The notes under the pieces: generated by a model
Seen by the model: the letters and a program-made list of their open reading frames with translations, nothing else
Database searches by the model: none
Told to the model about the DNA's origin: nothing
Assembly (NCBI RefSeq): GCF_058153355.1
Contig: NZ_CM177019.1
Length of the DNA: 64,000 bases
Reading direction: 5' to 3' (one strand)
Translations under genes and position numbers: made by a program
Part shown: in pieces, positions 1 to 64,000 of the stretch
How the letters are laid out: the number at the start of each line of letters is the position of its first letter
How positions within the stretch are numbered: the first letter of the stretch is position 1

Positions 1-579
1 GACCGCCGCTTTGGCGTTAAGGGTGTCGAAAACGGTTTCAATCAGGATCAGATCCGCGCCACCTTCCACCAGCGCTTTGGTGGATTCGCGATAGGCCGCC
101 ACCAGCTGGTCAAAAGTGATGTTGCGGAATGCCGGATCGTTTACGTCCGGAGAAATAGACGCCGTGCGATTGGTTGGGCCGAGAACGCCGGCAACATAGC
201 GCGGTTTCTCCGGCGTACGGGCGGTCCACTCGTCAGCACAGGCACGCGCCAGCTTCGCCGCCGCAAAGTTGATTTCCGCCGACAGGGATTCCATCTGGTA
301 ATCCGCCATCGCAATGGTCGTGGAGTTGAAGGTGTTGGTTTCGATGATATCCGCACCCGCTTCAAAGTAGGCGTTGTGGATAGCGGCGATCACTTCCGGT
401 TTGCTGAGCACCAGTAGGTCGTTGTTGCCTTTGAGATCGCATGGCCAGTCGGCAAAGCGTTCACCACGAAAATCGGCTTCGTTCAGTCGATAGCTCTGGA
501 TCATAGTGCCCATACCGCCGTCCAGCACCAGAATACGTTCATTTAACTGCGCACGCAGTTGTTCCACTTTGCTGCTCAC
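1..579 (-). CDS. metH: B12-dependent methionine synthase MetH, 5' portion only (gene continues beyond window start)
   Basis: Minus-strand frame from GTG at 577-579 translates [14 protein letters not shown]..., the MetH N-terminus; no stop before window edge; expected neighbour of iclR. Confidence 0.85.
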
Positions 580-740
580 ACTTGCTCCCGACACGCTCAA
601 CCCAGATTTAATAAAAATTCAACAAACCATACTGGCATAAACGCATCTGTGGTAAAAGCGACCACCACGCAACATGAGATTTGTTCAACATTAACTCATC
701 GGATCAGTTCAGCAACTATTGCATTAGCTAACAATAAAAA

Positions 741-755
741 TGAAAATGATTTCCA
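741..755 (+). promoter_or_regulatory. putative IclR autoregulatory operator upstream of iclR
   Basis: tgaaaatgatttcca resembles the IclR box (TGGAAAT-N-ATTTCCA) ~25 bp upstream of the iclR start. Confidence 0.35.
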
Positions 756-778
756 CGATACAGAAAAAGGAGACTGTC

Positions 779-1603
779 ATGGTCGCACCCATTCCCGCGA
801 AACGCGGCAGAAAACCCGCCGTTGCCACCGCACCAGCGACTGGGCAGGTTCAGTCTTTAACGCGTGGTCTGAAATTACTGGAGTGGATTGCCGAATCCAA
901 TGGCAGTGTGGCACTCACGGAACTGGCGCAACAAGCCGGGTTACCCAATTCCACAACCCACCGCCTGCTAACCACGATGCAACAGCAGGGTTTCGTGCGT
1001 CAAGTCGGCGAACTGGGACACTGGGCAATCGGCGCACATGCCTTTATGGTCGGCAGCAGCTTTCTCCAGAGCCGTAATTTGTTAGCCATTGTTCACCCTA
1101 TCCTGCGCAATCTAATGGAAGAGTCTGGCGAAACGGTAAATATGGCGGTGCTTGATCAAAGCGATCACGAAGCGATTATTATCGATCAGGTACAGTGTAC
1201 TCACCTGATGCGTATGTCCGCCCCTATTGGCGGTAAATTGCCGATGCACGCTTCCGGTGCAGGTAAAGCCTTTTTAGCCCAACTGAGCGAAGAACAGGTG
1301 ACGAAGCTGCTGCACCGCAAAGGGTTACATGCCTATACCCACGCAACACTGGTGTCTCCTGTACATTTAAAAGAAGATCTCGCCCAAACGCGAAAACGGG
1401 GTTATTCATTTGACGATGAGGAACATGCGCTGGGGCTGCGTTGCCTCGCAGCGTGTATTTTCGACGAGCACCGCGAACCATTTGCGGCAATTTCGATTTC
1501 CGGGCCGATTTCACGTATTACCGATGATCGCGTAACCGAGTTTGGTGCGATGGTGATTAAAGCTGCGAAGGAAGTGACGCTGGCGTACGGTGGAATGCGC
1601 TGA
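779..1603 (+). CDS. iclR: IclR transcriptional repressor of the glyoxylate bypass operon (274 aa)
   Basis: ORF 740..1603; product MVAPIPAKRGRKPAVATAPATGQ... recognised as IclR; ATG at 779 preceded by aaaaaggag RBS. Confidence 0.95.
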   Translation: MVAPIPAKRGRKPAVATAPATGQVQSLTRGLKLLEWIAESNGSVALTELAQQAGLPNSTTHRLLTTMQQQGFVRQVGELGHWAIGAHAFMVGSSFLQSRNLLAIVHPILRNLMEESGETVNMAVLDQSDHEAIIIDQVQCTHLMRMSAPIGGKLPMHASGAGKAFLAQLSEEQVTKLLHRKGLHAYTHATLVSPVHLKEDLAQTRKRGYSFDDEEHALGLRCLAACIFDEHREPFAAISISGPISRITDDRVTEFGAMVIKAAKEVTLAYGGMR

Positions 1604-1918
1604 CTTTTTCTGGCGGGTAGAGGTAATATTCTGCCCGTCATACCTGAGTAGCAATAGAATAAGGGTATCTGTTAATCGCATTGACGCAAAAATAACTTAA
1701 TATCATACACTTCACACACTTTTATTAACTCAGCATTATTTTTAAACATCAAACCACTTAATTATTAACATAATCGCAAGAACTCATTGCGCCGAAATTT
1801 TTGCGGTTTCATTATGAGATTGAGCGATTTATGATATTTCTTTACTTGTAATCATATTAAATTTTTCACTGTTCTGATAGTTAAAATTCCAGACATCAAT
1901 AAACAATGAGATATTTAA

Positions 1919-5819
<3,901 letters not shown>

Positions 5820-5838
5820 TCATCAGGAGCAGTGAATT

Positions 5839-6112
<274 letters not shown>

Positions 6113-6123
6113 GTTGTTGTTGC

Positions 6124-7428
6124 TTAGAACTGCGATTCTTCGGTGGAGCCGGTCAGCGCGGTAACCGACGACGTGCCGCCCTGAATAATGGTCGTCACTT
6201 TATCGAAATAACCTGTACCCACTTCCTGCTGGTGAGATACGAAGGTATAGCCATCTTTCGCGGCGGCAAATTCCGGCTGCTGCACTTTCTCAACATAGTG
6301 CTTCATACCCTCGCCCTGGGCATAGGCGTTTGCCAGGTCAAACATGTTGAACCACATGCTGTGGATGCCTGCCAGGGTGATGAACTGGAACTTGTAGCCC
6401 ATATCCGACAGCTGCTGCTGGAAGCTGGCAATAGTTTTGTCGTCGAGGTTTTTCTGCCAATTGAACGACGGCGAGCAGTTATAAGCCAGCAGTTTGCCCG
6501 GATATTTCGCGTGGATGGCTTGTGCAAAGCGACGCGCCAGTTCCAGGTCTGGCGTGGAGGTTTCACACCATACCAGGTCAGCATATGGCGCATACGCCAG
6601 GCCACGGCTGATCGCTTGTTCAATACCTGCATGAGTACGGAAGAAGCCTTCGCTGGTACGCTCGCCGGTAATAAATTCGCTGTCATATGGGTCGCAATCG
6701 GAGGTAATCAGATCCGCCGCATCGGCATCGGTACGAGCAACCAGCAGGGTTGGAACGCCCGTCACGTCAGCTGCCAGACGCGCCGCAACCAGTTTCTGAA
6801 TAGCTTCCTGAGTTGGCACTAAAACTTTGCCGCCCATGTGACCGCATTTCTTCACTGATGCCAGCTGATCTTCGAAGTGAACTGCCGCTGCACCGGCTTC
6901 AATCATCGCTTTCATCAGTTCAAAGGCATTCAGGACACCGCCAAAACCGGCTTCCGCATCGGCGACGATCGGCAGGAAGTAATCGACATAGCGCGGATCG
7001 CCCGGCTCAATGCCCGCGGACCATTGGATCTGATCCGCACGGCGGAAAGTATTGTTGATCCGCTCCACCACAGCTGGCACCGAGTTTGCCGGATAGAGCG
7101 ACTGATCCGGATACATGCTGGCCGCCAGGTTAGCGTCCGCCGCTACCTGCCATCCCGACAGATAGACTGCTTCAATACCCGCTTTCGCCTGTTGCAGCGC
7201 CTGACCGCCAGTCAGTGCACCGAGGCTGTTGATGTAGCCTTTTTTCGACTCGCCATGCAGCAGACGCCACATTTTCGCCGCGCCCAGTTGCGCCAGCGTG
7301 CATTCAGGATTGACTGAACCGCGTAATTTCACCACATCTTCCGCGCTGTATGGGCGAGTAATGCCTTCCCAACGCGGTTGAGTCCACTCTTTCTGTAATT
7401 CTTCAATTTGTTGTGTACGGGTTTTCAT
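6124..7428 (-). CDS. aceA: isocitrate lyase AceA (434 aa)
   Basis: ORF 6124..7443 minus; known N-terminus [15 protein letters not shown] begins 5 codons inside the ORF. Confidence 0.95.
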
Positions 7429-7457
7429 GTGCAGATGCTCCATAGTTATGTGGTGGT

Positions 7458-9059
7458 TTACGCTAACAGGCGGTAGCCTGGCAGGGTCAGGAAATCTATT
7501 AACTCATCGGAAGTGGTGATCTGTTCCATCAAGCGTGCGGCATCGTCAAAACGCCCCTGGGAGAAACGTTCTTCGCCCAGTTCGCTGGTAATGACTTTCA
7601 TCTCTTCGCCCAGCATCTGGCGGAACAAGGCTTTGGTCACCGGTTTGCCATTGCTCAACGTTTTTTGATGATGGATCCACTGCCAGATTGAGGTACGGGA
7701 AATTTCAGCCGTCGCAGCATCTTCCATCAGGCCATAAATCGGCACGCAGCCGTTGCCGGAGATCCATGCTTCGATGTACTGCACAGCCACGCGAATGTTG
7801 GCGCGCATACCTTCTTCGGTGCGTTCACCATCACAAGGTGCCAGCAGCTGATCGGCAGTAATCGGCGCGTCTTGTTCGCGCATCACTTCAAGCTGATTTT
7901 TACGGGAGCCGAGAATGTCGTTGAATACCGCCATTGCCGTGTCAGCAAGGCCAGGGTGGGCAATCCATGTGCCATCGTGACCGTTGTTGGCTTCCAGCGC
8001 TTTATCCGCTTTTACTTTGTTCAGCACCTGGTTATTGCGCTCTTCATCTTTGCTCGGAATAAACGCTGCCATGCCGCCCATCGCAAAAGCTCCGCGTTTA
8101 TGGCAGGTTTTGATTAACAGGCGTGAGTAGGCATTAAGGAACGGTTTATCCATCGTCACTGCCTGTCTGTCTGGCAGGACGCGATCGGGATAGTTTTTCA
8201 ACGTTTTGATATAGCTGAAGATGTAATCCCAACGACCGCAGTTCAGACCAACAATATGGTCACGCAGCGCGTGAAGGATTTCATCCATCTGGAACACGGC
8301 GGGCAGCGTTTCAATCAGCAACGTCGCCTTGATGGTGCCGCGCGCCAGATTAAAGCGATCTTCTGCATAGCTGAAGACTTCGCTCCACCAGGCCGCTTCC
8401 TGCCAGGACTGGGTTTTCGGCAGATAGAAATAGGGACCGCTGCCCTTTGCCAACAGTGCCTGATAGTTGTGAAAGAAGTAGAGCGCAAAATCAAACAGGC
8501 TGCCAGGGATTGCCTCACCACGCCAGGTGACATGTTTTTCCGGCAAATGCAGACCGCGTACCCGACAAATCAAAACCGCTGGATTGGGCTTGAGCTGATA
8601 AATTTTACCTGCTTCATTGGTGTAACTGATGGTGCCATTAACTGCATCGCGCAGGTTAATTTGTCCATCGATCACTTTGTTCCAGTCGGGGGCCAGTGAA
8701 TCCTCAAAATCGGCCATAAAGACTTTCACATTGGCGTTGAGCGCGTTGATCACCATCTTGCGCTCAACCGGGCCAGTTATCTCGACTCGACGATCTTGTA
8801 AGTCCGCAGGAATCCCACGAATTTTCCAGTCATCTTTTCTAATGGAAGCCGTTTCCGAAATAAAATCAGGCAATGTTCCGTTATCGATATCCTGCTGCTG
8901 CTGAATGCGCGCTGCCAGAAGTTTATTACGTTGTGGCGTAAAATGCGTCACCAGCTCAGTCAGAAATTCTACCGCTTCGGCAGTAAGAATTTGCTTCTCC
9001 TGCTCGCCATACGGCCTTGTGAAAACCAGTTCATCGGTTGTTGTTGCCTGTTCAGTCAT
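7458..9059 (-). CDS. aceB: malate synthase A AceB (533 aa)
   Basis: ORF 7458..9077 minus; known N-terminus [13 protein letters not shown] begins 6 codons inside the ORF. Confidence 0.95.
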
Positions 9060-9149
9060 CGTGCAGCTCCTCGTCATGGATCCGAAAACTTCCCCACTGT
9101 GAACGAAGGATTGTTGTGTGCTTTTCGTTCAGCACAACTAAGACTACTC

Positions 9150-9200
9150 ATTTAAAATGCAAAATCAAAAACAATTTCCATTTTAAATAAAAATACATGT
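9150..9200 (-). promoter_or_regulatory. aceBAK promoter region with IclR operator
   Basis: Minus-strand sequence ...aaaatggaaattgtttttgattttgcattttaaatgag... matches the aceB promoter/IclR box as I recall it; AT-rich. Confidence 0.4.
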
Positions 9201-9260
9201 TAACCTATTGATAACAATATGAATAAAATTTATTCACCTCTTGAGGTGTGTTTCGGAAAT

Positions 9261-9283
9261 AAAAAAGGCACCCGAAGGTGCCT
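9261..9283 (-). terminator. rho-independent terminator downstream of metA
   Basis: aaaaaaggcacccgaaggtgcct: GC stem with A-run on plus strand (U-run in minus-strand RNA) just after the metA stop. Confidence 0.6.
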
Positions 9284-9327
9284 GAGGTTAGGTGCTGAAT
9301 CGCTTAACGATCGACTATCACAGAAGA

Positions 9328-10257
9328 TTAATCCAACGTTGGATTCATGTGCCGTAGATCGTATGGCGTGATCTGGTAGACGTAATAGTTGAGCCAGTTG
9401 GTAAACAGCAAATTACCGTGACTACGCCAGCTCGCTCGCGGTGTATTTTGCGGATCATTATGCGGGAAATAGTTATACGGTACATCCGGGTCTAGTCCGG
9501 CTTCCACATCGCGGAAAAATTCCTGCGCCAGCGTATGTGCGTCGTATTCCGGATGCCCCGTCACAAAGGCAATGCGCTTATCTTTGCTGGCAAACAGATA
9601 TGCATCCCCTTCTTCTGTCTCCGCCAGAATTTCCAGATCGGTATAATCACGAATCAACGCTGCCGGAAAGTCAGCATAGCGCGAATGCGGTGCCAGGAAT
9701 GAATCATCAAAGCCACGTGTCAGAAGCGCATGAGGATGGAGAATATGATGCTCGTAAACGCCAGATAGTTTGTCAGTGCGGGTTTGCTTAGGAATGCCAT
9801 AGAGGATATTGAGCGCTGCCTGTACCGCCCAACAGACAAACAGCGTTGAGGTGACGTGATCTTTCGACCACTCCAGCACCTGTTTGATTTGCGGCCAGTA
9901 AGCGACGTCATTAAACTCCACCAGTCCCAGCGGCGCGCCGGTAACTATCAGACCGTCAAAGTTTTGTTCCTGAATATCTTCAAAGTTACAGTAGAAGTTA
10001 TTCAGATGCTCTGCGGGCGTGTTGCGCGATTCACGGGAATCGATGCGCAACAGCTGAATATCGACCTGCAAAGGTGAGTTTGAAAGCAGGCGCAGAAACT
10101 GATTTTCAGTTTCGATCTTCTTCGGCATCAGGTTAAGGATAAGCACCTTTAGCGGACGAATTTCCTGACCAGACGCGCGAGAAGTTGTCATCACAAAGAC
10201 GTTTTCTTCACGCAAGAAATTGACGGCGGGTAGCTCGTCCGGCACACGAATCGGCAT
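9328..10257 (-). CDS. metA: homoserine O-succinyltransferase MetA (309 aa)
   Basis: ORF 9328..10257 minus; product [45 protein letters not shown]... recognised as MetA. Confidence 0.95.
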
Positions 10258-10268
10258 AACCTGATTAC

Positions 10269-10300
10269 CTCACTACATACGCTTATACGTTTAGACATCC
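10269..10300 (-). promoter_or_regulatory. putative MetJ operator (tandem met boxes) in metA promoter
   Basis: Minus-strand ggatgtct-aaacgtat-aagcgtat-gtagtgag: tandem 8-bp units resembling AGACGTCT met boxes, 10-40 bp upstream of metA start. Confidence 0.45.
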
Positions 10301-10413
10301 AGATAGCTGAAGATAACCAGAAAATTTGCCAATGTCGAGCCTGCATGTTGAAGGTGAGAAAGTTTCAAGGAAAAGGCTACGTTAGAATATAAGAATGACG
10401 AAAAGGAGAGAAA

Positions 10414-10857
10414 ATGGTTATTAGTATTCGCCGCTCACGGCATGAGGAAGGGGAAGAACTGGTTGCGATTTGGTGCCGTTCTGTCGATGCCACTCACGAT
10501 TTTTTATCAGCAGAGTATCGGGCCGAGCTGGAAGAGCTGGTGCGTTCCTTCCTGCCGGAAGCGCCGTTGTGGGTCGCGGTTAATGAGCGGGATCGGCCGG
10601 TTGGGTTTATGTTGTTAAGTGGGCAGCATATGGATGCGCTGTTTATCGATCCTGATGTGCGCGGCTGCGGCGTGGGTCGGATGCTGGTGGAACATGCGCT
10701 CTCGATGGCACCGGAACTGACAACCAACGTTAATGAGCAAAATACGCAGGCGGTGGGGTTCTATAAAACGATGGGGTTTAAGGTTACGGGACGCTCGGCA
10801 GTTGACGATTTGGGGAAACCGTATCCGTTGCTGAATCTGGCGTATGTGGAGGCGTAG
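10414..10857 (+). CDS. yjaB: GNAT-family N-acetyltransferase YjaB (147 aa)
   Basis: ORF 10414..10857; recognised as YjaB by sequence and position next to metA. Confidence 0.9.
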   Translation: MVISIRRSRHEEGEELVAIWCRSVDATHDFLSAEYRAELEELVRSFLPEAPLWVAVNERDRPVGFMLLSGQHMDALFIDPDVRGCGVGRMLVEHALSMAPELTTNVNEQNTQAVGFYKTMGFKVTGRSAVDDLGKPYPLLNLAYVEA

Positions 10858-10920
10858 GCAATTTTTTTCTCATCCCGGTGAGCTGAACTTCAGGTTTCGT
10901 ACCCACCAATGGTGACATGA

Positions 10921-11304
10921 TTATTTCTGCTTAAGCATTGCCATGACCGCACTATCACTGAGCACCACTGATTGCGCATGAATGTGGAAATGGCGATATT
11001 TCATTAACGTTGCACCAGCGACCACTTCATGAAGAATGCGTTCCTCAACCTGTGACAAACCGCCCTCATTCATTTCCAGTGCGCTCACAACAATATCCAT
11101 ACGTTTTGCTGGCAAAAAAGAGTACCAGGGTGAACGTGGGTGGAGTTGCAAAACAAGATCTTGCAGAACTTTTTCTGCAACAAAGAAATTGGCGATTAAC
11201 AGGCGCTGGTTACTGAAGGCAGCCTCTCCTGACACTTCACGTTTGCTTTCAAGATCGCGAACAGTAATTTGATTACGACGAATTTGGATATACAGAACTG
11301 ACAT
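10921..11304 (-). CDS. yjaA: stress-response protein YjaA (127 aa)
   Basis: ORF 10921..11340 minus; start assigned to internal ATG at 11302-11304 (MSVLYIQIRRNQ...) with gaaggga RBS. Confidence 0.8.
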   Translation of the reverse strand: MSVLYIQIRRNQITVRDLESKREVSGEAAFSNQRLLIANFFVAEKVLQDLVLQLHPRSPWYSFLPAKRMDIVVSALEMNEGGLSQVEERILHEVVAGATLMKYRHFHIHAQSVVLSDSAVMAMLKQK

Positions 11305-11335
11305 GAGATTCCCTTCATCATGCAAATAATTGATA

Positions 11336-11370
11336 TGCAAAAAACCCCGGCCTTATGGACCGGGGTTTTT
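11336..11370 (-). terminator. rrnE operon terminator
   Basis: aaaaaccccggccttatggaccggggttttt hairpin flanked by A/T runs immediately 3' of the 5S gene. Confidence 0.7.
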
Positions 11371-11378
11371 CTAATTTG

Positions 11379-11498
11379 ATGCCTGGCAGTTCCCTACTCT
11401 CGCATGGGGAGGCCCCACACTACCATCGGCGCTACGGCGTTTCACTTCTGAGTTCGGCATGGGGTCAGGTGGGACCACCGCGCTAAGGCCGCCAGGCA
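11379..11498 (-). rRNA. rrfE: 5S ribosomal RNA (rrnE operon)
   Basis: 120-nt match to E. coli 5S rRNA (reverse complement tgcctggcggcc...ctgccaggcat). Confidence 0.95.
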
Positions 11499-11684
11499 AA
11501 TTCCTGTGCTCTGTCCTGTGTCTTTTGTGCTGATACTGCGTTGGCTGCATTCGCGAAAATCAGTCACATACTTCAGTATGCTCCTTCCTTCGCTTCATTT
11601 GCCGCCTTGTCTCAGCGCAAAATCCTTCGGACTCTGGATCCAAGCTGAAATTCTCTCAATCCGCCAAAACACCTTCGGCGTTGT

Positions 11685-14589
<2,905 letters not shown>

Positions 14590-14773
14590 TCACAACCCGA
14601 AGATGTTTCACTTCTGATTGCGAAAATTTGAGAGACTCACGAACAACTTTCATTGTTCAGTGTTTCAATTTTCAGCTTGATCCAGATTTTTAAAGAGCAA
14701 ATATCTTAAACATGACTCGTAAGTCATCTTTAACGATATTAAGGTCGGCGACTTTCACTCACAAACCAGCAAG

Positions 14774-14849
14774 TGGCGTCCCCTAGGGGATTCGAACCCC
14801 TGTTACCGCCGTGAAAGGGCGGTGTCCTGGGCCTCTAGACGAAGGGGAC
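14774..14849 (-). tRNA. gltV: tRNA-Glu (UUC) in 16S-23S spacer
   Basis: Reverse complement gtccccttcgtctagaggcccaggacaccgccctttcacggcggtaacaggggttcgaatcccctaggggacgcca = tRNA-Glu. Confidence 0.95.
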
Positions 14850-14934
14850 GTATCAGTCTGCTTCGCAAGACGCCTTGCTTTTCACTTTCTATCAGACAAT
14901 CTGTGTGAGCACTGCAAAGAACAGTTCTTTAAGG

Positions 14935-16476
<1,542 letters not shown>

Positions 16477-16810
16477 AAAAGTTTGATGCTCAAAGAATTA
16501 AACTTCGTAATGAATTACGTGTTCACTCTTGAGACTTGGTATTCATTTTTCGTCTTGCGACGTTAAGAATCCGTATCTTCGAGTGCCCACACAGATTGTC
16601 TGATAAATTGTTAAAGAGCAGTTGCGACGCGGCTTTCAGCTCACTGTCGCGAGGTGGCGTATATTACGCTTTCCTCTTTCAGAGTCAACCCTGAATTTCA
16701 GGATTTTTTCTCTTCAACCGAACCGGCTGTTTGTGTGAAGTGATTCACATCCGCCGTGTCGATGGAGGCGCATTATAGGGAGTTCTCCGCAGGCCGCAAT
16801 AGAAAAATTG
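16477..16810 (-). promoter_or_regulatory. rrnE P1/P2 promoter and leader region
   Basis: Minus-strand TTGCGG...TATAAT (P1, -10 at ~16772-16777) and TTGACT...TAATATAC (P2, -35 at 16683-16688) upstream of the 16S 5' end. Confidence 0.6.
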
Positions 16811-16968
16811 CAGAAAAATGACTGACTGCTGCATTCCCCAGCAAAACCCCGCTTTATACCTTTTTACGCACAGAGTTATCCACAATCATCAATGTAATTT
16901 CTGTATTTTTCCCACGGTAACCACAGTCAAAATTGTGATCGCTATTGAAAGAGAAAAATTCGCGAGCG

Positions 16969-16986
16969 TTGCGCAAACGTTTTCGT
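16969..16986 (+). promoter_or_regulatory. PurR operator (pur box) upstream of purH
   Basis: ttgcgcaaacgttttcgt matches the pur box consensus aCGCAAACGTTTtCnT. Confidence 0.6.
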
Positions 16987-17093
16987 TACAATGCGGGCGA
17001 AAAATAAGGATGCCCCGTTAGGGGCGTTAGCTGAGTTTTTCGCGAAAAATTCAGCTAACGCTCTCTGTAATAGTCAAATCCAGGGGATTTACC

Positions 17094-18683
17094 ATGCAAC
17101 AACGTCGTCCAGTCCGCCGCGCTCTGCTCAGTGTTTCTGACAAAGCCGGTATCGTCGAATTCGCCCAGGCACTTTCCGCACGCGGTGTGGAGCTGCTGTC
17201 TACAGGGGGCACTGCCCGTCTGTTAGCAGAAAAGGGTCTGCCGGTAACCGAAGTTTCCGATTACACCGGTTTCCCGGAGATGATGGATGGACGCGTGAAG
17301 ACCCTGCATCCGAAAGTGCATGGTGGCATTCTGGGCCGTCGCGGCCAGGACGATGCCGTTATGGAAGAACATCAGATCCAACCTATCGATATGGTAGTTG
17401 TTAACCTCTATCCGTTCGCCCAGACCGTTGCCCGTGAAGGCTGCTCGCTGGAAGATGCGGTTGAGAACATCGATATCGGTGGTCCAACGATGGTGCGCTC
17501 CGCCGCCAAGAACCATAAAGATGTCGCAATCGTGGTGAAGAGCAGCGACTACGACGCCATTATTAAAGAGATGGATGCCAACGAAGGATCGCTGACGCTT
17601 GCAACCCGTTTCGATCTCGCTATCAAAGCCTTCGAACATACCGCCGCCTACGACAGCATGATTGCCAACTACTTCGGCAGCATGGTTCCGGCTTATCACG
17701 GTGAAAGCAAAGAGGCCGCTGGTCGCTTCCCGCGTACACTGAACCTGAACTTCATTAAGAAGCAGGATATGCGCTACGGCGAGAACAGCCACCAGCAGGC
17801 TGCCTTCTATATAGAAGAGAATGTGAAAGAAGCCTCCGTTGCCACCGCAACCCAGGTTCAGGGTAAAGCCCTCTCTTATAACAACATCGCCGATACCGAT
17901 GCGGCTCTGGAGTGCGTGAAAGAGTTCGCCGAGCCGGCATGTGTGATTGTGAAGCACGCCAACCCTTGCGGTGTGGCTATCGGCAATTCCATTCTTGATG
18001 CTTACGATCGCGCGTATAAAACCGACCCCACCTCGGCGTTCGGCGGCATTATCGCCTTTAACCGCGAGCTGGATGCTGAAACCGCACAGGCCATCATTTC
18101 TCGTCAGTTTGTCGAAGTGATTATTGCACCGTCCGCCAGCGAAGAAGCCCTGAAAATCACAGCCGCCAAACAGAACGTGCGTGTCCTGACCTGCGGTCAG
18201 TGGGCCGAGCGTGTTCCAGGCCTTGATTTCAAACGCGTGAACGGCGGTCTGCTGGTTCAGGATCGTGACCTGGGGATGGTTGGTGCAGAAGAACTGCGCG
18301 TCGTCACCAAACGTCAGCCGACCGAACAGGAGCTGCGTGATGCGCTATTCTGCTGGAAAGTGGCGAAGTTCGTGAAATCCAACGCTATCGTCTATGCCAA
18401 AGGCAATATGACCATCGGGATTGGCGCAGGCCAGATGAGCCGCGTGTACTCCGCGAAAATCGCCGGTATTAAAGCCGCCGATGAAGGCCTGGAAGTGAAA
18501 GGTTCGTCAATGGCTTCTGACGCGTTCTTCCCGTTCCGCGACGGTATTGATGCCGCGGCCGCTGCGGGCGTGACCTGCGTAATCCAGCCTGGCGGTTCTA
18601 TCCGTGATGACGAAGTGATTGCCGCCGCCGACGAGCACGGTATTGCGATGCTCTTCACCGACATGCGCCACTTCCGCCATTAA
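17094..18683 (+). CDS. purH: bifunctional AICAR transformylase / IMP cyclohydrolase PurH (529 aa)
   Basis: ORF 17094..18683; product [25 protein letters not shown]... recognised as PurH. Confidence 0.95.
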
Positions 18684-18694
18684 TGGAGCGACAG

Positions 18695-19984
18695 ATGAAA
18701 GTATTAGTGATTGGTAATGGCGGGCGCGAGCACGCGTTGGCCTGGAAAGCGGCCCAGTCGCCGCTGGTTGAGACTGTTTTTGTTGCTCCGGGTAACGCAG
18801 GCACTGCACTGGAACCCGCGCTGCAAAACGTCGCTATCGGCGTGACCGATATCCCGGCACTGCTAGATTTCGCGCAAAATGAAAAGGTAGATTTAACCAT
18901 CGTCGGCCCGGAAGCGCCGCTGGTGAAAGGCGTGGTCGATACCTTCCGAGCCGCCGGGCTGAAAATCTTCGGACCAACCGCAGGCGCCGCACAACTGGAA
19001 GGCTCGAAAGCGTTTACCAAGGATTTCCTGGCCCGCCATAAGATCCCTACGGCGGAATACCAGAACTTCACCGAGGTAGAACCTGCACTGGCGTATCTGC
19101 GTGAGAAAGGCGCGCCAATCGTCATTAAAGCTGACGGTCTGGCTGCCGGGAAAGGCGTGATCGTGGCGATGACGCTGGAAGAAGCTGAAGCCGCCGTGCA
19201 CGACATGCTGGCGGGCAACGCTTTTGGCGACGCGGGTCATCGTATTGTTATCGAAGAGTTCCTCGACGGCGAAGAAGCGAGTTTTATCGTGATGGTGGAC
19301 GGTGAGCATGTGCTGCCAATGGCCACCAGCCAGGATCACAAACGCGTAGGCGATAAAGATACCGGGCCGAACACGGGCGGTATGGGCGCTTACTCCCCTG
19401 CGCCAGTGGTGACCGATGAAGTTCATCTGCGCACGATGGAACGTATCATCTGGCCAACCGTGAAAGGTATGGCGGCGGAAGGCAACACCTACACCGGTTT
19501 TCTCTATGCGGGCCTGATGATCGACAAACAGGGTAATCCGAAGGTTATCGAATTTAACTGCCGCTTTGGCGATCCGGAAACCCAGCCGATTATGCTGCGC
19601 ATGAAGTCCGATCTGGTTGAACTCTGCCTGGCGGCCTGTGAAGGCAAGCTGGACGAGAAAACCTCCGAGTGGGATGAACGCGCTTCTCTTGGCGTGGTGA
19701 TGGCTGCGGGTGGATATCCGGGCGATTACCGCACCGGCGATGTGATCCACGGCCTGCCGCTGGAAGAAGTGGAAGGCGGTAAGGTGTTCCACGCGGGCAC
19801 TAAACTGGCGGATGACGAGCTGGTGGTAACCAGCGGCGGGCGCGTACTGTGCGTCACCGCGCTGGGTCATACCGTGGCAGAAGCGCAGAAACGCGCTTAT
19901 GCCTTAATGACCAATATCCATTGGGACGATTGCTTCTGCCGGAAGGATATCGGCTGGCGCGCCATCGAACGCGAGCAGAACTAA
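18695..19984 (+). CDS. purD: phosphoribosylamine-glycine ligase PurD (429 aa)
   Basis: ORF 18683..19984; known N-terminus MKVLVIGNGGREHALAWK starts at 18695. Confidence 0.95.
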   Translation: MKVLVIGNGGREHALAWKAAQSPLVETVFVAPGNAGTALEPALQNVAIGVTDIPALLDFAQNEKVDLTIVGPEAPLVKGVVDTFRAAGLKIFGPTAGAAQLEGSKAFTKDFLARHKIPTAEYQNFTEVEPALAYLREKGAPIVIKADGLAAGKGVIVAMTLEEAEAAVHDMLAGNAFGDAGHRIVIEEFLDGEEASFIVMVDGEHVLPMATSQDHKRVGDKDTGPNTGGMGAYSPAPVVTDEVHLRTMERIIWPTVKGMAAEGNTYTGFLYAGLMIDKQGNPKVIEFNCRFGDPETQPIMLRMKSDLVELCLAACEGKLDEKTSEWDERASLGVVMAAGGYPGDYRTGDVIHGLPLEEVEGGKVFHAGTKLADDELVVTSGGRVLCVTALGHTVAEAQKRAYALMTNIHWDDCFCRKDIGWRAIEREQN

Positions 19985-21306
19985 CGCGACAGTTTTGCCA
20001 ATAGCGTTTTGCGCGTAATCCCTAACTGACGGGCGGCTTCGGTTTTGTTGCCGCCCGTTTTCTCCAGCGCCGCCAGAATCACTTCTTTTTCGACTTCCAC
20101 CAGCGGCTGAATATCCTGACTTTGCACCAGCGGGATCGGCGTACTGGCAATCGCCAGCGGCAGCTCGCGTTCGGAAATATATTCCCCGGTCAGCAGCACC
20201 ACCGCCCGTTCCACCGCGTTTTCCAGTTCACGAATATTTCCCGGCCAGTCGTAGTGAATCAGCAGATCCATCGCCTGGGGCGTAAACCCTTTTACCGCCT
20301 TGCGATTGCGTTCGGCAAAGCGCTGCAGAAAATGGTTAGCCAGCAGAGGAATATCTTCCCGCCGTTGCCGTAGCGAAGGTACTTCAATCGCCACCACATT
20401 CAGGCGATAGTAGAGATCCTGACGAAAACGCCCGGCCTTTACCTCAGCGGCAAGATCGCGATGAGTCGCCGCAATCAGCCGGACATCAACCGAGATAGTC
20501 TGATTGCTACCGACACGCTGGACTTCGCGCTCCTGAATCGCACGCAGTAGACGAACCTGCATCATCGGTGAGATATCGCCAATTTCATCGAGAAACAGCG
20601 TGCCGCCGTCTGCCTCCACAAAGCGCCCTTCCCGCCGTTTGTCGGCTCCGGTAAACGCCCCTTTTTCGTGACCGAACAATTCAGATTCCAGCAAGGATTC
20701 GTTGAGTGCCGCACAGTTGAGCGTCACCAGCGGCTTTTCACTCCGTGCGCTACTGGCGTGAATCGCCCTGGCGACCAGCTCTTTACCGGTGCCGGAATCG
20801 CCGTGGATCAGCACCGTGGCTTCCGATGGCGCGACGAGGGCAATTTCACTGAGCAGGTGCTGCATCGCCGGGCTTTTACCGACCATACCGAACTGGCTGG
20901 CAGACACCGCAGGCGTTTCAGCATCAACACTGTGCGTATGCGCAAGCGCCTTTTCCAGGGTTGCCTGCAGGTTATCGAAATCCAGCGGCTTGATGAGATA
21001 ATCCAGTGCCCCGGTTTTCAACGCCTCTACCGCCGTCTCGACGCTGGAGTACGCGGTCATAATCAGTACCGGAATTGCCGGATTTAACGCTTTGATCTCT
21101 TTCAGCGTGGCGATGCCATCCATCTCTGCCATTCGCACATCACAAAGCACAAGATCAAAAACCTGTTCCCGCACTTGCTCCAGCGCCTGTCGCCCGCTGT
21201 TCGCCAGCGCGACGTTATAGCCCCAGCCGCGCAGCAATGCCTGCAAGATAGTGCAGTGGCTAATGTCATCATCCACCACCAGAATATCGATATTATCGTG
21301 CGTCAT
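19981..21306 (-). CDS. zraR: sigma54-dependent response regulator ZraR/HydG (441 aa)
   Basis: ORF 19981..21306 minus; receiver domain plus AAA+ sigma54 activator motifs ([14 protein letters not shown]) plus C-terminal HTH. Confidence 0.95.
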
Positions 21307-22679
21307 CCTTGTGGGTCCTTACGCGTAATATTGACCGGAAGCCAGAGGGTGAACGTTGCACCTTTCCCCTCCTGGCTTACGACCTGAATTGTACCACCGT
21401 GTTGTTCAACAATATTATGCACAACCGCCAGCCCCAGTCCGGTGCCTTCGGCTTTGGTGGTGAAGTACGGGGTGAAGATAGCTTCAAGCTGATCCGCCGC
21501 AATTCCCTTACCGCTGTCGGTTACGCTTATTTTAACGCCTGCGCTGCTTTCGTTGGCCGTCACGCTAATCACGCCATGCTGACCAATCGCCTGAATAGCA
21601 TTGAGATAGAGATTCAACAGGACCTGAGTCAGTCGGTCCGGATCGGCCTGTATCTCCGGCAATGCGTCGTTGGCGGTAAAGCGTAATTGGATCTCCCTAC
21701 TGTTTGCATCCTGGCTTACCAGTTGTAATGAGTGGTTAATCAGCGTGTTGAGATCCACCGCCTGCAAAGCCAGATGCGTTGGCTTAACCAGCTCCAGCAG
21801 CTCGCTTACCACGCGGTTTAAACGGTCGGCTTCTTTCGCCATCACCTGCGCCAATTGATGTGCTTCTCCTCCTGCTGGTGCACGTTCGGCAAAATATTTC
21901 GCCAGCCCTTTAATCGAGGAAAGAGGGTTACGGATTTCATGGGCGACGCCTGCGGCCAGATGTCCCAGCGCCACCAGCTTCTCTTTGCGCTTCATTTCAT
22001 CCTGTAACAGCTGGCGCGAGCGAAGATAGCGGCGATACCAGAAGAATGACAACACGCTTGCCAGCAAGACCGTCGCCAGGGCGAAGAGGATAATCAGGGT
22101 GTTTCTCTGCTCACGCTCTTCGGCACTCACAATGTTACTGGCGTCGAAAGCGATAAAAATTGCTTGTGGTGTCGTGGCATACTGCTGCATATGGCGCATC
22201 CGGTGCATTCCAGCAGCAAACATCGGTTGAAACTGGCGATAAATTTCCAGAACAGGCTCGCCGTCTGCGCTATCGATCCGCCGCCACGCTTCTTCGTCTC
22301 CCGGATGTAACTGCTGCATTTCCTGCGGGGAATAAAGCTGTTTTCCCACCATGCCGGAGTTGCTATGCATCACGATTGTTCCTTGTTCATCCGTGACCGC
22401 AAACCAACGCACTCCTGGCTGCCCAGCCATTTCTTCCAGTAAAGCCTGCTGCTGCGCATGATGCATGCGCATCCCCATACCGACGCGCGAGCCGGATTCG
22501 AGAGCGCGGATAAGTACACTGCCTTTTTCCAGCAGAGTTTGTCTGGCGGCGGCAGTCTCGCGCCCATAATCGCGAATCACGGTCACCGCAAACAACCCCA
22601 CCAGTCCAACAATGACTACGGGAAGGATCGCGCTTAACCATTTTGCTAAGGCATCTTTTGATCGCTGCATAAAACGCAT
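21303..22679 (-). CDS. zraS: sensor histidine kinase ZraS/HydH (458 aa)
   Basis: ORF 21303..22679 minus; H-box HEIRNPLSSIKG and ATPase motifs; 4-bp overlap with zraR. Confidence 0.92.
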   Translation of the reverse strand: MRFMQRSKDALAKWLSAILPVVIVGLVGLFAVTVIRDYGRETAAARQTLLEKGSVLIRALESGSRVGMGMRMHHAQQQALLEEMAGQPGVRWFAVTDEQGTIVMHSNSGMVGKQLYSPQEMQQLHPGDEEAWRRIDSADGEPVLEIYRQFQPMFAAGMHRMRHMQQYATTPQAIFIAFDASNIVSAEEREQRNTLIILFALATVLLASVLSFFWYRRYLRSRQLLQDEMKRKEKLVALGHLAAGVAHEIRNPLSSIKGLAKYFAERAPAGGEAHQLAQVMAKEADRLNRVVSELLELVKPTHLALQAVDLNTLINHSLQLVSQDANSREIQLRFTANDALPEIQADPDRLTQVLLNLYLNAIQAIGQHGVISVTANESSAGVKISVTDSGKGIAADQLEAIFTPYFTTKAEGTGLGLAVVHNIVEQHGGTIQVVSQEGKGATFTLWLPVNITRKDPQG

Positions 22680-22710
22680 CTTCTTCTTTGCCTGTTCATC
22701 CCTTTTTGAC

Positions 22711-22726
22711 AGCAGAAATCATGCCA
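22711..22726 (-). promoter_or_regulatory. putative sigma54 promoter for zraSR
   Basis: Minus-strand TGGCATgatttCTGCT approximates the -24/-12 consensus TGGCAC-N5-TTGCA. Confidence 0.4.
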
Positions 22727-22865
22727 TCTTTTATTAACACTTACCCTGCGCTTTAACACAAAGGCTTAAGTTTCAATGAGTAAAAATGACTCGCTACACA
22801 CAGCAGGCGAGTCATTTTTACTCGTTTATCATGTCATATTGCCCGTCATATCAGCGTTTCGCCGT

Positions 22866-22881
22866 TGGCACGAAAGATGCA
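22866..22881 (+). promoter_or_regulatory. sigma54 promoter for zraP
   Basis: TGGCACgaaagATGCA matches the -24/-12 consensus; 36 bp upstream of zraP ATG. Confidence 0.6.
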
Positions 22882-22916
22882 ATACCCGAAGTAAGACAAC
22901 CACTGGAGGATTAACC

Positions 22917-23336
22917 ATGAAACGGAACACGAAAATTGCCCTGGTGATGATGGCGCTTTCAGCAATGGCGATGGGATCGACATCTGCATTTGCTCACGGC
23001 GGACACGGTATGTGGCAGCAAAATGCCGCGCCTTTGACCAGCGAACAACAGACAGCGTGGCAGAAAATCCATAATGACTTTTACGCTCAAAGCAGCGCAC
23101 TGCAACAGCAACTGGTGACGAAGCGTTATGAATACAATGCCCTGTTAGCCGCGAACCCACCGGATAGCAGCAAAATTAACGCGGTCGCCAAAGAGATGGA
23201 GAATTTGCGTCAGTCGTTAGATGAGTTACGGGTGAAACGAGATATTGCGATGGCTGAAGCGGGTATTCCGCGCGGTACCGGAATGGGTTACGGCGGCTGC
23301 GGTGGTGGCGGTCATATGGGTATGGGCCACTGGTAA
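22917..23336 (+). CDS. zraP: zinc-resistance-associated periplasmic protein ZraP
   Basis: ORF 22776..23336; start assigned to ATG at 22917 (MKRNTKIALVMMALSAMAMG signal peptide) with ggagga RBS; Gly/His-rich C-terminus. Confidence 0.9.
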   Translation: MKRNTKIALVMMALSAMAMGSTSAFAHGGHGMWQQNAAPLTSEQQTAWQKIHNDFYAQSSALQQQLVTKRYEYNALLAANPPDSSKINAVAKEMENLRQSLDELRVKRDIAMAEAGIPRGTGMGYGGCGGGGHMGMGHW

Positions 23337-23337
23337 A

Positions 23338-24033
23338 TCAGAACGTTTTCTCGTTGGGTTGCCAGCGACAGAAATCAGAGTTTGCCACTAACAGTAATTG
23401 CGAACCTTCGGGCGCTTCCAGCCATGCCACGCTGACATCAACAGAAGAGCGGCTCTGGCGGCGCTCGATATGCGCTATCGCCTGCGAATCTAAATCAGGT
23501 TTAATGGTTTGCCCTTCGCAGGTGGTCACGGTCTGTTCCATCGCATGCCAGCGCCCCTGGCGCAGCACGACTCTCCCCTGACGTAAGGCATCGCTAATCT
23601 GGCGGATCTGATCAGCACGATAACGGTATAAATCGATTTGGTCGTTAGAAAGCTGCTGTTTTTCCCCGTCGGATTCACGTTGCATAAAGCTCAGATCGCC
23701 GCGATCGTCAAAACGCGCGCGAATATTCACCGGCGGTTTGCTGTAAACATTGATATTGATAAGCGTGAGGTTATCGCCCTGCCAGCGATACTCTCGCGTC
23801 GTGGTATCGCCACTGCGCCACGGGCTAAACACAGCAAGCAGATGCACATTATTGCCACTGTCTTTTCGCCAGATACGTACCGCGCCCTGATCTTCAGCAA
23901 ATCCACTGGCGGTAAAGGGAGGAAGTGAAGAGTTGTGACTACAGGCAGTGAGAAACAGAGCGCCCGCCAGCATCAATGATCGACGCCAGAAAGACAAAAG
24001 GGGTGAAACCACCCCTTCGTTAAAACTGTTCAC
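23338..24033 (-). CDS. yjaH: DUF1481 lipoprotein-like protein YjaH
   Basis: ORF 23338..24039 minus (GTG start); lipobox-like LTAC; start ambiguous between 24039 and 24033. Confidence 0.8.
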   Translation of the reverse strand: MNSFNEGVVSPLLSFWRRSLMLAGALFLTACSHNSSLPPFTASGFAEDQGAVRIWRKDSGNNVHLLAVFSPWRSGDTTTREYRWQGDNLTLININVYSKPPVNIRARFDDRGDLSFMQRESDGEKQQLSNDQIDLYRYRADQIRQISDALRQGRVVLRQGRWHAMEQTVTTCEGQTIKPDLDSQAIAHIERRQSRSSVDVSVAWLEAPEGSQLLLVANSDFCRWQPNEKTF

Positions 24034-24045
24034 TGCCACGCAATC

Positions 24046-24318
24046 TTACTTAACTGCGTCTTTCAGTGCCTTGCCAGAAACAAATGCCGGCACGTTAGCT
24101 GCGGCAATTTTGATTTCTTTACCGGTCTGCGGGTTGCGGCCAGTACGCTCAGCGCGGTGGTTCACTTTGAAGGTACCGAAACCAACCAGTTGTACAGCAT
24201 CGCCTTCTTTCAGAGACTCAGTAATTGCAGCCAGAGTGGACTCCAGAGCAGCTTTAGCCTGGGTTTTGGACAGTTCTGCTTTCTCTGCAATTACATCAAT
24301 CAGTTGAGTCTTGTTCAT
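24046..24318 (-). CDS. hupA: DNA-binding protein HU-alpha (90 aa)
   Basis: ORF 24046..24318 minus; product [26 protein letters not shown]... recognised as HU-alpha. Confidence 0.97.
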
Positions 24319-24504
24319 AAGTTATCCTTACAATGTGTTTATCGCTTGCTAAGCATCGAGTGCGACGGAAATGCCAGAATAGCACTCTCCTGCATACACG
24401 CACCGATAGCCACTTTTTTTCGCCCCCCAAATGTAGACCAGACGGGGGGCGAAAGGGAAGACTCCAGGTATGACAAATCAGGCGTTAAATCACGTTTTCT
24501 GGTC

Positions 24505-25095
24505 TTATTGCTGAAAAATTATACCAATATTGCTCTCGCCCGCCTCACGCAGGTCTGCCCTAAGGCCTTTTATCAGCTCGATATCGCGTTCTTCGCACTC
24601 AGCTAAAAGTCGGAATATTTCCCACTGAATGTCCCACTCTTGCTCTACAGCTGGGTTTTCTTTGAGCTCTTCATCGCTCATTTCACGGCCAGCCTGAGTC
24701 ATTTCCAGCATCGCCACGGTCGTGATGGAGGTCTTACTCACTTCTACCGCGTGTTCGAGCGTTTCGCCACTTAAACGCGAATGGACCAGTTCACTTAACG
24801 CCACGCAAGCATCGATTGCCGGATAAACGCCGTACAGTTCGAAATCGTCGGCTGAAGGAATCGCTTCTTCAAATTTCTCCAGTTGGCTGTCGAAATTTAC
24901 TTTTGCGTCTTTGACGGTCAGCGTTTCCCAGATGAGATCGAGAATACGGCGGTAAATTTGCCCATCACCAAAACCAGTTTGCTGACAGAATACGGCGTAA
25001 TTAGGGTACATGCGTTCGCATAAGCAGGCCATAAAAGTGACGTGCTGCCAGCTTTCCAGGCGCTCCAGACGCAGATGAATTGGGTTTTGTAACAT
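24505..25095 (-). CDS. yjaG: DUF416 protein YjaG (196 aa)
   Basis: ORF 24505..25095 minus; recognised by sequence and synteny. Confidence 0.88.
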   Translation of the reverse strand: MLQNPIHLRLERLESWQHVTFMACLCERMYPNYAVFCQQTGFGDGQIYRRILDLIWETLTVKDAKVNFDSQLEKFEEAIPSADDFELYGVYPAIDACVALSELVHSRLSGETLEHAVEVSKTSITTVAMLEMTQAGREMSDEELKENPAVEQEWDIQWEIFRLLAECEERDIELIKGLRADLREAGESNIGIIFQQ

Positions 25096-25137
25096 GTTGA
25101 GTTCTCAAATACGGAAATTATCCGCAGTTTACCTGAA

Positions 25138-25809
25138 TTAGGGCTGATTTGCTGTATAGCGCACGAACGCCGGACGTTCCGAGGCCACCGCGTCTGCCCA
25201 GCGCGTTGGCTCCGGCAGACGATAGCCTTTCATGCAGCGTTGTACCCAGGCCAGCGCACTATCCATGCTGACACGATGGCCAGTTGCGATAAATAGCGGG
25301 TTACAGCGCGCTTTACTGCGCCAGACCCAGGCCAGCTGCTCGCCTTTATCCATCAACGGTGCCAGCGCGCCCGGTTCGCTGGAGAGCGGCTCGAATTTAC
25401 CGCATAACCGCTTTTTCGCTACGCCAATGGTCGGTACGTCCACTAATAAGCCAAAATGGCTGGCAACGCCAAGACGGCGCGGATGCGAGATCCCATGACC
25501 ATCGACAAACACTAAATCCGGCTTTTGCGACAGCATCTCCCACGCTGCCAGCAGCGCAGGATATTCGCGGAAGGAAAGAAAACCTGGAATGTAAGGCATG
25601 GTGGTGGCGATGCGTGCCACTTTATACTCCACCAGCTCAAGAGAGGGGTATTTCAGCAGCACCATCGCCGCTCGCGTCACATCTCCGCCCTGCTCAAACC
25701 CGACATCGGCTCCGGCGATCAGATCCGGCGGATCTTTATCAAGTCGATCCTCACGGATCACAGAAGAAGCCAGTTCGATTTGTTGAGCGCGTAATGACGC
25801 GAGATCCAT
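25138..25809 (-). CDS. nfi: endonuclease V Nfi (223 aa)
   Basis: ORF 25138..25815 minus; known N-terminus [17 protein letters not shown] starts 2 codons inside the ORF. Confidence 0.93.
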
Positions 25810-25818
25810 AATCACTCC

Positions 25819-26883
25819 TTAGCGGTGATATTGTTCAGACAACCGATGCACAGCCTCCACAAACACGCCAGCATGTTCTGGCGGCACATCCTGATGAATG
25901 CCGTGACCAAGGTTAAAGACATGACCTTCGCCGTGACCGAAACCTGCAAGTATAGTCGCGACTTCTTCTTCAATGCGGGCAGGTGGCGCGTACAGCATCG
26001 ACGGATCCATATTACCCTGCAGCGCGACTTTATTGCCCACGCGGCGGCGCGCATCAGCGATATCCGTTGTCCAGTCGAGGCCCAGCGCATCGCAACCCGT
26101 TTCCGCCATAGCTTCCAGCCACTGTCCACCGCCTTTGGTAAACAGGGTGACCGGTACACGGCGACCGTCGTTTTCACGCAGTAAACCATCAACTATTTTA
26201 TGCATGTAATAGAGCGAGAACTGTTGATAATCGCGCCCGGTGAGCACGCCGCCCCAGGTATCGAAGATCATCACGGCCTGAGCACCAGCTTTAATTTGCG
26301 CATTCAGATACAAAGTGACGCTTTTCGCCAGTTTATCGAGCAGAGCGTGCAGCGCCTGTGGATCGGCATACATCATCTTTTTGATCACGGTGAACGCTTT
26401 GCTGCTGCCACCTTCCACCATATAGGTCGCCAGCGTCCACGGGCTGCCGGAAAAACCAATCAGCGGCACTTCGCCTTTCAGTTCGCGGCGAATAGTACGC
26501 ACCGCGTTCATCACATAACCCAGCTCATCTTCCGGGTCCGGAATTGGCAGTTTATCAACGTCAGCTTTGCAGGTGACTGGCGAGGTAAAACGCGGACCTT
26601 CTCCGGCTTCAAAATAGAGCCCTAACCCCATCGCGTCCGGCACGGTGAGGATATCGGAAAAGAGGATCGCCGCATCCAGCGGATAGCGACGCAGCGGTTG
26701 CAAAGTCACTTCGCACGCCAGCTCTGCATTTTTGCACAGCGACATAAAATCGCCCGCCTGGGCGCGCGTGGCTTTATATTCCGGTAGATAGCGACCCGCC
26801 TGGCGCATCATCCATACTGGAGTGACATCAACGGGCTGGCGCAGCAGCGCCCGCAGATAACGATCGTTTTTGAGTTCGGTCAT
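25819..26883 (-). CDS. hemE: uroporphyrinogen decarboxylase HemE (354 aa)
   Basis: ORF 25819..26883 minus; product [36 protein letters not shown]... recognised as HemE. Confidence 0.95.
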
Positions 26884-26922
26884 TTTGGCTGTTCCTTAGT
26901 GCGTCAGGCGGTCAGTGTATCA

Positions 26923-27696
26923 TCACTCATACTCTGCCCGACACATCGCCACCGTATCTTCTATCAGACGGCGCGCCACGGTGCCGGGCGGTGGAAGTAA
27001 CGGTAAATCATCGTAGCGATACCAGTTCGCCTCGAGCAGCTCTTTCGGATCAATCACGATGTCGCCGCTGTCATATTCCGCCATAAATGCGGTCATCAGC
27101 GACTGGGGAAACGGCCACGGCTGGGAAGTCACGTACCGCAAGTTTTTAACTTTAATTCCGCTCTCTTCCATCACTTCCCGCGCGACCGCCTGCTCGAGGG
27201 TTTCGCCCACTTCGACGAATCCGGCAAGTACCGTATGGACACCGTTACGATGGCGGGTATGCTGGGCGAGGAGGATCGAATCATCGCGACGGATGGCAAC
27301 AATAATGCAGGGGGCGATTTGCGGGTAGTAACGCTCACGGCAATGGCTGCACAGCATCGCCCATTCGGTTTTGCTCGGATACATTTCATGCCCGCAGTAA
27401 CCACAGTATTTATGCGATCGGTAAAACTCCGCCAGTTGCACGCCACGTCCGGCCAGTTGAAACAGCCCAACATCGAGATCAATGACCTGACGTACCGACC
27501 CCATATCGTGACGCCGCTGCTGTTGTACTAACCAAACAGGTTCCCCCTGCCATTCGCCGATTTGTAGTGCGCGCTGACCCACAAGATCGAAATTTGCCGC
27601 TTCGCCATATGGCAATTCTCCCTTCGGCAACCATAATTTTTGTTCATGGCTGACGACCCACCAGCCGTGATCTAATTTTTCAATTATACGATCCAT
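26923..27696 (-). CDS. nudC: NADH pyrophosphatase NudC (257 aa)
   Basis: ORF 26923..27696 minus; C4 zinc motif CGYCGH...CSHC and Nudix box. Confidence 0.95.
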
Positions 27697-27790
27697 AGCT
27701 CTTGCACTACCTTTGCATCACTGGCATGTTTAACATGGTTTTTACATTTTTCACTGAGCAGTTTTTGAATACAAACTTGCGGAGTCAATC

Positions 27791-28267
27791 ATGCTTAACC
27801 AGCTCGATAACCTGACGGAGCGCGTCAGAGGAAGTAACAAACTGGTTGATCGCTGGCTACATGTACGTAAGCATCTGCTCGTGGCTTACTACAATCTGGT
27901 TGGCATTAAGCCTGGCAAAGAATCGTACATGAGGCTAAACGAAAAAGCCCTTGATGATTTTTGTCAGAGCCTGGTCGATTACTTGTCTGCCGGACATTTC
28001 AGTATTTATGAGCGCATTCTTCATAAACTGGAAGGCAATGGGCAACTCGCACGCGCCGCGAAGATTTGGCCACAACTCGAAGCCAATACCCAACAGATTA
28101 TGGATTACTACGATTCCAGCCTGGAAACCGCTATCGATCATGATAATTACCTTGAGTTTCAACAGGTTTTATCTGACATCGGCGAGGCCCTGGAAGCGCG
28201 CTTTGTGCTGGAAGATAAGCTGATTCTGCTGGTGCTTGACGCCGCCCGCGTCAAACATCCTGCTTGA
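27791..28267 (+). CDS. rsd: regulator of sigma D (anti-sigma70) Rsd (158 aa)
   Basis: ORF 27791..28267; recognised as Rsd. Confidence 0.93.
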   Translation: MLNQLDNLTERVRGSNKLVDRWLHVRKHLLVAYYNLVGIKPGKESYMRLNEKALDDFCQSLVDYLSAGHFSIYERILHKLEGNGQLARAAKIWPQLEANTQQIMDYYDSSLETAIDHDNYLEFQQVLSDIGEALEARFVLEDKLILLVLDAARVKHPA

Positions 28268-28300
28268 GTTCTGCGCTGTTAACGCGTAATTTACATTCAA

Positions 28301-28326
28301 CGCCCCGTTTGCGGGGCTAATTTCTT
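28301..28326 (+). terminator. putative terminator downstream of rsd
   Basis: cgccccgtttgcggggc hairpin followed by T-rich taatttctt. Confidence 0.5.
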
Positions 28327-28420
28327 GTCGGAGTGCCTTAACTGGCTGAGACCGTTTATTCGGGATCCGCGGAACCTGATCAGGCTAATACCTGCGAAGG
28401 GAACAAGAGTTAATCTGCTA
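28325..28420 (+). promoter_or_regulatory. TPP (THI-box) riboswitch in thiC leader
   Basis: ggctgagaccgtttattcgggatccgcggaacctgatcaggctaatacctgcgaagggaac contains the conserved CUGAGA and ACCUGAUC...GGGAA THI-box elements. Confidence 0.8.
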
Positions 28421-28496
28421 TAGCATCGCCTTTGCGGCGATCGTCTCTTGCTTCATCCGTCGTCTGACAAGCCACGTCCTTAACTTTTTGGAATGA

Positions 28497-30394
<1,898 letters not shown>

Positions 30395-30395
<1 letters not shown>

Positions 30396-31030
30396 TGTAT
30401 CAGCCTGATTTTCCTCACGTACCTTTTCGTTTAGGACTGTACCCGGTAGTGGACAGCGTACAGTGGATCGAACGTCTGTTGGATGCAGGCGTGCGTACTC
30501 TCCAGCTGCGCATCAAAGATCGGCGCGATGAAGAAGTGGAAGCCGATGTCGTGGCAGCAATTGCGCTGGGCCGCCGCTATAACGCACGGCTGTTTATCAA
30601 CGATTACTGGCGGCTGGCGATTAAGCATCAGGCGTATGGCGTCCATCTGGGGCAGGAAGATTTGCAAGCCACCGATCTCAGCGCCATCCGCGCGGCAGGC
30701 CTGCGGCTGGGCGTTTCGACTCATGATGACATGGAAATCGACGTCGCGCTGGCAGCACGTCCTTCTTATATCGCGCTAGGACATGTGTTCCCGACCCAAA
30801 CCAAACAGATGCCTTCTGCCCCGCAGGGGCTGGAACAGCTGGCACGGCACATTGAGCGCCTGGCTGATTATCCCACCGTGGCGATTGGCGGTATCAGCCT
30901 GCCGCGCGCACCTGCGGTGATGGCGACAGGTGTTGGCAGTATCGCCGTCGTCAGTGCCATTACCCAGGCCGCAGACTGGCGTTTGGCAACGGAACAGTTG
31001 CTGGAAATTGCAGGAGTTGGCGATGAATGA
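30395..31030 (+). CDS. thiE: thiamine-phosphate synthase ThiE (211 aa)
   Basis: ORF 30392..31030 (GTG at 30392); ATG at 30395 gives [20 protein letters not shown]; overlaps thiC stop. Confidence 0.9.
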
Positions 31031-31778
31031 CCGTGATTTTATGCGTTATAGCCGTCAAATCCTGCTCGACGATATCGCTCTTGACGGGCAGCAAAAACTG
31101 CTCGACAGCCAGGTGCTGATTATCGGTCTGGGTGGGTTGGGTACACCTGCTGCACTATACCTGGCGGGAGCTGGTGTCGGGACGCTGGTACTGGCAGATG
31201 ACGACGATGTGCATTTGAGCAATCTGCAACGACAAATCCTCTTTACGACTGAAGATATCGATCGCCCGAAATCGCAGGTCAGCCAACAACGACTGACACA
31301 GTTGAATCCCGACATTCAACTGACAGCATTACAACAACGGTTAACGGGTAAGGCGTTAAAAGATGCGGTAGCACGGGCCGATGTGGTTCTCGACTGTACC
31401 GACAACATGGCGACTCGCCAGGAGATTAATGCCGCCTGCGTAGCACTTAACACACCGCTTATCACCGCCAGCGCGGTCGGATTTGGCGGTCAGTTGATGG
31501 TACTGACGCCGCCCTGGGAACAGGGGTGTTACCGCTGCCTGTGGCCGGATAACCAGGAGCCAGAACGCAACTGCCGCACGGCGGGCGTGGTTGGCCCGGT
31601 GGTCGGGGTCATGGGCACGTTACAGGCACTGGAAGCCATTAAGTTATTAAGCGGTATAGAGACGCCTGCGGGAGAACTCCGACTGTTCGACGGTAAGTCG
31701 AGCCAATGGCGCAACCTGGCGTTGCGCCGCGCGAGCGGTTGCCCGGTATGCGGAGGAAGCAATGCAGATCCTGTTTAA
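31023..31778 (+). CDS. thiF: ThiS adenylyltransferase ThiF (251 aa)
   Basis: ORF 30930..31778; known N-terminus [15 protein letters not shown] starts at 31023, overlapping thiE stop. Confidence 0.92.
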
Positions 31779-31962
31779 CGATCAACCGATGCAGTGCGTC
31801 GCCGAGCTAACTGTTCACGATCTGCTCGTGCAACTCAATCAACAACAAGCGGGCGCGGCGCTGGCGATTAACCAGCAAATCATCCCGCGAGAGCAGTGGG
31901 CGCAACATATCGTGCAGGATGGCGACCAGATCCTGCTTTTTCAGGTTATTGCAGGGGGTTGA
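31762..31962 (+). CDS. thiS: sulfur-carrier protein ThiS (66 aa)
   Basis: ORF 31762..31962; C-terminal GG; overlaps thiF 3' end. Confidence 0.93.
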
Positions 31963-31963
31963 G

Positions 31964-32734
31964 ATGTTACGTATTGCGGACAAAACGTTTGATTCACATC
32001 TGTTTACCGGCACCGGGAAATTCGCTTCTTCACAACTGATGGTGGAGGCGATCCGCGCTTCCGGCAGCCAGCTGGTGACACTGGCGATGAAACGTGTCGA
32101 CTTGCGCCAACACAACGATGCTATCCTCGAACCGCTTATCGCGGCGGGTGTGACCCTGCTGCCGAATACTTCCGGGGCGAAAACCGCGGAAGAAGCCATT
32201 TTCGCCGCCCATCTGGCACGTGAAGCGTTAGGCACAAACTGGCTAAAATTAGAGATTCACCCTGACGCCCGCTGGCTGTTGCCCGATCCCATCGAAACCC
32301 TGAAAGCCGCCGAAACACTGGTACAACAGGGATTTGTCGTGCTGCCTTACTGCGGTGCCGATCCGGTGTTGTGCAAACGTCTGGAAGAAGTCGGCTGTGC
32401 AGCAGTAATGCCGCTCGGCGCGCCGATTGGCTCGAATCAGGGACTGGAAACCCGCGCCATGCTGGAGATTATTATCCAGCAAGCCACAGTTCCGGTGGTC
32501 GTTGATGCTGGCATTGGCGTTCCCAGCCATGCCGCGCAGGCGCTTGAAATGGGAGCCGATGCGGTGTTAGTGAATACGGCGATTGCCGTCGCGGACGATC
32601 CCGTCAACATGGCGAAGGCATTTCGTCTGGCGGTAGAAGCAGGCCTGCTGGCACGTCAGTCCGGGCCGGGCAGTCGCAGTCATTTTGCTCATGCCACTAG
32701 CCCGCTGACCGGATTTCTGGAGGCATCGGCATGA
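31964..32734 (+). CDS. thiG: thiazole synthase ThiG (256 aa)
   Basis: ORF 31919..32734; known N-terminus [20 protein letters not shown] starts at 31964. Confidence 0.93.
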
Positions 32735-33864
32735 AAACCTTCAGTGATCGCTGGCGACAACTGGACTGGGACGACATCCGCCTGCGAATCAACAGCAAAA
32801 CGGCAGCTGACGTAGAGCGGGCGCTCAATGTTTCGCAACTCACTCGCGACGATATGATGGCATTGCTATCACCTGCCGCTGGTGAATACCTGGAACCACT
32901 GGCCCAACGGGCGCAGCGCCTGACCCGCCAGCGATTTGGCAACGTCGTCAGCTTCTACGTCCCGCTTTATCTTTCCAATCTTTGCGCTAACGACTGCACG
33001 TACTGCGGATTTTCCATGAGCAATCGCATCAAGCGTAAAACGCTGGATGAAGCGGATATCGCCAGGGAAAGCGCCGCTATCCGGGAGATGGGCTTTGAAC
33101 ATCTATTACTGGTCACTGGTGAACATCAGGCGAAAGTGGGGATGGATTACTTTCGTCGTCATCTCCCTGTCCTGCGTGAACAGTTCTCTTCACTACAGAT
33201 GGAAGTACAGCCACTGGCGGAAGCGGAATACGCCGAGTTAAAGCAACTTGGTCTGGATGGGGTGATGGTTTATCAGGAGACATATCACGAGGCGACATAC
33301 GCCCACCATCATCTGAAAGGGAAAAAACAGGACTTCTTCTGGCGGCTGGAAACGCCGGATCGGCTGGGCCGTGCGGGGATAGATAAGATAGGCCTCGGCG
33401 CGCTAATCGGCCTTTCCGACAGCTGGCGCGTTGACTGCTATATGGTTGCCGAACATTTGCTATGGCTGCAACAACATTACTGGCAAAGCCGTTACTCTGT
33501 CTCCTTCCCGCGCCTGCGCCCGTGTACTGGCGGGATTGAGCCAGCGTCGATTATGGATGAACGCCAGTTAGTGCAAACTATCTGCGCCTTCCGCCTACTT
33601 GCGCCGGAGATTGAACTGTCACTCTCCACGCGGGAATCACCGTGGTTTCGCGATCGCGTTATTCCGCTGGCGATCAATAACGTCAGCGCCTTCTCGAAAA
33701 CGCAACCTGGTGGCTATGCCGACAATCATCCGGAGCTGGAGCAATTCTCACCGCACGACGATCGCAGGCCGGAAGCCGTTGCTGCTGCATTAACTGCTCA
33801 GGGTTTGCAGCCGGTATGGAAAGACTGGGACAACTTTCTGGGACGCGCCTCGAAAAGGACATGA
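32731..33864 (+). CDS. thiH: tyrosine lyase ThiH, radical SAM (377 aa)
   Basis: ORF 32731..33864; CxxxCxxC motif [10 protein letters not shown]; 4-bp overlap with thiG. Confidence 0.95.
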
Positions 33865-34057
33865 GACAGAATGTAAGAACGTAAATTTATTCCGAGCAGC
33901 TACGGAAGATGAAAAACGCAAGGTTGTTGAAAGCGTTGTGTTTTTTTATGGTAGTGCCGTCAGCAGGAATGTTGTCCAGGGCGAAAAGCTTCTTCCTCGT
34001 TTCGCCCTGCCTTTCTTAATATTTCCCGTGAAGAATTTGCCCTCTGAATAACACCCA

Positions 34058-34084
34058 TAAAAAAACCCGCCGAAGCGGGTTTTT
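34058..34084 (-). terminator. rpoBC operon terminator
   Basis: aaaaaaacccgccgaagcgggtttt: GC stem with 7-nt A-run on plus strand (U-run for minus-strand RNA), ~20 nt after rpoC stop. Confidence 0.8.
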
Positions 34085-34105
34085 ACGTTATTTGCGGATT
34101 AACGA

Positions 34106-37100
34106 TTACTCGTTATCAGAACCGCCCAGACCTGCGTTCAGCAGTTCTGCCAGGCTGGCAGATGCGTCTTCTGCAGTCACCTGCGGTGCAGCCGGAGCTT
34201 CACCTGCAGCACGGCGACGCATACGATCCTGGTGGTACGCGTAACCGGTACCTGCCGGGATCAGACGACCTACGATAACGTTCTCTTTCAGGCCGCGCAG
34301 TTCGTCGCGTTTGCCCGCAACGGCTGCTTCGGTCAGCACGCGAGTGGTCTCCTGGAACGATGCCGCGGAGATGAAGGACTCGGTTGCCAGAGACGCTTTG
34401 GTGATACCCAGCAGATCGCGGGAGTAAGTTGCACCCACTTTGCCGTTCGCTTCCAGTTCGCGGTTTGCGATCTTGACGCGAGAGTATTCAACCTGTTCGC
34501 CTTCCAGGAAGTCGGAGCTGCCCGCGTTAACGATGGTAGCTTTACGCAGCATCTGACGAACGATAACTTCGATGTGTTTATCGTTAATCTTAACGCCCTG
34601 CAGACGGTATACGTCCTGTACTTCATTAACGATGTAACGAGTCACAGCATGAACACCACGCAGACGCAGAATGTCATGCGGCGCTTCCGGACCATCGGAA
34701 ATTACGTCACCACGTTCTACACGTTCACCTTCGAACACGTTGAGCTGACGCCATTTCGGAATCATCTCTTCGTACGGCTCGCTACCGTCTACCGGGGTGA
34801 TAACCAGACGACGTTTACCTTTGGTTTCTTTACCGAAGGAAACCACACCGCTGATTTCAGCCAGGATTGCCGGCTCTTTCGGACGACGTGCTTCGAACAG
34901 GTCCGCAACGCGTGGCAGACCACCGGTGATGTCCTTGGTACCGCCAGATTCTTGCGGAATACGCGCCAGGGTGTCACCAGAGCTGATCTGTACGCCATCT
35001 TCCAGCTGAACAATCGCTTTACCCGGCAGGAAGTACTGCGCAGGCATGTCGGTACCCGGGATGAGAACGTCATTACCCTGAGCATCAACAATTTTCAGTG
35101 CCGGACGCAGATCTTTACCACCTGCGGTACGTTCTGCGGAATCCAGAACCACCAGCGAAGACAGACCGGTCAATTCGTCGGTCTGACGAGTAATGGTCTG
35201 GCCGTCGATCATGTCAGTAAAGCGTACAAAACCGCTTACTTCGGTGATAACCGGCATGGTGTGCGGGTCCCAGTTTGCAACGGTCTCGCCGCCAGCAACC
35301 TGTTCGCCATCGCCTTTCGCCAGTACTGCACCGTAAGGCACTTTATAGCTTTCTTTGGTACGACCGAATTCGTCGATCAGTTTCAGTTCGGTGTTACGGG
35401 AAGTGATAACCAGTTTACCGCTGGAGTTCACAACCGACTTCACGTTGCTGAGCTTGATGCTACCTTTGTTTTTCACCTGGATGCTGGATTCAGCAGCCGC
35501 ACGAGATGCCGCACCACCGATGTGGAACGTACGCATGGTCAGCTGTGTACCCGGTTCACCGATGGACTGTGCCGCGATAACACCGATTGCTTCACCTTTG
35601 TTGATGATGTGGCCACGTGCCAGGTCACGACCGTAGCAGTGCGCACATACACCAAAGTCGGTGTCACAAGATACAACAGAACGTACTTTAACCGCGTCGA
35701 CAGAGTTCTCTTCCAGCAGGTCACACCACTGTTCGTGCAGCAGCGTGTTGCGCGGAACGAGGATATCAGCAGTACCCGGCTTCAGAACGTCTTCAGCAGT
35801 TACACGACCCAGTACGCGATCGCGCAGCGGCTCTTTAACGTCACCACCTTCGATAACCGGAGTCATCATGATACCTTCATGAGTACCACAATCGTCTTCG
35901 GTAACCACCAGGTCCTGCGCCACGTCAACCAGACGACGAGTCAGGTAACCGGAGTTCGCAGTTTTCAGTGCGGTATCCGCCAGACCTTTACGAGCACCGT
36001 GGGTTGAGATGAAGTACTGGAGTACGTTCAGACCTTCACGGAAGTTCGCGGTGATTGGCGTTTCGATGATGGAGCCATCCGGCTTCGCCATCAGACCACG
36101 CATACCCGCCAGCTGACGAATCTGTGCCGCAGAACCACGCGCACCGGAGTCGGCCATCATGTAGATGCTGTTGAAGGAAACCTGCTTCTCTTCCTGACCG
36201 TCACGGTTAATAACGGTTTCAGTTTGCAGATTATCCATCATCGCTTTGGATACACGATCGTTCGCCGCAGCCCAGATATCGATAACTTTGTTGTAGCGTT
36301 CGCCCGCAGTTACCAGACCAGACTGGAACTGCTCCTGAATCTCAGCAACTTCAGCTTCTGCCTCGGAGATGATTTCGTGTTTCTTCTCCGGGATGACCAT
36401 GTCATCGATACCAACAGATGCACCAGAACGCGCTGCATATGCAAAGCCGGTGTACATGATCTGGTCCGCAAAAATAACGGTCGGTTTCAGACCGAGAATG
36501 CGGTAGCAGGTGTTCAGCATTTTGGAGATTGCTTTCTTACCCAGCGCCTGGTTGACGATGGAGTAAGGCAGACCTTTCGGTACAATCATCCACAGAATGG
36601 CACGGCCAACGGTCGTATCTTTCAGACTGGTTTTCGCTACTAATTCACCGTTAGCATCTTTTTCATACTCGGTGATACGCACTTTAACGCGCGCATGCAG
36701 AGAAGCCAGACCAGAGCGATACAGACGTTCTGCTTCTTTCGGGCCAGTCAGTACCATGCCTTCGCCTTTGGCGTTAACACAGTCACGGGTCATGTAGTAC
36801 AGACCCAATACAACGTCCTGAGACGGAACGATGATTGGTTCGCCGTTCGCCGGGGACAGGATGTTGTTGGTAGACATCATCAGCGCACGCGCTTCCAGCT
36901 GTGCTTCCAGCGTCAGCGGTACGTGAACAGCCATCTGGTCACCATCGAAGTCGGCGTTATATGCCGCACAAACCAGCGGGTGCAGCTGGATAGCTTTACC
37001 TTCGATCAGTACCGGTTCAAATGCCTGGATACCCAGACGGTGCAGAGTCGGTGCACGGTTCAGCAGTACCGGGTGTTCGCGGATAACTTCGTCCAGGATA

Positions 37101-38329
37101 TCCCAAACGACAGCTTCTTCGCGCTCAACCATTTTCTTCGCAGCTTTAATGGTGGTAGCAAGACCACGCAGTTCCAGCTTGCCGTAGATGAACGGTTTGA
37201 ACAGTTCCAGTGCCATTTTCTTCGGCAGACCGCACTGATGCAGACGCAGGTATGGACCTACGGTGATTACAGAACGACCGGAGTAGTCAACACGCTTACC
37301 GAGCAGGTTCTGACGGAAACGACCCTGTTTACCTTTGATCATGTCGGCCAAAGATTTCAGAGGACGCTTGTTAGAACCGGTGATCGCACGACCGCGACGA
37401 CCGTTATCCAACAGGGCGTCTACCGCTTCCTGCAGCATACGTTTTTCGTTACGTACGATGATGTCCGGCGCAGCCAGATCCAGCAGACGTTTGAGACGGT
37501 TGTTACGGTTAATGACGCGACGATACAGATCGTTCAGGTCAGAAGTCGCGAAACGACCACCATCCAGCGGAACCAGCGGACGCAGATCTGGCGGCAGTAC
37601 CGGCAGAACGGTCAGGATCATCCACTCTGGTTTGTTACCAGACTGAACGAACGCTTCCAGCAGTTTGATACGCTTGGTCAGCTTCTTACGCTTAGTTTCG
37701 GAGTTGGTTTCGTTCAGCTCTTCACGCAGCTGTTCGCACTCTTGCTCCAGATCCATGCTCTTCAGCAGAGCCTGGATTGCTTCCGCACCCATCTTCGCGT
37801 CGAATTCGTCACCGAACTCTTCCAGCGCATCCAGATACTGCTCTTCAGTCAGGATCTGCTGACGTTCCAGGTTGGTCATACCGCCTTCGATAACTACATA
37901 GGATTCGAAGTACAGTACGCGTTCGATATCGCGCAGCGGCATATCGAGCAGCAGGCCGATACGGGACGGCAGCGATTTCAGGAACCAGATGTGCGCAGTC
38001 GGGGAAGCCAGTTCGATGTGGCCCATACGCTCACGACGTACTTTGGTCTGGGTCACTTCAACGCCGCACTTCTCACAGATGACGCCACGGTGTTTCAGGC
38101 GCTTGTACTTACCGCACAGGCACTCGTAATCTTTTACCGGCCCAAAGATACGGGCGCAGAAAAGGCCGTCACGTTCTGGTTTGAACGTACGGTAGTTGAT
38201 GGTTTCCGGCTTTTTAACTTCACCGAAAGACCATGAACGGATCATGTCTGGCGAAGCCAGAGCAATTTTGATCGCATCAAACTCTTCGGTTTTAGTCTGC
38301 GCTTTCAGAAACTTTAATAAATCTTTCAC
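34106..38329 (-). CDS. rpoC: RNA polymerase beta' subunit RpoC (1407 aa)
   Basis: ORF 34106..38329 minus with GTG start; product begins [32 protein letters not shown]. Confidence 0.97.
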
Positions 38330-38405
38330 GGATTTGCTCCCGTCGGAGTTAGCACAATCCGCTGCCGGGTTTTACCCCGACAGCAGTGACCTGTTTGAGC
38401 GAGAA

Positions 38406-41400
38406 TTACTCGTCTTCCAGTTCGATGTTGATACCCAGCGAACGAATCTCTTTCAACAATACGTTGAAGGATTCTGGCATGCCCGGCTCCATCTGATGGT
38501 TGCCGTCCACGATGTTTTTATACATCTTGGTACGACCGTTCACGTCATCAGACTTAACGGTGAGCATTTCCTGCAGGGTGTATGCTGCGCCGTATGCTTC
38601 CAGCGCCCACACTTCCATCTCCCCGAAACGCTGACCACCGAACTGTGCCTTACCACCCAGCGGCTGCTGAGTAACCAGGCTGTAAGAACCGGTGGAACGC
38701 GCGTGCATCTTGTCGTCGACCAAGTGGTTCAGTTTCAGCATGTACATGTAACCCACGGTTACCGGACGTTCGAACTGTTCACCAGTGCGACCGTCGTACA
38801 GGCGGATCTGACCAGAAGTCGGCAGGTCGCCAAGTTTCAGCAGTTCTTTAATTTCTGCTTCTTTCGCACCGTCGAAGACCGGCGTTGCGATTGGCATACC
38901 TTTGCGCAGGTTTTCAGCCAGACGCATAACTTCTTCATCGCTGAAGGTACTTAGGTCAACTTTCTGACGAACGTCAGCGCCCAGATCGTACGCACGCTGG
39001 ATGAATTCGCGCAGTTTCGCGACTTCTTGCTGCTGTTTCAGCATGGCGTTGATCTTGTCGCCGATACCTTTCGCAGCCATACCCAGGTGGGTTTCGAGGA
39101 TCTGACCGATGTTCATACGAGACGGTACGCCCAGCGGGTTCAGTACGATGTCTACCGGTGTACCGTTTTCATCGTAAGGCATATCTTCGATCGGGTTGAT
39201 CTTAGAAATTACACCCTTGTTACCGTGACGGCCTGCCATCTTGTCACCAGGCTGGATACGGCGTTTAACCGCCAGATATACCTTAACAATCTTCAGCACG
39301 CCCGGTGCCAGATCGTCGCCCTGGGTGATTTTGCGGCGTTTCGCTTCGAGTTTCTTCTCGAACTCGTGTTTCAGTTCGTCATACTGCTCAGCCAGCTGTT
39401 CCAGCTGATTTTGTTTCTCTTCGTCGGTCAGGCCCAGCTCCAACCAGCGATCGCGCGGCAGTTTGTCGAGCTTCTCAGCTTCAACGCCACCGGCTACCAG
39501 CACAGCACGGATACGGCTGAACAGACCCGCTTCGAGGATCTGCAGTTCTTCAGACAGGTCTTTCTTCGCCTGTTTGAGCTGCATTTCTTCGATTTCCAGC
39601 GCACGTTTGTCTTTTTCTACGCCATCGCGAGTAAAGACCTGAACGTCGATAACCGTACCGGATACACCGTTTGGTACGCGCAGAGAAGAGTCTTTAACGT
39701 CAGACGCTTTCTCACCGAAGATCGCACGCAGCAGTTTTTCTTCTGGGGTCAGCTGAGTTTCACCTTTCGGCGTTACCTTACCAACCAGAATGTCGCCACC
39801 GGTCACTTCCGCACCAATGTAAACGATACCGGATTCATCCAGTTTGGAGAGCGCAGCTTCCCCCACGTTCGGGATGTCAGCGGTGATCTCTTCTGGCCCC
39901 AGCTTGGTGTCACGGGACACACATGCCAGTTCCTGAATGTGAATGGTGGTGAAACGATCTTCCTGAACAACACGCTCGGATACGAGGATGGAGTCTTCGA
40001 AGTTGTAACCATTCCACGGCATGAACGCTACGCGCATGTTCTGACCGAGCGCCAGTTCACCGAGGTCGGTGGACGGACCGTCTGCCAGCACGTCGCCACG
40101 TTCTACCGGTTCACCCAGAGACACACACGGCATCTGGTTGATACAGGTGTTCTGGTTAGAACGGGTGTACTTGGTCAGGTTGTAGATGTCGATACCTGCT
40201 TCACCCGGATACATCTCATCTTCATTAACTTTGATAACGATACGGGAAGCATCCACGTACTGAACGACACCACCACGTTTAGCAACCGCAGTTACACCGG
40301 AGTCAACGGCAACAGCACGTTCCATACCCGTACCAACCAGCGGCTTATCAGCACGCAGAGTCGGAACGGCCTGACGTTGCATGTTCGCACCCATCAATGC
40401 ACGGTTGGCGTCATCGTGTTCAAGGAACGGGATCAGGGACGCACCGACGGATACCACCTGCTGGGTGGATACGTCCATGTAGTCAACCTGGTCGCGGCTG
40501 AACAAGCTGGATTCGCCTTTGCTACGGCAAGTTACCAGGTCTTCTACGAAGTGGCCTTCTTCATCCAGGTTGGAGTTCGCCTGGGCGATAACGTAGTTGC
40601 CTTCTTCGATAGCAGACAGGTAGTGAATTTCGTCGGTTACAACACCGTCGATCACTTTACGGTACGGCGTCTCAAGGAAGCCATATTCGTTAGTCTGTGC
40701 GTACACGGACAGGGAGTTGATCAGACCGATGTTCGGGCCTTCAGGAGTTTCGATTGGACATACGCGACCGTAGTGAGTCGGGTGTACGTCTCGAACTTCG
40801 AAGCCTGCACGTTCACGGGTCAGACCGCCTGGGCCGAGTGCGGAGATACGACGCTTGTGCGTAATCTCAGACAGCGGGTTGTTCTGGTCCATAAACTGAG
40901 ACAGCTGGCTGGAACCAAAGAACTCTTTCACTGCTGCGGAAATCGGTTTGGCGTTGATCATATCCTGAGGCATCAGGGTATCCAGATCGCCCAGAGACAA
41001 ACGCTCTTTCACCGCACGCTCTACACGTACCAGGCCAACGCGGAACTGGTTTTCCGCCATTTCGCCAACGGAACGGATACGACGGTTACCGAGGTGGTCG
41101 ATATCATCGACTTCGCCTTTACCGTTACGGATATCGATGAGCTTTTTCATAACATCAATGATGTCGTCTTTGCTCAGGATACCGGAACCTTCGATTTCGT
41201 CGCGCAGCAGAGAACGGTTGAACTTCATACGACCAACCGCAGACAAGTCATAGCGGTCTTCGGAGAAGAACAGGTTCTCGAACAGGCTTTCAGCGGCTTC
41301 ACGAGTCGGCGGCTCGCCAGGGCGCATCATGCGGTAGATTTCTACCAGTGCGCTCAGACGATCGTTAGTTGGGTCGACACGTAAGGTTTCAGAGATATAC

Positions 41401-42434
41401 GGGCCGTGATCCAGATCGTTGGTGAACAGCGTTTCGATACGCTTGTGACCAGACTGGCTCAGCTTAGCCAGCAGATCCAGGCTCAGCTCCATGTTCGCAG
41501 CACAGATCAGCTCACCAGTAGACTCATCAATGTAGTCTTTAGCAACCACTTTACCTGCGATGTACTCAACCGGGACTTCGATCAGTTTGACGTCGTCTTT
41601 TTCCAGCTGGCGAATGTGGCGCGCAGTAATGCGGCGGCCTTTTTCTACGTACACTTTACCGTTAGCTTCGATGTCAAAAGATGCGGTTTCACCACGCAGG
41701 CGTTCCGGCACCAGTTCCATCTGCAGCTTGTTATCACGGATTTCAAAGATAACTTTTTCAAAGAACAGGTCGAGGATCTGCTCTGTGGTGTAGTTCAGGG
41801 CACGCAGAATGATGGTCGCAGGCAGTTTACGGCGACGGTCGATACGTACGAACAGGTTGTCCTTCGGATCGAATTCGAAGTCCAGCCAGGAACCACGGTA
41901 AGGGATGATGCGCGCGTTATACAGCACTTTACCCGAAGAGTGGGTTTTACCTTTGTCGGAGTCAAAGAAGACGCCCGGACTACGGTGCAGCTGGGAAACG
42001 ATAACACGCTCAGTACCGTTGATAACAAAGGTACCGTTGTCCGTCATGAGCGGAATTTCGCCCATGTAGACTTCTTGTTCTTTAATGTCTTTTACGGTGC
42101 CTTCCGGCGCTTCGCGCTCATAGATCACCAGACGCAGTTTAACGCGCAGCGGTGCGGAATAGGTCACGCCACGGATTTGACATTCCTGGACGTCAAACAC
42201 CGGTTCGCCAAGGCGGTAGCTGACGTATTGCAGCTCGGAATTACCGCTGTAGCTCTGAATCGGGAATACGGAACGGAAAGCAGCTTCCAGACCATACTGC
42301 CCTTCAGGATCTTGCTCGATAAATTTCTGAAACGAGTCAAGCTGGATAGAAAGGAGATAAGGTACATCCAGAACTTGTGGACGTTTACCAAAATCCTTAC
42401 GAATACGTTTTTTCTCGGTATAGGAGTAAACCAT
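38406..42434 (-). CDS. rpoB: RNA polymerase beta subunit RpoB (1342 aa)
   Basis: ORF 38406..42467 minus; known N-terminus [19 protein letters not shown] starts at 42434. Confidence 0.97.
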
Positions 42435-42682
42435 AGGGTTCCTCAGCTCGCTGACAAGTCGACCCATCTGTCCATTGAGCGGACAGTTTGTGCAACACTA
42501 TTTTGTTGACCGGAAAATGGAACACTTTCCGCAATGCCTGTTGCTATCACGCTTAAACCATTTCATTGCGATTTACACAGAACGGGCGTCCTGTCGCAGT
42601 ATATTAAGTCGTCGATAGAAACAAGCATTGAAAGGCACAGCAGTAGTCAAACAGTGTGAAACGCTACTGGCGCCTTACAGCG

Positions 42683-42713
42683 CAAAAAGGCTGGTGACTA
42701 AAAAGTCACCAGC
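42683..42713 (-). promoter_or_regulatory. rplL-rpoB intergenic transcriptional attenuator
   Basis: ggctggtgactaaaaagtcaccagcc hairpin with adjacent A-run on plus strand (U-run in minus-strand RNA) in the 319-nt rplL-rpoB spacer. Confidence 0.6.
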
Positions 42714-42753
42714 CATCAGCCTGATTTCTCAGGCTGCAACCGGAAGGGTTGGC

Positions 42754-43119
<366 letters not shown>

Positions 43120-43185
43120 TTAAATTGTTCCTGAATATCAGAATAAGTTTATACGTAAGCGAATGCGTTAAAAAGATAACTGCGA

Positions 43186-43683
43186 TTAAGCAGCTTCTTT
43201 CGCATCGCGTACAGCAGCCAGAGTACGAACCAGTTTGCCAGCCGAAGCTTCTTTCATGGTTGCCATCAGGCGTGCAATTGCTTCTTCGTAGGTCGGCAGA
43301 GTTGCCAGGCGGTCGATCTGAGACGCCGGGATCAGCTCACCTTCAAAGGCAGCGGCTTTGACCTCAAATTTTGCATTCGCTTTCGCGAACTCTTTGAACA
43401 GACGAGCAGCAGCGCCCGGATGTTCCATAGAGTATGCAATCAGGGTCGGACCAACAAACGCGTCTTTCAGGCACTCGAACGGAGTACCTTCAACAGCACG
43501 GCGCAGCAGGGTGTTACGAACAACACGCATGTATACGCCAGCTTCGCGACCTGCTTTACGCAGTTCAGTCATTTTATCTACAGTTACGCCACGGGAATCC
43601 GCAACTACTGCAGACAGCGCGCCTTTGGCTACTTCGCTGACTTCAGCAACAATCGCTTGTTTGTCTTGAAGATTTAAAGCCAT
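43186..43683 (-). CDS. rplJ: 50S ribosomal protein L10 (165 aa)
   Basis: ORF 43186..43683 minus; recognised as L10. Confidence 0.97.
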
Positions 43684-44095
43684 TAGCTTTGCTCCTGGAT
43701 GTTTGCCAGAGAAAATCTCTGGAACTCACTTCACTCCTCCAAACGGAGAGAGCGTCTTAATTACGGTGAGCAGAAACAAGCCAGAATATAAAAGAATAAT
43801 CTTAGCGTTCTGTCACCGTCTACGCAGGGGATTAAGTTTCTTGCGAAACTCCTGCGGTCTTCGACGGAGGCCTGGATAGGCCAGGCTCCAACGAACAAAT
43901 CTTTTCTATCCGTCGCTATTCAGCTTGTAGCGGCGTTGGCTTCCTTCGTTCGCACCAGTCACATAGTTAGCTATGCTCCTGGCGACTCACTCAGTTGCCG
44001 CCTTGCTACAACCCGAATATCTCGGATATACGTCTGCATTAAGCATTATACGTGGGGGTAAGATTGTAGACAAAATCACCGCCCACGTAAAGGCA
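43684..44095 (-). promoter_or_regulatory. rplJ leader (L10 promoter and L10/L12 autoregulatory site)
   Basis: ~410-nt untranslated spacer between rplA and rplJ; known long rplJ leader. Confidence 0.5.
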
Positions 44096-45390
<1,295 letters not shown>

Positions 45391-45936
45391 TTAGGCTTTT
45401 TCAACCTGGCTGAAGTCCAGCTCTACCGGGGTCGCACGACCGAAGATAGAAACAGACACTTTCAGACGAGATTTCTCGTAATCAACTTCTTCAACAACAC
45501 CGTTGAAGTCAGCGAACGGACCATCATTAACACGAACCATTTCACCCGGTTCAAACAGCGTTTTCGGACGCGGCTTATCGCCAACCTGCTGCAGGCGATT
45601 CATAATCGCATCCACTTCTTTATCGCTGATTGGCGCAGGACGATCGGAAGTACCGCCGATGAAGCCCATCACACGCGGTACGCTGCGCACCAGGTGCCAG
45701 CTCGCGTCGTTCATCACCATCTGAACGAGGACGTAGCCAGGGAAGAATTTGCGTTCGCTTTTGCGACGCTGTCCGCCACGGATTTCAACCACTTCTTCGG
45801 TTGGTACCATGACTTCACCAAACAAATCTTCCATGTTATGTAATTTGATATGCTCACGTAGCGACGTTGCTACGCGGCCTTCAAAACCGGAAAACGCCTG
45901 AACGACGTACCAGCGCTTTTTAGGAGCTTCAGACAT
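45391..45936 (-). CDS. nusG: transcription termination/antitermination factor NusG (181 aa)
   Basis: ORF 45391..45936 minus; recognised as NusG. Confidence 0.97.
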
Positions 45937-45937
45937 C

Positions 45938-46321
45938 TCAGAACCTCAGGCCAGTGATAAAGGATACCAGGCGAACCAGAATACCATCCAGTCCCCACAG
46001 GATCAGTGACATTACTGCGGTAACCGCAGCCACAATCAGCGTGGTGTGCAATGTTTCCTGGCGAGTCGGCCAAATGACCTTACGGACTTCGATACGCGCT
46101 TCACGGGCAAAAGCAACGGTTGCTTTTCCTTTTGTCGTTAACAGCGCGACACCACCCGCTGCAGCAATCAGAATTACTACGGCCAGCGCACGCAGCGGCA
46201 GCATAATGTCGCGATAAAGGTAGTTGCCGACAATTGCTACCAGGAGCAATGCCACCACAACGACCCACTTCATCGCTTCCAGGCCGCGCCCGCTTCCTTG
46301 AGCTTCGGTATTCGCACTCAT
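45938..46321 (-). CDS. secE: preprotein translocase subunit SecE (127 aa)
   Basis: ORF 45938..46321 minus; recognised as SecE. Confidence 0.96.
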
Positions 46322-46492
46322 AAACCAACCTGTCAGAAGTATTCTACAAACATTTTCACCCCGCGATCGCGAGGCAAACCAAATCGAAACGCGTATTAGC
46401 TTTTCGGATTATACGCCCTCAACAGAGCCTGTCTCAGCAATGATTATGACAAAGAAAATCACTGATGAGCCAGGTTCTGGTACGAAAGCGTG

Positions 46493-46521
46493 CAAAAAGG
46501 GCATCAAATGATGCCCTTTTA
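46493..46521 (-). terminator. tufB terminator
   Basis: aaaaagggcatcaaatgatgccctttt hairpin flanked by A/T runs, ~30 nt after tufB stop. Confidence 0.6.
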
Positions 46522-46550
46522 GTGCGCATTGCGTCAAATGTTATCGGCAA

Positions 46551-47771
<1,221 letters not shown>

Positions 47772-47849
47772 TCACCACATCAACCAGGCAACATGCCCGA
47801 CTTGTTGAATGCAATAAACAGAAGGAAAAAACAGGGAGGAGAAAAGAAG

Positions 47850-47925
47850 TGGTGCTGATAGGCAGATTCGAACTGCCGACCTCACCCTTACCAAGGGTGC
47901 GCTCTACCAACTGAGCTATATCAGC
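47850..47925 (-). tRNA. thrT: tRNA-Thr (GGU)
   Basis: Reverse complement gctgatatagctcagttggtagagcgcacccttggtaagggtgaggtcggcagttcgaatctgcctatcagcacca. Confidence 0.95.
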
Positions 47926-47931
47926 ACATCT

Positions 47932-48006
<75 letters not shown>

Positions 48007-48122
48007 ATCCTGGAACTCGGCTACCTGATTTTCATTCTGCACTGAATATCGAGAGAAGCTCTCTTTATTCGAGCCGGTAAGCGAACTTATCGTCTCGGGC
48101 TACGCCATCGCGTGGCCGAAAT

Positions 48123-48207
<85 letters not shown>

Positions 48208-48215
48208 GGACTTGA

Positions 48216-48291
<76 letters not shown>

Positions 48292-48652
48292 ATCAAGTAG
48301 CGCGCATTCTATGGAGACATGCGAGTTCATGCAACTAAAAAATTGCATAATTTGTTTTATTGGTCACATTTTATGCGACACGATGAAGAAACAGTCGAAC
48401 AGAGGGCAAATTAGCACACTTTTTCAACATCATTGTTCTCAACAATGCGCTCCTTCTAAAGCGCAATTCTTTTTATCAGATGGAATATCTGTCACATTGC
48501 TTTTCAACGATAGCTTCCCGGGAGAGATTTTTTCTTATTATTCCTCCCCATCTGGTGTTACCCTCCTGCCCATTAACCCATTCAACAGAACTGTGACGCG
48601 CCATGGCAAATATCGTTTTGCCGATAGAGCTATGACCGCCAGAAACATGCTT

Positions 48653-49603
48653 ATGAGTATAAAAGAGCAAACGTTAATGACGCCTTACCTACAGTTTGAC
48701 CGCAACCAGTGGGCAGCTCTGCGTGATTCCGTACCTATGACGTTATCGGAAGATGAGATCGCCCGTCTCAAAGGTATTAATGAAGATCTCTCGTTAGAAG
48801 AAGTGGCCGAGATCTATTTACCTCTGTCACGTTTGCTGAACTTCTATATAAGCTCGAATCTGCGCCGTCAGGCAGTTCTGGAACAGTTTCTTGGTACCAA
48901 CGGGCAACGCATTCCTTACATTATCAGTATCGCAGGTAGCGTCGCGGTGGGGAAAAGTACAACCGCCCGTGTATTGCAGGCACTATTAAGCCGTTGGCCG
49001 GAGCATCGTCGTGTTGAGCTGATCACTACAGATGGCTTCCTTCACCCTAATCAGGTGCTGAAAGAACGTGGTCTGATGAAGAAGAAAGGCTTCCCGGAAT
49101 CGTATGATATGCATCGCCTGGTGAAGTTTGTTTCCGATCTCAAATCCGGCGTGCCAAACGTTACGGCACCTGTTTACTCGCATCTTATTTATGATGTGAT
49201 CCCGGATGGAGACAAAACTGTTGTTCAGCCTGATATTTTAATTCTTGAAGGGTTAAATGTCTTACAGAGCGGGATGGATTATCCTCACGATCCACATCAT
49301 GTATTTGTTTCTGATTTTGTCGATTTTTCGATATATGTTGATGCACCAGAAGACTTACTTCAAACGTGGTATATCAACCGTTTCCTGAAATTCCGTGAAG
49401 GGGCTTTTACAGACCCGGATTCCTATTTTCATAACTACGCGAAATTAACTAAAGAAGAAGCGATTAACACTGCCATGACATTGTGGAAAGAGATCAACTG
49501 GCTGAACTTAAAGCAAAATATTCTACCTACTCGTGAGCGCGCCAGTTTAATCCTGACAAAGAGTGCTAATCACGCGGTAGAAGAGGTCAGACTACGCAAA
49601 TAA
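48653..49603 (+). CDS. coaA: pantothenate kinase CoaA (316 aa)
   Basis: ORF 48311..49603; known N-terminus [20 protein letters not shown] starts at 48653; P-loop GSVAVGKST. Confidence 0.95.
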
Positions 49604-49612
49604 TTTAAAGGG

Positions 49613-49624
49613 GAGCTAATGCTC
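49613..49624. repeat. IS4 target-site duplication, left copy (gagctaatgctc)
   Basis: 12-bp exact direct repeat flanking both IS4 ends. Confidence 0.9.
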
Positions 49625-51050
49625 TAATGCCGATCAGTTAAGGATCAGTTGACCGATCCAGTGGCTGTGTAAGAATCCGGAAACGCTCACTTGTTTCCGG
49701 ATTTTTTTATGCACATTGGACAGGCTCTTGATCTGGTATCCCGTTACGATTCTCTGCGTAACCCACTGACTTCTCTGGGGGATTACCTCGACCCCGAACT
49801 CATCTCTCGTTGCCTTGCCGAATCAGGTACTGTAACGCTACGCAAGCGCCGTCTTCCCCTCGAAATGATGGTCTGGTGTATTGTTGGCATGGCGCTTGAG
49901 CGTAAAGAACCTCTTCACCAGATTGTGAATCGCCTGGACATCATGCTGCCGGGCAATCGCCCCTTCGTTGCCCCCAGTGCCGTTATTCAGGCCCGCCAGC
50001 GCCTGGGAAGTGAGGCTGTCCGCCGCGTGTTCACGAAAACAGCGCAGCTCTGGCATAACGCCACGCCGCATCCGCACTGGTGCGGCCTGACCCTGCTGGC
50101 CATCGATGGTGTGTTCTGGCGCACACCGGATACACCAGAGAACGATGCAGCCTTCCCCCGCCAGACACATGCCGGGAACCCGGCGCTCTACCCGCAGGTC
50201 AAAATGGTCTGCCAGATGGAACTGACCAGCCATCTGCTGACGGCTGCAGCCTTCGGCACGATGAAGAACAGCGAAAATGAGCTTGCTGAGCAACTTATAG
50301 AACAAACCGGCGATAACACTCTGACGTTAATGGATAAAGGTTATTACTCACTGGGACTGTTAAATGCCTGGAGCCTGGCGGGAGAACACCGCCACTGGAT
50401 GATACCTCTCAGAAAGGGAGCGCAATATGAAGAGATCAGAAAACTGGGTAAAGGCGATCATCTGGTGAAGCTGAAAACCAGCCCGCAGGCACGAAAAAAG
50501 TGGCCGGGACTGGGAAATGAAGTGACAGCCCGCCTGCTGACCGTGACGCGCAAAGGAAAAGTCTGCCATCTGCTGACGTCGATGACGGACGCCATGCGCT
50601 TCCCCGGAGGAGAAATGGCGGATCTGTACAGTCATCGCTGGGAAATCGAACTGGGATACAGGGAGATAAAACAGACGATGCAACTGAGCAGGCTGACGCT
50701 GAGAAGTAAAAAGCCGGAGCTTGTGGAGCAAGAGCTGTGGGGTGTCTTACTGGCTTATAATCTGGTGAGATATCAGATGATTAAAATGGCGGAACATCTG
50801 AAAGGTTACTGGCCGAATCAACTGAGTTTCTCAGAATCATGCGGAATGGTGATGAGAATGCTGATGACATTGCAGGGCGCTTCACCGGGACGTATACCGG
50901 AGCTGATGCGCGATCTTGCAAGTATGGGACAACTTGTGAAATTACCGACAAGAAGGGAAAGGGCCTTCCCGAGAGTGGTAAAGGAGAGGCCCTGGAAATA
51001 CCCCACAGCCCCGAAAAAGAGCCAGTCAGTTGCTTAACTGACTGGCATTA
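49625..51050 (+). mobile_element. insertion sequence IS4 (1426 bp), complete
   Basis: Imperfect terminal inverted repeats (left taatgccgatcagttaag / right reverse complement taatgccagtcagttaag), single transposase ORF, 12-bp flanking direct repeat; length equals canonical IS4. Confidence 0.93.
49709..51037 (+). CDS. insG: IS4 transposase (442 aa)
   Basis: ORF 49691..51037; product from ATG 49709 [24 protein letters not shown]... recognised as IS4 transposase. Confidence 0.93.
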
Positions 51051-51062
51051 GAGCTAATGCTC
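51051..51062. repeat. IS4 target-site duplication, right copy (gagctaatgctc)
   Basis: 12-bp exact direct repeat flanking both IS4 ends. Confidence 0.9.
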
Positions 51063-51069
51063 CCCTTTC

Positions 51070-52035
51070 TTATTTTTCTGCACTACGCAGGGATATTTCA
51101 CCGCCCATCCAGGGTTTTATTATTCCATCCTGCTCAAGCAATAAAGCGCCTTGTTTGTCTATTCCGCGTGAAATGCCAAATATTTCTTTATCACCAATGA
51201 TAAGTTTCACTGGGCGATTAATAAAATTATCCAGTTTTTCCCAGCGCGACAGATAAGGTGCCAATCCTTCTTGCTCGAAGAGTTCCAGCGCCGCACGTAA
51301 TTCACGTATTAGCATGGCCGCCAACGCATTACGATCGAGATTGATCCCAGCTTCCTGAAGCGTGATCCACCCCTGATTAACGATATTCTCTTCAACACGA
51401 CGCATTGCCATGTTGATCCCGGCACCAATGACTATTTGCGCCGCATCGCCGGTTTTGCCAGTCAGCTCCACAAGAATACCTGCCAGCTTGCGATCCTGCA
51501 GATAGAGGTCATTCGGCCATTTAACACGAACTTTATCAGCGCCCAACTTGCGTAATACTTCCGCCATCACGATACCGATAACCAGACTTAAACCAATCGC
51601 CGCAGCCGGGCCTTGTTCCAGACGCCAGAACATCGACAAATATAAGTTTGCGCCAAAAGGTGAAAACCATTTCCGACCTCGGCGACCACGTCCTGCCTGC
51701 TGGTATTCAGCAACGCAGGCATCACCCGATTTAAGCTCTCCGATACGATCAAGAAGATACTGATTCGTGGAGTCAATAACGGGCAGCACGGCTACACTAC
51801 CGCTATCCAGCTGACTCAATATCTGTTCAGCATTAAGTAACTGGATGGGCTCAGGCAGGCTGTATCCTTTACCCGGAACGGTAAAGACATCAACGCCCCA
51901 GTCACGCAGTGTTTGAATATGTTTATTAATGGCCGCCCGGCTCATTCCTAACGTTTCACCCAGCTGCTCACCAGAGTGAAATTCGCCATTCGCTAATAGC
52001 GTGATTAATTTTAGCGGAACGGTATTATCCTTCAT
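51070..52035 (-). CDS. birA: biotin-protein ligase / biotin operon repressor BirA (321 aa)
   Basis: ORF 51070..52035 minus; N-terminal HTH and GRGRRGR motif. Confidence 0.95.
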
Positions 52036-53060
52036 GAAATCGTCTCCACTGCGCTAACTTCACCTGATGTACCAATAAAGCGAACTTCTGGCTCAAGCCA
52101 GACATTAAATTTTTCACCCACTTTCTGTCTTACATGATGTGCCAGCTGCACAATATCTTCGCTTTTTGCATTGCCTTCATTAATGAGAACTAACGCCTGT
52201 TGACGGTGTACCGCAGCCCCACCAATTTGTGTTCCTTTTAGCTGGCACTGATCGATAAGCCAACCAGCGGCCAGTTTTACTGAACCATCCGTCTGGGGAT
52301 AATTTGGTGCTGTTGGAAATTGTGCCAGTAATGCTTTAGCCGTTTCGGCAGATACAACAGGGTTTTTGAAGAAACTACCGGCATTGCCATTCACTTTTGG
52401 ATCAGGGAGTTTGGTGGTGCGCATATGACACACCGCATCAAATACTTGCTGTGGCGTTACGGTTGTAGGATCCAGACGAGTTAAGTCACCATACGTTAGT
52501 ACAGGTTGCCACTCTTTTGGCAGGCGCAGACCTACGGCTACAATGGCGAAGCGGTCCTGGTATTCATGTTTAAAAATACTGTCGCGATAGCCAAAACGGC
52601 ACTCTTTGGCAGTTAAGCGCACTTGCTTGCCTGTCGCCAGTTCGACACAGTCAACATAAGCGCAAACTCGCTGTAATTCTACGCCATAAGCACCAATATT
52701 CTGGATAGGTGATGAGCCGACACAACCAGGAATTAACGCCAGATTTTCCAGACCTGGCATACCTTCCTGCAAAGTGTATTTTACCAGTCGATGCCAGTTT
52801 TCTCCGGCTCCTACATGTAAATACCACGCATCAGGTTCATCATGAATTTCGATACCTTTGATCCGGTTGATGATCACCGTGCCGCGATAGTCTTCCAGAA
52901 AAAGTACATTACTTCCTTCACCCAGAATAAGAACGGGTTGCCCTTCTGCGGTTGCATGCTGCCAGGCATTGAGTAGTTGTTGTTCGTCTTCGGCACATAC
53001 AATGTGCTGAGCATTATGATCAATGCCAAATGTGTTCCAGGGTTTTAAGGAGTGGTTCAT
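52032..53060 (-). CDS. murB: UDP-N-acetylenolpyruvoylglucosamine reductase MurB (342 aa)
   Basis: ORF 52032..53060 minus; recognised as MurB; 4-bp overlap with birA. Confidence 0.95.
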
Positions 53061-53153
53061 AGCTGCTTTCCTGATGCAAAAACGAGGCTAGTTTACCGTA
53101 TCTGTGGGGGGATGGCTTGTAGTTATGACGACAGGGAGAGTTTGTAGAAACGC

Positions 53154-53180
53154 AAAAAGGCCCAGTCTTCCGACTGGGCC
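53154..53180 (-). terminator. rrnB operon terminator (single hairpin)
   Basis: aaaaaggcccagtcttccgactgggcc: GC stem with A-run on plus strand, 14 nt after the 5S 3' end. Confidence 0.7.
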
Positions 53181-53194
53181 TTCTGCTTAATTTG

Positions 53195-53314
53195 ATGCCT
53201 GGCAGTTCCCTACTCTCGCATGGGGAGACCCCACACTACCATCGGCGCTACGGCGTTTCACTTCTGAGTTCGGCATGGGGTCAGGTGGGACCACCGCGCT
53301 AAGGCCGCCAGGCA
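53195..53314 (-). rRNA. rrfB: 5S ribosomal RNA (rrnB operon)
   Basis: 120-nt match to E. coli 5S rRNA; differs from the rrnE copy at one position (53228 a vs 11412 g). Confidence 0.95.
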
Positions 53315-53500
53315 AATTCCTGTGCTCTGTCCTGTGTCTTTTGTGCTGATACTGCGTTGGCTGCATTCGCGAAAATCAGTCACATACTTCAGTATGCTCC
53401 TTCCTTCGCTTCATTTGCCGCCTTGTCTCAGCGCAAAATCCTTCGGACTCTGGATCCAAGCTGAAATTCTCTCAATCCGCCAAAACACCTTCGGCGTTGT

Positions 53501-56405
<2,905 letters not shown>

Positions 56406-56589
56406 TCACAACCCGAAGATGTTTCACTTCTGATTGCGAAAATTTGAGAGACTCACGAACAACTTTCATTGTTCAGTGTTTCAATTTTCAGCTTGATCCA
56501 GATTTTTAAAGAGCAAATATCTTAAACATGACTCGTAAGTCATCTTTAACGATATTAAGGTCGGCGACTTTCACTCACAAACCAGCAAG

Positions 56590-56665
56590 TGGCGTCCCCT
56601 AGGGGATTCGAACCCCTGTTACCGCCGTGAAAGGGCGGTGTCCTGGGCCTCTAGACGAAGGGGAC
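56590..56665 (-). tRNA. gltT: tRNA-Glu (UUC) in 16S-23S spacer
   Basis: Same tRNA-Glu sequence as at 14774..14849. Confidence 0.95.
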
Positions 56666-56836
56666 ACGAAAATTGCTTATCACGCGCTGCGTGATATTTT
56701 CGTGTAGGGTGAGCTTTCATTAATAGAAAGCGAACGGCCTTATTCTCTTCAGCCTCACTCCCAACGCGTAAACGCCTTGCTATTCACTTTTCATCAGACA
56801 ATCTGTGTGAGCACTGCAAAGAACAGTTCTTTAAGG

Positions 56837-58378
<1,542 letters not shown>

Positions 58379-58760
58379 AAAAGTTTGATGCTCAAAGAAT
58401 TAAACTTCGTAATGAATTACGTGTTCACTCTTGAGACTTGGTATTCATTTTTCGTCTTGCGACGTTAAGAATCCGTATCTTCGAGTGCCCACACAGATTG
58501 TCTGATAAATTGTTAAAGAGCAGTGCCGCTTCGCTTTTTCTCAGCGGCGCGGGGTGTGCATAATACGCTTTCCCGCTACAGAGTCAAGCATTTTTTTGCT
58601 TTTCTCTGTTGAGATTCTCAGGAGAACCCCGCTGACCCGGCGGCGTGTTTGCCGTTGTTCCGTGTCAGTGGTGGCGCATTATAGGGAGTTATTCCGGCCT
58701 GACAAGAGGAAATTTAAAATAATTTTCCAACCGCGCAACATTCAACCAAATCAGTCTAAA
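58379..58760 (-). promoter_or_regulatory. rrnB P1/P2 promoters, UP element and leader
   Basis: Minus-strand aaaattattttaaatttcctcTTGTCAggccggaataactcccTATAATgcgccacc (P1: -35 at 58710-58715, -10 at 58688-58693) and TTGACT...TATTATG (P2: -35 at 58582-58587, -10 at 58559-58565). Confidence 0.8.
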
Positions 58761-59608
58761 ACTGCCAGTTTTTCGAGCGTTTCGAAGCCGTAGCGCTGTA
58801 AAACGGGCAATAATTGTTCAGCTTCTGGCGTCATTGCCATACAAAAGGCAATATTCGCATCGGCGGATTTTGCATCCGGGGCTTCATGTTCTAACAACCA
58901 GGCCGTTCGGCGAGCAATCGCTGCGCCAGAATCCACCAGCCGTGTTCCCTCTGGCAGCACTTGTAACAGTTCTTCTTGTAGTAGAGGGAAGTGGGTACAC
59001 CCCAGAACAACGGTATCTGGTGGCTCTTTCATTCTTAACCACGGGCGCAAGATACGCTTTAGTGCATCCAGAGAAACATCTTCGCCATGCAGCTTCGCTT
59101 CAGCCAACTCAACCATCTCTGCCGAGCCCAGCATTTCTATCTGGCATTCATTAGCGAAACGCGCGATCAGCTCATGAGTATAAGAACGTTTAACTGTTCC
59201 GCGGGTTGCCAGTAATCCGACAATGCCATTTGCCGTCAGACGTGCAGCAGGTTTAATCGCCGGCACGACTCCAACAACCGGGAAGTCGAACTTTTCGCGT
59301 AAGGCAGGAAGTGAAACGGTACTGGCAGTGTTGCAAGCGACCACAGCCAACGCAAGGGGATAACGCTCTTGTACCGCAGTGACAATTTCCACCACTCGCT
59401 CAACAATAAACTCTTCGCTTTTTTCGCCATAAGGGAAAGCGACGTTATCGAAAGCATAAATGTAATGGAGATCCGGCAAGAGATGCCGGATCTCGTCATA
59501 GACCGACAACCCACCGACGCCGGAGTCAAACACCAGCACGGTGGGACGTGGTTCAGAAGGTGTAGCTGCCAGACAAGGTGTATTCCCGTCCTGCAGTTTG
59601 GTAGCCAT
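58751..59608 (-). CDS. murI: glutamate racemase MurI (285 aa)
   Basis: ORF 58751..59620 minus; known N-terminus [17 protein letters not shown] starts at 59608. Confidence 0.93.
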
Positions 59609-61397
59609 AGACTGTCTCATAATCTTTGTCGAACAGGTTGGCTATTTTACCACGAACTGTCAGGTGAGAGGTGACCGGATACGCAACCGCAAGATCCCAC
59701 AAGCTCACACCGCCCATTTTAACGGTTTGATAAGGATAAGATGAGTAATCCTTATCATAGCGAGTGCCTAAATACTGATAAGTAATACCCCAGTCGAAGT
59801 CATACAACTGCCAGTCGAGCTGGTATTTCACCTGCTGTTTAGCACGGCGTAACAACGGCGTGTCGGTAATTGCATTGCGCGCATCGACATAATCATAACT
59901 CACAGTATGCGTCAGTGGTCCGGTATCAAAATTGGCGGTCGCCTCAACGCCCTTAATTCGCGCTTTCCCTTCGTTATAGTATTTCAGGGTGTGATCATCG
60001 TAATCGATCAAGTCACTGACATCGTTACGATATCCAGAAATACGCCAGTTCACCCCAGCGGTTAAGCCTTCAAACGCGCCTTCCCACTGTTTGCTTTTCT
60101 CAGGTTCCAGATTTGGATTTCCGTAGAAGCCATACAGTTGTCCAAGATTTGGTGCCTTATAAGATGTCCCGTAGGAAGCAATGAAGCGATAGCCTTCGAT
60201 GAATTCCCAACCAGCGCTGGTTTGCCAGGTTCCATGACGACCAAACTGTGAGTTATCGTCGCTGCGTGCTGCGCCTTCAAAGGTAAAATCGCCGACTTGT
60301 TGCAGCCCGGTCAGATAGATGCCGGTATTACGTTGATCATATCCATCCTCAACATAACCTGTACCCGGCGTCGTAGTCTGTTTCTGCCAGTCGACACCCG
60401 CACCAATACTACCGTGACCAACGATGACATTGTTTGCCCACTGGACGGTGTATTGCTTCATCTCATCGAGCGTCGCCGACGAATCATAACGACCATAATG
60501 GGGATCGTAGTTGTAATCTTTGCTATGGCTATAGCTGGTAATGAGTTGTGATTTAATCAGTTCGCCGTTATAGCGCAGCCCGGCGTCCCAACTTTGGCTA
60601 TAGAGTTTACGGGTATCGACCAGTGGCGAGCCGGGAGAATAATATGCGTCATAATTGGTACGATTATCATAGCCATAGCCGCGCACAAAGCCGCTCCAGA
60701 CATCAGTAAAGTTATGCTCCAGCGCACCATAAAGCGTTTTACTTAAAAAACCATCGTTATCTGTCTGCGCTTGCGTTCCGGTATTACCATAGGCAACAAC
60801 ATCATAACCATGAGTATGGGCATAATCGCCCAACAGCGTTACCCGTGTCTTATCTCCCAGTTGTTGCTGTGTAGAAACATCATAGTTCTGATAGCTATTG
60901 CTTCCCCACCCTGCTGAAATTTCCGTTCCGGGTTGATCGCGCGTCGTGATGATATTCACGACCCCACCTATTGCATCGGAACCATAAACAGCGGAGCGCG
61001 GCCCACGGATATATTCAACACGCTGGACAAGCGCAATAGGGAACTGGCTAAGGTCGGCAGAACCACTCACCCCCGCCAGATTCAGGCGTACGCCATCAAT
61101 TAACACCAACACATGACTGGCATTTGTACCGCGAATAAAAATAGAAGAGAGTTGACCTGAACCGCCGTTTTGGGTGATATCGACACCCGGAAGACGGCGC
61201 AGCACATCATTGACCGAGGTCGACTGCCAGCGGTCGATATCCTGACGCGTCACAACGGTGGTTGGTGCAAGCACAGTGCTGCGCGGCTGTTCAAAACGGT
61301 TAGCAGTAACGACGAGAGTATCCGGGCTGGTATCCTGTGCCCAAGCGGAAAAGGCTGTGACAGAACACGCCGTCAGCAGCGAAGCTTTTTTAATCAT
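59553..61397 (-). CDS. btuB: TonB-dependent vitamin B12 outer-membrane transporter BtuB (614 aa)
   Basis: ORF 59553..61442 minus; known N-terminus [20 protein letters not shown] starts at 61397; TonB box DTLVVTA; C-terminal F; 3' end overlaps murI start by 56 bp. Confidence 0.95.
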
Positions 61398-61637
61398 TGT
61401 AAAGCATCCACAATAGAAGAAGGATGCCGCAGGCTTCATCAATATTACGCGATGATGAGAACCAGATGCGACGTTAGCCGGCAGGTCTTCGGGCTTGGAG
61501 GGGTATATAAAATACTAAGAGATGATGACTTCCCACCGGATGGCAGTGTCCGCATAACGCAATCATCGCACCTTTCCTTACCGCTGCGCGTCAGCTCCAG
61601 ATTTGCACTGGATTCCCTATTAACTCACAGGACCGGC
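61398..61637 (-). promoter_or_regulatory. cobalamin (B12) riboswitch, btuB 240-nt leader
   Basis: Minus-strand leader begins gccggtcctgtgagttaatagggaatccagtgcaaatctggagctgacgcgcagcggtaaggaaaggtgcg..., matching the btuB leader as I recall it. Confidence 0.85.
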
Positions 61638-61765
61638 GAGTGGATGCTACAGGTTGTAACAAGTTGCTGTCCAGACGTAGCTCACAAATAGGAATACATC
61701 AAGATCTGGACATCTGATGAGCAATCCCTACAATCGCCGCGTACATTTCATTTTCAGGATACATC

Positions 61766-62866
61766 ATGACCCCCGAACACCTTCCAACAGAACAGTATGA
61801 AGCGCAGTTAGCCGAAAAAGTGGTACGTTTGCAAAGTATGATGGCGCCGTTTTCTGACCTGGTTCCGGAAGTGTTTCGCTCGCCGGTCAGTCATTACCGG
61901 ATGCGTGCGGAGTTCCGCATCTGGCACGATGGCGATGACCTGTACCACATCATTTTCGATCAACAAACCAAAAGCCGTATCCGCGTGGATAGCTTCCCCG
62001 CCGCCAGTGAACTTATCAACCAGTTGATGACGGCGATGATTGCGGGTGTGCGTAATAATCCCGTTCTGCGCCACAAGCTATTCCAGATTGATTACCTCAC
62101 TACGCTGAGTAATCAGGCGGTGGTTTCCCTGCTGTACCATAAAAAGCTAGATGATGAGTGGCGTCAGGAAGCGGAAGCCCTGCGCGATGCACTGCGAGTG
62201 CAGAATCTGAATGTGCATCTGATTGGTCGGGCAACGAAAACCAAAATCGCGCTGGATCAAGATTACATCGACGAACGTCTGCCGGTCGCAGGGAAAGAGA
62301 TGATCTACCGTCAGGTAGAAAACAGCTTTACCCAGCCGAACGCGGCGATGAATATTCAGATGCTGGAATGGGCGCTGGACGTCACCAAAGGCTCAAAAGG
62401 CGATTTACTGGAGCTGTACTGCGGCAACGGTAACTTCTCATTAGCCCTGGCGCGCAATTTTGATCGGGTATTAGCCACCGAAATCGCCAAGCCTTCGGTC
62501 GCTGCCGCGCAATACAACATTGCCGCTAACCATATTGATAACGTCCAAATTATTCGTATGGCGGCAGAAGAATTTACTCAGGCGATGAATGGTGTGCGCG
62601 AATTTAATCGCCTGCAAGGGATCGACTTAAAGAGTTATCAGTGCGAAACCATTTTTGTCGACCCACCGCGCAGCGGTCTGGACAGTGAAACCGAGAAAAT
62701 GGTGCAGGCGTATCCACGTATTCTGTATATCTCCTGCAATCCGGAAACGTTATGCAAGAATCTGGAAACATTAAGCCAGACGCACAAGGTTGAACGTCTG
62801 GCTCTGTTTGATCAGTTCCCCTACACGCACCATATGGAGTGCGGCGTATTACTGACCGCGAAGTAA
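61766..62866 (+). CDS. trmA: tRNA (uracil54-C5)-methyltransferase TrmA (366 aa)
   Basis: ORF 61766..62866; recognised as TrmA. Confidence 0.95.
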
Positions 62867-62905
62867 AACCTATGCCGGATGCGCCAGCATCCGGCATGAT
62901 ACCGA

Positions 62906-63265
62906 TTACTCAGCAACTTCCTGCTTACGGTTACGCATCTTCGCGCCAATCCAGAACACCATAATGACGGACAGTACTGCCGGGAAGAAGTTAGAGCCGA
63001 TATCCGGATATTCCGCACGAACTACCGTGCTGTACAGCAGTACGCCGAGAATAAAACAAGCAGCAGCCAGACCCGGCAAGCCTACCGGCATAGTGCGATT
63101 AAGATAACGTTGATGCAGGCAGTAAACTGTCAGCACCAGGGAAATAATCGGGAATACAGAAAATGGCACAATGGAGCTAAACAGCGCTGCGAAAGTACCA
63201 TTAATCGATAAGCCAGCCACCAGCGCCAGCAGCAGCGTACCTCTATCTTGATTTGCTTGTTTCAT
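62906..63265 (-). CDS. yijD: DUF1422 inner-membrane protein YijD (119 aa)
   Basis: ORF 62906..63265 minus; hydrophobic segments; synteny with fabR. Confidence 0.88.
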
Positions 63266-63912
63266 TACTCGTCCTTCACATTTCCCGGAATAATTGCGGT
63301 TTTCTCTTGTTCACGGCGATACCAGTAATAAGCCCCTTTCGAAATCATTCGCAGTTGCAGTACCAGTCGCTCTTCTAATTGCCGACGTTGTTCGACGCCG
63401 ACGTCCAACGCCTCGGCACCCGCACTGAAGACAATCGTCACCATGGCTTCGGCTTGCGCTTCAGTAAACGCACGCGGCATATGGTTTTCGAGTTCCAGAT
63501 AGTCCGCAAGTTCCGCAATGAAGTGCTGAATTTCACGCGCAACGGCGGCACGAAACGCAGCGGAGGTGCCGGAGCGTTCCCGCAATAATAACCGGAAGGC
63601 GTTAGGATTATTACCGATGAACTCCATAAATGTGGAGACCGAGGTGCGGATCACACTCCCGCCTTTGGCGATACGCTGACGCGCCTGGCGCATGAGTTGG
63701 CGTAGCATTAAACCGCTCTCATCAACCATGGTCAGACCCAGTTCGTCTACGTCGCGGAAATGCCGATAAAAAGAGGTGGGAGCAATGCCCGCTTCACGCG
63801 CCACTTCACGCAAACTCAGGCTGGCGAAGCTGCGTTCAGCACTTAATTGGCTAAATGCGGCTTCCACCAACGAACGGCGGGTTTTTTCTTTTTGTTGCGC
63901 TCTTACGCCCAT
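63265..63912 (-). CDS. fabR: TetR-family fatty-acid biosynthesis repressor FabR
   Basis: ORF 63265..63969 minus; TetR HTH region; start ambiguous (ATG at 63912 giving [10 protein letters not shown], or upstream start at 63969). Confidence 0.88.
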
Positions 63913-64000
63913 CACGATGTCTGAATCCTTGCCAAAAGTACTGCTGGCACTATACCAGAGAATGAACATACTGGATTGCTCCAGTGTTGTGAATGAACCG

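Follow-up and report, generated by a model that had tools for sequence, protein, structure and literature searches.

Results

Organization of the two rrn operons

The stretch of DNA analysed here (the window: 64,000 nucleotides of contig NZ_CM177019.1, RefSeq assembly GCF_058153355.1) contains two rrn operons, both on the minus strand (Table 1). On one side of the pair lie arpA-aceKAB-metA, and the Rfam features of the window, namely the thiC TPP riboswitch, the btuB cobalamin riboswitch and a tRNA cluster consistent with thrU-tyrU-glyT-thrT, fit the same region of the chromosome; this synteny supports the labels rrnE and rrnB given to the operons in a preliminary description of the window. 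Read directly, the 3' end of 23S (...GGCUUAACCUU) falls at 11685 and 53501, and both 5S copies are full-length matches to Rfam RF00001 (92.0 and 93.2 bits; gathering score 38). A StyR-44 match is found directly upstream of each 23S gene, within ITS1 (14597..14695 and 56413..56511, minus strand; Rfam).

String comparison of the two 23S-5S spacers showed them to be the same 186-nt sequence, as had been claimed. In E. coli K-12 MG1655, for which all seven 23S-5S junctions were compared, the spacer measures 92-93 nt in every operon. Long and short spacers have their first ~52 nt in common at 89% identity (by alignment and by megablast, including K-12 MC4100) as well as their last ~9 nt, ACAG(G)AAUU, and their middles are unrelated, so that the earlier statement that only the two ends are common with the K-12 spacer holds. 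It is the segment from nt 53 to nt 172 that makes the spacer long; K-12 has a mini-hairpin of ~26 nt at that place. The view that the window carries a non-K-12 rrn allele type is likewise sustained, since none of the seven MG1655 operons has the long spacer or U13 in its 5S gene.

Table 1. Positions of the rrn genes, the segments of the long spacer and the related repeat in the window
Feature	Position	Strand	Basis or remark
23S rRNA	11685..14589 and 53501..56405	-	Rfam
16S rRNA	14935..16476 and 56837..58378	-	Rfam
5S rRNA	about 11381..11496 and 53197..53312	-	Rfam match bounds
5S rRNA, 120 nt, rrnE side	11379..11498	-	direct reading; C12 (11487), U13 (11486), C87 (11412)
5S rRNA, 120 nt, rrnB side	53195..53314	-	direct reading; C12, U13 (53302), U87
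23S-5S spacer (ITS2), rrnE side, long allele, 186 nt	11499..11684	-	
23S-5S spacer, rrnB side, 186 nt, same sequence as the rrnE-side copy	53315..53500	-	
Spacer nt 1-20 (ACAACGCCGAAGGUGUUUUG), 3' strand of the 23S RNase III stem	11665..11684; rrnB copy 53481..53500	-	
23S 5' flank (GUGAAACAUCUUCGGGUUGUGA...), 5' strand of the RNase III stem	14590..14617	-	cofold
Spacer nt 21-52 (GGCGGAUUGAGAGAAUUUCAGCUUGGAUCCAGA), linker homologous to the K-12 short spacer	11633..11664	-	megablast, alignment
Spacer nt 53-172, imperfect palindrome of the ERIC/IRU family, ~120-nt hairpin	11513..11632; rrnB copy 53329..53448	-	
Spacer nt 76-149, core aligned to ERIC consensus 27-101, apex GGAGCAUAC-UGAA-GUAUGUGACUG	11536..11609	-	alignment
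Spacer nt 173-186 (AGAGCACAGGAAUU), predicted single-stranded, A/U-rich, abuts the 5S 5' end	11499..11512	-	
Full-length canonical ERIC, rplA-rplJ intergenic region	43907..44030	-	ERIC consensus 1-125; paralogue of the spacer element within the window

Spacer alleles across E. coli

The 186-nt spacer is not new: it is a published, natural long allele of the E. coli 23S-5S spacer and belongs to the ordinary natural variation of the species. At a threshold of at least 95% identity over the full length, 368 of 5426 complete E. coli genomes have the long allele, among them those of ATCC 8739, E. coli C and BLR(DE3), a derivative of E. coli B. The spacer of the window is 97.3% identical to the allele of E. 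coli B, C and ATCC 8739, and it differs from BLR(DE3) by five substitutions (spacer nt 13, 44, 48, 126 and 143) with no indels. It is found at 100% identity in four complete E. coli genomes. According to a study of gene conversion rates between E. coli ribosomal operons (G3 2020; PMC8022953), E. coli B REL606 carries a 186-bp allele of the same length and at the same position, to which the window spacer is again 97.3% identical. The form in the window is the rarer variant: matches to it reach 99% identity or more in only 11 of the 5426 genomes and lie between 95 and 99% in 361.

The K-12-type short 3' half is present in 4378 of the 5426 genomes, with a median of seven copies, and about 1000 of the 5426 gave no megablast match to it. 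A 100-nt spacer, as in strain SK1144, is a third E. coli allele, with a different mini-hairpin between CAGAUUAAAUC and GAUAAAACAGAAUU. The flank of the window that holds arpA-aceKAB-metA (window 1..11300) reaches no more than 98.3% identity with any complete E. coli RefSeq genome (5426 compared), and for this reason the window appears to come from a sparsely sampled Escherichia lineage. The nearest genomes by this flank are 2020CK-00188, 2017-02-2CC, 2013C-4282, WL297 and EC42405, largely the same strains as those with the spacer at 100% identity.

Probable homogenization between rrnE and rrnB

A tract of 3478 nt (11372..14849 and 53188..56665), which runs from the 3' end of 5S through the spacer and 23S to the ITS1 tRNA, is identical in the two operons save for a single mismatch at 5S position 87. 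When the comparison was taken over 11372..16688 and 53188..58587, the part that comprises 16S and its leader proved only 98.7% identical (19 differences and 5 gaps in 1820 nt), and the lengths of ITS1 differ between the operons (~86 nt, between tRNA and 16S). Near-identity over the first part beside divergence over the second is the pattern expected from gene conversion, and it agrees with the proposal that the allele was homogenized between operons. The sharpness of the identity boundary suggests that it marks the edge of a conversion tract.

In the E. coli B study, whole-spacer conversions between the 186-bp and the 92-bp allele were measured experimentally. REL606 has the 186-bp allele in four operons and the 92-bp allele in three; conversion took place in both directions, each time as a single block; and four whole-spacer conversions in mutation-accumulation lines correspond to 3.5e-5 per genome per generation (PMC8022953).

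An ERIC-like hairpin in the spacer

As RNA, spacer nt 53-172 are predicted to fold into a stable hairpin (MFE -56.5 kcal/mol, z = -3.8). The relatives of this middle segment resembled the core of the ERIC-PCR primers. Within the window, a local blastn search with the spacer middle matched 43933..44005 (72.6% over 73 nt, E 1.3e-5), in the 412-nt intergenic region between rplA and rplJ (length from ORF coordinates). The 127-nt E. coli ERIC consensus of Wilson and Sharp (2006), as printed by Delihas (2007; PMC2759123, Table 1a), served as the reference for alignment. Nt 76-149 of the long spacer aligned to consensus positions 27-101 with a score of 59, compared with 15.9 +/- 2.3 in shuffles (maximum 26). 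The rplA-rplJ copy scored 109 (shuffles 15.6 +/- 2.3) over consensus 1-125. Another copy, between glyV and glyX, scored 90 (shuffles 15.5 +/- 2.3); it forms a 121-nt insertion that a sensitive search recovered in 1441 of 5426 E. coli genomes and that K-12 lacks. The glyV-glyX ERIC, like the rrn copy, lies within a stable-RNA operon spacer.

A profile HMM of 127 positions was built from 42 hairpins from outside the window, taken solely from spacers of other genera, and searched with nhmmer. It matched the window spacers at E 5.9e-34, positions 11-121 of the ERIC consensus at E 2.2e-17, the glyV-glyX ERICs at E 4e-15, the rplA-rplJ ERIC at E 1.3e-12 and the Salmonella SeRU-1 at E 1.4e-9; the short and 100-nt spacers tested gave no match. 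The idea that the K-12 short spacer is an ERIC remnant thus received no support, its alignment score of 16 also being at chance level (shuffles 14.5 +/- 2.1). Spacers with the type-C outer stem (Citrobacter, Klebsiella) align to ERIC positions 10-117. In the alignments of the type-A outer stem of the window (GUCC...GGAC), ERIC termini and a TA duplication are not recognizable. Given the alignment scores, the profile matches and the type-C alignment, the extra segment is, by sequence similarity, best classed as an ERIC/IRU-family element that is orthologous across many genera. A literature search disclosed no link between ERIC and the 23S-5S spacer; the primary ERIC surveys lay outside its coverage, and an earlier listing is possible. 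For a known allele, the assignment to ERIC and the depth to which the hairpin is conserved are a modest addition to the annotation.

Conservation and covariation across Enterobacterales

A collection with one genome per species was scanned for loci in which a 23S 3' end and a 5S 5' end stood 171-201 nt apart, this spacing only. Homologues of the window spacer, with the same element in the same orientation, made up 48 of the 53 loci found, and 43 distinct sequences were used further. About 20 Enterobacterales genera, from the families Enterobacteriaceae, Erwiniaceae and Budviciaceae, have the hairpin at this site, among them Enterobacter, Pseudocitrobacter, Trabulsiella, Salmonella (arizonae, diarizonae), Kosakonia, Phytobacter, Klebsiella, Citrobacter, Cedecea, Mangrovibacter, Superficieibacter, Pantoea (Erwiniaceae) and Leminorella (Budviciaceae). 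The apex, GGAGCAUAC-NNNN-GUAUGUGAC, is nearly invariant in the 43 spacers. The outer stem comes in at least three self-complementary types (GUCC...GGAC, GAAACGAA...UUCGUUUC and GUACGCAAU...AUUGCGUAC), and these are mixed within genomes, S. arizonae and K. indica each having two; in Pseudenterobacter one copy is a hybrid whose outer arms are mismatched. The 123-nt hairpin of the window differs from that of Pseudocitrobacter at only 2 positions, and the 5' 52 nt of the window spacer are Escherichia/Salmonella-like, not Pseudocitrobacter-like.

RNAalifold, run on the raw MAFFT alignment, found no more than the inner 19 pairs, the outer stem being misplaced by indels. The MFE hairpin of the window was therefore mapped onto the sequence-only MAFFT alignment of the 43 spacers for the counting of pairs. 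A standard pair was formed in 86.8% of cells, compared with 32-46% when partners were slid, a proportion that is somewhat inflated by the origin of the mapped structure in one of the aligned sequences, with the slid controls and the double changes arguing that the signal is real. Changes on both sides were seen in 18 of 36 pairs (15.4 in shuffles). The number of doubly changed cells was 146, a value that none of 500 shuffles reached (53 +/- 8), and the covariation score was 0.267 (0.130 in shuffles). The alignment thus indicates that an orthologous ERIC-like hairpin keeps its pairing through compensatory changes in many Enterobacterales genera.

Predicted folding of the spacer in the rRNA precursor

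Spacer nt 1-20, which are conserved in all 43 aligned spacers and common to the K-12 short spacers, cofold with the 5' flank of 23S into a near-perfect duplex of ~27 bp (-44.7 kcal/mol) that is the classical RNase III stem. The preliminary description had raised the question whether the extra segment itself folds into an RNase III/RNase E processing stem. The answer is a different one: the RNase III strand is provided by the first ~20 nt, common to K-12, and the extra segment is a hairpin of the ERIC family. At the other end, the last 14 spacer nt are unpaired in the predicted folds, and the ...GAAUU that precedes 5S is conserved across genera. The long-spacer/5S junction retains ACAGGAAUU followed directly by UGCC, also unpaired in the predicted folds. 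By analogy, nt 173-186 would be the counterpart of the 'a' site region of K-12 9S RNA (ACAGAAUU followed by UGCC), where RNase E may cut in the long allele too (PMC8522691).

5S rRNA variants

Both 5S copies of the window have C12 and U13. In K-12, position 12 is A in rrfA/B/E/F and C in rrfC/D/G/H, and position 13 is always G. The earlier observation that these genes depart from K-12 rrnB is correct in substance (A12C, G13U), but its numbering was shifted: the 'TT' reported there corresponds to positions 13-14, of which U14 is invariant. The first 60 nt of the C12/U13 form are matched exactly in 4115 of 5463 E. coli records (~75%), and U13 is the majority 5S state in E. coli. Strain MRE600 was reportedly found in the 1960s to have G/U heterogeneity at position 13, a point on which nothing here relies.

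The two copies also differ from each other at position 87, as first described, with C87 on the rrnE side only (window 11412). The 60-mer that contains C87 is matched exactly in only 4 of the 5463 records; U87C (UCU to CCU) may be a private variant or a sequencing error. By direct reading, position 87 lies within a UCU hairpin loop between G83-G86 and C90-C93, and positions 12, 13 and 87 presumably all lie in loops of the E. coli 5S secondary structure. A linkage of the long spacer with U13 was considered and rejected: G13 adjoins the long spacer in BLR(DE3), 2013C-4282 and strain H1, and U13 adjoins a short spacer in O157:H7 and the 100-nt spacer in SK1144.

Discussion

The explanation that accounts best for these observations, to which we assign a probability of about 0.8, is that the window carries the known long allele of the E. 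coli 23S-5S spacer, that its middle is a hairpin of the ERIC family, that the precursor is processed much as in K-12, and that the allele has spread between operons by gene conversion; under the same joint estimate, the 5S differences would be independent point variants in unpaired loops, U13 in loop A being common and C87 in loop D rare. Most likely the cell tolerates the extra segment as a removable pre-rRNA hairpin, which gene conversion carries from operon to operon.

We propose that transcription of the rrn precursor covers the complete spacer. RNase III cleavage of the 23S stem would then release a 9S-like 5S precursor with a 5' leader ~94 nt longer than that of K-12, and RNase E would subsequently cut in the single-stranded tail just upstream of 5S, whereupon the hairpin leader would be discarded and degraded. 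Since the mature rRNAs would remain unchanged, the long and short alleles would be functionally interchangeable. The spacer allele probably moves from one operon to another by RecA-type gene conversion, which would explain why the rrnB and rrnE spacers are identical. The hairpin is probably not a recent insertion, given its same-site orthologues in many genera. This pathway is extrapolated to the long allele from the K-12 short allele. If stem-loop II of 9S RNA lies within 5S, as we assume, an exchange of the leader hairpin without consequence would fit. For K-12 9S RNA, stem-loop II is reported to be the least structure that 'a'-site cleavage requires (PMC8522691).

The 5' leader (domain I) of K-12 9S RNA, the RNase E substrate for 5S maturation, is the closest functional parallel in terms of position, for it likewise extends from the RNase III cut to the 5' end of 5S, consists of a hairpin followed by single-stranded ACAG(G)AAUU that abuts 5S, and is homologous over the first 52 nt. 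Its hairpin, in contrast, is only ~26 nt long (AAUCAGAACGCAGAAGCGGUCUGAUA) and has no similarity to ERIC, whereas that of the window measures ~120 nt. As to sequence, the parallel is with the ERIC/IRU/RU-1 repeats of enterobacteria, which are said to have been described by Sharples and Lloyd in 1990, by Hulton and colleagues in 1991 and by Wilson and Sharp in 2006. The spacer element resembles these ~127-nt imperfect palindromes in that it lies in a transcribed intergenic region, would form a long hairpin RNA, has the conserved core CAAGGCGGCAA...GGAGC-UAC...GUA-GUGACUG...GCAGCCAACGCAG and is accompanied by other copies in the same genome or species (rplA-rplJ, glyV-glyX). It differs from them in being located within an rRNA operon and in being orthologous across genera instead of scattered; moreover, its core is flanked by GCGAAGGAAGG and UGAUUUUCGC where ERIC has GUGAAUCCCCAGG and UGGGGUGAGC, its outer arms are divergent, and the type found in the window has no recognizable TA duplication or ERIC termini. 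In the available portion of the REL606 paper the two spacer alleles are treated as simply divergent, with no identification of an ERIC element (PMC8022953). RPE repeats are a more distant parallel: inserted in the tmRNA and RNase P RNA genes of Rickettsia (Ogata et al. 2002, reviewed in PMC2229807), they too are small palindromic repeats of mobile type inside a stable-RNA transcription unit whose function is not abolished. They belong to an unrelated family, however, and lie inside the mature RNA genes, whereas the repeat in the window lies in a spacer that would be removed.

It might be argued that the hairpin is a selected functional element of the precursor and not a tolerated passenger, for example a structure that guides or docks RNase E, RNase III or an assembly factor; it might also be a domesticated ERIC or indeed the source copy of the family. 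We consider this rather unlikely, even though the same site and orientation in three families, the compensatory changes in half of the pairs, with a covariation beyond that of any shuffle, the near-invariance of the apical 25 nt and the two differences that separate the window from Pseudocitrobacter all speak in its favour. Conservation of the apex across three families and the covariation do exceed what a purely neutral passenger would predict. On the other hand, all seven K-12 operons and most E. coli genomes do without the hairpin, E. coli B carries and interconverts both alleles (PMC8022953), and a third allele exists. ERIC copies elsewhere also show compensation from arm to arm, which means that the covariation may be a property of the repeat family, and the outer arms of the hybrid Pseudenterobacter hairpin do not match. 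The coexistence of the alleles in one cell, their conversion in both directions and the lack of the long form in K-12 argue for near-neutrality in E. coli. In the fullest version of the functional account, the hairpin would have been fixed at this one 23S-5S site from a time before Enterobacteriaceae, Erwiniaceae and Budviciaceae diverged and kept by selection on RNA structure and apex, as a domesticated repeat in 5S/23S maturation or ribosome assembly or possibly as the ancestral 'home' copy of the dispersed ERICs, with the K-12 short spacer as a derived loss; this version, too, seems to us doubtful.

Tolerance of an old resident must further be weighed against a recent event, in which an active ERIC/MITE entered rrn by transposition within this lineage or another genus recently donated the spacer. 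The ERIC family is regarded as a MITE (PMC2229807), the glyV-glyX ERIC is polymorphic in its presence among E. coli, the hairpin is nearly identical to that of Pseudocitrobacter, and different outer-stem types occur side by side in single genomes. Yet 48 spacers from a range of genera agree in site and orientation, and 368 E. coli genomes carry the allele. Nor does adding 127 nt to the short form yield the long one, which replaces the K-12 mini-hairpin with no visible target duplication, and the Escherichia/Salmonella-like 5' part does not match an import from Pseudocitrobacter; a recent event is thus improbable. That the extra segment encodes a small protein, an sRNA, a promoter or a terminator is very improbable. 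A 67-codon ORF does run through the element on the plus strand (11506..11709) and has the HLPPC of the ERIC 'RU-1' peptide noted by Delihas (PMC2759123), and direct reading of the RNA strand gives an AAGGAG...AUG-UGA start-stop motif. The ORF is antisense to the rRNA, however, and overlaps the 3' end of 23S; ORFs are not conserved across the aligned genera, in which indels are frequent; an Rfam search at E <= 10 over 11370..11720 returned 5S alone, plus one chance match; and a scan of 11250..11800 placed no promoter-like or terminator-like site in the spacer. Operons of the rrn type are classic problem regions for assembly, and two copies identical over 3.5 kb could in principle reflect collapsed or mis-joined repeats that merely make the spacers look identical and long. 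We regard such an artefact as extremely improbable, as four complete genomes, independent of one another, share the 186-nt spacer at 100% identity and over 360 further ones match it at ~97%, and the operons differ at 5S position 87, in ITS1 and in the 16S leader, which indicates that the copies were not collapsed. In REL606 derivatives the long spacer was confirmed by PCR and Sanger sequencing (PMC8022953).

Differences in rrn spacer length among E. coli are real alleles and not assembly errors, and the sequence of K-12 rrnB, or of the cloning vectors, should not be taken as 'the' E. coli spacer. As a convenient all-or-none marker, the spacer registers gene conversion between operons, a use to which it has already been put. 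ERIC, which is usually treated as junk or mobile DNA, here occupies a conserved pre-rRNA position in many enteric genera, with a fold that is kept by compensatory changes. If function and not intrinsic palindromy underlies this conserved fold, the element would be a rare domesticated bacterial MITE and would offer a defined RNA context in which to study ERIC.

Long 23S-5S spacers of another kind, 172-186 nt in length and not ERIC-like, are found in Escherichia sp. ESNIH1, Symbiopectobacterium and Yersinia aleksiciae, with a block of small hairpins (GACAAAAUCG...CGAUUUUG, CCCGAAGGGG, GUAUC...GAUAC) nearer the 23S end. Elsewhere in the window, Rfam identified three tandem naRNA4 (REP-type) elements at 5838..6098 on the minus strand.

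Follow-up and report, generated by a model that had tools for sequence, protein, structure and literature searches.

A near-perfect palindrome lies between the PurR-controlled promoter of purHD and the purH start codon, and it raises the question of whether this sequence is a binding site for a dimeric protein on the DNA or the image of a stable stem in the mRNA leader, both of which had been envisaged in a preliminary description of the locus. The question is of some weight because purHD is a textbook PurR-regulon operon in the best-studied bacterium. The window (the whole stretch of 64,000 nucleotides that was analysed) is an E. coli-type chromosome: in 5418 complete E. coli genomes the 601 bases round the palindrome are matched across 80% or more of their length, in every case with at least 95% identity and under purH. 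The leader is identical to that of K-12 MG1655, in which the palindrome occupies NC_000913.3 4207565..4207602 on the complementary strand. The features of the leader and its surroundings are collected in Table 1.

Table 1. Features of the purHD promoter and leader, with positions in the window.
Feature	Position	Strand	Basis
PurR operator of the purHD promoter, gcgcaaacgttttcgt, 16 nt	16971..16986	+	published site and fixed position across species
Putative -10 hexamer, TACAAT	16987..16992	+	TA(C/A/G)AAT directly 3' of the PurR box in every locus
Unpaired A-rich 5' segment with AAGGAUG (GGA 17008-17010)	17000..17011	+	sequence
P1, 5-bp GC hairpin GCCCC-guua-GGGGC, sharing the first two nt of P2	17012..17025	+	-10.0 kcal/mol fold; RNAalifold
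GGG, 3' strand of P1, able to pair instead with UCU 17062-17064	17021..17023	+	minimum-free-energy fold
P2, the palindrome: 17-bp stem 17024-17040 with 17045-17061, 4-nt loop cgcg	17024..17061	+	fold, inverted-repeat search
UCU, then pyrimidine/U-rich tract (ucucuguaau)	17062..17071	+	alignment columns
Local hairpin aaaucc-agg-ggauuu round the Shine-Dalgarno sequence (agggga 17082-17087)	17076..17090	+	folding
purH coding sequence, 529 aa, followed by purD	17094..18683	+	ORF and RefSeq annotation of matching E. coli records

The PurR box had been rightly placed upstream of the palindrome, and its limits, first given as 16969..16986, are corrected here to those of a 16-nt box. The reverse complement of this box, ACGAAAACGTTTGCGC, is the PurR site given for purH-purD in PMC3159470, and the box occupies a fixed position in 41 of the 44 Enterobacterales loci. 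Because a conserved -10 hexamer adjoins it, transcription of purHD would be expected to start at 16999/17000, 7 nt past TACAAT, equivalent to position 4207627 of NC_000913.3; purH did not appear among the listed supplementary entries of start-site and 3'-end studies. Given this start, the palindrome would lie in the mRNA leader, at about +26 to +63 of 95 nt, upstream of the purH ATG at 17094, from which the 529-aa ORF runs.

The palindrome, gcgttagctgagtttttcgcgaaaaattcagctaacgc, is 38 bp long and is found exactly where it was first described. In an inverted-repeat search it is composed of two arms of 19 nt each (17024-17042 and 17043-17061), 95% complementary and with zero spacer; the sole mismatch, G17035 against T17050, would be a G.U wobble in RNA of the + strand and an A.C mismatch on the - strand. 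It ranks first of all close-spaced inverted repeats in the window, where gcgttagctgagtttttcgcgaaaaattcagctaacgc and its reverse complement match one place only (0 of 100 shuffles matched), and by our own calculation about 7e-5 palindromes with 19-nt arms, at most one mismatch and a spacer of at most 4 nt are expected per random 64-kb sequence. Folding of the leader RNA, which the preliminary description had proposed as a check, gives a stable structure of -39.7 kcal/mol (z = -5.3 versus dinucleotide shuffles), in which the palindrome forms the hairpin P2, with five U-A pairs in the upper stem and a CGCG loop at its centre in E. coli. A small hairpin just before the palindrome, ccccgttagggg, was also correctly recognised, with coordinates that shift from 17012..17023 to 17013..17024; together with the closing pair G17012-C17025 it constitutes P1, and it overlaps the palindrome by two nucleotides. 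The second-best close inverted repeat of the window, at 46485..46530, has 22-nt arms with 82% complementarity (AAAGCGTGCAAAAAGGGCATCA / TGATGCCCTTTTAGTGCGCATT).

A protein-anchored scan for purH with one genome per species (80 loci) revealed a common leader plan in 36 of 43 Enterobacterales loci, belonging to the Enterobacteriaceae, Erwiniaceae, Yersiniaceae and Pectobacteriaceae (Escherichia, Citrobacter, Kluyvera, Enterobacter, Cedecea, Pluralibacter, Phytobacter, Mangrovibacter, Pantoea, Erwinia, Brenneria, Serratia, Yersinia and Rahnella). From 5' to 3', the plan consists of the PurR box, TAnAAT, about 12 unpaired nt, P1, P2 directly adjoining it, UCU and a pyrimidine-rich tract, with the Shine-Dalgarno sequence and ATG 29-51 nt farther downstream. 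The inverted repeat is thus kept in 36 species, as the base of P2. This base is near constant (GCGUUAnCUGA paired with UnAnnUAACGC, flanked by GGG and UCU; GCGUUAGCUGA / UCAGCUAACGC in E. coli), and the apex above it differs in sequence and length while always remaining self-complementary, so that the gap between the arms ranges from 16 nt in E. coli to 80 nt in Rahnella and the total length of P2 from 38 to 102 nt. The 16-nt centre, described at first as almost palindromic, is indeed so in E. coli and is not in Citrobacter, Kluyvera and Enterobacter, in which the loop differs. Similarly, the stem of P1 is kept while its loop varies in sequence and length (CCUC/GAGG, CCCG/CGGG and CCCCG/CGGGG among species). 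A GGA-containing motif is found by inspection in the 5' segment of most, not all, of the 36 species, and P2 starts 23-28 nt past the predicted transcription start in 30 of them. Yersinia nurmii and Y. thracica carry about 120-130 extra nt between promoter and P1, which places P2 148-158 nt from the start versus the usual distance of about 25.

Several properties of these leaders point to selection for pairing in RNA of the sense strand. In a trimmed alignment of the two 17-nt strands of P2, 87.8% of the cells are standard pairs versus 31-43% when the partners are slid by 1-3 columns, and compensatory changes, with both sides changed, occur in 12 of the 17 pairs; the observed values were reached by none of 500 shuffles. 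For example, pair 7 (G17030-C17055) is G-C in 17, C-G in 6, U-A in 3 and U-G in 2 distinct sequences, and pair 12 (G17035.U17050) is G.U, A-U or G-C and never A.C. P1 and the base of P2 are also found by RNAalifold in a MAFFT alignment made without guidance, with 11 of 15 pairs changed on both sides. With respect to the strand, cells with G.U number 33 versus 13 with A.C, and for 49 of the 66 distinct P2 sequences the sense strand has a lower folding energy than the antisense strand; the mean difference between the strands is 2.2 kcal/mol (Wilcoxon p = 4e-4, uncorrected for phylogeny, the sequences being non-independent). With a covariance model derived from the alignment, the + strand reaches 74.7 bits and the - strand 26.4 bits. 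Because of these strand asymmetries, the variable spacing of the arms and the conservation of stems with variable loops, P1/P2 is, as judged by comparison of genomes, strongly supported as a conserved cis-acting RNA structure, which, given the predicted start, would be a structured 5' UTR element. Of the two original proposals, it is therefore the stable RNA stem in the purH leader whose structural part is strongly supported, by the compensatory changes, the excess of G.U over A.C and the folding of the sense strand; an effect of the stem on translation or stability, also proposed there, is a candidate function.

The other proposal, a dimeric protein-binding site on the DNA, did not stand, since the arm gap varies among genera, the centre is non-palindromic elsewhere and the arms are conserved asymmetrically. 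A simple dimeric operator of the LacI/PurR type is ruled out by the variable spacing of its would-be half-sites, and the true PurR operator is the separate box at 16971-16986. A broader version of the same idea places the function of the palindrome in the DNA itself, as the operator of a dimeric factor or as a cruciform sensitive to supercoiling from the divergent rrnE promoters. It would suit a near-perfect palindrome without spacer in E. coli and a left arm at a fixed distance from the promoter, and further regulators of purHD have been described, with RbsR reported as a repressor and PhoP listed as an activator. In addition, most draft genomes have a contig end a short way upstream of purH, which suggests that adjacency of purH to rrn operons is widespread. 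However, arms spaced 16 to 80 bp apart, a centre that is palindromic only in Escherichia and close kin, mismatches of the G.T type on the sense strand, the favoured stability of that strand and the retention of P1 stems with variable loops all speak against it, and contigs of Photorhabdus (L042), Rosenbergiella, Budvicia and Edwardsiella also break near purH yet carry no hairpin. Moreover, mismatched, long-looped palindromes would not extrude readily as cruciforms. We regard a DNA-level element as highly improbable.

If the element is an RNA, the next question is what selection preserves in it. The 28 nt composed of GGG, the two arms and UCU are 82-97% identical between genera and families, compared with 45-57% at 4-fold degenerate positions of purH codons 1-200 in the same comparisons. 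Among 5419 E. coli genomes, 5381 match the 65 nt 17008..17072 with at least 99% identity. GGG is at least 90% conserved and UCU (alignment columns T39 C40 T41) is invariant in all 36 species. From this conservation we take the P1/P2 leader to be a real, strongly selected RNA structure, and the selection on it would match that seen for many named RNA families. The two arms are unequally conserved: CUGA in the left arm is near invariant even when its partner is mismatched, as is the case for C8 (facing C or U) in 14 of 27 distinct sequences and for G10 in 7 of 27, the latter facing G in Erwiniaceae. A plain helix would be expected to drift, and the constancy of CUGA therefore suggests recognition of specific nucleotides or constraints from alternative or three-way pairing. 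The alternative pairing of GGG, with either CCC of P1 or UCU, may be such a constraint; the predicted folds are suggestive only in this respect. A K-turn, prompted by the C/D-box-like CUGA/UGAUG of Erwiniaceae, was rejected, E. coli being fully Watson-Crick there.

The explanation that we favour, tentatively and at somewhat less than an even chance, is that the palindrome is the DNA image of P2 and that the P1/P2 leader element is recognised at the base of the helix by a trans-acting factor. P1 and P2 would form one RNA element that starts about 14 nt past the PurR-controlled start, and selection would act on the sense-strand RNA. The functional part would comprise the P1/P2 junction, the lower 11 bp of P2 and the GGG/UCU flanks, with the apex as a free spacer that needs only to stay paired. 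Acting after initiation on this promoter-proximal helix of two or more turns, a factor bound at the conserved base or at the P1/P2 junction would determine how purHD mRNA is processed, how long it lives or how it is translated, without dependence on PurR. P1 and the GGG.UCU extension of P2 exclude each other, and the junction might therefore have two states. The comparison of genomes shows the structure, its conservation, its strand and its confinement to purH, whereas the transcription start, the factor and any effect on expression belong to the inferred part of this explanation. The named candidate factor is the double-strand-specific RNase III, which may be considered because the E. coli helix reaches 20 bp when it is lengthened by GGG.UCU pairing, as in the minimum-free-energy fold. 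This length (17 bp plus the 3-bp extension) lies within the RNase III substrate range of about 20 bp or more, according to the rules in PMC6212723. The main text of that paper makes no mention of purH, and the one site that the main text of an RNase III map (PMC5371410) gives for the purH-rrsE spacer is rrsE-related, with none in the purH leader. In Erwiniaceae, the lower helix is broken by two mismatches and is a poorer continuous double strand.

A rival reading is a passive role, in which P1 and P2 fold away a C-rich/CU-rich leader and keep translation initiation constant, by preventing the leader from pairing with the Shine-Dalgarno sequence or from offering Rho an unstructured loading site. 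When P1 and P2 are removed in silico, the Shine-Dalgarno sequence of many Enterobacteriaceae has a lower predicted probability of being unpaired (0.21 instead of 0.44 in one case); however, the effect is small and has the opposite direction in several species. A freely varying apex that stays paired would also be expected of such a module, as would the unrelated long hairpins of Vibrionaceae purH leaders. By contrast, drift would be expected at the base as well, and there the 28 nt are held across families and CUGA is kept when unpaired. A passive module is thus unlikely in our estimation, although conservation of the stem could also arise from slow turnover combined with pairing constraints, without any trans-acting factor. 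Together with weak attenuation or pausing, it is the main rival of the favoured explanation.

The tract downstream of P2 would admit a role in transcription instead of the recognition by a trans-acting factor favoured above. P2 and the pyrimidine/U-rich tract might constitute a weak intrinsic terminator or a hairpin-stabilised pause, with P1 competing against the two basal pairs and against GGG.UCU pairing and so tuning read-through into purH. The GCG/CGC base, the UCU and U-rich run that always follow it (ucuuauuuauuu in Pantoea, ucuuuuauug in Serratia) and the overlapping bases of P1 and P2 are consistent with such an attenuator; the U content of the tract is higher in genera other than that of E. 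coli, and the tract always begins with UCU. Imprecisely terminating E. coli leaders are known, an example being GraL of greA (PMC2836576), which is alike in combining a promoter-proximal stable hairpin with a U-containing tract. The purHD tract differs from this type in being too U-poor for a consensus scan, in which no + strand terminator was detected at P2 (tail ucucuguaau, with 4 U in the 8 nt ucucugua), and in its invariant C residues within UCU, where a terminator favours U; a canonical intrinsic terminator was rejected on these grounds. Furthermore, a stem that reaches 102 nt would be unusual in a terminator, and neither a leader peptide nor any other sensor can be recognised. Among the supplementary entries listed for an E. 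coli Term-seq 3'-end map (PMC7815308), a listing that may be incomplete, purH has no 3' end, which is weak evidence; purH is repressed in rich medium. Taken together, these points make attenuation unlikely. An upstream ORF, AUG-CCC-CGU-UAG, was also discarded, because its Shine-Dalgarno-like AAGGA directly abuts the AUG and about half of the species have no AUG before P1. In the minus-strand reading, P1 (17012..17025) with auccuuauuu behind it was flagged as terminator-like; the U-run is missing in Pantoea and Yersinia, and this resemblance is probably incidental.

The two helices that GGG can form raise a further possibility at the level of translation. The P1 state and the GGG.UCU state lie within about 3 kcal/mol of each other in most species. 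In a translational switch, GGG.UCU pairing would free CCCC of P1 for the GGGG of the Shine-Dalgarno sequence, and the CUCU flank would pair with it instead when P1 is formed. One E. coli minimum-free-energy fold does pair CCCC 17013-17016 with GGGG 17083-17086, CCC, GGG and UCU are all conserved, and the junction states are close in energy. However, near-equal energies are to be expected of overlapping helices anyway and prove no switch, and any C-rich stem would show such complementarity. Over the Boltzmann ensemble, the Shine-Dalgarno sequence finds its partners mainly nearby, and in a minority of species in the 5' strand of P1 or the 3' flank; its main predicted partner is the local hairpin at 17076..17090, which is kept in Enterobacteriaceae only, other families carrying ccaaagccaagggauaaaacc there. 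CCCC or CUCU as an anti-Shine-Dalgarno sequence accordingly had no consistent ensemble support, and the 5' segment showed no above-chance long-range pairing with the initiation region or early codons (z about 0). A switch of this kind is quite improbable. Pairing of GCGAAAAA (16997-17004) with UUUUUCGC (17036-17043) was likewise dismissed, as it is not conserved in other species.

The purH hairpin has parallels among known leaders. The RNase III-processed leader hairpins of E. coli pnp and rnc are alike in consisting of a long near-perfect helix of about two turns in the 5' UTR, located upstream of the ribosome binding site without overlap and conserved in sequence among enterics; the purH hairpin differs in being absent from the sites named in the two RNase III main texts cited above and in having a lower helix that is mismatched in several families. 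In E. coli and Salmonella, pyrC and pyrD possess leader hairpins that control translation through start-site switching, and as at purH, the gene serves nucleotide biosynthesis, has a PurR box and carries near its promoter a hairpin whose distance from the start is fixed. The pyrC/pyrD hairpin includes the 5' end and the Shine-Dalgarno sequence, whereas the structure at purH begins at about +14 and stops 21 nt short of the Shine-Dalgarno sequence. PurH must clear AICAR that arises from histidine synthesis even under purine repression of the pathway, and a second, post-transcriptional layer of control would therefore be physiologically sensible.

In many other bacteria, purH and folate genes are controlled by the ZTP (pfl) riboswitch (PMC10912719), which is likewise a cis-acting structured leader before purH; P1/P2 would occupy the same niche, control of purH beyond the purine repressor. 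It is tempting to speculate that P1/P2 is a riboregulator so far undescribed, which in E. coli and other Enterobacterales would take the place that the ZTP riboswitch has elsewhere and control purHD in response to a protein, or to a small molecule linked to AICAR/ZMP, folate or purine status, with the invariant helix base and GGG/UCU as the sensor and the variable apex as a spacer; we consider this rather improbable. By contrast with the ZTP riboswitch, the purHD leader has no pseudoknot and no conserved unpaired nucleotides, and the E. coli helix is fully paired with no obvious ligand pocket. If the element is regulatory, it would be a missing control point in the cross-talk of purine, folate and histidine metabolism; should the helix do no more than stabilise or insulate, it would be an ordinary leader feature, well delimited for promoter and UTR engineering.

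The distribution of the element indicates that it belongs to purH. In E. coli the palindrome is single-copy, with one locus per genome (the two strands of one palindrome) and one match in the window. In a metagenome scan for the two arms with a gap of 20-50 nt, by which the E. coli type is excluded, 41 of 47 loci were purH leaders of the same architecture, with the 3' end of the PurR box 37-42 nt upstream of the match and the start of MQQ(R/P)RP...LLSVSDK 32-61 nt downstream in 40 of the 41; in the remaining one (L123) it was recognised by eye. The other six loci lack both a PurR box and purH, have poor or coding-like hairpins and are about as many as chance would give. The motif is thus purH-specific, with no regulon signal, and a repeat or mobile element (REP, ERIC, MITE-like) was rejected on account of this specificity and the single copy. 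The examined purH loci of Morganellaceae, Budvicia, Edwardsiella, Rosenbergiella, Vibrionaceae, Aeromonas and Pasteurellaceae lack the motif.

A cmscan of 16600-17400 against Rfam 15 at E <= 10 gave no family match, with the ZTP and purine riboswitches and the enterobacterial sRNA families included; the hairpin itself had a chance-level match to mir-725 (23.8 bits versus a gathering score of 76). A structure conserved in at least four families of Enterobacterales is therefore absent from Rfam, and the purH leader is discussed in no paper that we found in the searchable literature. The P1/P2 element is uncatalogued, and it belongs to the familiar class of structured 5' leaders. The purHD sequence papers of 1989-1990 reportedly pointed out dyad symmetries in this leader; in that case the palindrome had been seen before, without a function assigned.

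Other purH leaders have features of their own. In Vibrio, Aliivibrio, Grimontia, Oceanisphaera and Photobacterium, a different long hairpin lies between the PurR box and purH, and the Vibrionaceae-type hairpin has its own conserved base, GGGUAUUUCCCAAAAC... / ...GUUUUGGCAAAUAUCC, with a variable apex (L039, L043, L047, L048, L057 and L061). A long leader hairpin at purH may thus be a wider gammaproteobacterial habit. Pasteurellaceae purH leaders are short and unstructured, and that of Photorhabdus caribbeanensis (L037) contains what we take to be an ERIC-type repeat.

Several short motifs in and near the E. coli leader were also noted. AAGGAUG at 17006..17012 resembles the CsrA SELEX consensus RUACARGGAUGU, a second GGA is located in the Shine-Dalgarno hairpin (17082..17090), and folding of P2 would juxtapose both; no CsrA data on purH were found in the literature searched. 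The purH codons CAACAAC (17097..17103) are complementary to what we take to be the GUUGUUG repeats of the GcvB seed, and CUCUGUA (17063..17069) in the leader is complementary to UACAGAG, presumably of Spot 42; both matches are short and could easily be due to chance. Upstream of the promoter, a perfect DnaA box, TTATCCACA, is present at 16876..16884 (+) and recurs in 42 of the 44 Enterobacterales loci, on the same strand throughout. It starts 41-43 nt before the core of the PurR box in most genera, at about -70 from the predicted start, and 96-106 nt before it in Escherichia, Citrobacter and Kluyvera. The regulator table consulted gives DnaA for guaBA and not for purHD. Farther upstream, the rrnE leader preceding the divergent 16S gene (16600..16832, - strand) matches Rfam Ysr197 with 102.9 bits versus a gathering score of 167, the match being cut at the edge of the scanned region; Ysr197 looks like a family derived from rrn leaders rather than a separate gene.

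Follow-up and report, generated by a model that had tools for sequence, protein, structure and literature searches.

The convergent genes zraP and yjaH of Escherichia coli most likely meet at a compacted, terminator-less tail-to-tail junction, where the 3′ end of each transcript is formed by Rho inside the partner gene and the resulting overlap is tolerated. We analyzed a 64,000-nucleotide stretch of E. coli DNA from contig NZ_CM177019.1 (RefSeq assembly GCF_058153355.1), referred to as the window. Published data show that yjaH-strand transcripts continue past the stop codon into the antisense of zraP, are stopped by Rho ~100–200 nt in, and read on when bicyclomycin is present (PMC7815308).

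A single nucleotide separates the zraP and yjaH stop codons

The zraP gene (22917..23336, + strand) opens with an ATG at 22917, closes with a TAA at 23334–23336, and encodes periplasmic ZraP, a 139-residue protein of the Metal_resist family (Pfam profile search, E = 1e-23). On the opposite strand, yjaH (23338..24033, − strand) encodes a DUF1481 lipoprotein (Pfam DUF1481, E = 7e-73) that runs from an annotated GTG start at 24033 to a TGA at 23340–23338, read as TCA on the + strand. The convergent stops make up a TAA-A-TCA junction (23334..23340, both strands) in which A23337 is the sole intervening base. The sequence of 23325–23350 is GGCCACTGG TAA A TCA GAACG, and the codons around the junction read CAC TGG TAA A TCA GAA CG. 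An earlier note on this DNA had placed the zraP TAA at 23334–23336 and the yjaH stop at 23338–23340 with one nucleotide between them; these coordinates are exact, and the gap in the RefSeq annotation agrees.

The same 1-nt gap is annotated by RefSeq in the closest strain, E. coli 2013C-4282 (99.9% identical), and again in K-12 MG1655, where yjaH occupies 4200566..4201261 and zraP complement 4201263..4201688. The locus was found in 5420 of 5426 complete E. coli genomes. The 61 nt centered on the junction are identical in 5262 of these 5420 genomes, the others having a few substitutions and zero indels. Two of the 5422 matches to the zraP–yjaH region fall on plasmid-labelled records, which may reflect a mis-assigned replicon or a plasmid-captured chromosomal segment. 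Compared with K-12, zraP in the window lacks 6 nt (Gly-Met) at 23282/23283, within an ATGGG(C/T) repeat of the Gly/His-rich tail, and this deletion accounts for a ZraP length of 139 residues versus 141 in K-12. Both zraP lengths are present among E. coli genomes, in which the 1401-nt query spans either 1401 or 1407 nt.

The junction lacks a recognizable intrinsic terminator

A gap of one nucleotide was said in the earlier note to leave no room for a terminator, and the consensus scan, the relaxed scan, and the folding analysis all bear this out. The consensus scan found no intrinsic terminator, defined as a G+C-rich hairpin followed by a U tract, between the stops or just after them; across 22300–24700, the sole relevant terminator it identified is that of hupA (24018–23997, − strand). 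Folding the junction against shuffled sequence revealed no significant structure, with z-scores of −1.4 (+ strand) and −0.2 (− strand), and a relaxed hairpin-plus-U scan detected no terminator within ~150 nt of the junction in either direction. An Rfam search of 22300–24700 returned two nonsense matches only, both far below threshold. Bidirectional intrinsic terminators between convergent genes answer the same need, that of ending two convergent transcripts, but the Escherichia zraP–yjaH junction is without any such element.

The relaxed scan yields a few candidates at larger distances. On the zraP strand, a poor candidate comes first, 462 nt downstream, followed at 679 nt past the stop by the reverse face of the hupA terminator. 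The tail of this reverse face is TTCGTTAAA, and a zraP transcript would meet no hairpin with a partial U tract before it. On the yjaH strand, the scan gives a single weak hairpin (−9.6 kcal/mol) that ends at 23177 and carries an ATTTTG tail.

Rho stops transcripts beyond the yjaH stop codon

Directly downstream of the yjaH stop, the − strand carries a C-rich, G-poor untranslated stretch (23168..23337), antisense to the Gly-rich ZraP tail, which is a candidate Rho loading (rut) region. The C/G ratio over the first ~170 nt past the stop is 2.0–2.55 in 78-nt windows, compared with a window-wide 99th percentile of 2.27, and this composition resembles that of Rho loading sites. Past the zraP stop, the ratio on the other strand is 0.9–1.5 over the first ~300 nt and never exceeds 1.8 within 600 nt. 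The − strand past the yjaH stop contains no annotated gene, and its ORFs of at least 40 aa occur only within the zraP antisense and are unsupported; the untranslated stretch is longer than the ~50–80 nt expected of a Rho terminator. Rho-dependent termination of transcripts entering antisense territory was reportedly described by Peters et al. in 2012.

In MG1655, Adams et al. (eLife 2021) mapped a Rho termination region at 4201402 (+) and classed it as antisense to zraP (PMC7815308, Supplementary file 2). The upstream/downstream coverage of this region is 444/40 −BCM and 294/456 +BCM, with a Rho score of 17.2 and a p-value of 9e-85 (PMC7815308). It lies 141 nt beyond the yjaH stop. When transferred to the window by alignment to MG1655, allowing for the 6-nt deletion, it falls at 23195..23210 (~23203, − strand), a position that is approximate and of coarse resolution, as Rho scores derive from 800-nt windows (PMC7815308). 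The published region coincides with the C-rich, G-poor stretch past the yjaH stop. The curated Term-seq tables, which cover three growth conditions, hold no 3′ end on either strand of MG1655 4200700–4201799 (PMC7815308), and the missing discrete ends fit the expectation for trimmed Rho-dependent ends. The zraP strand has no Rho region entry in this data set (PMC7815308); zraP is not induced in LB.

The yjaH-strand region is one of >500 antisense Rho regions in these data. It resembles the antisense Rho termination described by Adams et al. 2021 (PMC7815308) in having untranslated RNA from the stop onward, a C-rich and G-poor stretch, and bicyclomycin-sensitive read-through. It differs in that the likely rut, seen in the sequence and not in published rut mapping, comes from the antisense of a Gly-rich coding tail. 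The table also places Rho regions in the antisense of purD (MG1655 4204911) and of arpA (4220399), and 51.5% of all 1078 Rho regions are antisense to genes (PMC7815308). Because purD and arpA belong to the other two zero-gap convergent pairs of the window (see below), and because the antisense share is so large, Rho termination inside the neighboring gene is the general E. coli solution and not a peculiarity of zraP.

Flanking elements: the hupA terminator and the zraP promoter region

The intrinsic terminator hairpin of hupA (23997..24018, − strand) falls within the beginning of the yjaH ORF and spans codons ~6–13 from the annotated GTG at 24033. The corresponding Term-seq 3′ end in MG1655 (4200605; 102752 reads) is scored at 5.8 as an intrinsic terminator, with a Rho score of 0.74 (PMC7815308). 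In 15 Enterobacterales loci, the GTG is conserved 13 nt past the hupA stop, the yjaH frame is open from this GTG through the hupA hairpin into the WRR...LTAC lipoprotein signal, and the hupA stem covaries (GGGGTG/CACCCC, GGGGCG/CGCCCC, and GGGGCT/AGCCCC). A yjaH start at the ATG at 23973, downstream of the hupA terminator, was considered and rejected: this Met is unconserved, whereas the upstream GTG and the RR-containing n-region of the signal peptide are conserved. Since the hupA terminator sits within the conserved yjaH frame, YjaH would be made only from hupA read-through transcripts or from a promoter inside hupA. Expression of yjaH seems to require read-through of the hupA terminator, possibly coupled to translation, and translating the first yjaH codons could interfere with this terminator.

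At the other end of zraP, a perfect long inverted repeat (22776..22825) is located between the divergent zraS and zraP sigma-54 promoters and folds into a hairpin of −29 kcal/mol (z ~ −8.3 on either strand). We take this repeat to be the ZraR enhancer-binding site of the zraP–zraS intergenic region, as reportedly described by Leonhartsberger et al. (2001). The zraP promoter, TGGCAC-N5-ATGCA (TGGCACGAAAGATGCA; 22866..22881, + strand), was read from the sequence and matches the zraP promoter in PMC2831329; its spacer is one base off K-12 (GAAAG versus GGAAG). The zraS promoter (TGGCATGATTTCTGCT; 22711–22726) is divergent from it on the − strand.

The yjaH–zraP spacer varies among related genera

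With YjaH as the query, we gathered 32 loci from other species. The spacer between the yjaH and zraP stops is 1 nt, in the context TGAtTTA, in five Escherichia species and in Trabulsiella odontotermitis. It measures 12 nt in a Pluralibacter genome, 18 nt in Citrobacter sedlakii, 41 nt in Salmonella enterica subsp. diarizonae, where it contains a REP-like hairpin, and 86–88 nt in the Citrobacter amalonaticus group, where it contains REP-type repeats. The REP/BIME-like repeats of the Citrobacter amalonaticus and Salmonella diarizonae spacers (four loci) read GCCGGATG... and CTGTAGGCC(G/T)GATAAGCGTAGCGCCATCAGGC. Their presence implies that insertions at the junction are tolerated by both genes.

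At 21 of the 32 loci, no zraP was found as a neighbor of yjaH; there, yjaH mostly faces the end of a purD-like gene, recognized from its C-terminus. A hairpin, often a textbook bidirectional terminator, lies between the two (~3630–3720 of the locus); an example from relatives without zraPSR is AAAAAAACCGCCACGCGGGCGGT. The Cedecea and Buttiauxella versions of this yjaH–purD hairpin have the classic layout of a bidirectional terminator (A-tract/hairpin/T-tract). In Escherichia, a zraP–zraS–zraR block lies between yjaH and purD, spacerless at both edges (+1 nt and −4 nt), and the yjaH–purD hairpin of the zraPSR-less genomes is missing.

Zero-gap convergent pairs are common in E. coli

Convergent CDS–CDS pairs were counted from the RefSeq annotation, and pairs with 1 nt or less between their stops were scored as zero-gap. 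Three of the seven convergent pairs in the window fall into this class. Besides zraP/yjaH, these are arpA (+) and aceK (−), which overlap by 32 nt (4067–4098), and purD (+) and zraR (−), which overlap by 4 nt (19981–19984) and bound the zra block on its other side with a second terminator-less junction. Three 50-kb stretches of MG1655, chosen arbitrarily with starts at 1.0, 2.0, and 3.0 Mb, contain 21 convergent pairs, six of which overlap outright. In the pooled sample, about one-third of convergent E. coli pairs (9/28) have 1 nt or less between stops, and the zraP/yjaH junction is statistically ordinary for E. coli.

The overlap between the two transcripts has been cataloged. Table 1 of ExcludonFinder (Sanmartin et al., NAR 2025) lists yjaH–zraP, zraR–purD, and aceK–arpA (PMC12288877), and its core set comprises convergent transcription units whose overlap was seen in ≥50% of the 58 MG1655 RNA-seq data sets (PMC12288877). 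A listing is almost automatic from geometry, since eight of nine sampled zero-gap convergent pairs appear in it. The earlier note had also argued that each transcript must end inside the partner gene. This holds directly for the yjaH strand, given the Rho region 141 nt past the stop (PMC7815308) and the ExcludonFinder listing (PMC12288877); for zraP running into yjaH, the geometry and the RNA-seq listing (PMC12288877) suggest it. The note's further idea, that the overlap has special weight when Zn/Pb induces the sigma-54 zraP promoter, is speculative. A literature search found no work specific to zraP termination or to yjaH.

Alternative explanations for the junction

The spacerless junction would be an annotation artefact if one of the two ORFs really stopped earlier and left a normal intergenic spacer, a general possibility for a protein as uncharacterised as YjaH. 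A mis-annotated stop codon is extremely improbable and was rejected: the final position of the DUF1481 profile is matched, at residue 229 of the 233 that are translated, YjaH always ends in (E/A)KTF* in the 32 loci of other species, and ZraP always ends in MG(H/N/R)(W/G)* wherever zraP is present in the same set. Both stops are therefore genuine: the C-terminal peptides persist from genus to genus, and only the spacer changes in length (1–88 nt). The 3′ ends could instead be set by cryptic intrinsic terminators inside the partner CDS, with yjaH ending at the 23177 hairpin and zraP at the hupA reverse face at 24015. Both candidates were detected by the relaxed scan, the hupA hairpin folds well on either strand (−15.4 and −17.2 kcal/mol), and the ExcludonFinder authors report TransTermHP predictions of overlapping terminators in 146 of 165 convergent pairs (PMC12288877). 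However, the U tracts of the two candidates are poor (ATTTTGCTG and TTCGTTAAA), the 23177 hairpin reaches only −9.6 kcal/mol, and Term-seq reports no peak at either candidate on the relevant strand (PMC7815308). We consider this explanation unlikely because read-through on the yjaH strand is strongly bicyclomycin-sensitive, with a Rho score of 17.2 (PMC7815308). The weak ATTTTG-tailed hairpin ending at 23177, near the mapped Rho region, could contribute to termination.

The overlap itself may be read in another way, as a functional convergent excludon in which the two genes, forced to overlap at their 3′ ends, antagonize each other because RNA polymerases collide, RNase III cleaves the duplex, or both. 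Zn/Pb-induced zraP would then lower yjaH, and hupA–yjaH read-through would damp basal zraP. Like the convergent excludons of PMC12288877, yjaH and zraP are adjacent opposite-strand genes arranged tail-to-tail, with overlapping transcript ends and hardly any spacer, and the pair itself is in the core list. An excludon is defined by mutually exclusive expression via interference or RNase III, however, and the likeness of yjaH–zraP concerns geometry and overlap. In favor of a function, the junction does not vary within Escherichia, and that of Trabulsiella is the same. RNA-seq under mercury stress shows zraP up 3-, 27- and 43-fold (PMC5769350), and with metal induction of 27- to 43-fold, the antisense flux over yjaH could be large. 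Set against this, the core listing is nearly automatic for zero-gap pairs (8/9 sampled), and p19 dsRNA capture validation is not feasible for convergent excludons according to the ExcludonFinder authors (PMC12288877). The tables of the mercury study considered here give zraP and not yjaH, and no reciprocal-expression data were found for the two genes in them. Salmonella and Citrobacter keep both genes with spacers of 18–88 nt and hairpins, so a tight junction is needless for either gene. On balance, a functional excludon is rather unlikely. It is also unlikely that the terminator-less junction is a selected metal-responsive switch, in which the glycine-tail codons double as a Rho loading site that shields zraP and zraSR. 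If it were, Zn/Pb or envelope stress would drive strong sigma-54 transcription of zraP head-on through yjaH to the hupA terminator, the lipoprotein YjaH would be silenced, and hupA termination would perhaps be altered. The two strands of one DNA stretch would then carry different information, one a protein tail and the other a termination signal.

A model for 3′ end formation at the zraP–yjaH junction

We favor Rho-dependent 3′ end formation inside the partner gene, with a tolerated overlap. When the ribosome leaves at the yjaH stop, the RNA left naked would be antisense to the glycine tail of ZraP with its many GGN codons and, for this reason, would be C-rich, G-poor, and suited to Rho. The same Rho site would also shield zraSR from hupA–yjaH read-through, given that hupA, yjaH, zraS, and zraR share a strand. 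Upon activation of the sigma-54 promoter by ZraR, zraP transcripts would run antisense into yjaH, through mildly C-rich sequence. The induced zraP ends would probably be diffuse and Rho- or collision-dependent, and transcripts that went further would meet a last barrier in the reverse face of the hupA terminator, 679 nt past the zraP stop; this is how we infer zraP-strand 3′ end formation under induction. The 3′ overlap, which covers at least ~135 nt of zraP, would mainly be a tolerated by-product of compaction and not a dedicated regulatory device. Against the by-product view, the fixation of the junction across Escherichia and its recurrence in Trabulsiella could reflect selection for the overlap.

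The junction and its transcript overlap are already annotated and published, are common in kind, and have little importance on their own. They provide a tidy teaching example and, zraP being strongly and specifically zinc-inducible, a test case for the regulatory effect of an enforced 3′ overlap, for which Salmonella and Citrobacter, with spacers and hairpins at the yjaH–zraP junction, are natural controls. The zraP–yjaH pair is one case of a frequent E. coli pattern, in which about one-third of sampled convergent pairs are spacerless and reliant on Rho inside the neighboring gene.

Follow-up and report, generated by a model that had tools for sequence, protein, structure and literature searches.

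The 116-nt spacer between tyrU and glyT, inside the tRNA operon thrU-tyrU-glyT-thrT-tufB, is an evolutionarily maintained transcribed spacer and not junk. In its stem-loops it is the pairing that is conserved and not the sequence, and the stretch preceding glyT carries a near-invariant 12-nt motif. The likeliest reading is that the spacer acts as a module in processing the multi-tRNA transcript and is not a separate gene. More precisely, we assign a probability of roughly 0.55 to the reading that it is an internal transcribed spacer kept as a modular cis-acting RNA, which would organise the separation of tyrU and glyT by RNase E and RNase P. We would classify it as an internal transcribed spacer of the tRNA-tufB operon that is both structured and conserved.

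The window, i.e. the whole stretch of 64,000 nt that was analysed, is E. coli-like. The four tRNA genes found by ARAGORN are tightly packed except at one junction (Table 1), and their coordinates yield the same gaps of 8, 116 and 6 nt that the initial annotation had given. The long gap begins directly after the tyrU CCA, a position that RtT RNA takes with respect to tRNA-Tyr. It had been suggested that the spacer belongs to the tufB leader transcript. This is imprecise: the spacer is internal to the transcript and is parted from tufB by glyT, thrT and a 114-nt untranslated region, and no link between the spacer and tufB regulation was found in the present analysis. Upstream of thrU, a promoter can be recognised by eye (TTGCAT-17-TAGAAT, followed by a G+C-rich discriminator) that a simple promoter scan missed; given this promoter, the leader before thrU is only about 7 nt long. 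A terminator-like hairpin lies between it and coaA.

Table 1. Features of the tyrU-glyT region and of related loci. Positions refer to the window, except where a locus (L number) is named.
Feature	Position	Strand	Evidence or remark
coaA	start ~48634	plus	
Terminator-like hairpin	48446-48465	plus	between thrU promoter and coaA
thrU promoter	48295-48335	minus	by eye
thrU, tRNA-Thr(tgt)	48216-48291	minus	ARAGORN; Rfam agrees
thrU-tyrU gap, 8 nt	48208-48215		
tyrU, tRNA-Tyr(GUA) (gta)	48123-48207	minus	ARAGORN; Rfam tRNA 53.4 bits; 3' CCA adjoins spacer
tyrU-glyT spacer, 116 nt	48007-48122		
A/U-rich spacer start AUUUC	48118-48122	minus	directly after tyrU CCA; candidate RNase E-type single-stranded site
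H1, GGCCACGC-GAUG-GCGUAGCC	48098-48117	minus	covariation, 46 relatives; one internal C.A mismatch
H2, GAGACGAU...CCGGCUC	48071-48096	minus	covariation
H3, GAAUA-AA-GAGAG-CUU-CUCUC-GA-UAUUC	48044-48070	minus	segment folding
Inverted repeat gagagaagctctc	48051-48063		contained in H3
Terminator-like site	48051-48063	plus	
A-rich linker AGUGCAGAAUGAAAAUCA	48026-48043	minus	conservation; contains (A)CAGA block
12-nt motif GGUAGCCGAGUU	48014-48025	minus	near-invariant; glyT 5' leader, -19 to -8 relative to glyT +1
Final 7 nt of glyT leader, CCAGGAU	48007-48013	minus	ends at expected RNase P cleavage site
glyT, tRNA-Gly(UCC) (tcc)	47932-48006	minus	ARAGORN; Rfam agrees
glyT-thrT gap, 6 nt	47926-47931		
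thrT, tRNA-Thr(ggt)	47850-47925	minus	ARAGORN; Rfam agrees
tufB	start ~47736	minus	downstream of thrT
tRNA-Glu, two genes	14774-14849 and 56590-56665	minus	
RtT in the tyrU-glyT gap, above gathering score	L008 611-908; L039 632-756; L016 4010-4134; L004 4787-4902; L038 2516-2631		
RtT in the tyrU-glyT gap, sub-threshold	L029 486-637; L033 505-618; L099 494-620		
H3 resembling a weak intrinsic terminator	L019 3924-4037; L114 8589-8707		examples from Citrobacter/Enterobacter/Klebsiella-type loci
Pseudomonas sRNA P26 (RF00630)	L056 1576-1641; L038 8509-8585; L085 5872-5933		Rfam, above gathering score

Within E. coli the spacer is practically fixed: it is present in 5420 of 5426 complete genomes, typically (median) at one place in each, and 5415 of the 5420 carriers have it at 99% identity or more. 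Taken by itself, the E. coli sequence gives little sign of structure. The transcribed strand has a folding energy of -31.8 kcal/mol (z = -0.64; 50 of 200 shuffles are as good) and contains no inverted repeat with a 6-nt exact seed, although the short inverted repeat pointed out in the initial annotation, gagagaagctctc, is indeed there. Since the structure was no better than chance in E. coli alone, we turned to a comparison with relatives, and it is through covariation among these, not through the single sequence, that the earlier description of the spacer as a structured element holds.

A number of other identities were looked for and rejected. The statement that the spacer is not tRNA-like agrees with our searches: neither ARAGORN nor the Rfam tRNA model finds a tRNA or tRNA pseudogene in it, and no Rfam family of any kind matches positions 48007-48122 at E<=10. 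A comparison of the conserved tail with thrU, tyrU, glyT and thrT gives p values of 0.19-0.99, with tRNA 5' halves likewise not significant, and a cloverleaf was discarded since the closing stem of its four-way junction, pairable in 85.7% of cells, lacks covariation (complementarity p 0.08 order-wide). All open reading frames of at least 20 amino acids overlap tRNAs. Furthermore, 1-nt indels between motif and glyT in Shimwellia, Enterobacter BIGb0383, Buttiauxella noackiae and Symbiopectobacterium would shift the frame of a small reading frame, while the motif stays invariant. A promoter in the E. coli spacer was rejected as well, and so was an intrinsic terminator (the third hairpin does not combine G+C richness with a U-tract and is followed by GAUAUUC); a scan of positions 47600-48500 found no terminator-like site on the minus strand. 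The 120 viral-contig matches to a 14-mer show no extended identity and are attributed to chance. The annotation of K-12 MG1655 has nothing at the matching coordinates 4175557-4175672.

For the comparison the thrU-tyrU junction was fetched from one genome per species, which yielded 120 loci; 112 of them have adjacent tyrU and glyT and form, together with the window, a set of 113 Enterobacterales loci. The tyrU-glyT gap is long in every one (87-483 nt, median 118), and thus no E. coli accident, while the flanking gaps measure 3-30 nt between thrU and tyrU (the upper bound being set by the locus search pattern) and 2-13 nt between glyT and thrT. Pairing statistics for the first two hairpins are based on an alignment (A1) of 46 distinct spacers from Enterobacteriaceae and Erwiniaceae, the only families in which the hairpin body can be recognised by sequence with the A1 profile; other families possess different hairpin-rich bodies ahead of the same conserved tail. 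The conservation across enterobacteria that the initial annotation had proposed to check can thus be seen in the gap and the tail of the 113 loci and in the hairpins of the 46 aligned spacers.

From 5' to 3' the spacer consists of an A/U-rich start, three independent stem-loops, which we will refer to as H1, H2 and H3, an A-rich linker, and the 12-nt motif 7 nt before glyT. Compensatory changes were found at all seven pairs of H1 and at seven of the eight pairs of H2, the latter being paired in 92.7% of cells. Over both hairpins together 90.7% of the cells in A1 pair and 14 of 15 pairs have changed on both sides, a level of pairing that was reached by none of 500 shuffles and that compares with 25-46% in controls with a slid register. 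H1 is also stable in E. coli (-11.4 kcal/mol, inner-pair probability 0.98), H2 is weak there (-4.0 kcal/mol, pair probability ~0.12-0.13). The third hairpin was mis-registered by MAFFT and was therefore folded segment by segment: it is found in 43 of 46 sequences, in 42 with z<-2, and its stem sequences differ widely, with a purine-rich 5' arm (75-100%) and a pyrimidine-rich 3' arm; the E. coli version, GAAUAAAGAGAGCUUCUCUCGAUAUUC, folds at -10.0 kcal/mol (z -3.0). The middle position of H1 (A1 columns 18/31; 48114 and 48101 in E. coli) is unpaired in 25 of the 46 species, mostly as A.C or C.A, and resembles a conserved internal mismatch, all neighbouring pairs covarying.

These structures can be assigned to a strand. 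Within H1 and H2, 82 cells hold G.U combinations, which pair in the sense orientation only, versus 23 holding A.C combinations, which pair only in antisense, and 19 of these 23 fall at one single position. Moreover, among 84 distinct short spacers the sense strand has the lower minimum free energy in 73, the mean difference being 5.6 kcal/mol. The G.U excess and the lower sense energies indicate that the structure belongs to the transcribed operon RNA. We consider it most improbable that the plus strand is the functional one, as an antisense RNA, promoter or terminator. The plus strand of the E. coli spacer does fold well (-40.5 kcal/mol, z -3.44), it has a terminator-like site, and the antisense of the tail resembles, by eye, a sigma-E promoter (GGAACTC...TCTG); yet E. 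coli is an outlier among its relatives in this respect owing to two C.A/A.C mismatches, one each in H1 and H2, the spacing of the promoter-like blocks varies between 14 and 17 nt among genera, and the count of terminator-like sites is 2 against 0.9 +/- 1.0 in shuffles.

Conservation is much stronger in the ~30 nt that lead up to glyT than in the hairpins. The motif GGTAGCCGAGTT occurs exactly in 96 of 113 loci and in 40 of 47 genera, from Escherichia to the Morganellaceae and including an Orbales genome, and is spaced 7 nt from glyT in 76 of the 113 loci; in the 64-kb window it occurs once. It is changed by one or two bases in Rosenbergiella, Rouxiella, Tenebrionibacter and Edwardsiella, takes a divergent form in Pragia, and has disappeared only from two reduced endosymbionts, Regiella and Gillettellia. 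Upstream of it, at a distance of 8-11 nt, an (A)CAGA block can be followed across the order, its ACAG/CAGAAAG being conserved at 90% or more within Enterobacteriaceae. The sequence that joins the motif to glyT reads YCAGGAU in most families, with CAAU or CAC instead in Morganellaceae, and ends at what would, in ordinary tRNA 5' maturation, be the RNase P cleavage site. glyT itself is nearly invariant across the 113 loci. A pairing of the leader with the D-loop of glyT (UAGCC/GGCUA) was discarded, as glyT does not vary and the variants of Pragia and Gillettellia are uncompensated. Similarly, no partner of the motif emerged within the operon, where the best sites belong either to the thrU promoter spacer, which is untranscribed, or to folded tRNAs, nor in the 64-kb window including the rRNA operons, where the best site (-18.3 kcal/mol) falls within the range of shuffled sequences (-17 to -22.5).

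At the opposite end the first five nucleotides of the spacers contain 76% A+U, versus 55% in the remainder. The RNase E consensus RN|WUU served as the pattern for a search in this part: patterns of this type occur within the CCA and the following 7 nt in 53 of 111 distinct spacers (48%), versus 8.7% of background windows, which corresponds to a ~5-fold enrichment. On sequence grounds RNase E is therewith a candidate for the enzyme that would cut at the A/U-rich start.

These features can be arranged into a plausible order of events. The A/U-rich, presumably single-stranded stretch right after the tyrU CCA would act as an RNase E-type cut site, while H1, H2 and H3 would hold the operon's one long non-tRNA stretch in a folded state and limit cutting to its flanks. 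RNase P would then strip the remaining leader from glyT, and the hairpin cassette cut out in between would be a by-product. Such a division of labour would follow the general model in which polycistronic tRNA precursors are first cleaved by RNase E, with 5' maturation left to RNase P (PMC2241853). Compared with the ordinary RNase E/RNase P spacers of E. coli tRNA operons (general model in PMC2241853), the present one is alike in lying between co-transcribed tRNAs and in having an A/U-rich segment by the upstream CCA, and differs in its length (116 nt versus the 8 and 6 nt of its neighbours), its three covarying hairpins and its order-wide 12-mer. Against a processing module speak the E. coli sense fold, which is no better than that of shuffles, the weakness of H2, the existence of E. 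coli tRNA operons that RNase P separates by itself (PMC2241853, PMC4176162), and the fact that Regiella, Gillettellia and Pragia keep glyT despite a lost or variant motif. The latter indicates that the motif is not strictly required to make tRNA-Gly.

The same gap is the site of a known element in other enterobacteria. RtT RNA (Rfam RF00391) is a repeated element after tyrT/tyrV in E. coli, downstream of tRNA-Tyr in the tRNA transcript, and is thus comparable in position to the spacer; it fills the tyrU-glyT gap in five genera. Scores above the Rfam gathering score of 45 bits were obtained in this gap for Acerihabitans (two copies, 125.8 bits), Cedecea sulfonylureivorans (107.5), Dickeya (92.3), Serratia (53.5) and Erwinia psidii (52.3), and scores below it for Serratia silvae (43.8), Erwinia endophytica (32.1) and Tenebrionibacter (28.7). 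These long spacers have a regular construction: wherever a tRNA-Tyr 3' end occurs (..CCACCACCA), be it true or copied, an A/U-rich stretch and hairpins come next, and the last such unit gives way to the basal module with its conserved tail, and then glyT. With the A1 profile a full-length module of the E. coli type was detected directly after the RtT unit of Cedecea sulfonylureivorans (E 4e-18), and the module likewise follows RtT units in Tenebrionibacter and five Erwinia, which indicates that the module behaves as a unit in its own right. In C. davisae the module stands by itself, and this difference within one genus implies gain or loss of RtT units at the tRNA-Tyr 3' end.

The spacer of E. 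coli does not qualify as an RtT. Unlike RtT, it contains no copy of the tRNA-Tyr 3' end (..TCCTTCCCCCACCACCA), and the terminal hallmark of RtT (..AATCCTTCCCCCACCACCA, paired to a 5' GGGGAAGG) is represented by neither string in the 116 nt. The RtT CM finds no match in positions 47600-48500 at E<=10 or in the E. coli locus L043 at E<=1, while scoring the four tyrT-locus copies at 133-137 bits in the same search; pairwise comparisons give p 0.76 and 0.56, and the A1 profile has no match on the tyrT locus. Judging from the RtT-bearing relatives, the E. coli spacer therefore represents the RtT-free basal module of the tRNA-Tyr trailer / tRNA-Gly leader region. A short H1-like sequence, CCAC(A)GCGATG, occurs after the CCA at the same offset in tyrT and tyrU, a weak resemblance (p 0.02). 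A reading of the Rahnella and Yersinia spacers as 'mini-RtT', made by eye, was dropped, there being no CM support at E<=1.

Could the spacer then be a neutral relic, a decayed RtT unit or a decayed extra tRNA gene, without present function? Intact, weak and sub-threshold copies of RtT in the same slot, from 125.8 down to 28.7 bits, would be in keeping with such decay, as would the weak hairpins of E. coli and an arm polarity of H3 like that of the RtT closing stem. We nonetheless think it rather unlikely, as compensatory evolution of H1 and H2 and an order-wide 12-mer are not expected of a relic, and the searches revealed no detectable similarity to RtT (by CM, pairwise or on the tyrT locus) or to the neighbouring tRNAs (p 0.2-0.99). 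Even less credit is due to an internal attenuator, in which H3 would be a leaky terminator setting the ratio of thrU/tyrU to glyT/thrT/tufB; we regard this as very unlikely. The idea is prompted by the H3 of Citrobacter, Enterobacter and Klebsiella-type spacers, AAAAGAGAG...CUCUUUUUUGUU, in which a stem of an A-run and a U-run leads into a U-tract, but the E. coli H3 continues with GAUAUUCAG, without a U-tract, the stems are A/U-rich, and the genes downstream include tufB as well as glyT, described as probably essential in a Salmonella study (PMC6134099). As an observation on these relatives in its own right, the H3 of Citrobacter/Enterobacter/Klebsiella-type loci resembles a weak intrinsic terminator.

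The remaining alternatives start from the motif. RNase E needs only a loose consensus, so that processing alone does not account for an invariant block of 12 nt, and this excess over what a nuclease site needs is an argument for the view that what is excised, the whole spacer or a part, is a functional RNA: a stable product like RtT, or a sponge or decoy with the 12-mer as its binding site. Hairpins of conserved pairing could stabilise a released fragment. Spacers of tRNA operons reportedly do act as sponges, namely 3'ETS-leuZ of glyW-cysT-leuZ and that of metZ-metW-metV, which Lalaouna and colleagues are said to have described in 2015. The likeness to such sponge RNAs consists in a non-tRNA RNA that derives from a tRNA precursor and holds a block more conserved than processing seems to need, the difference in that the conserved block sits here at a 3' end that neither a terminator hairpin nor a U-tail protects, and not next to a terminator as in 3'ETS-leuZ. 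In other genera the slot carries RtT, an RNA released from a tRNA transcript (PMC4986893); the metZWV spacer, in turn, does not bind Hfq on its own (PMC4152368). Considering also that no complementary partner rose above chance in the operon or the 64-kb window, and that K-12 annotation, Rfam families and searchable literature offer no such RNA, we hold a functional product to be a minor possibility. A conformational switch, in which the 5' arm of H1 would pair either with its own 3' arm or with the glyT leader and so time the maturation of glyT, is unlikely in our judgement. In E. coli UUCGGCCAC (nt 3-11) can pair with GUAGCCGAG (nt 99-107) at 8 of 9 positions (-12.3 kcal/mol), a helix that is part of the unrestricted minimum free energy structure with a pair probability of 0.25, and over 46 genera the first 16 nt are complementary to the tail modestly beyond shuffles (mean z -0.60, t -3.4; eight genera with z<-1.65). 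Kosakonia, Entomohabitans and Pseudocitrobacter reach -14.7 to -16.4 kcal/mol, the H1 5' arm of Pectobacteriaceae (AUCCUGG) matches the last 7 nt of the leader (CCAGGAU), and Serratia pairs both segments colinearly. The invariant tail leaves no covariation for this long-range helix, the outer pairs of H1 covary with its own 3' arm (CG:41, UA:5), and many genera including Yersinia, Rahnella and Hafnia have no such complementarity. For E. coli alone it lacks significance (p 0.08), and the genera do not count as independent samples. One may also combine these ideas and suppose that GGUAGCCGAGUU docks some factor, a protein or a small RNA, with the 5' arm of H1 as a toggle, and that the spacer is a switch or decoy which would govern the maturation of tRNA-Gly(UCC) or couple tRNA output to other processes, as proposed for RtT RNA; we consider this a speculative proposal of low probability.

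That there is a spacer here has been evident ever since the sequencing of the operon. The covarying hairpins, the glyT-leader motif and the occupancy of the slot by RtT are new with respect to the K-12 annotation, Rfam and searchable papers; a search of those papers retrieved no description of this spacer. The tufB operon is among the most highly expressed units of the cell, and in Salmonella glyT is the only tRNA predicted to read GGA (PMC6134099). Conserved pairing and a 12-nt block that equals the tRNAs in conservation imply that the handling of the precursor is under constraint. Should the motif do no more than signal processing, the result would be a helpful if small addition to the annotation, and its interest stays modest unless the motif binds something. 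RtT, for its part, is not confined to the tyrT operon, since it comes and goes at the 3' end of tyrU in other enterobacteria, and this turnover offers a simple comparative system for the roles of RtT and of tRNA spacers.

Two observations concern the wider surroundings. The window contains two tRNA-Glu genes, which imply two rRNA operons flanking the tufB region. Several kilobases downstream of tufB, probably in the secE-nusG region, enterobacterial loci contain matches above the gathering score to the Rfam family 'Pseudomonas sRNA P26' (RF00630; Table 1).

Follow-up and report, generated by a model that had tools for sequence, protein, structure and literature searches.

Within the 64-kb stretch of DNA analyzed here (the window), a copy of the insertion sequence IS4 separates the convergent genes coaA and birA and splits the hairpin that lay between them. 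This locus raises the question of why the element is found at exactly that position, and of what its arrival would mean for the transcripts that run toward it from both sides. The sequence-only reading of the locus had taken the hairpin for a bidirectional terminator and suggested that, once it was split, murB-birA transcripts might run antisense into the transposase gene and coaA transcripts might read into the left end of the element. The overall explanation that we consider very probable is that IS4 transposed into the spacer by its own target preference and would have brought its own end terminators, with a small net effect.

An IS4 element in the coaA-birA spacer

The features of the locus are listed by their positions in the window, with the basis of each assignment in brackets where there is more than one line of support.

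48653-49603, plus strand: coaA, type I pantothenate kinase, 316 aa (ORF list, annotation of the identical flank and of K-12, PF00485)
49604-49624: left half of the split target, consisting of TTT, AAA (49607-49609, positions -18 to -16), GGG and the left duplication copy
49613-49624: left copy of the 12-bp target-site duplication, GAGCTAATGCTC; 4-bp stem, 4-nt loop, -4.4 kcal/mol
49625-49642, plus strand: left terminal inverted repeat (IRL), 18 bp, TAATGCCGATCAGTTAAG (terminal comparison, inverted-repeat finder)
49709-51037, plus strand: IS4 transposase (InsG-like), 442 aa, intact; ATG at 49709, stop at 51035-51037 (ORF, profiles)
51033-51050, plus strand: right terminal inverted repeat (IRR), 18 bp; reverse complement TAATGCCAGTCAGTTAAG (terminal comparison, inverted-repeat finder)
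51051-51062: right copy of the 12-bp target-site duplication, GAGCTAATGCTC
51063-51069: right half of the split target, consisting of CCC, TTT (51066-51068, positions +16 to +18) and C
51070-52035, minus strand: birA, 321 aa, intact, the last gene of murB-birA; stop codon 51070-51072
52032-53060, minus strand: murB, 342 aa, overlapping the start of birA

The element occupies 49625-51050 on the plus strand and is a complete IS4 of 1426 bp, with 99.9% full-length identity to annotated IS4 copies in many E. coli; this confirmed the earlier description of a full-length element with imperfect 18-bp repeats and one 442-aa transposase. IRL and the reverse-complemented IRR agree at 16 of their 18 positions, and the ends are those of IS4, an imperfect 18-bp repeat that starts with TAATGCC. 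The repeat finder joined the IS4 ends and their flanks in a 36-nt inverted repeat and also reported two exact 12-mers. The transposase matched the NCBIfam profile NF033592 at 304.5 bits (cutoff 115) as well as the Pfam profiles Nterm_IS4 (PF13006) and DDE_Tnp_1 (PF01609), and the Y(2)R(3)E(6)K motif, as defined in PMC2266710, is visible in its translation. The matched E. coli loci carry the annotation ‘IS4-like element IS4 family transposase’. With an intact ORF and both ends, the element is IS4 itself: all the defining traits of IS4 that a sequence can reveal are present.

At least one IS4-matching place was found in 2686 of the 5426 complete E. coli genomes (median 1, maximum 24). The window copy differs from the commonest E. 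coli copy by 1 nt, and from the copy of K-12 MG1655 (insG, b4278) by 3 nt and by 2 aa in InsG (99.8% nucleotide identity). The K-12 copy lies at 4502090-4503515 between yjgZ and nanX, in agreement with the earlier statement that the single K-12 IS4 is elsewhere. The two copies are alike in length, in their 18-bp repeats, in the 442-aa DDE transposase and in a duplication within the range of 11-13 bp; only the locus differs. Within the 64 kb, IS4 is the sole insertion sequence, a scarcity that speaks against a classical Shigella. A 430-aa ORF at coaA is an upstream extension of that gene.

The convergent stops of coaA (49603) and birA (51070) lie where the earlier reading had placed them, and both coding sequences are untouched by IS4. 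The coaA stop is followed by TTTAAAGGG and then by the 12-mer GAGCTAATGCTC, whose second copy lies on the far side of the element. As had been proposed, this is a 12-bp target duplication: it is exact and abuts both IS4 termini, and the probability of such a match by chance is about 4^-12. Removal of IS4 and one repeat copy leaves a 28-bp coaA-birA spacer with the reconstructed site TTTAAAGGGGAGCTAATGCTCCCCTTTC. The spacer reads TTT AAA GGGGAGC TAAT GCTCCCC TTT C, which is a hairpin with an A-run, a 7-bp GC stem and a T-run. In a 55-nt context, the reconstructed site has a predicted folding energy of -21.1 kcal/mol on the plus strand and -21.8 kcal/mol on the minus strand (z of about -6), and the core hairpin alone gives -14.3 kcal/mol. 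After the insertion, what remains on each side is GAGC-TAAT-GCTC, a 4-bp stem of -4.4 kcal/mol, in agreement with the view that the host hairpin was split down to such a remnant. The remnant stem has no T-run behind it on the proximal side.

The insertion is genuine: an intact IS4 moved directly into the 28-bp spacer between coaA and birA, and it probably did so recently.

Rarity of the insertion and IS4 target preference

We searched the complete E. coli genomes with an empty-site query of 600 bp, which joins 300 bp from each side of the element, the left part including one copy of the repeat; an insertion of the size of an IS would split this query into two places. Of the 5426 genomes, 5420 gave the empty site as a single, unsplit place, and the full 600 bp was 100% identical in E. 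coli strain 2020CK-00188; the reconstructed site thus occurs naturally. The genomes with any match were as many as the genomes with at least 80% coverage (both 5420), which means that none of those 5420 carries an IS-sized insertion at coaA-birA. A query for the left junction reached at least 80% coverage in 0 of the 5426 complete genomes, bearing out the rarity implied when the insertion was said to look strain-specific. Exact look-ups of the BirA and MurB proteins gave 20 further places, all with the 28-bp spacer and all empty, and metagenome contigs contained no exact match to the junction with IS4 in either orientation. IS4 insertion at the coaA-birA locus is rare.

The window comes from an Escherichia that is somewhat divergent, with 98.4-99.3% identity to the best complete genomes over 25-kb stretches and 96.8% identity to K-12 in the coaA-murB segment. 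Many contigs of 2-5 kb carry an exact BirA (125 blocks), and we considered the possibility that IS4 had cut them. This was rejected because contigs of 4.6-4.7 kb that are bounded by rrn and tufB carry the empty site.

The target preference of IS4 was surveyed by rebuilding the empty sites of 15 IS4 loci from complete genomes, which correspond to 11 distinct sites with the window included; the survey is small and non-random, since each record high on a single match list contributed its best-scoring place. Target duplications among these sites measured 11-13 bp, that of the window being 12 bp. A was present at -18, -17 and -16 in 10/11, 11/11 and 8/11 sites, and T at +16, +17 and +18 in 8/11, 10/11 and 10/11 sites, respectively. 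Eight of the 11 have the form of a terminator, with an A-run, a GC hairpin and a T-run, and lie where genes end, e.g. tynA/feaB, adhE/tdk, aroA/ycaL, typA/yihL and raiA/bamD. The remaining three (the K-12 site, ygeA and a PTS IID gene) have no hairpin and still keep the A/T arms; the transposase therefore probably recognizes the arms and not the hairpin. The raiA-bamD spacer is occupied by IS4 in opposite orientations in IAI39 and USVAST219, which indicates independent insertions. The junction search also returned similar flanks around other IS4 copies.

The window has AAA exactly at -18 to -16 and TTT at +16 to +18, and so fits the IS4 target pattern at both arms. In its A-run, GC stem, duplication at the apex and T-run between gene ends, the coaA-birA site resembles the insertions at raiA-bamD, tynA-feaB, adhE-tdk, aroA-ycaL and typA-yihL. 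It differs from the other terminator sites in that its duplication is of the form G...C, whereas most surveyed sites have C...G, and in that the AAA left arm is found only in a minority allele of the spacer.

An independent set of flanks was obtained from a contig scan with the IS4 left end, which returned 16 left junctions from Kosakonia oryziphila REICA_142, one from Photorhabdus khanii and one contaminant contig. AAA lay within -24 to -13 in 13 of these 17 left flanks (background 0.15, p = 3e-8), the Kosakonia flanks representing one genome and the left side only, with no right ends in those loci. The per-position peak was again at -18 to -16. The arm preference of IS4 is old knowledge; an IS4 insertion in the pheST attenuator was reportedly described by Mayaux and colleagues in 1984, along with an AAA-N20-TTT consensus. 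The pattern in our survey agrees with that of De Palmenaer et al., and the arm specificity in the IS4 subgroup has been remarked upon as ‘spectacular’ (PMC2266710). In the full-text literature searched, this remark was the only one of its kind, and an explicit AAA-N20-TTT consensus for IS4 was not stated. Because IS4 has so strong a target preference, its exact position in a terminator is not a coincidence, and the choice of the coaA-birA site is explained by that preference as far as it can be read from the compared sites.

The spacer itself varies among genomes. The K-12 allele is GCA GGGGAG CGAATA CTCCCC TTT, and both the K-12-type and the O157-type alleles have GCA, not AAA, at -18 to -16. 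Judging by the spread of identities, most of the 5101 matched genomes would have one or the other of these two alleles. A search with an 88-mer found the exact allele of the window in 8 complete E. coli genomes. The AAA allele of the window is the better fit to the predicted IS4 target than the GCA alleles. An AAA allele can do no more than permit the insertion, since such alleles, the eight identical to that of the window among them, also occur in genomes where coaA-birA has no IS4. That the allele difference explains the rarity of the insertion is plausible, not proven.

Two other accounts of the junctions have to be weighed against transposition by target preference. The flanking repeat might be coincidental, or the junctions might have arisen by recombination between IS4 copies or by mis-assembly. 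Genomes with several IS4 copies, up to 24, do occur; one surveyed copy (SCU-172) is flanked by no duplication, indicating that IS4-IS4 rearrangements take place; and short-read assemblies can misplace repeats. At coaA-birA, however, the duplication is exact over 12 bp and has a length typical of IS4, the flanks are syntenic with the universal coaA-birA arrangement, the rebuilt empty site is 100% identical over 600 bp to a natural one, and both arms fit the target. We give this account almost no credence. The second account is that the insertion was selected through an altered coaA 3’ UTR or altered birA regulation, for instance if a 3’ extension of some 100 nt changed the stability of an mRNA. 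Nothing supports selection directly, although the insertion does give both mRNAs new 3’ ends. Against it, the insertion is absent from the 5426 complete E. coli genomes, among them the eight with an identical target, and the choice of site is fully explained by the target preference of IS4; selection therefore appears very improbable.

We favor transposition by target preference, which would proceed as follows. The IS4 transposase would cut its target with a stagger of 11-13 bp, here 12 bp, and would strongly prefer targets in which AAA and TTT stand 16-18 bp out from the left and the right IS end, respectively. Terminator hairpins, lying between A and T runs, would naturally supply such a symmetric pattern. 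The spacer allele of this lineage (AAA GGGGAGC TAAT GCTCCCC TTT) would match it, and the GCA alleles would not.

Transcript ends before the insertion and predicted ends after it

The consensus scan of the identical empty site gave a terminator match in the coaA direction, AAAGGGGAGCTAATGCTCCCCTTT, with the tail CTTATTTTTC. In the birA direction, the window-type allele passes the loose consensus pattern only, with the tail AAATTATTTG after a stem extended by A:T pairs; the K-12 allele was flagged in the coaA direction only. Term-seq data from K-12 place a primary coaA 3’ end at 4174046 (-), six nt after the stem, in the lists for LB OD 0.4 and M63, and list no birA 3’ end at the host hairpin (Adams et al. 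2021, PMC7815308 Suppl. file 1). Rho-dependent regions are reported on the strand antisense to coaA (4174249, +) and on that antisense to birA (4173792, -) (PMC7815308 Suppl. file 2). RNA in the birA direction in K-12 extends about 200 nt into antisense coaA, to the first of these regions (PMC7815308).

The host hairpin is an experimentally supported terminator of coaA, on the data for the K-12 allele. The proposal of a bidirectional terminator is therefore only half backed: the coaA direction has this experimental support, and the birA direction has a loose pattern match in the window allele and no 3’ end at the hairpin in K-12. Our literature search found no paper that names coaA-birA as a bidirectional terminator.

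Three features at the ends of IS4 bear on transcription across the split site.

49649-49676, plus strand: promoter-like TTGACC-16-AAGAAT with an upstream TG; candidate transposase promoter (9 of 12 consensus matches only)
49671-49708, plus strand: IS4 left-end hairpin, inward-facing, with the core ATCCGGAAAC/GTTTCCGGAT and then T7, directly before the transposase ATG; candidate terminator (inverted repeat, fold)
51013-51046, minus strand: IS4 right-end hairpin, inward-facing, with an 11-bp perfect stem and a 4-nt loop (51021-51046) and the tail TCTTTTTC (scan, fold)

The right-end hairpin, read from 51046 down to 51013, is GCCAGTCAGTT-AAGC-AACTGACTGGC followed by TCTTTTTC. It was flagged by the terminator scan with the tail TCTTTTTCGG, it has the T-run TCTTTTT, and its predicted folding energy is -17.5 kcal/mol. 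This stretch is identical in the window and in the K-12 IS4, where Term-seq 3’ ends were mapped at 4502126/4502127 (+), at the end of the T-run, in LB OD 0.4, LB OD 2.0 and M63 (PMC7815308 Suppl. file 1). A Rho-dependent region lies at 4502176, about 50 nt further into the K-12 element (PMC7815308). An inward-facing terminator at the right end, together with the K-12 3’ ends, makes antisense read-through from birA into the transposase gene unlikely. As birA transcripts are not seen to stop at the host hairpin in K-12, birA may now terminate better than it did before the insertion.

The left-end structure, AAGAATCCGGAAAC-GCTCACTT-GTTTCCGGA with T7, has a predicted folding energy of -16.8 kcal/mol. 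It was not flagged by the consensus terminator scan, we think because the A:T extension of the stem consumes the T-run, and the K-12 Term-seq tables list no 3’ end on the insG strand of the left end (PMC7815308). The -10 element of the candidate promoter overlaps the 5’ arm of this hairpin. A transcript from that promoter would start inside the 5’ arm, so that only read-through RNA from coaA would be expected to form the full hairpin. For coaA transcripts the left-end hairpin may then serve both as a candidate terminator and as a structure that sequesters the start site. Any coaA RNA that reads into the left IS end, as had been suggested, would meet a hairpin of about -17 kcal/mol with T7 before the transposase ATG.

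These data allow the consequences of the split to be weighed. If the hairpin was a bidirectional terminator, its loss would send murB-birA RNA antisense through the transposase gene and coaA RNA into IS4, and the levels of BirA and CoaA or the activity of IS4 would be altered. In keeping with this, the host hairpin has been split, its remnant of -4.4 kcal/mol has no proximal T-run, the intact hairpin is the mapped coaA terminator of K-12, and the window allele passes the terminator pattern on both strands. Nevertheless, the 11-bp right-end hairpin with its T-run faces birA, with 3’ ends mapped after it in K-12 and a Rho-dependent region behind it; the left-end hairpin with T7 is strong and precedes the ATG; and in K-12 no stop of RNA in the birA direction was observed at the host hairpin in any case. 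Such read-through with altered expression is, in our estimation, an unlikely outcome.

Under transposition with replacement of the terminator, which we prefer, the host hairpin would be split and the inward-facing end hairpins of IS4 would take over its role. The new 3’ ends would be expected near 49705-49710 for coaA, some 85 nt into IS4 from the left, and near 51013 for birA, some 37 nt into it from the right. The net effect on the expression of coaA, birA and the transposase would be expected to be small. The observations cover what the element is, its duplication and empty site, the rarity of the insertion, the pattern of the targets and the 3’ ends at the right-end hairpin in K-12; termination at the left end, near-neutrality and a causal role of the AAA allele are what we infer.

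IS4 among elements that insert at gene ends

In IS10 and IS50, RNA structure around the start of the transposase gene shields that gene against transcription from outside the element, as was worked out in the Kleckner and Reznikoff laboratories. IS4 is similar in having an inverted repeat just upstream of the transposase ATG, inside which the predicted promoter would start. It differs from IS10 and IS50 in that its left structure resembles a full intrinsic terminator with T7 and in that a second inward-facing structure lies at the right end. The 3’ ends mapped in vivo in K-12 concern the right end only, and the protection model for the left end is drawn from the predicted hairpin.

Insertion into structured intergenic DNA at gene 3’ ends has been described for IS1397/ISKpn1 and ISRm22 in REP/BIME sequences and for Tn7 downstream of glmS, and it limits damage to the host (PMC1525189). 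IS4 is like these elements in choosing structured intergenic DNA at gene 3’ ends. Unlike them, it follows a loose symmetric pattern, with some 18-20 bp between an A-arm and a T-arm, rather than a repeat family or a single att site, and three of its 11 surveyed sites are in coding or non-hairpin DNA.

The finding is one of a known element that behaves as known, at a kind of site previously unseen but predictable, and it leaves the current understanding of coaA, birA and IS4 unchanged. What the analysis adds is the reason for the exact position, the allele difference in the left arm, and the likely part of the end hairpins, rather than the remnant stems, in setting the new 3’ ends. For annotation, the insertion is a clean and datable marker of a strain or lineage, absent from 5426 complete E. 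coli genomes. It is also a textbook case of how the IS4 target preference steers the element into intergenic terminator hairpins, where it does little harm. The survey and the Term-seq data suggest that the end hairpins of IS4 take over termination for its neighbors; if general, this would explain the persistence of IS4 at gene 3’ ends.

A mildly new idea may follow, namely that of IS4 as a self-insulating, terminator-seeking element. In its strongest form, IS4 would be a terminator-homing element that recognizes the A-arm/T-arm geometry of intrinsic terminators of bidirectional appearance, with built-in replacement terminators and near-neutral insertions, and the change of GCA to AAA (2 nt) on the coaA side would have made a target of an otherwise refractory spacer; we offer this form tentatively and consider it somewhat doubtful as a whole. 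Neither the reading of IS4 as a self-insulating element in safe sites nor the creation of a target by an allele was spelled out in the literature searched. At coaA-birA, a difference of 2 nt in the flank of a terminator may decide whether the spacer is an IS4 target.

The raiA-bamD hairpin and other IS4 sites in E. coli

IS4 was also found within the raiA-bamD terminator hairpin of two E. coli genomes, IAI39 (L001, the comparison locus from that genome, 2501-3960) and USVAST219 (L034, its counterpart, 1501-2940). The two copies lie in opposite orientations and share an identical 13-bp duplication, read on either strand; raiA-bamD is one hot spot, struck by IS4 independently in IAI39 and USVAST219. 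In E. coli SCU-172, an IS4 copy lies between kup and a truncated GntR-family gene (L028 1440-2990), and no target duplication was present around it, suggesting a history of deletion or of recombination between two IS4 copies.

IS4 left ends in assemblies from outside Escherichia

At least 16 contigs of Kosakonia oryziphila REICA_142 (L003-L018) terminate in an IS4 left end with 30-nt identity to the E. coli element, and the A-run/GC-stem pattern is present in most of these flanks. These contig ends look like an expansion of IS4 beyond Escherichia, presumably preceded by horizontal transfer. An IS4 left end was also recovered from a 265-bp contig of Methylobacterium mesophilicum NBRC 15688 (L020). 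The flank of this left end (...GATAGTTTGTTACAAACACCAGAACCAAGAT) is identical to the site adjoining nanX in E. coli SCU-387. The contig is most likely contaminating E. coli DNA in the NBRC 15688 assembly. The nanX-adjacent site of SCU-387 itself looks like the K-12 IS4 locus.

Alleles of the coaA-birA spacer and the birA end

The hairpin flank on the coaA side (window 49607-49609) varies, reading AAA in the window and GCA in K-12 and O157 (loci L035 and L037). The loop and top pair of the hairpin read CGAATA in K-12 versus GCTAATGC in the window. Read in the direction of birA transcription, only the AAA allele passes the terminator pattern. In GCA_044522465.1 (L057 2095-2135), one nucleotide is deleted from the A-run at the birA end, generating a frameshifted BirA of 326 aa whose reading runs through the terminator hairpin and stops within the TTTAAA flank.

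The coaA start and the window as a whole

Called mechanically, the coaA ORF has 430 aa and begins just beyond the thrU tRNA gene (48216-48291); its extra stretch (window 48311-48652) places the start 342 nt upstream of the one accepted for the 316-aa protein. A similar 424-aa CoaA is called in some public annotations (L042, L046 and L051). The longer form is an over-extension.

Compared with 5426 complete E. coli genomes, the window (1-64000) gave best identities of 98.4-99.3%, and K-12 is 96.8% identical to it across coaA-murB. The entire window is unusually far from sequenced E. coli. The gene order is standard (aceBAK-rrnE-purHD-thi-rpoBC-tufB-coaA-birA-murB-rrnB-murI-btuB-trmA), with a REP-type repeat cluster close to the ace/arpA region:

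5838-6098, minus strand, three tandem matches to naRNA4 (RF02564)

What the first reader, a model, noticed from the sequence alone, without database searches (positions are those of the whole stretch)
49675..49708. Terminator-like hairpin plus T-run immediately upstream of the IS4 transposase start
atccggaaac-gctcactt-gtttccggat (a 10-bp perfect stem) is followed by ttttttt and then the transposase ATG at 49709, about 50 bp inside the left end. It looks like a built-in terminator/occluding structure that would block outside read-through (here from coaA) and could mask the transposase ribosome-binding site.
Basis: inference. Interest (0 to 1): 0.25.

Follow-up and report, generated by a model that had tools for sequence, protein, structure and literature searches.

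The report
IS4 left-end terminator split by its promoter
The hairpin plus T-run just before the IS4 transposase gene is real and conserved, and looks like a terminator and ribosome-site mask that only transcripts entering from outside can form, because the element's own mRNA starts inside it; this is a tidy but unsurprising example of how jumping genes shield themselves from neighbouring genes.

Summary
A perfect 10-bp stem (49675-84 / 49693-702, 8-nt loop) is followed by a T-run (49702-08) and the ATG at 49709, 51-84 nt inside a canonical 1426-bp IS4 (49625-51050).

- **Conservation:** 66 of 70 distinct left ends of IS4-group relatives keep the same layout. There are 31 different, mutually compensating stem sequences (covariation 0.418 against 0.153 in shuffles).
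- **Promoter:** A conserved sigma-70 promoter (-35 TTGACC, 16-nt spacer, -10 AAGAAT) overlaps the base of the 5' arm.
- **Start site:** Published dRNA-seq of Shigella flexneri maps the primary transposase start site to the equivalent of window 49684, the last base of the 5' arm. The element's own mRNA therefore cannot form the hairpin. Only read-through RNA, here from coaA, can.
- **Context:** IS4 landed in, and split, the shared coaA/birA terminator. Its right end carries a twin inward-facing terminator, and E. coli K-12 Term-seq shows a 3' end there.

Termination and ribosome-site masking at the left hairpin itself are inferred, not shown. The closest precedents are the IS200 left-end terminator and IS10/IS50 fold-back inhibition. 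I rate it a new variant of a known kind, of modest interest.

The parts
49625..51050 (+). IS4 element, 1426 bp
   Evidence: It is 99.8% identical to the K-12 insG copy and is annotated 'IS4-like element IS4 family transposase'. Terminal inverted repeats and a 12-bp duplication flank it.
49613..49624 (.). Left copy of the target-site duplication GAGCTAATGCTC
   Evidence: family D2. The right copy is at 51051-51062.
51051..51062 (.). Right copy of the target-site duplication
   Evidence: family D2.
49625..49642 (+). Left terminal inverted repeat (IRL), TAATGCCGATCAGTTAAG
   Evidence: The same 17-18 nt are shared by relatives in many genera.
49649..49654 (+). -35 hexamer TTGACC, flanked by GATC sites at 49643-46 and 49655-58
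   Evidence: Promoter scan. Searches show it in relatives, but this hexamer was a selection criterion for the 70-end set, so its presence there is by construction.
49668..49676 (+). Extended -10, TGt-AAGAAT (hexamer 49671-49676). Its last two bases are the first two bases of the 10-bp stem.
   Evidence: In 63 of 66 relatives there are exactly 22 nt from the end of the -35 to the first C of the stem, meaning a 16-nt variable spacer plus a hexamer of form xAxAAT. The tool finds the same promoter in L001 and L065.
49684..49684 (+). Transposase transcription start site, the last base of the 5' arm
   Evidence: dRNA-seq of S. flexneri M90T lists a primary TSS at 126348(-) on pWR100, assigned to the IS4 transposase gene. 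It lies 25 nt before the ATG. Its 100-nt upstream string ends with a sequence identical to window 49625-49683 (PMC7132871 Table S3).
49675..49702 (+). Hairpin: 5' arm 49675-84, loop 49685-92, 3' arm 49693-702. It can extend to 49671-49706.
   Evidence: (I4). Covariation across relatives is shown.
49702..49708 (+). T-run (U-tract), seven T
   Evidence: A tail of form ATTTTTT(T) follows the stem in nearly all relatives.
49699..49701 (+). SD-like GGA inside the 3' arm, 7 nt before the ATG
   Evidence: Read from the sequence. GGAT is kept even where the neighbouring stem bases change. Its role as a Shine-Dalgarno element is inferred.
49709..51037 (+). Transposase ORF (InsG, 442 aa) including the stop codon
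   Evidence: Pfam Nterm_IS4 plus DDE_Tnp_1 and NCBIfam transpos_IS4_1.
49657..49720 (+). IS4-specific lower extension of the stem. In read-through RNA, 49657-49669 pairs with 49708-49720 and covers the AUG.
   Evidence: It is strong only in IS4 and its 96% relative and is not conserved in the family.
51021..51046 (-). Right-end inward-facing hairpin, formed by the inner part of IRR and its inverted copy
   Evidence: One search lists a minus-strand terminator-like site. One search gives the fold. Relatives have equivalent hairpins.
51012..51020 (-). T-rich tail of the right-end terminator (TCTTTTTCG on the minus strand)
   Evidence: K-12 Term-seq shows a 3' end at MG1655 4502126/7(+), antisense to insG, in all three conditions. 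The printed context is ...TAATGCCAGTCAGTTAAGCAACTGACTGGCTCTTTTTC (PMC7815308 supplementary file 1).
51033..51050 (-). Right terminal inverted repeat (IRR)
49607..49616 (+). 5' half (AAAGGGGAGC) of the host coaA/birA bidirectional terminator that the insertion split
   Evidence: The reconstructed empty site folds at -19.2 kcal/mol, z -6.1. It is uninterrupted in 5420 of 5426 complete E. coli genomes.
51059..51077 (+). 3' half (GCTCCCCTTT) plus the T-rich tail CTTATTTTT of the split host terminator

Best explanation
The hairpin and T-run form an intrinsic terminator and ribosome-site mask that is 'split' by the transposase promoter. The promoter's -10 hexamer overlaps the base of the 5' arm, and transcription starts at the last base of that arm (49684).

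The element's own mRNA therefore carries only the loop, the 3' arm, the U-run and the AUG. It stays unstructured and can be translated.

Any transcript that enters from outside the left end carries both arms. In this window that means coaA read-through, because IS4 destroyed coaA's own terminator. Such a transcript folds the stem next to the U-run, and most RNA polymerases should terminate at about 49706-49711, before or at the AUG. Transcripts that escape still have the GGA and U-rich initiation region locked in a stable stem, and in IS4 itself the AUG is paired as well.

A twin inward-facing terminator at the right end does the same for transcripts entering there, here from birA.

- **Shown:** the structure, its covariation, the promoter geometry, the start site and the right-end 3' end.
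- **Inferred:** termination and translational masking at the left hairpin.
For: 1. The hairpin and T-run are present and far more stable than shuffles.
2. 66 of 70 unique left ends were chosen only by the terminal repeat plus a GATCNNTTGA motif. They share -35, a 16-nt spacer, a -10 overlapping the stem base, an 8-14 bp stem, T6-8, and a start codon 7-8 nt after the last stem G. The four exceptions are copies interrupted by other DNA.
3. There are 31 distinct core stems. 83% of cells pair against 67% in shuffles. The covariation score is 0.418 against 0.153 (0 of 500 shuffles reach it) and 0.05-0.12 when the partner is slid. Nine of 12 pairs show changes on both sides.
4. dRNA-seq in S. flexneri gives a primary TSS 25 nt before the ATG, equivalent to window 49684, with identical upstream sequence. 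This matches the position predicted beforehand from the promoter.
5. The predicted cost of opening -12..+13 around the start codon is 17.2 kcal/mol in read-through RNA and 3.8 in RNA starting 7 nt after the -10, over 46 relatives. The IS4 native leader is no more structured than shuffles (z +1.3), whereas read-through RNA is (z -4.8).
6. More distant relatives (Ralstonia L004, Methylophaga L030, Paraburkholderia L107) place a hairpin plus T-run at the left end, separate from a strong GGAGG ribosome site. This argues that termination itself is selected.
7. The right-end hairpin plus T-run is conserved in more than 20 relatives and coincides with a Term-seq 3' end in K-12.
8. The insertion split the coaA/birA terminator. 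Other copies sit in the typA, eno/ygcG and bamD/raiA terminators, so strong read-through into the ends is the normal situation for this element.
Against: - No 3' end at the left hairpin is reported in the one Term-seq set I could query. The K-12 copy has no annotated gene reading into its left end in the 300 nt of flank I viewed, so that test is uninformative.
- The start site comes from one plasmid copy in one noisy data set with many TSS calls. In the part of the chromosomal table that is held, no sense TSS was listed for IS4 copies.
- The two base pairs next to the U-run are A-U and U-A, which is less ideal than a GC-closed terminator stem.
- The SD-like element is only GGA.
- The tool's simple terminator scan missed the site.
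- The same data set shows antisense 5' ends inside the hairpin, which this model does not explain.
Confidence: 0.72

Rival explanations
1. Self-attenuator. The transposase mRNA starts upstream of the hairpin, so the structure terminates or masks the element's own transcripts to keep transposase levels low.
For: The hairpin sits in what would be the 5' leader if transcription began near the terminal repeat. Low transposase expression is the rule for insertion sequences (background in PMC4513863).
Against: The only promoter-like site on the + strand has its -10 overlapping the stem base, and its geometry is conserved. The mapped primary TSS is the last base of the 5' arm, so the native RNA cannot form the stem.
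Confidence: 0.05
2. Translational mask only. The stem sequesters the initiation region of read-through RNA in the way IS10 and IS50 do, and the T-run is conserved as a U-rich translation enhancer or spacer rather than as a terminator tail.
For: The T-run lies directly between the GGA and the AUG, so its conservation could reflect translation. No left-end 3' end has been observed.
Against: A stem followed at once by 6-8 U is the defining intrinsic-terminator signal. Relatives with a separate strong GGAGG site still keep a hairpin plus T-run at the left end. The analogous right-end structure gives a 3' end in vivo.
Confidence: 0.12
3. DNA-level element. The inverted repeat is a cruciform or a binding site for transposase or a host factor near the left end.
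For: It is subterminal, close to the transposase-binding terminal repeat, and next to conserved GATC sites.
Against: The inner stem sequence is free to change as long as pairing is kept (31 versions). That is the signature of a folded single strand, not of sequence-specific protein recognition. The fixed relation to the T-run and the start codon points to RNA.
Confidence: 0.04
4. Terminator or processing site for an antisense or outward RNA. The hairpin also works on the minus strand, ending or shaping an antisense transcript complementary to the transposase 5' end, in the manner of IS10 RNA-OUT or IS200 art200.
For: The minus-strand fold is equally stable (-16 kcal/mol). S. flexneri dRNA-seq lists antisense 5' ends inside the hairpin and terminal repeat of several copies, and an antisense primary TSS inside the gene.
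Against: The minus-strand tail is weak (UUCUUAC in IS4). No sigma-70-like promoter was found on the minus strand inside the first 200 nt of the gene. The antisense ends are labelled secondary or novel in a noisy table. At most this would be an additional role.
Confidence: 0.1

Closest known systems
IS200 left-end rho-independent terminator
   Same: A hairpin terminator a few tens of nt inside the left end protects the transposase gene from impinging transcription. The native start site lies at or beyond the terminator. In IS200 the terminator is nt 12-34 and the TSS is at about nt 40 (PMC4513863).
   Different: In IS200 the terminator lies entirely upstream of the start site, and a second, separate stem-loop masks the SD. 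In IS4 one hairpin does both jobs and the start site is inside it, at the last base of the 5' arm. IS200 belongs to an unrelated family with a Y1 HUH transposase.
IS10 and IS50 'fold-back inhibition' (protection from outside activation)
   Same: Both elements belong to the same IS4 family. An inverted repeat has its 3' arm in the translation initiation region and its 5' arm upstream of the native start site, so only read-through transcripts fold and are silenced. This comes from my knowledge of Davis, Simons and Kleckner 1985 and Krebs and Reznikoff 1986. The idea is restated in bioRxiv 10.1101/2025.01.24.634351.
   Different: IS10 and IS50 use a purely translational block with no U-tract. IS4 adds a canonical terminator tail. 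The SD-like element in IS4 is weak (GGA), and the AUG is paired only in IS4's own lower-stem extension.
Ordinary intrinsic (rho-independent) terminators, for example the coaA/birA terminator that IS4 split
   Same: A stem-loop of 8-14 bp followed directly by a U-tract, with comparable stability: -14.6 to -18.8 kcal/mol here against -19.2 for the host terminator.
   Different: It lies upstream of a gene rather than downstream. A promoter is embedded in its 5' arm. A-U pairs close the stem next to the U-run.

Membership tests
Intrinsic (rho-independent) terminator | Stable stem-loop (about 5-14 bp, loop 3-8 nt) | tested here: met
   A 10-bp perfect stem with an 8-nt loop, -14.6 kcal/mol, z -5.1.
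Intrinsic (rho-independent) terminator | U-tract immediately 3' of the stem | tested here: met
   Seven T at 49702-49708. The tail is kept as ATTTTTT(T) in nearly all relatives.
Intrinsic (rho-independent) terminator | RNA 3' ends generated in the U-tract in vivo or in vitro | not testable with these tools
   No left-end 3' end appears in K-12 Term-seq, but no gene was seen reading into that copy's left end. The twin right-end terminator does show a 3' end.
Intrinsic (rho-independent) terminator | Pairing rather than sequence is what is conserved | tested here: met
   31 distinct stems. Covariation 0.418 against 0.153 in shuffles, and 0.05-0.12 in slid controls.
IS10/IS50-type fold-back protection from outside transcription | The 5' arm lies upstream of the native start site, so native mRNA lacks it | tested here: met
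   The primary TSS corresponds to window 49684, the last base of the 5' arm. The conserved promoter geometry agrees.
IS10/IS50-type fold-back protection from outside transcription | The 3' arm contains the ribosome-binding site and/or the start codon | tested here: inconclusive
   Only a weak SD-like GGA (49699-701) lies in the 3' arm. The AUG is paired only in the IS4-specific extension. The predicted opening energy is 17.2 against 3.8 kcal/mol.
IS10/IS50-type fold-back protection from outside transcription | Read-through transcripts are shown to be untranslated | not testable with these tools
   This needs reporter fusions.
IS200-type left-end terminator | Bidirectional terminator located between the left end and the transposase start site | tested here: not met
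   The start site lies inside the hairpin, not beyond it. The minus-strand tail UUCUUAC is weak. It works like the IS200 terminator but is not the same arrangement.
IS4 (ISfinder IS4, IS4 subgroup of the IS4 family) | About 1426 bp, 18-bp imperfect terminal repeats beginning (T)AATG, 11-13 bp target duplication | tested here: met
   1426 bp, IRL and IRR found, 12-bp duplication. 99.8% identical to the K-12 IS4. Subgroup features are as in PMC2266710 Table 1.
IS4 (ISfinder IS4, IS4 subgroup of the IS4 family) | Single-ORF DDE transposase with an IS4 N-terminal domain | tested here: met
   PF13006 (3e-33), PF01609 (9e-32) and NF033592 (9e-91).

The most novel reading that the evidence does not exclude
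IS4-group elements may be specialised 'terminator-swapping' insertion sequences. They preferentially insert into the top of bidirectional intrinsic terminator hairpins (A-run, GC stem, loop, T-run), which they destroy. They carry inward-facing replacement terminators at both ends. The left one is built around the transposase promoter, so only self-initiated transcripts escape. This would both insulate the transposase from strong neighbours such as eno, typA and coaA, and restore termination for the flanking host genes, making the insertion nearly cost-free.
Probability: 0.5. Interest if true: 0.55.

Novelty: new variant of a known kind. Interest (0 to 1): 0.38.

Why it matters
The finding explains how a classical but little-studied insertion sequence keeps its transposase silent even when it lands directly behind highly expressed genes. 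It also gives a compact design rule: a terminator whose 5' arm contains the promoter is invisible to its own transcript.

There are practical consequences as well.

- RefSeq's common TTG start for the IS4 transposase lies inside a non-coding hairpin and is probably wrong.
- IS4 insertions between convergent genes should be largely non-polar for the neighbours, because each end supplies a terminator.
- The apparent preference for terminator hairpins would make insertion sites predictable.

Tried and rejected
- **Rfam.** A scan of 49400-51300 at E-values up to 10 gave only two chance hits to eukaryotic or archaeal families.
- **Lower-stem extension as a family feature.** I tested whether the extension that pairs the AUG with 49657-69 is conserved. 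Cognate spacer/ORF duplex energies are no better than non-cognate ones (-5.7 against -5.35 kcal/mol, p = 0.34), so it is specific to IS4.
- **Tool terminator scan.** It did not list the site. This reflects how the tool counts the maximal stem, because it does list the homologous hairpins in L065 and L012, and my own scan finds the site.
- **Start-site data.** Thomason 2015 and Mahillon and Chandler 1998 are not held. The Cappable-seq table was truncated when stored. Kim 2012 and the ROSE supplements have no entry. Searching by locus tag in the Shigella paper failed, but searching by sequence string succeeded.
- **K-12 Term-seq.** There is no 3' end at the left end. This is uninformative, because no annotated gene was seen reading into that end.
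- **Literature.** I found no prior description of an IS4 left-end terminator. The 1981 IS4 sequence paper (Klaer et al.) could not be read, so prior mention there cannot be excluded.
- **Same insertion elsewhere.** None of 5426 complete E. coli genomes has IS4 at the coaA/birA site, so the source strain was not identified.

Full report
**Observation.** ATCCGGAAAC (49675-84) pairs perfectly with GTTTCCGGAT (49693-702) across an 8-nt loop. Seven T follow (49702-08, the first being the last stem base), and then ATG at 49709. The stem can extend to 14-15 pairs (49671-49706). The core folds at -14.6 kcal/mol (z -5.1) and the extended form at -18.8 (z -5.8). In the whole 64-kb window only six distinct perfect stems of at least 10 bp with a T-rich tail exist on both strands, against none in shuffles, and two of them are the two ends of this element. 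The tool's simple terminator scan missed the site. It evidently counts the maximal stem, which consumes the T-run, because it reports the homologous hairpins in relatives.

**The element.** It is a canonical IS4. It spans 1426 bp (49625-51050), has 18-bp imperfect terminal repeats, and is flanked by a 12-bp duplication GAGCTAATGCTC. It is 99.8% identical to the K-12 insG copy. Its 442-aa ORF carries Nterm_IS4 and DDE_Tnp_1 and matches NCBIfam transpos_IS4_1. The hairpin occupies IS nucleotides 51-78 and the ATG is nucleotide 85.

**Comparative evidence.** I collected left ends in three ways: tblastn on plasmids, an exact-pattern scan of one-genome-per-species contigs with the terminal repeat, and a metagenome scan requiring only the repeat plus GATCNNTTGA. 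Of 70 unique left ends, 66 share one architecture:
- a -35 TTGACx;
- a 16-nt spacer of free sequence;
- a -10 of form xAxAAT whose last two bases begin the stem, so 63 of 66 have exactly 22 nt from the -35 to the first C of the stem;
- an 8-14 bp stem and a 3-12 nt loop;
- a tail ATTTTTT(T);
- a start codon (ATG, GTG or TTG) 7-8 nt after the last stem G.

The four exceptions are copies interrupted by other DNA. There are 31 distinct core stems, for example CCGGAAAC/GTTTCCGG in IS4, CCGATGAC/GTCATCGG in Serratia and Shewanella, CCGTAATC/GATTACGG, CCAGTACTAAC/GTTAGTACTGG and GGCTTCTGAA/TTCAGGAGCC. On a MAFFT alignment of 43 representatives, 83% of cells pair against 67% in shuffles. The covariation score is 0.418 against 0.153 (0 of 500 shuffles reach it) and 0.05-0.12 when partners are slid. 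Nine of 12 pairs change on both sides. The pairing is therefore under selection while the sequence is not, which points to a folded single strand.

**Promoter and start site.** The promoter scan finds one + strand site: TTGACC (49649-54), 16 nt, TGt-AAGAAT (49668-76). The tool finds the same promoter in relatives. From this I predicted a start at about 49683, inside the 5' arm. Published dRNA-seq of Shigella flexneri M90T lists a primary TSS at 126348(-) on pWR100, assigned to the IS4 transposase gene (CDS complement 125022..126323). Its 100-nt upstream string ends in a sequence identical to window 49625-49683 (PMC7132871 Table S3). This places the start at the equivalent of window 49684, which is the last base of the 5' arm, 8 nt after the -10 and 25 nt before the ATG. 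At that table's call density, roughly one call per 600 nt per strand (my estimate), an agreement within one base by chance is about 0.5%. The native mRNA thus begins C-GCUCACUU-GUUUCCGGAUUUUUUUAUG and cannot form the stem. Its leader is no more structured than shuffles (z +1.3), whereas RNA reading in from coaA is strongly structured (-54.3 kcal/mol, z -4.8). Across 46 relatives, the predicted cost of opening -12..+13 is 17.2 kcal/mol in read-through RNA and 3.8 in RNA starting 7 nt after the -10.

**Genomic context.** Joining the two flanks with one copy of the duplication rebuilds AAAGGGGAGC-TAAT-GCTCCCCTTT followed by CTTATTTTT. This is a strong bidirectional terminator (-19.2 kcal/mol, z -6.1) between the convergent coaA and birA genes. 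It is uninterrupted in 5420 of 5426 complete E. coli genomes, and none of those genomes has IS4 here. The insertion split the stem, so coaA transcripts must now run into the IS4 left end and birA transcripts into the right end.

**The right end.** The right end carries its own inward-facing hairpin, GCCAGTCAGTT-AAGC-AACTGACTGGC followed by TCTTTTT on the minus strand (51046-51012). Equivalent structures are found in more than 20 distinct relatives. In E. coli K-12, Term-seq detects a 3' end antisense to insG in all three conditions, in the printed context ...TAATGCCAGTCAGTTAAGCAACTGACTGGCTCTTTTTC (PMC7815308 supplementary file 1). The twin element therefore coincides with a transcript 3' end in vivo, as expected of a working terminator.

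**Mechanism.** The best-supported reading is a terminator and ribosome-site mask split by its own promoter.
- Foreign transcripts contain both arms, fold, and should terminate in the U-run just before the AUG.
- Transcripts that escape have the GGA and U-rich initiation region buried, and in IS4 itself the AUG as well, through an extension pairing 49657-69 with 49708-20.
- Self-initiated transcripts lack the 5' arm and remain open.

More distant relatives (Ralstonia, Methylophaga, Paraburkholderia) make the left-end hairpin from the terminal repeat itself. They keep the T-run but have a separate GGAGG site downstream, which argues that termination as such is selected. Termination and masking at the left hairpin remain inferred. 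K-12 Term-seq shows nothing there, but no gene was seen reading into that end.

**Rivals.**
- A self-attenuator is contradicted by the start site.
- A purely translational mask remains possible but fits the canonical U-tract and the GGAGG-type relatives poorly.
- A protein-binding DNA site fits the free inner-stem sequence poorly.
- An extra role on the antisense strand cannot be excluded. The Shigella table lists antisense 5' ends inside the hairpin and terminal repeat of several copies, which I cannot explain.

**Comparison with what is known.** IS200 has a left-end rho-independent terminator at nt 12-34 that protects against impinging transcription, a TSS at about nt 40, and a separate SD-sequestering stem (PMC4513863). 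IS10 and IS50, members of the same family, silence read-through RNA by fold-back pairing of the initiation region (my knowledge; restated). IS4 merges both ideas in one hairpin with the start site inside it. I found no description of this in the searchable literature. The 2008 survey of the family never uses the word terminator. The 1981 IS4 sequence paper could not be read.

**Side result.** Rebuilt empty sites of IS4 copies and relatives are very often canonical bidirectional terminators, with the duplication equal to the upper stem plus loop. Examples are coaA/birA, bamD/raiA, typA, eno/ygcG, a Klebsiella plasmid site and five metagenomic sites, all with z below -5. Others are weaker palindromes with A- and T-rich flanks, and the K-12 site is not a hairpin. 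This fits the 'spectacular' conservation of target arms noted for the subgroup (PMC2266710). It would also explain why both ends need inward-facing terminators.

**Verdict.** The finding is a new variant of a known protective strategy. Interest is modest, at 0.38.

Noticed in passing
window 51012-51046 (minus strand): The IS4 right end carries a twin inward-facing hairpin plus T-run, made from the terminal repeat and its inverted copy and overlapping the last transposase codons. K-12 Term-seq shows a 3' end there in three conditions, and more than 20 relatives have the same design.
   Followed up: yes
window 49607-49624 and 51051-51077; loci L125, L249, L253, L002, L163, L164, L174, L193, L234: IS4 and its relatives are very often inserted into the top of canonical bidirectional intrinsic terminators (A-run, GC stem, loop, T-run), with the target duplication equal to the upper stem plus loop. 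Here the coaA/birA terminator was split. Other copies sit in the typA, eno/ygcG and bamD/raiA terminators.
   Followed up: partly
window 49632-35, 49643-46, 49655-58: Three GATC (Dam) sites lie in the first 35 bp, two of them flanking the -35 hexamer. The GATC directly after the -35 was not required by my search pattern, yet 62 of 66 relatives keep it. This suggests methylation-dependent promoter control, as in IS10 and IS50.
   Followed up: partly
window 49691 versus 49709: RefSeq PGAP usually starts the IS4 transposase at a TTG (448 aa) that lies inside the covarying non-coding hairpin. The family alignment and the 25-nt leader support ATG 49709 (442 aa), and some records already use it (L253).
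   Followed up: partly
S. flexneri M90T: chromosome 34001, 34005, 34076, 34085 (+); pWR100 6036, 5987 (-). Equivalent to the window minus strand at about 49684-49600.: The dRNA-seq tables list antisense or outward-directed 5' ends inside the left hairpin, in the terminal repeat and just outside the element, plus an antisense primary TSS inside the gene (equivalent to about window 50365, minus strand). These could be outward promoters, processing sites or artefacts.
   Followed up: no
loci L016-L025, L050-L063, L067-L096 (Pseudomonas spp.); L015; L103: Many Pseudomonas genomes hold short (about 150-200 bp) non-coding elements bounded by IS4-type terminal repeats, resembling MITEs. One (L015) contains a terminator-like hairpin. 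L103 (Rosenbergiella) has a left and a right repeat fused into a 34-bp palindrome.
   Followed up: no
window 49657-49669 with 49708-49720: IS4 itself, and its 96% Klebsiella relative, have a lower-stem extension that pairs the spacer of the promoter with the AUG and first codons (-16.4 kcal/mol). It is not conserved in the wider family.
   Followed up: yes
locus L144 (right end): One metagenomic relative (1463 bp) has the inner part of its right terminal hairpin (CTGACTGTCAGTTAAG) repeated in tandem, giving a much longer right-end stem.
   Followed up: no

Follow-up and report, generated by a model that had tools for sequence, protein, structure and literature searches.

Dual terminators in Escherichia coli K-12 are found only at the ends of rrnA, rrnB, and rrnD, and the other four rRNA operons have one terminator each (Stenum et al. 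2021, PMC8144298). The segment between the two terminators (T1 and T2) of rrnB was described there as rrB, one of the "tRNA-linked repeats", together with an 18-bp repeat; rrB is transcribed through T1 read-through, and its short-lived sRNA binds Hfq and CsrA in vitro (PMC8144298). According to Orosz 1991, as cited in PMC8144298, T1 terminates 87% and T2 about 100% of transcripts. When the K-12 operon ends were compared, rrnA and rrnD consisted of T1, the repeat, and T2, and rrnB was dual as well, whereas rrnG had a single T2 and rrnE a single unrelated hairpin. The ends of rrnG and rrnE indicated that single-hairpin ends are normal even in K-12.

We analyzed the end of rrnB in a stretch of 64,000 nucleotides from contig NZ_CM177019.1, hereafter the window. 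The window was a piece of E. coli chromosome in reversed orientation relative to the K-12 map, and the closest of 5,426 complete E. coli genomes showed 99.6–99.7% identity with it across 13 kb. An Rfam scan detected two complete rrn operons, both on the minus strand: the first comprised 16S (56837–58378), 23S (53501–56405), and 5S (53197–53312) rRNA genes, and the second extended over 11381–16476. Downstream of the first operon, on the same strand, were murB (52032–53060, 342 aa; assigned from the list of open reading frames and the murB annotation in matching genomes) and, beyond it, birA (51070–52035); therefore, the first operon was identified as rrnB and the second as rrnE.

The terminal 5S rRNA gene of rrnB, rrfB, occupied 53195–53314 of the minus strand when its 120-nt limits were set by homology to K-12 rrfB; the version of Rfam (RF00001, 53197–53312, 93.2 bits) and PGAP was 116 nt long. 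As the murB ATG was located at 53060 on the minus strand, the intergenic stretch was 53061–53194, or 134 nt, which agreed with the distance given in a preliminary description of this locus, provided that the 120-nt definition of 5S is used. Across the 5S end (slash), the minus strand read ...ctgccaggcat/caaattaagcagaaGGCCCAGTCggaaGACTGGGCCtttttgcgtttctacaaactct..., and in segments it was gggaactgccaggcat / caaattaagcagaa GGCCCAGTC ggaa GACTGGGCC tttttgcgtttctacaaactct..., exactly as quoted in that description. An A/U-rich single-stranded linker, CAAAUUAAGCAGAA (53181–53194, minus strand), which matched the left flank of K-12 T2 exactly and whose 3' part was able to pair with the U-tract, led from 5S to a 22-nt hairpin, GGCCCAGUC-GGAA-GACUGGGCC (53159–53180, minus strand). 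The hairpin lay on the transcribed strand of rrnB, 14 nt after the 3' end of 5S, and had a stem of 9 bp, seven of them G-C pairs, formed by a 5' arm (53172–53180) and a 3' arm (53159–53167) around the GGAA tetraloop (53168–53171). A U-rich tail, UUUUUGCGUUU (53148–53158, minus strand), started at the base after the stem and was identical to the K-12 T2 tail. The remaining 87 nt (53061–53147, minus strand) represented the murB leader or upstream region, with a ATACGGTAAACTA motif conserved across genera; only a few SNPs distinguished the leaders of the three rrnB alleles described below, which indicated that the expression signals of murB itself are untouched by the polymorphism. The 22-nt hairpin sequence was present in one copy in the window and was absent from 100 shuffled sequences even when 3 mismatches were allowed. 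A 71-nt segment folded with −26.8 kcal/mol (z = −4.0; none of 200 shuffled sequences folded as well), and the hairpin core had a ΔG of −18.8 kcal/mol, as compared with −14.7 kcal/mol for K-12 T2 and −15.8 kcal/mol for the core of K-12 rrnB T1.

In K-12 MG1655, the 5S–murB interval was 300 nt, and its alignment with the window left a clean gap in the window over T1 and the T1–T2 interval. The extra K-12 segment was 168 bp, from CAAATAAAAC... to ...AAACTGCCAGGCAT, consisted of T1 and the rrB tRNA-linked repeat/sRNA gene, and was bracketed by the 18-bp direct repeat AACTGCCAGGCATCAAAT, the two K-12 copies of which end 168 bp apart. The window had a single copy of AACTGCCAGGCATCAAAT (53190–53207, minus strand), which alignment with K-12 and O104:H4 identified as the empty site for the 168-bp unit; the gene of the RrB sRNA occupies exactly this site in K-12. 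There was one hairpin terminator in 134 nt where K-12 has two in 300 nt, there was neither a second 18-mer nor the 168-bp unit, and the core CAGTC-GGAA-GACTG was present in place of the T2 stem GGCCATCC-TGAC-GGATGGCC. Because all three features that define the K-12 dual terminator were lacking, the rrnB end of the window was placed outside that class. These results bore out the preliminary description, which had proposed one compact terminator in place of the K-12 T1–T2 tandem, with T2-type flanks, a T1-like stem, and the T1–T2 interval with its repeated 5S end missing; the alignments with MG1655 and other strains also showed that the rrnB of K-12 does not have the single-hairpin arrangement. 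However, the "missing interval" is the known rrB element (PMC8144298), so that the difference is the presence or absence of this element and not a damaged terminator.

The stem core was CAGTCGGAAGACTG in the window, ATCCTGACGGAT in K-12 T2, and CAGTCGAAAGACTG in rrnB T1. The window hairpin shared with K-12 rrnB T2, the terminator of pKK, pTrc, and pBAD vectors, its position relative to murB, a 4-nt loop, and identical left (CAAATTAAGCAGAAGGCC) and right (GGCCTTTTTGCGTTTCTACAAACTCT) flanks. It differed from T2 in its core (CAGTC-GGAA-GACTG as against ATCC-TGAC-GGAT) and in its stem length (9 bp as against 8 bp); moreover, K-12 T2 comes after the rrB repeat, whereas the window hairpin directly follows the real 5S end. 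The hairpin resembled the T1 hairpins: 21 of 22 positions were identical with T1 of K-12 rrnA and rrnD (GGCTCAGTCGGAAGACTGGGCC), which also have the GGAA loop, and 20 of 22 with rrnB T1, where the loop is GAAA. However, the K-12 T1s have long A/U-rich extensions that lengthen the stem (AAAACGAAA...TTTCGTTTT) where the window has T2-type flanks, a U.G where the window hairpin has a C-G pair, and an interrupted U-run, and they are followed by rrB, rrA, or rrF. In overall layout, with 5S, CAAAT, a short A-rich linker, one hairpin, and a T-run, and in the lack of a tRNA-linked repeat, the window resembled K-12 rrnG, K-12 rrnE, and the rrnB of E. coli B; of these, rrnG and the operon of E. coli B have the T2 core and rrnE has an unrelated CCCCGG...CCGGGG hairpin, neither of which is the core of the window. 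The features of a single 5S-distal rrn terminator were all found in the window, namely a 5S end, a CAAAT-type linker, one hairpin, TTTT(T)GCG, and no repeated 5S end. The window hairpin belongs to the rrn 5S-distal intrinsic terminators, a well-known family. A permissive Rfam search of 52900–53520 and of the K-12 locus returned only 5S, 23S, and chance-level matches, and no terminator or rrB family. The rrnE hairpin of K-12 was also present in the window, downstream of 11381; at this rrnE end (11330–11380, minus strand), a single hairpin different from that of rrnB, AAAAACCCCGGUCCAUAAGGCCGGGGUUUUUU, lay directly upstream of yjaA in a layout identical to that of K-12 rrnE.

The hairpin had the properties of an intrinsic terminator: a G+C-rich stem-loop with a GNRA-type loop, five U directly after the stem, a location at the end of the transcription unit on the transcribed strand, and covariation among related sequences. 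On the evidence as a whole, we put at roughly 0.88 the probability that the window carries an allele of the E. coli rrnB terminus that lacks rrB and in which one canonical intrinsic (Rho-independent) terminator with T2 flanks and a T1-class core stands straight after 5S. On the model of intrinsic termination, and by comparison with K-12 T2 and its identical flanks, RNA polymerase that has passed 5S would terminate in the U-tract at about 53150–53158. The primary transcript of rrnB would end about 45 nt after 5S, and murB-birA would be insulated from the very strong rrn promoters. A consensus promoter and terminator scan of 52500–53700 returned no terminator site and left the window hairpin unflagged. 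Since the hairpin and the U-run are plain in the sequence, this was treated as a limitation of the tool; the miss was likely due to greedy stem extension through AGAA/UUUU (A-U and G.U) pairs, which consumes the T-run.

RNase E usually cleaves 3' of 5S where an A/U-rich linker precedes a stem-loop. The linker and hairpin of the window probably supply this 3' context for 5S maturation, and the hairpin might be mainly a processing or stability element for 5S/9S RNA, with termination taking place elsewhere, for example by Rho. We considered so restricted a role very improbable, because a stem directly followed by five U is the defining signature of an intrinsic terminator and because the U-run was nearly invariant across genera while the stem covaried. 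The homologous T2 of K-12, with identical flanks, stops about 100% of transcripts in the figures of Orosz 1991 that PMC8144298 cites. The roles in processing and termination are not mutually exclusive, and termination in the U-tract remained the preferred reading of the hairpin.

Alignment of the rrnB–murB region resolved three classes of alleles in E. coli. Class A, the tandem T1-rrB-T2, was found in K-12, O104:H4, SE11, and H10407; class B, in which 5S is followed by the exact T2, in E. coli B/NEBExpress, with ATCC 8739 giving the same match length and identity. Class C had a T1-class core set in T2-type flanks directly after 5S; it was shared by the window, O157:H7, O145:H28, Nissle 1917, and numerous other strains. 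To count class A, the internal sequence of rrB was tried and dropped, as the element also occurs at rrnA, rrnD, and other sites; instead, we used a junction query (TLR + T2 + murB leader), of which only class A covers at least 80%. By this query, 2,521 of the 5,426 complete E. coli genomes (46%) had the tandem at rrnB. The class C hairpin together with the murB leader was present in at least 2,134 genomes (39%), including O157:H7 and Nissle 1917; this lower bound was obtained with a query that requires both the C-type stem and the leader. The exact T2 alone (class B) accounted for about 12–14%, including E. coli B; the count from the 45-nt T2 query was approximate, since the T2 of rrnG and rrnA also matches over 84% of its length, and the identity classes were consistent with about 12%. 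The spread of identity classes agreed with the allele census, although the genome collection is heavily biased in its sampling and the megablast word size may miss variants. The result that the K-12 tandem is a minority state at rrnB, and that the allele of the window is one of the two major ones, was robust. It followed that the feature is ordinary, because more than half of the sequenced E. coli end rrnB with a single terminator.

The internal 121 nt of the rrB/rrA/rrF repeat matched by megablast in 3,974 of the 5,426 genomes, at 1–10 places in each, and the operon location of the repeat differed between strains. The remaining 1,452 genomes gave no match, which suggested, within the sensitivity of megablast, that approximately 27% lack the published sRNA gene at every operon. 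This, together with the absence of the element at rrnB in over half of the genomes, is awkward for a conserved function of the sRNA. The 168-bp unit of T1 and rrB varies in its presence from strain to strain and from operon to operon.

To extend the comparison beyond E. coli, a degenerate pattern of the MurB N-terminus was used to collect 69 species representatives of Enterobacteriaceae, sampled as exact pattern matches, in 43 of which the contig extended to the 5S end upstream of murB. A single 5S end was found upstream of murB in 39 of the 43 species, 112–259 nt from the ATG. The other four, Kluyvera genomosp. 3, Klebsiella indica, Enterobacter sp. CC120223-11, and Raoultella ornithinolytica, had a repeated 5S end and an rrB-like unit. 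The preliminary description had taken K-12 as the norm; neither the E. coli counts nor these related species supported that premise. The hairpin nearest murB was of the T2 class (ATCC/GTCC...GGAT/GGAC) in 31 species, of the T1 class (CAGTC...GACTG) in 4, and of another type in 8; E. albertii and Phytobacter massiliensis, whose contigs begin inside the linker, also belonged to the T1 class. The rrnB–murB region of E. albertii (GGCCCGGTC-GAAA-GACCGGGCC, or CCCGGTC-GAAA-GACCGGG) and of E. whittamii (GGCTCAGTC-GAAA-GACTGAGCC) had a single hairpin of the CAGTC/GACTG class with T2-type flanks and a downstream murB leader as in the window, but differed from it by one or two compensated pair changes and by the GAAA loop. 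In Kosakonia oryzendophytica, a 22-mer identical to the window hairpin was found, and the window-type core also occurred at rrnB–murB in Kosakonia and Phytobacter and in single rrnA terminators of other strains. In Enterobacter sp. JUb54, Kosakonia sacchari, and K. arachidis, 5S and murB were separated by two hairpin terminators, and there was no second 5S end. The pair consisted either of T1-class and T2-class hairpins with a short degenerate spacer between them, or of a T2-class hairpin and an unrelated second terminator. This indicated that dual terminators at rrnB–murB arose in more than one way.

In an RNAalifold consensus of 35 Enterobacteriaceae sequences, comprising the E. coli alleles and those of other genera, 7 of 11 pairs were changed on both sides, and TTTT(T)GCG after the hairpin was almost invariant across genera. 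Judged from these alignments, the covariation provides good evidence for selection on the hairpin structure.

The preliminary description had also called the window sequence an alternative or recombined allele. The first term was correct; the second is plausible in view of the combinations of core and downstream SNPs found among strains. The class C core was found on a "CTC...A" downstream haplotype in the window, O157:H7, O145:H28, and DA33137, and on a "CTT...T" haplotype in A21, THO-003, AVS0366, and EC5654. The T2 core was found on "CTT...T" in K-12 and B, and on "CTC...A", the O157-type flank, in strain 27_141091, which shares its MurB accession with O157:H7. That all four combinations of core and SNPs exist is consistent with short-patch gene conversion between the ends of rrn operons, and the mosaic of flanks and core may thus have arisen by repeated events of this kind involving the 3' ends of all seven operons. 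A C-type single terminator was also found at rrnA, beside mobB, in strain CRE287.

The allele might alternatively be a derived deletion, in which a K-12-like tandem ancestor lost T1 and rrB by recombination among its repeated 5S ends, T1, and T2, leaving a chimeric hairpin. The bracketing of the 168-bp unit by an 18-bp direct repeat would favor such an event, and the B allele is the exact product of excision, or of non-insertion, between the 18-bp repeats, so that the rrnB of E. coli B exactly matches the expected excision product. The window hairpin does join a T1-class core with T2 flanks, and the alleles of O145:H28 and DA33137 have left flanks closer to T1. However, a single crossover would yield a T1 left flank and a T2 right flank, and in the window the T1-class core is flanked on either side by T2-type sequence; the C allele therefore cannot be made by one T1 × T2 crossover, and the window would require additional conversion events. 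A simple crossover of this kind was rejected as the sole origin by the T2-type left flank. E. albertii and E. whittamii also have a single hairpin of this class with T2-type flanks, and the repeat is lacking in 39 of the 43 related species, which makes it no less likely that the single terminator came first than that the tandem did. We therefore regarded a derived deletion as rather unlikely. The age of the core itself gave mixed signals, the T2 type being commoner in other genera (31 of 43 species) and the window type being present in two sister species of Escherichia.

Since the region holds repeats common to several rrn operons, a repeated 5S end and similar hairpins could in principle have collapsed T1 and rrB out of the assembly. 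Such a collapse would have left the K-12 T2 stem in place and not a different, longer stem. A 316-nt sequence identical to that of the window was present in an independent complete genome, the allele class was represented by over 2,000 complete genomes, of which many came from long reads, and the same arrangement was found in the sister species. The chance of an assembly artefact is negligible in the light of the independent genome and of the more than 2,000 others, and it was rejected; the single terminator of the window was treated as a genuine allele.

The feature of the window is an ordinary intrinsic terminator allele and was already known, in that its sequence has been public since the first O157:H7 genomes and its architecture has been described for other operons. 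Apart from PMC8144298, a literature search yielded no relevant paper on how the rrnB terminator varies between strains, and the hairpin string was not found in any text searchable in full. The absence of rrB at the population level is only a mildly new angle. The textbook and vector "rrnB T1–T2" belongs to K-12 and its relatives and not to E. coli as a species, and one hairpin would be enough to end rrnB in most strains and most related genera. Lineages without rrB at rrnB have a more stable single hairpin (−18.8 vs −14.7 kcal/mol). It is tempting, but somewhat doubtful, to view the tRNA-linked repeat/sRNA gene rrB as a dispensable, recombinationally mobile cassette; strains without rrB would then be natural knock-outs of RrA/B/F, and the dual terminator of K-12 would be a side effect of the insertion of the cassette rather than a fail-safe by design. 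The importance of the polymorphism is little for biology and some for practice, where it is relevant to the design of K-12-based probes, primers, and annotation rules and to studies of the RrA/B/F sRNAs.

Several other features of the window were recorded. The 23S–5S spacer was 188 nt in both operons (53313–53500 and 11497–11684) as against 92–95 nt in K-12 and in Z0117EC0005, a strain that is otherwise almost identical; the long form was found in only 368 of the 5,426 complete E. coli genomes. Rfam also matched a btuB cobalamin riboswitch at 61463–61652 and three tandem copies of naRNA4, a REP-derived nucleoid-associated RNA, at 5838–6098 on the minus strand. Between the convergent 3' ends of coaA (48653–49603, plus strand) and birA (51070–52035, minus strand), there was an insertion sequence of the IS4 family (49613–51062), which had an open reading frame of 448 aa (49691–51037, plus strand) matching Nterm_IS4 and DDE_Tnp_1, terminal inverted repeats of approximately 18 bp, and a 12-bp target duplication, GAGCTAATGCTC, at 49613–49624 and 51051–51062. 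This element was absent in all of the 40 closest E. coli genomes, which had approximately 28 nt at that site.

Follow-up and report, generated by a model that had tools for sequence, protein, structure and literature searches.

[quoted passage not shown]

Two rRNA operons in one Escherichia coli strain carry the same tRNA-Glu gene, but the spacer in front of it is twice as long in one operon as in the other. What is the additional sequence, does it mark its operon, and does it alter the maturation of the RNAs around it? The window (the whole stretch of 64,000 nucleotides that was analysed) contains two rRNA operons, both on the minus strand (Table 1). The operon with the long spacer is located downstream of trmA, the btuB cobalamin riboswitch, btuB and murI and is therefore rrnB, while the operon with the short spacer adjoins purH and is therefore rrnE. 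These neighbours agree with the operon names proposed in a sequence-only reading of this DNA, and the gene boundaries obtained with Rfam and ARAGORN reproduce its spacer lengths, 171 nt at rrnB and 85 nt at rrnE. Its statements that both operons carry the same tRNA-Glu and an identical tRNA-23S spacer were also borne out, since the two tRNA-Glu copies in the window are identical in the alignment and the 184-nt tRNA-23S spacers have 100% identity. The window DNA is from an E. coli other than K-12; its murI flank shares 99.6% identity with one genome and about 98.8% with the second best.

Table 1. Coordinates of the rRNA operon features, spacer alleles and predicted structures in the window
Feature	Coordinates	Strand	Basis
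23S rRNA, rrnE	11685-14589	-	Rfam
tRNA-Glu-23S spacer, 184 nt, rrnE	14590-14773	-	Rfam + ARAGORN boundaries
tRNA-Glu(UUC), gltV equivalent, rrnE	14774-14849	-	ARAGORN + Rfam
16S-tRNA-Glu spacer, short allele, 85 nt, rrnE	14850-14934	-	Rfam + ARAGORN boundaries
Short-allele-specific 20 nt, CTTGCGAAGCAGACTGATAC	14850-14869	-	BLAST break points at rrnE
16S rRNA, purH-linked operon (rrnE)	14935-16476	-	Rfam
23S rRNA, rrnB	53501-56405	-	Rfam
tRNA-Glu-23S spacer, 184 nt, rrnB	56406-56589	-	Rfam + ARAGORN boundaries
StyR-44 (RF01830) match, rrnB tRNA-23S spacer	56413-56511		Rfam
tRNA-Glu(UUC), gltT equivalent, rrnB	56590-56665	-	ARAGORN + Rfam tRNA
16S-tRNA-Glu spacer, long allele, 171 nt, rrnB	56666-56836	-	Rfam + ARAGORN boundaries
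Long-allele-specific 106-nt block (rsl-type)	56666-56771	-	megablast alignment ends in block-less genomes
Two-tier hairpin abutting tRNA-Glu	56666-56703	-	folding + inverted repeats + covariance model R1
Predicted three-way junction	56705-56763	-	RNAfold
16S-proximal 65 nt common to both alleles	56772-56836	-	alignment
Spacer strand of 16S processing stem, CAGTGCTCACACAGATTGTCTGAT	56793-56816	-	read from sequence
16S rRNA, murI-linked operon (rrnB)	56837-58378	-	Rfam SSU_rRNA_bacteria, 1578.9 bits

The two spacer alleles and their counterparts in K-12

The spacers of the two window operons share their 16S-proximal 65 nt, with 3 mismatches, and after this shared part their lengths stay unequal in the alignment, with 106 nt in the long allele in place of 20 nt in the short allele. 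The "extra ~86-nt segment" described earlier is correct as a net difference of 86 nt; instead of a simple insertion, however, the BLAST break points and the alignment point to a 106-for-20 nt replacement; the segment string that was quoted for it is the antisense (plus) strand and not the RNA sense. In E. coli genomes without the block, the megablast alignment breaks off exactly 106 nt short of the tRNA (query position 2629 of 2735), and in genomes with a different allele at rrnE it breaks off 20 nt short of the query end (position 2531 of 2551). An alternative and equally good alignment resolves the difference into three indels, namely 6 nt in a small 5' hairpin, a 42-nt block and a 38-nt hairpin, the last being a clean indel between UAC and tRNA position +1. 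The three-indel alignment is supported by Serratia liquefaciens, in which CUGAUAC directly precedes the hairpin as it directly precedes the tRNA in the E. coli short allele.

Extension of the comparison to the other operons of this type in K-12 MG1655 detected 171-nt spacers in rrnB and rrnG and 85-nt spacers in rrnC and rrnE. The window block is identical to the K-12 rrnB and rrnG blocks at 105 of 106 positions, the sole difference being A to G at spacer position 150, in the hairpin loop, and the complete long spacer of the window has 4 differences to K-12 rrnG and 8 to K-12 rrnB. The short spacer equals that of K-12 rrnE except for spacer positions 11-12, where K-12 has GC and both window operons have CT; the tRNA-23S spacer is 184 nt in the window and 193 nt in K-12 rrnB. 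K-12 rrnB has short-type bases at spacer positions 45, 46 and 55 joined to the long block and is therefore a recombinant; the sequence of this operon is said to be that of Brosius et al. from 1981.

The "ribosomal spacer loop" (rsl) of E. coli, like the window block, sits between 16S and tRNA-Glu and is carried by the long spacers of K-12 rrnB and rrnG, with rrnC and rrnE short. Harvey and coworkers reportedly described in 1988 a 106-nt rsl sequence that is replaced by 20 nt in rsl-negative operons, and these sizes agree with the BLAST break points detected here. The title of the same paper reportedly announces the loss of rsl from rrnB in a relA1 subline. This titled loss was not reproduced in the genome of DH10B, presumably a carrier of relA1, which retains a 171-nt spacer at rrnB; the DH10B rrnB region may come from another lineage. 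XL1-Blue, which we take to be a relA1 strain, has one block copy in a scrambled stretch of the assembly and was left out of the analysis. From the title and the sizes reported, the window block is probably this ribosomal spacer loop (Harvey, Hill, Squires & Squires 1988, J Bacteriol 170:1235). A later article cites the 1988 paper, as its reference 50, when it notes that the sequence variation of the seven operons is higher in their spacer regions (PMC4696680). Thus, the length polymorphism is already known since the 1980s, and the window spacers are very probably its classical long and short alleles, i.e., rsl presence and absence, a near-neutral leader variant spread between operons.

Distribution and movement between E. 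coli loci

The 106-nt block was detected in 2790 of 5426 complete E. coli genomes (51%), and its absence from the other 49% demonstrates that it is dispensable. Its copies occupy 4005-4006 places, all of them full-length and chromosomal (1-7 per genome, median 1), and every location that was fetched is an rrn spacer. The blastn search in distant mode, with E-values up to 10, found no diverged or partial block copies in the 5426 genomes and their plasmids.

The allele frequencies per locus come from 60 records for each locus, taken at even steps down the ranking with 59 usable rows, and they describe this sample rather than a full count. The murI-linked rrnB locus was long in 11 of the 59 (~19%) and short in 40, and an Ile/Ala spacer was assigned to the remaining 8 from the alignment break point, with one of them fetched (strain 2012C-4221). 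The purH-linked rrnE locus was short in 55 of 59 and of the Ile/Ala type in one (strain M1), and the alignments of three genomes end at the allele break point; one of these three, strain C21, was fetched and has the long spacer of 171 nt. The spacer state is strain-specific and not operon-specific. The suggestion that the additional segment could be used as an operon-specific marker is valid for rrnB versus rrnE within this strain, but it fails across strains, given the block frequency among the 5426 genomes, the minority of long alleles at rrnB and the long rrnE spacer of C21; spacer length separates the operons only within a given strain and is unsuitable as an "rrnB marker" across E. coli.

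Concerted evolution by gene conversion between rrn operons, with swaps of whole spacers, is known from Harvey & Hill (1990), as discussed in PMC8022953. The occurrence of alleles at varying loci and the swaps of whole spacers, including the Ile/Ala type, are what rrn gene conversion predicts, and the same features are seen here: the alleles are found at different loci depending on the strain, the 5' part of the K-12 rrnB spacer is recombinant, and Ile/Ala and Glu spacers exchange at both the murI and the purH loci. According to the textbook mechanism, the alleles would be copied between operons by homologous recombination through the flanking 16S and tRNA/23S identity, and the set of operons bearing the long allele would therefore vary by strain. 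Unlike the outcome of full homogenisation, one genome can carry long and short alleles together, and Escherichia, Providencia and Serratia have both, so that the dimorphism persists rather than being erased.

A predicted hairpin next to tRNA-Glu and its recurrence in other genera

The RNAfold MFE of the 106-nt block is -32.4 kcal/mol (z = -2.6), and in the predicted fold a three-way junction comes first and a two-tier hairpin second, the latter ending exactly at tRNA position -1. The predicted junction is formed by the outer helix UGGG-A-GUGA/UCAC-CCUA, the hairpin GGCU..GGCC and the hairpin GCUUUC-UAUUAAU-GAAAGC, and the GCTTTC/GAAAGC arms of the latter were confirmed by an inverted-repeat search. 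The two-tier hairpin has the lower stem ACGAAAA/UUUUCGU, the upper stem UAUCACGC/GCGUGAUA, the loop AGC and a 5-nt bulge, AGCAA, on the 3' side. The inverted repeat TATCACGC/GCGTGATA has 8-nt arms and a 3-nt loop (56678-56685 and 56689-56696), and it is enclosed by the 10-nt outer repeat ACACGAAAAT/ATTTTCGTGT (56664-56673 and 56696-56705), the outermost two base pairs of which involve tRNA nucleotides +1 and +2. The palindromic hairpin mentioned in the sequence-only reading is real, but its arms are those given above; the 9-mers proposed there, atcacgcgc/gcgcgtgat, are a single site, given once directly and once as its reverse complement. For the 44-nt hairpin region the predicted folding energy is -14.0 kcal/mol, compared with -5.1 +/- 2.1 kcal/mol for shuffled sequences (z = -4.3), and 0 of 200 shuffles were as good. 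The covariance model R1 matched 56656-56709 on the minus strand with 60.5 bits and had no second match within the window.

No Rfam 15 family matched the long spacer (56666-56836) at the gathering score or at E-values up to 10, and only the adjacent tRNA was matched. Among curated RNA families, StyR-44 alone falls in the E. coli Glu-type 16S-23S spacer; like the block, it is transcribed in the rrn precursor, but it is located downstream of the tRNA, is present in both operons and has an unrelated sequence.

Spacers of other genera were obtained from mis-filed chromosomes in the plasmid collection and by the rrnE-metA-aceBA synteny. We detected long spacers with a hairpin ending at -1 in Providencia rettgeri (138 nt), Yersinia (198 nt), Serratia symbiotica (189 nt), Serratia liquefaciens (145 nt) and two operons of Aeromonas caviae (280 and 226 nt), and short spacers in Providencia sp. 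(88 nt, at a locus syntenic with that of P. rettgeri L006), Proteus (84 nt), Dickeya (86 nt) and Serratia marcescens (87 nt). The metA synteny supplied the Yersinia (long), Dickeya and Serratia marcescens (short) spacers and three Ile/Ala operons; the murI-linked operon is of the Ile/Ala type in the fetched Salmonella and Cronobacter genomes and absent in Kosakonia. The short core GCGUCUUGCGAAGC(A/U)GAC is common to E. coli and Dickeya, with one base missing in the Proteus version, and this sharing across genera suggests that both alleles are old, each being present in several families of Enterobacterales.

Anchored on CACCTCCTTACCTTAAAGAA, with 145-175 nt and then the tRNA-Glu start, a genome scan had 0 matches; the same pattern does match the window, and its CACCTCCTTACCTTAAAGAA anchor is Escherichia-specific, the first 10 spacer bases being different in other genera. 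The scan for ATTTTCGT followed by the tRNA-Glu start retrieved only Providencia rettgeri and missed Serratia and Yersinia, because their tRNA-Glu begins with GTCCCCATCG. Two metagenome scans, the anchors of which were too specific, had no match, and one of two viral-contig scans gave a single E. coli-type short spacer of 85 nt, the other nothing. The ammonia-lyase gene adjoining the Providencia operon is accessory and gave one more Providencia genome; draft assemblies break at the rrn operon.

All instances of the hairpin have a lower stem, a 3'-side bulge, an upper stem and an end at -1, and the hairpin is usually preceded by UACAC. Compensatory changes were found in the lower stem (G-C to A-U in Yersinia, A-U to G-C in S. 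symbiotica), and the upper stems have unrelated sequences across genera with the pairing retained. In the model-guided alignment 83.8% of the cells pair, compared with 26-50% if the partners are slid by 1-3 columns, and both-side changes occur in 9 of 17 pairs, compared with 2-5 for the slid partners; both comparisons use six or seven independent lineages, the seventh instance being the second Aeromonas operon, and an alignment that is fitted to the model and leans towards the structure. The observed values were reached by 0 of 500 shuffles on four of the five measures and by 118 of 500 on the remaining one, further pair types. The covariation of the hairpin is suggestive of a conserved RNA structure. 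The three-way junction was not conserved in the fetched spacers of Providencia, Yersinia and Serratia, and in Providencia the stretch that separates the conserved motifs UGGGAG and UACACG is shorter and differs in sequence.

Possible roles in pre-tRNA-Glu processing and rival explanations

Spacer and rRNAs share one transcript, in which the 16S processing stem is the site of RNase III cleavage (the RNase III stem); RNase P frees the tRNA 5' end and the leader is discarded. Nucleotides 21-44 of the long spacer are complementary to the leader sequence ATCAGACAATCTGTGTGGGCACT at 58484-58506 on the minus strand, and CACACAGATTGTCTGAT is conserved in all fetched Enterobacterales spacers but the Plesiomonas plasmid copy, which has one base different; this conservation is explained by the place of CACACAGATTGTCTGAT in the established 16S processing stem. 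Following this textbook scheme, either allele would be transcribed inside the single rrn precursor, the first ~44 nt of the spacer would build the 16S processing stem together with the 16S leader, and the remainder up to the tRNA would be the 5' leader of pre-tRNA-Glu, removed by the RNase P cut at the tRNA 5' end. Since the leader is discarded, both alleles would give the same mature 16S rRNA and tRNA-Glu.

The candidate roles for the hairpin are the insulation of the tRNA from an upstream leader segment able to pair with its 3' end, or the shaping of the RNase P substrate. In the predicted MFE structure of the long leader with the tRNA, the hairpin is kept together with a cloverleaf-like tRNA fold, while in that of the short leader with the tRNA the leader segment GCAAGGCGUC pairs with the tRNA 3' end instead. 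A separate candidate, pairing of the leader with the tRNA 3' end and trailer, looked compensatory in three genera and was rejected, the duplex energies being no better than those of shuffled leaders. Structured 5' leaders of bacterial pre-tRNAs are generally known to affect RNase P cleavage, and the window hairpin is similar to them in ending at -1, in a predicted helix able to extend over tRNA +1 and +2, and in the U at -1 in 6 of 7 long-allele instances (G in the second Aeromonas operon). Unlike these leaders, the hairpin, described here from sequence and predicted folds, is optional, since the same tRNA is obtained from short alleles.

The earlier suggestion that the block may alter processing is plausible, since the hairpin adjoins the RNase P site and is seen again in other genera. 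A conserved hairpin speaks against pure neutrality, and the lack of the block in 49% of E. coli genomes speaks against an important function; the hairpin probably has a small cis role in the folding or processing of pre-tRNA-Glu. We detected no sigma-70-like promoter by scanning both the long and the short spacer. A promoter inside 16S transcribes the spacer and tRNA-Glu in stationary phase, and processing intermediates were found in RNase III and RNase G mutants (PMC5179076); the leader may matter for this stationary-phase transcript, too. A wider proposal, which we consider tentative and on balance unlikely, is that the two-tier hairpin, with its A/U-rich lower stem and its freely covarying upper stem, represents an ancient, uncatalogued cis-acting rrn element of Enterobacterales and Aeromonadales that would tune pre-tRNA-Glu folding or RNase P/RNase III processing and would be kept alongside the hairpin-less allele as a long-lived dimorphism not erased by gene conversion.

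Alternatively, the leader could be released as a trans-acting stable small RNA of ~138 nt, extending from the RNase III site to tRNA -1 with a hairpin-protected 3' end, similar to the sponge RNAs of tRNA operons. The block is predicted to be strongly structured, such a fragment would end in a stable hairpin, and the rrn-derived small RNAs rrA, rrB and rrF, located downstream of 5S, provide a precedent (PMC8144298). However, the K-12 RefSeq annotation has no feature between rrsB and gltT, no Rfam family matches, the three-way junction part is not conserved between genera and the block is dispensable in half of the E. coli genomes; we regard a small RNA as improbable.

An operon-specialised processing element fixed at rrnB, giving this operon distinct maturation kinetics or regulation, would fit the hairpin abutting the RNase P site, its 10-bp form that takes in tRNA +1 and +2, and the difference in the predicted pre-tRNA-Glu folding between the alleles. 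The distribution data largely refute it, as the block is located at rrnB in only ~19% of the sampled genomes, is found also at rrnE and at K-12 rrnG, and has no copy at all in 49% of genomes, which makes such specialisation very improbable.

The combination of an A-tract, a GC-rich stem-loop and a U-tract could also be read as an intrinsic terminator, most plausibly one stopping antisense transcription from the tRNA side: on the plus (antisense) strand TATCACGC-GCT-GCGTGATA followed by TTTTCGTGT scores as terminator-like, the single match in that scan, and in E. coli, Providencia and Yersinia the bulge is on the side that, read in antisense, brings a U-run immediately behind the stem. Nevertheless, 0.7 such sites are expected by chance in the region and the short allele gives an equivalent chance-level match, the Aeromonas and S. 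liquefaciens hairpins have no U-run directly after the stem in either direction, and the sense strand has 5 nt between the upper stem and the U-run. Sense transcription is antiterminated in rrn operons, which counts against a terminator as well, and no antisense transcript is known; we consider this function highly doubtful.

The discrete presence/absence polymorphism with palindromic content resembles the insertion of a small mobile or repetitive element (a MITE or a REP-like palindrome) in the rrnB spacer, and the alternative alignment with the 38-nt hairpin as a clean indel, in the CUGAUAC context of Serratia liquefaciens, would agree with this. Such an insertion is hardly credible, given that no other copies, diverged ones included, were found in the 5426 E. 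coli genomes or their plasmids, that no non-rrn sites were seen, and that other genera keep the lower stem with an upper stem of wholly different yet paired sequence; a replaced but paired upper stem on a conserved lower stem is the signature of a conserved RNA structure and not of the repeated insertion of one element. Finally, a degenerate second spacer tRNA gene, with the junction as an acceptor stem plus D-like and anticodon-like arms and no T arm, would be suggested by the 8-bp outer helix, the 4-bp stem with an 11-nt loop, the 6-bp stem with a 7-nt loop and the several tRNAs in this spacer in other Gammaproteobacteria (e.g., Glu-Lys-Ala-Val in Vibrio), but it is close to refuted and barely conceivable, since ARAGORN finds tRNA-Glu only, the Rfam tRNA model has no match in the block at E-values up to 10, the 7-nt loop UAUUAAU has no U at the equivalent of tRNA position 33, and the junction domain is not conserved in Providencia, Yersinia and Serratia.

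Taken together, this locus re-describes a known spacer length polymorphism, both alleles of which would yield the same mature RNAs, and 16S-23S spacer typing schemes will meet this polymorphism as intragenomic heterogeneity. The cross-genus conservation of the hairpin is a modest lead and an only mildly new feature. If it holds in a full survey, the hairpin would provide a small, easily testable case of an rRNA operon with a pre-tRNA leader structure that is conserved, and of two old alleles persisting despite concerted evolution.

Spacer tRNA type and chromosomal locus

A given chromosomal rrn locus has no fixed spacer tRNA type. We detected an Ile/Ala spacer at the murI ('rrnB') locus in E. 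coli 2012C-4221 and at the purH ('rrnE') locus in E. coli M1, and the murI-linked operon is of the Ile/Ala type in the fetched Salmonella and Cronobacter genomes. At the fetched Kosakonia murI locus, an rrn operon is absent after murI. The gene order rrnE-metA-aceB-aceA(-aceK) is common to Providencia, Moellerella, Xenorhabdus, Yersinia, Dickeya, Serratia, and Photorhabdus, where these loci vary in the spacer type and in the upstream neighbour; E. coli has the matching gene order.

RNA features in the window

The Rfam matches are collected in the table, together with the segments involved in the potential leader pairing and a terminator-like site. The StyR-44 family was also matched in Providencia operons, at a weaker score. 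On the antisense strand of the operon, the upper stem of the two-tier hairpin ending at tRNA-Glu position -1 is followed by TTTTCGTGT, which was scored as intrinsic-terminator-like in a scan with a chance expectation of 0.7 such sites in the surrounding region.

RNA features in the window and their coordinates
Feature	Coordinates	Strand	Location	Basis
StyR-44 (RF01830)	56413-56511; 14597-14695		both tRNA-Glu-23S spacers	Rfam, 108 bits each
naRNA4 (RF02564), three tandem matches	5838-6098	minus		Rfam
Cobalamin riboswitch	61463-61652		ahead of btuB	Rfam, gathering score
TPP riboswitch	28319-28419			Rfam, gathering score
Pseudomonas P26 sRNA family match	42688-42749			Rfam, gathering score
Terminator-like site	56678-56705	plus		terminator scan
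Leader segment AGCAAGGCGUC	56772-56783; 14870-14881		spacer	
Partner of leader segment	~56580-56596; ~14764-14780		tRNA-Glu 3' end and trailer	

Anomalous database records

Several PLSDB 'plasmids', NZ_AP026896.1, NZ_OL790812.1, and CP125156.1 among them, have the size of a chromosome, with 4-7 rrn operons (for instance, Aeromonas caviae 'pKAM479_3' at 4.94 Mb, Proteus mirabilis at 4.09 Mb, and Klebsiella pneumoniae at 5.37 Mb); these rrn-carrying records are evidently mis-filed chromosomes. The E. coli XL1-Blue assembly (NZ_CP081007.1) has its sole copy of the 106-nt block, the segment specific to the long spacer allele, within the region 4653586-4660692, surrounded by mixed RHS and ISAs1 pseudogene fragments and two tRNA-Glu genes, with intact rRNA genes absent, an arrangement that looks like an assembly artefact. 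E. coli-type rrn spacers (Glu, 85 nt; Ile, 68 nt) were found in the viral-filed IMG/VR contig UViG_651053022_000007 (minus strand, ~875-1045). At its Glu spacer, 16S is reduced to the last ~18 nt and the preceding stretch is unlike 16S, suggesting a chimeric or rearranged contig.

Leader pairing and lineage-specific bases

The 3' end of tRNA-Glu with the first trailer bases (GACGCC-A-CUUGCU) is complementary to the segment AGCAAG-GCGUC of the leader, the spacer upstream of the tRNA. The Providencia counterpart is GCAAU-GGC with GCC-A-AUUGC, and that of Dickeya is AGUCA..GCGUCUU with GGGGACGC..UGACU; the pairing appears to be kept in both genera by two-sided changes. In duplex energy, however, the real leaders showed no gain over shuffled ones.

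Spacer positions 11-12 (56825-56826 and 14923-14924) are CT in both window operons and GC in the other fetched E. coli spacers of 171 and 85 nt. In the leaders, the window has GAGCATC against GAGCGTC in K-12 rrnB. Such a lineage-specific change, common to two operons 42 kb apart, fits with concerted evolution.
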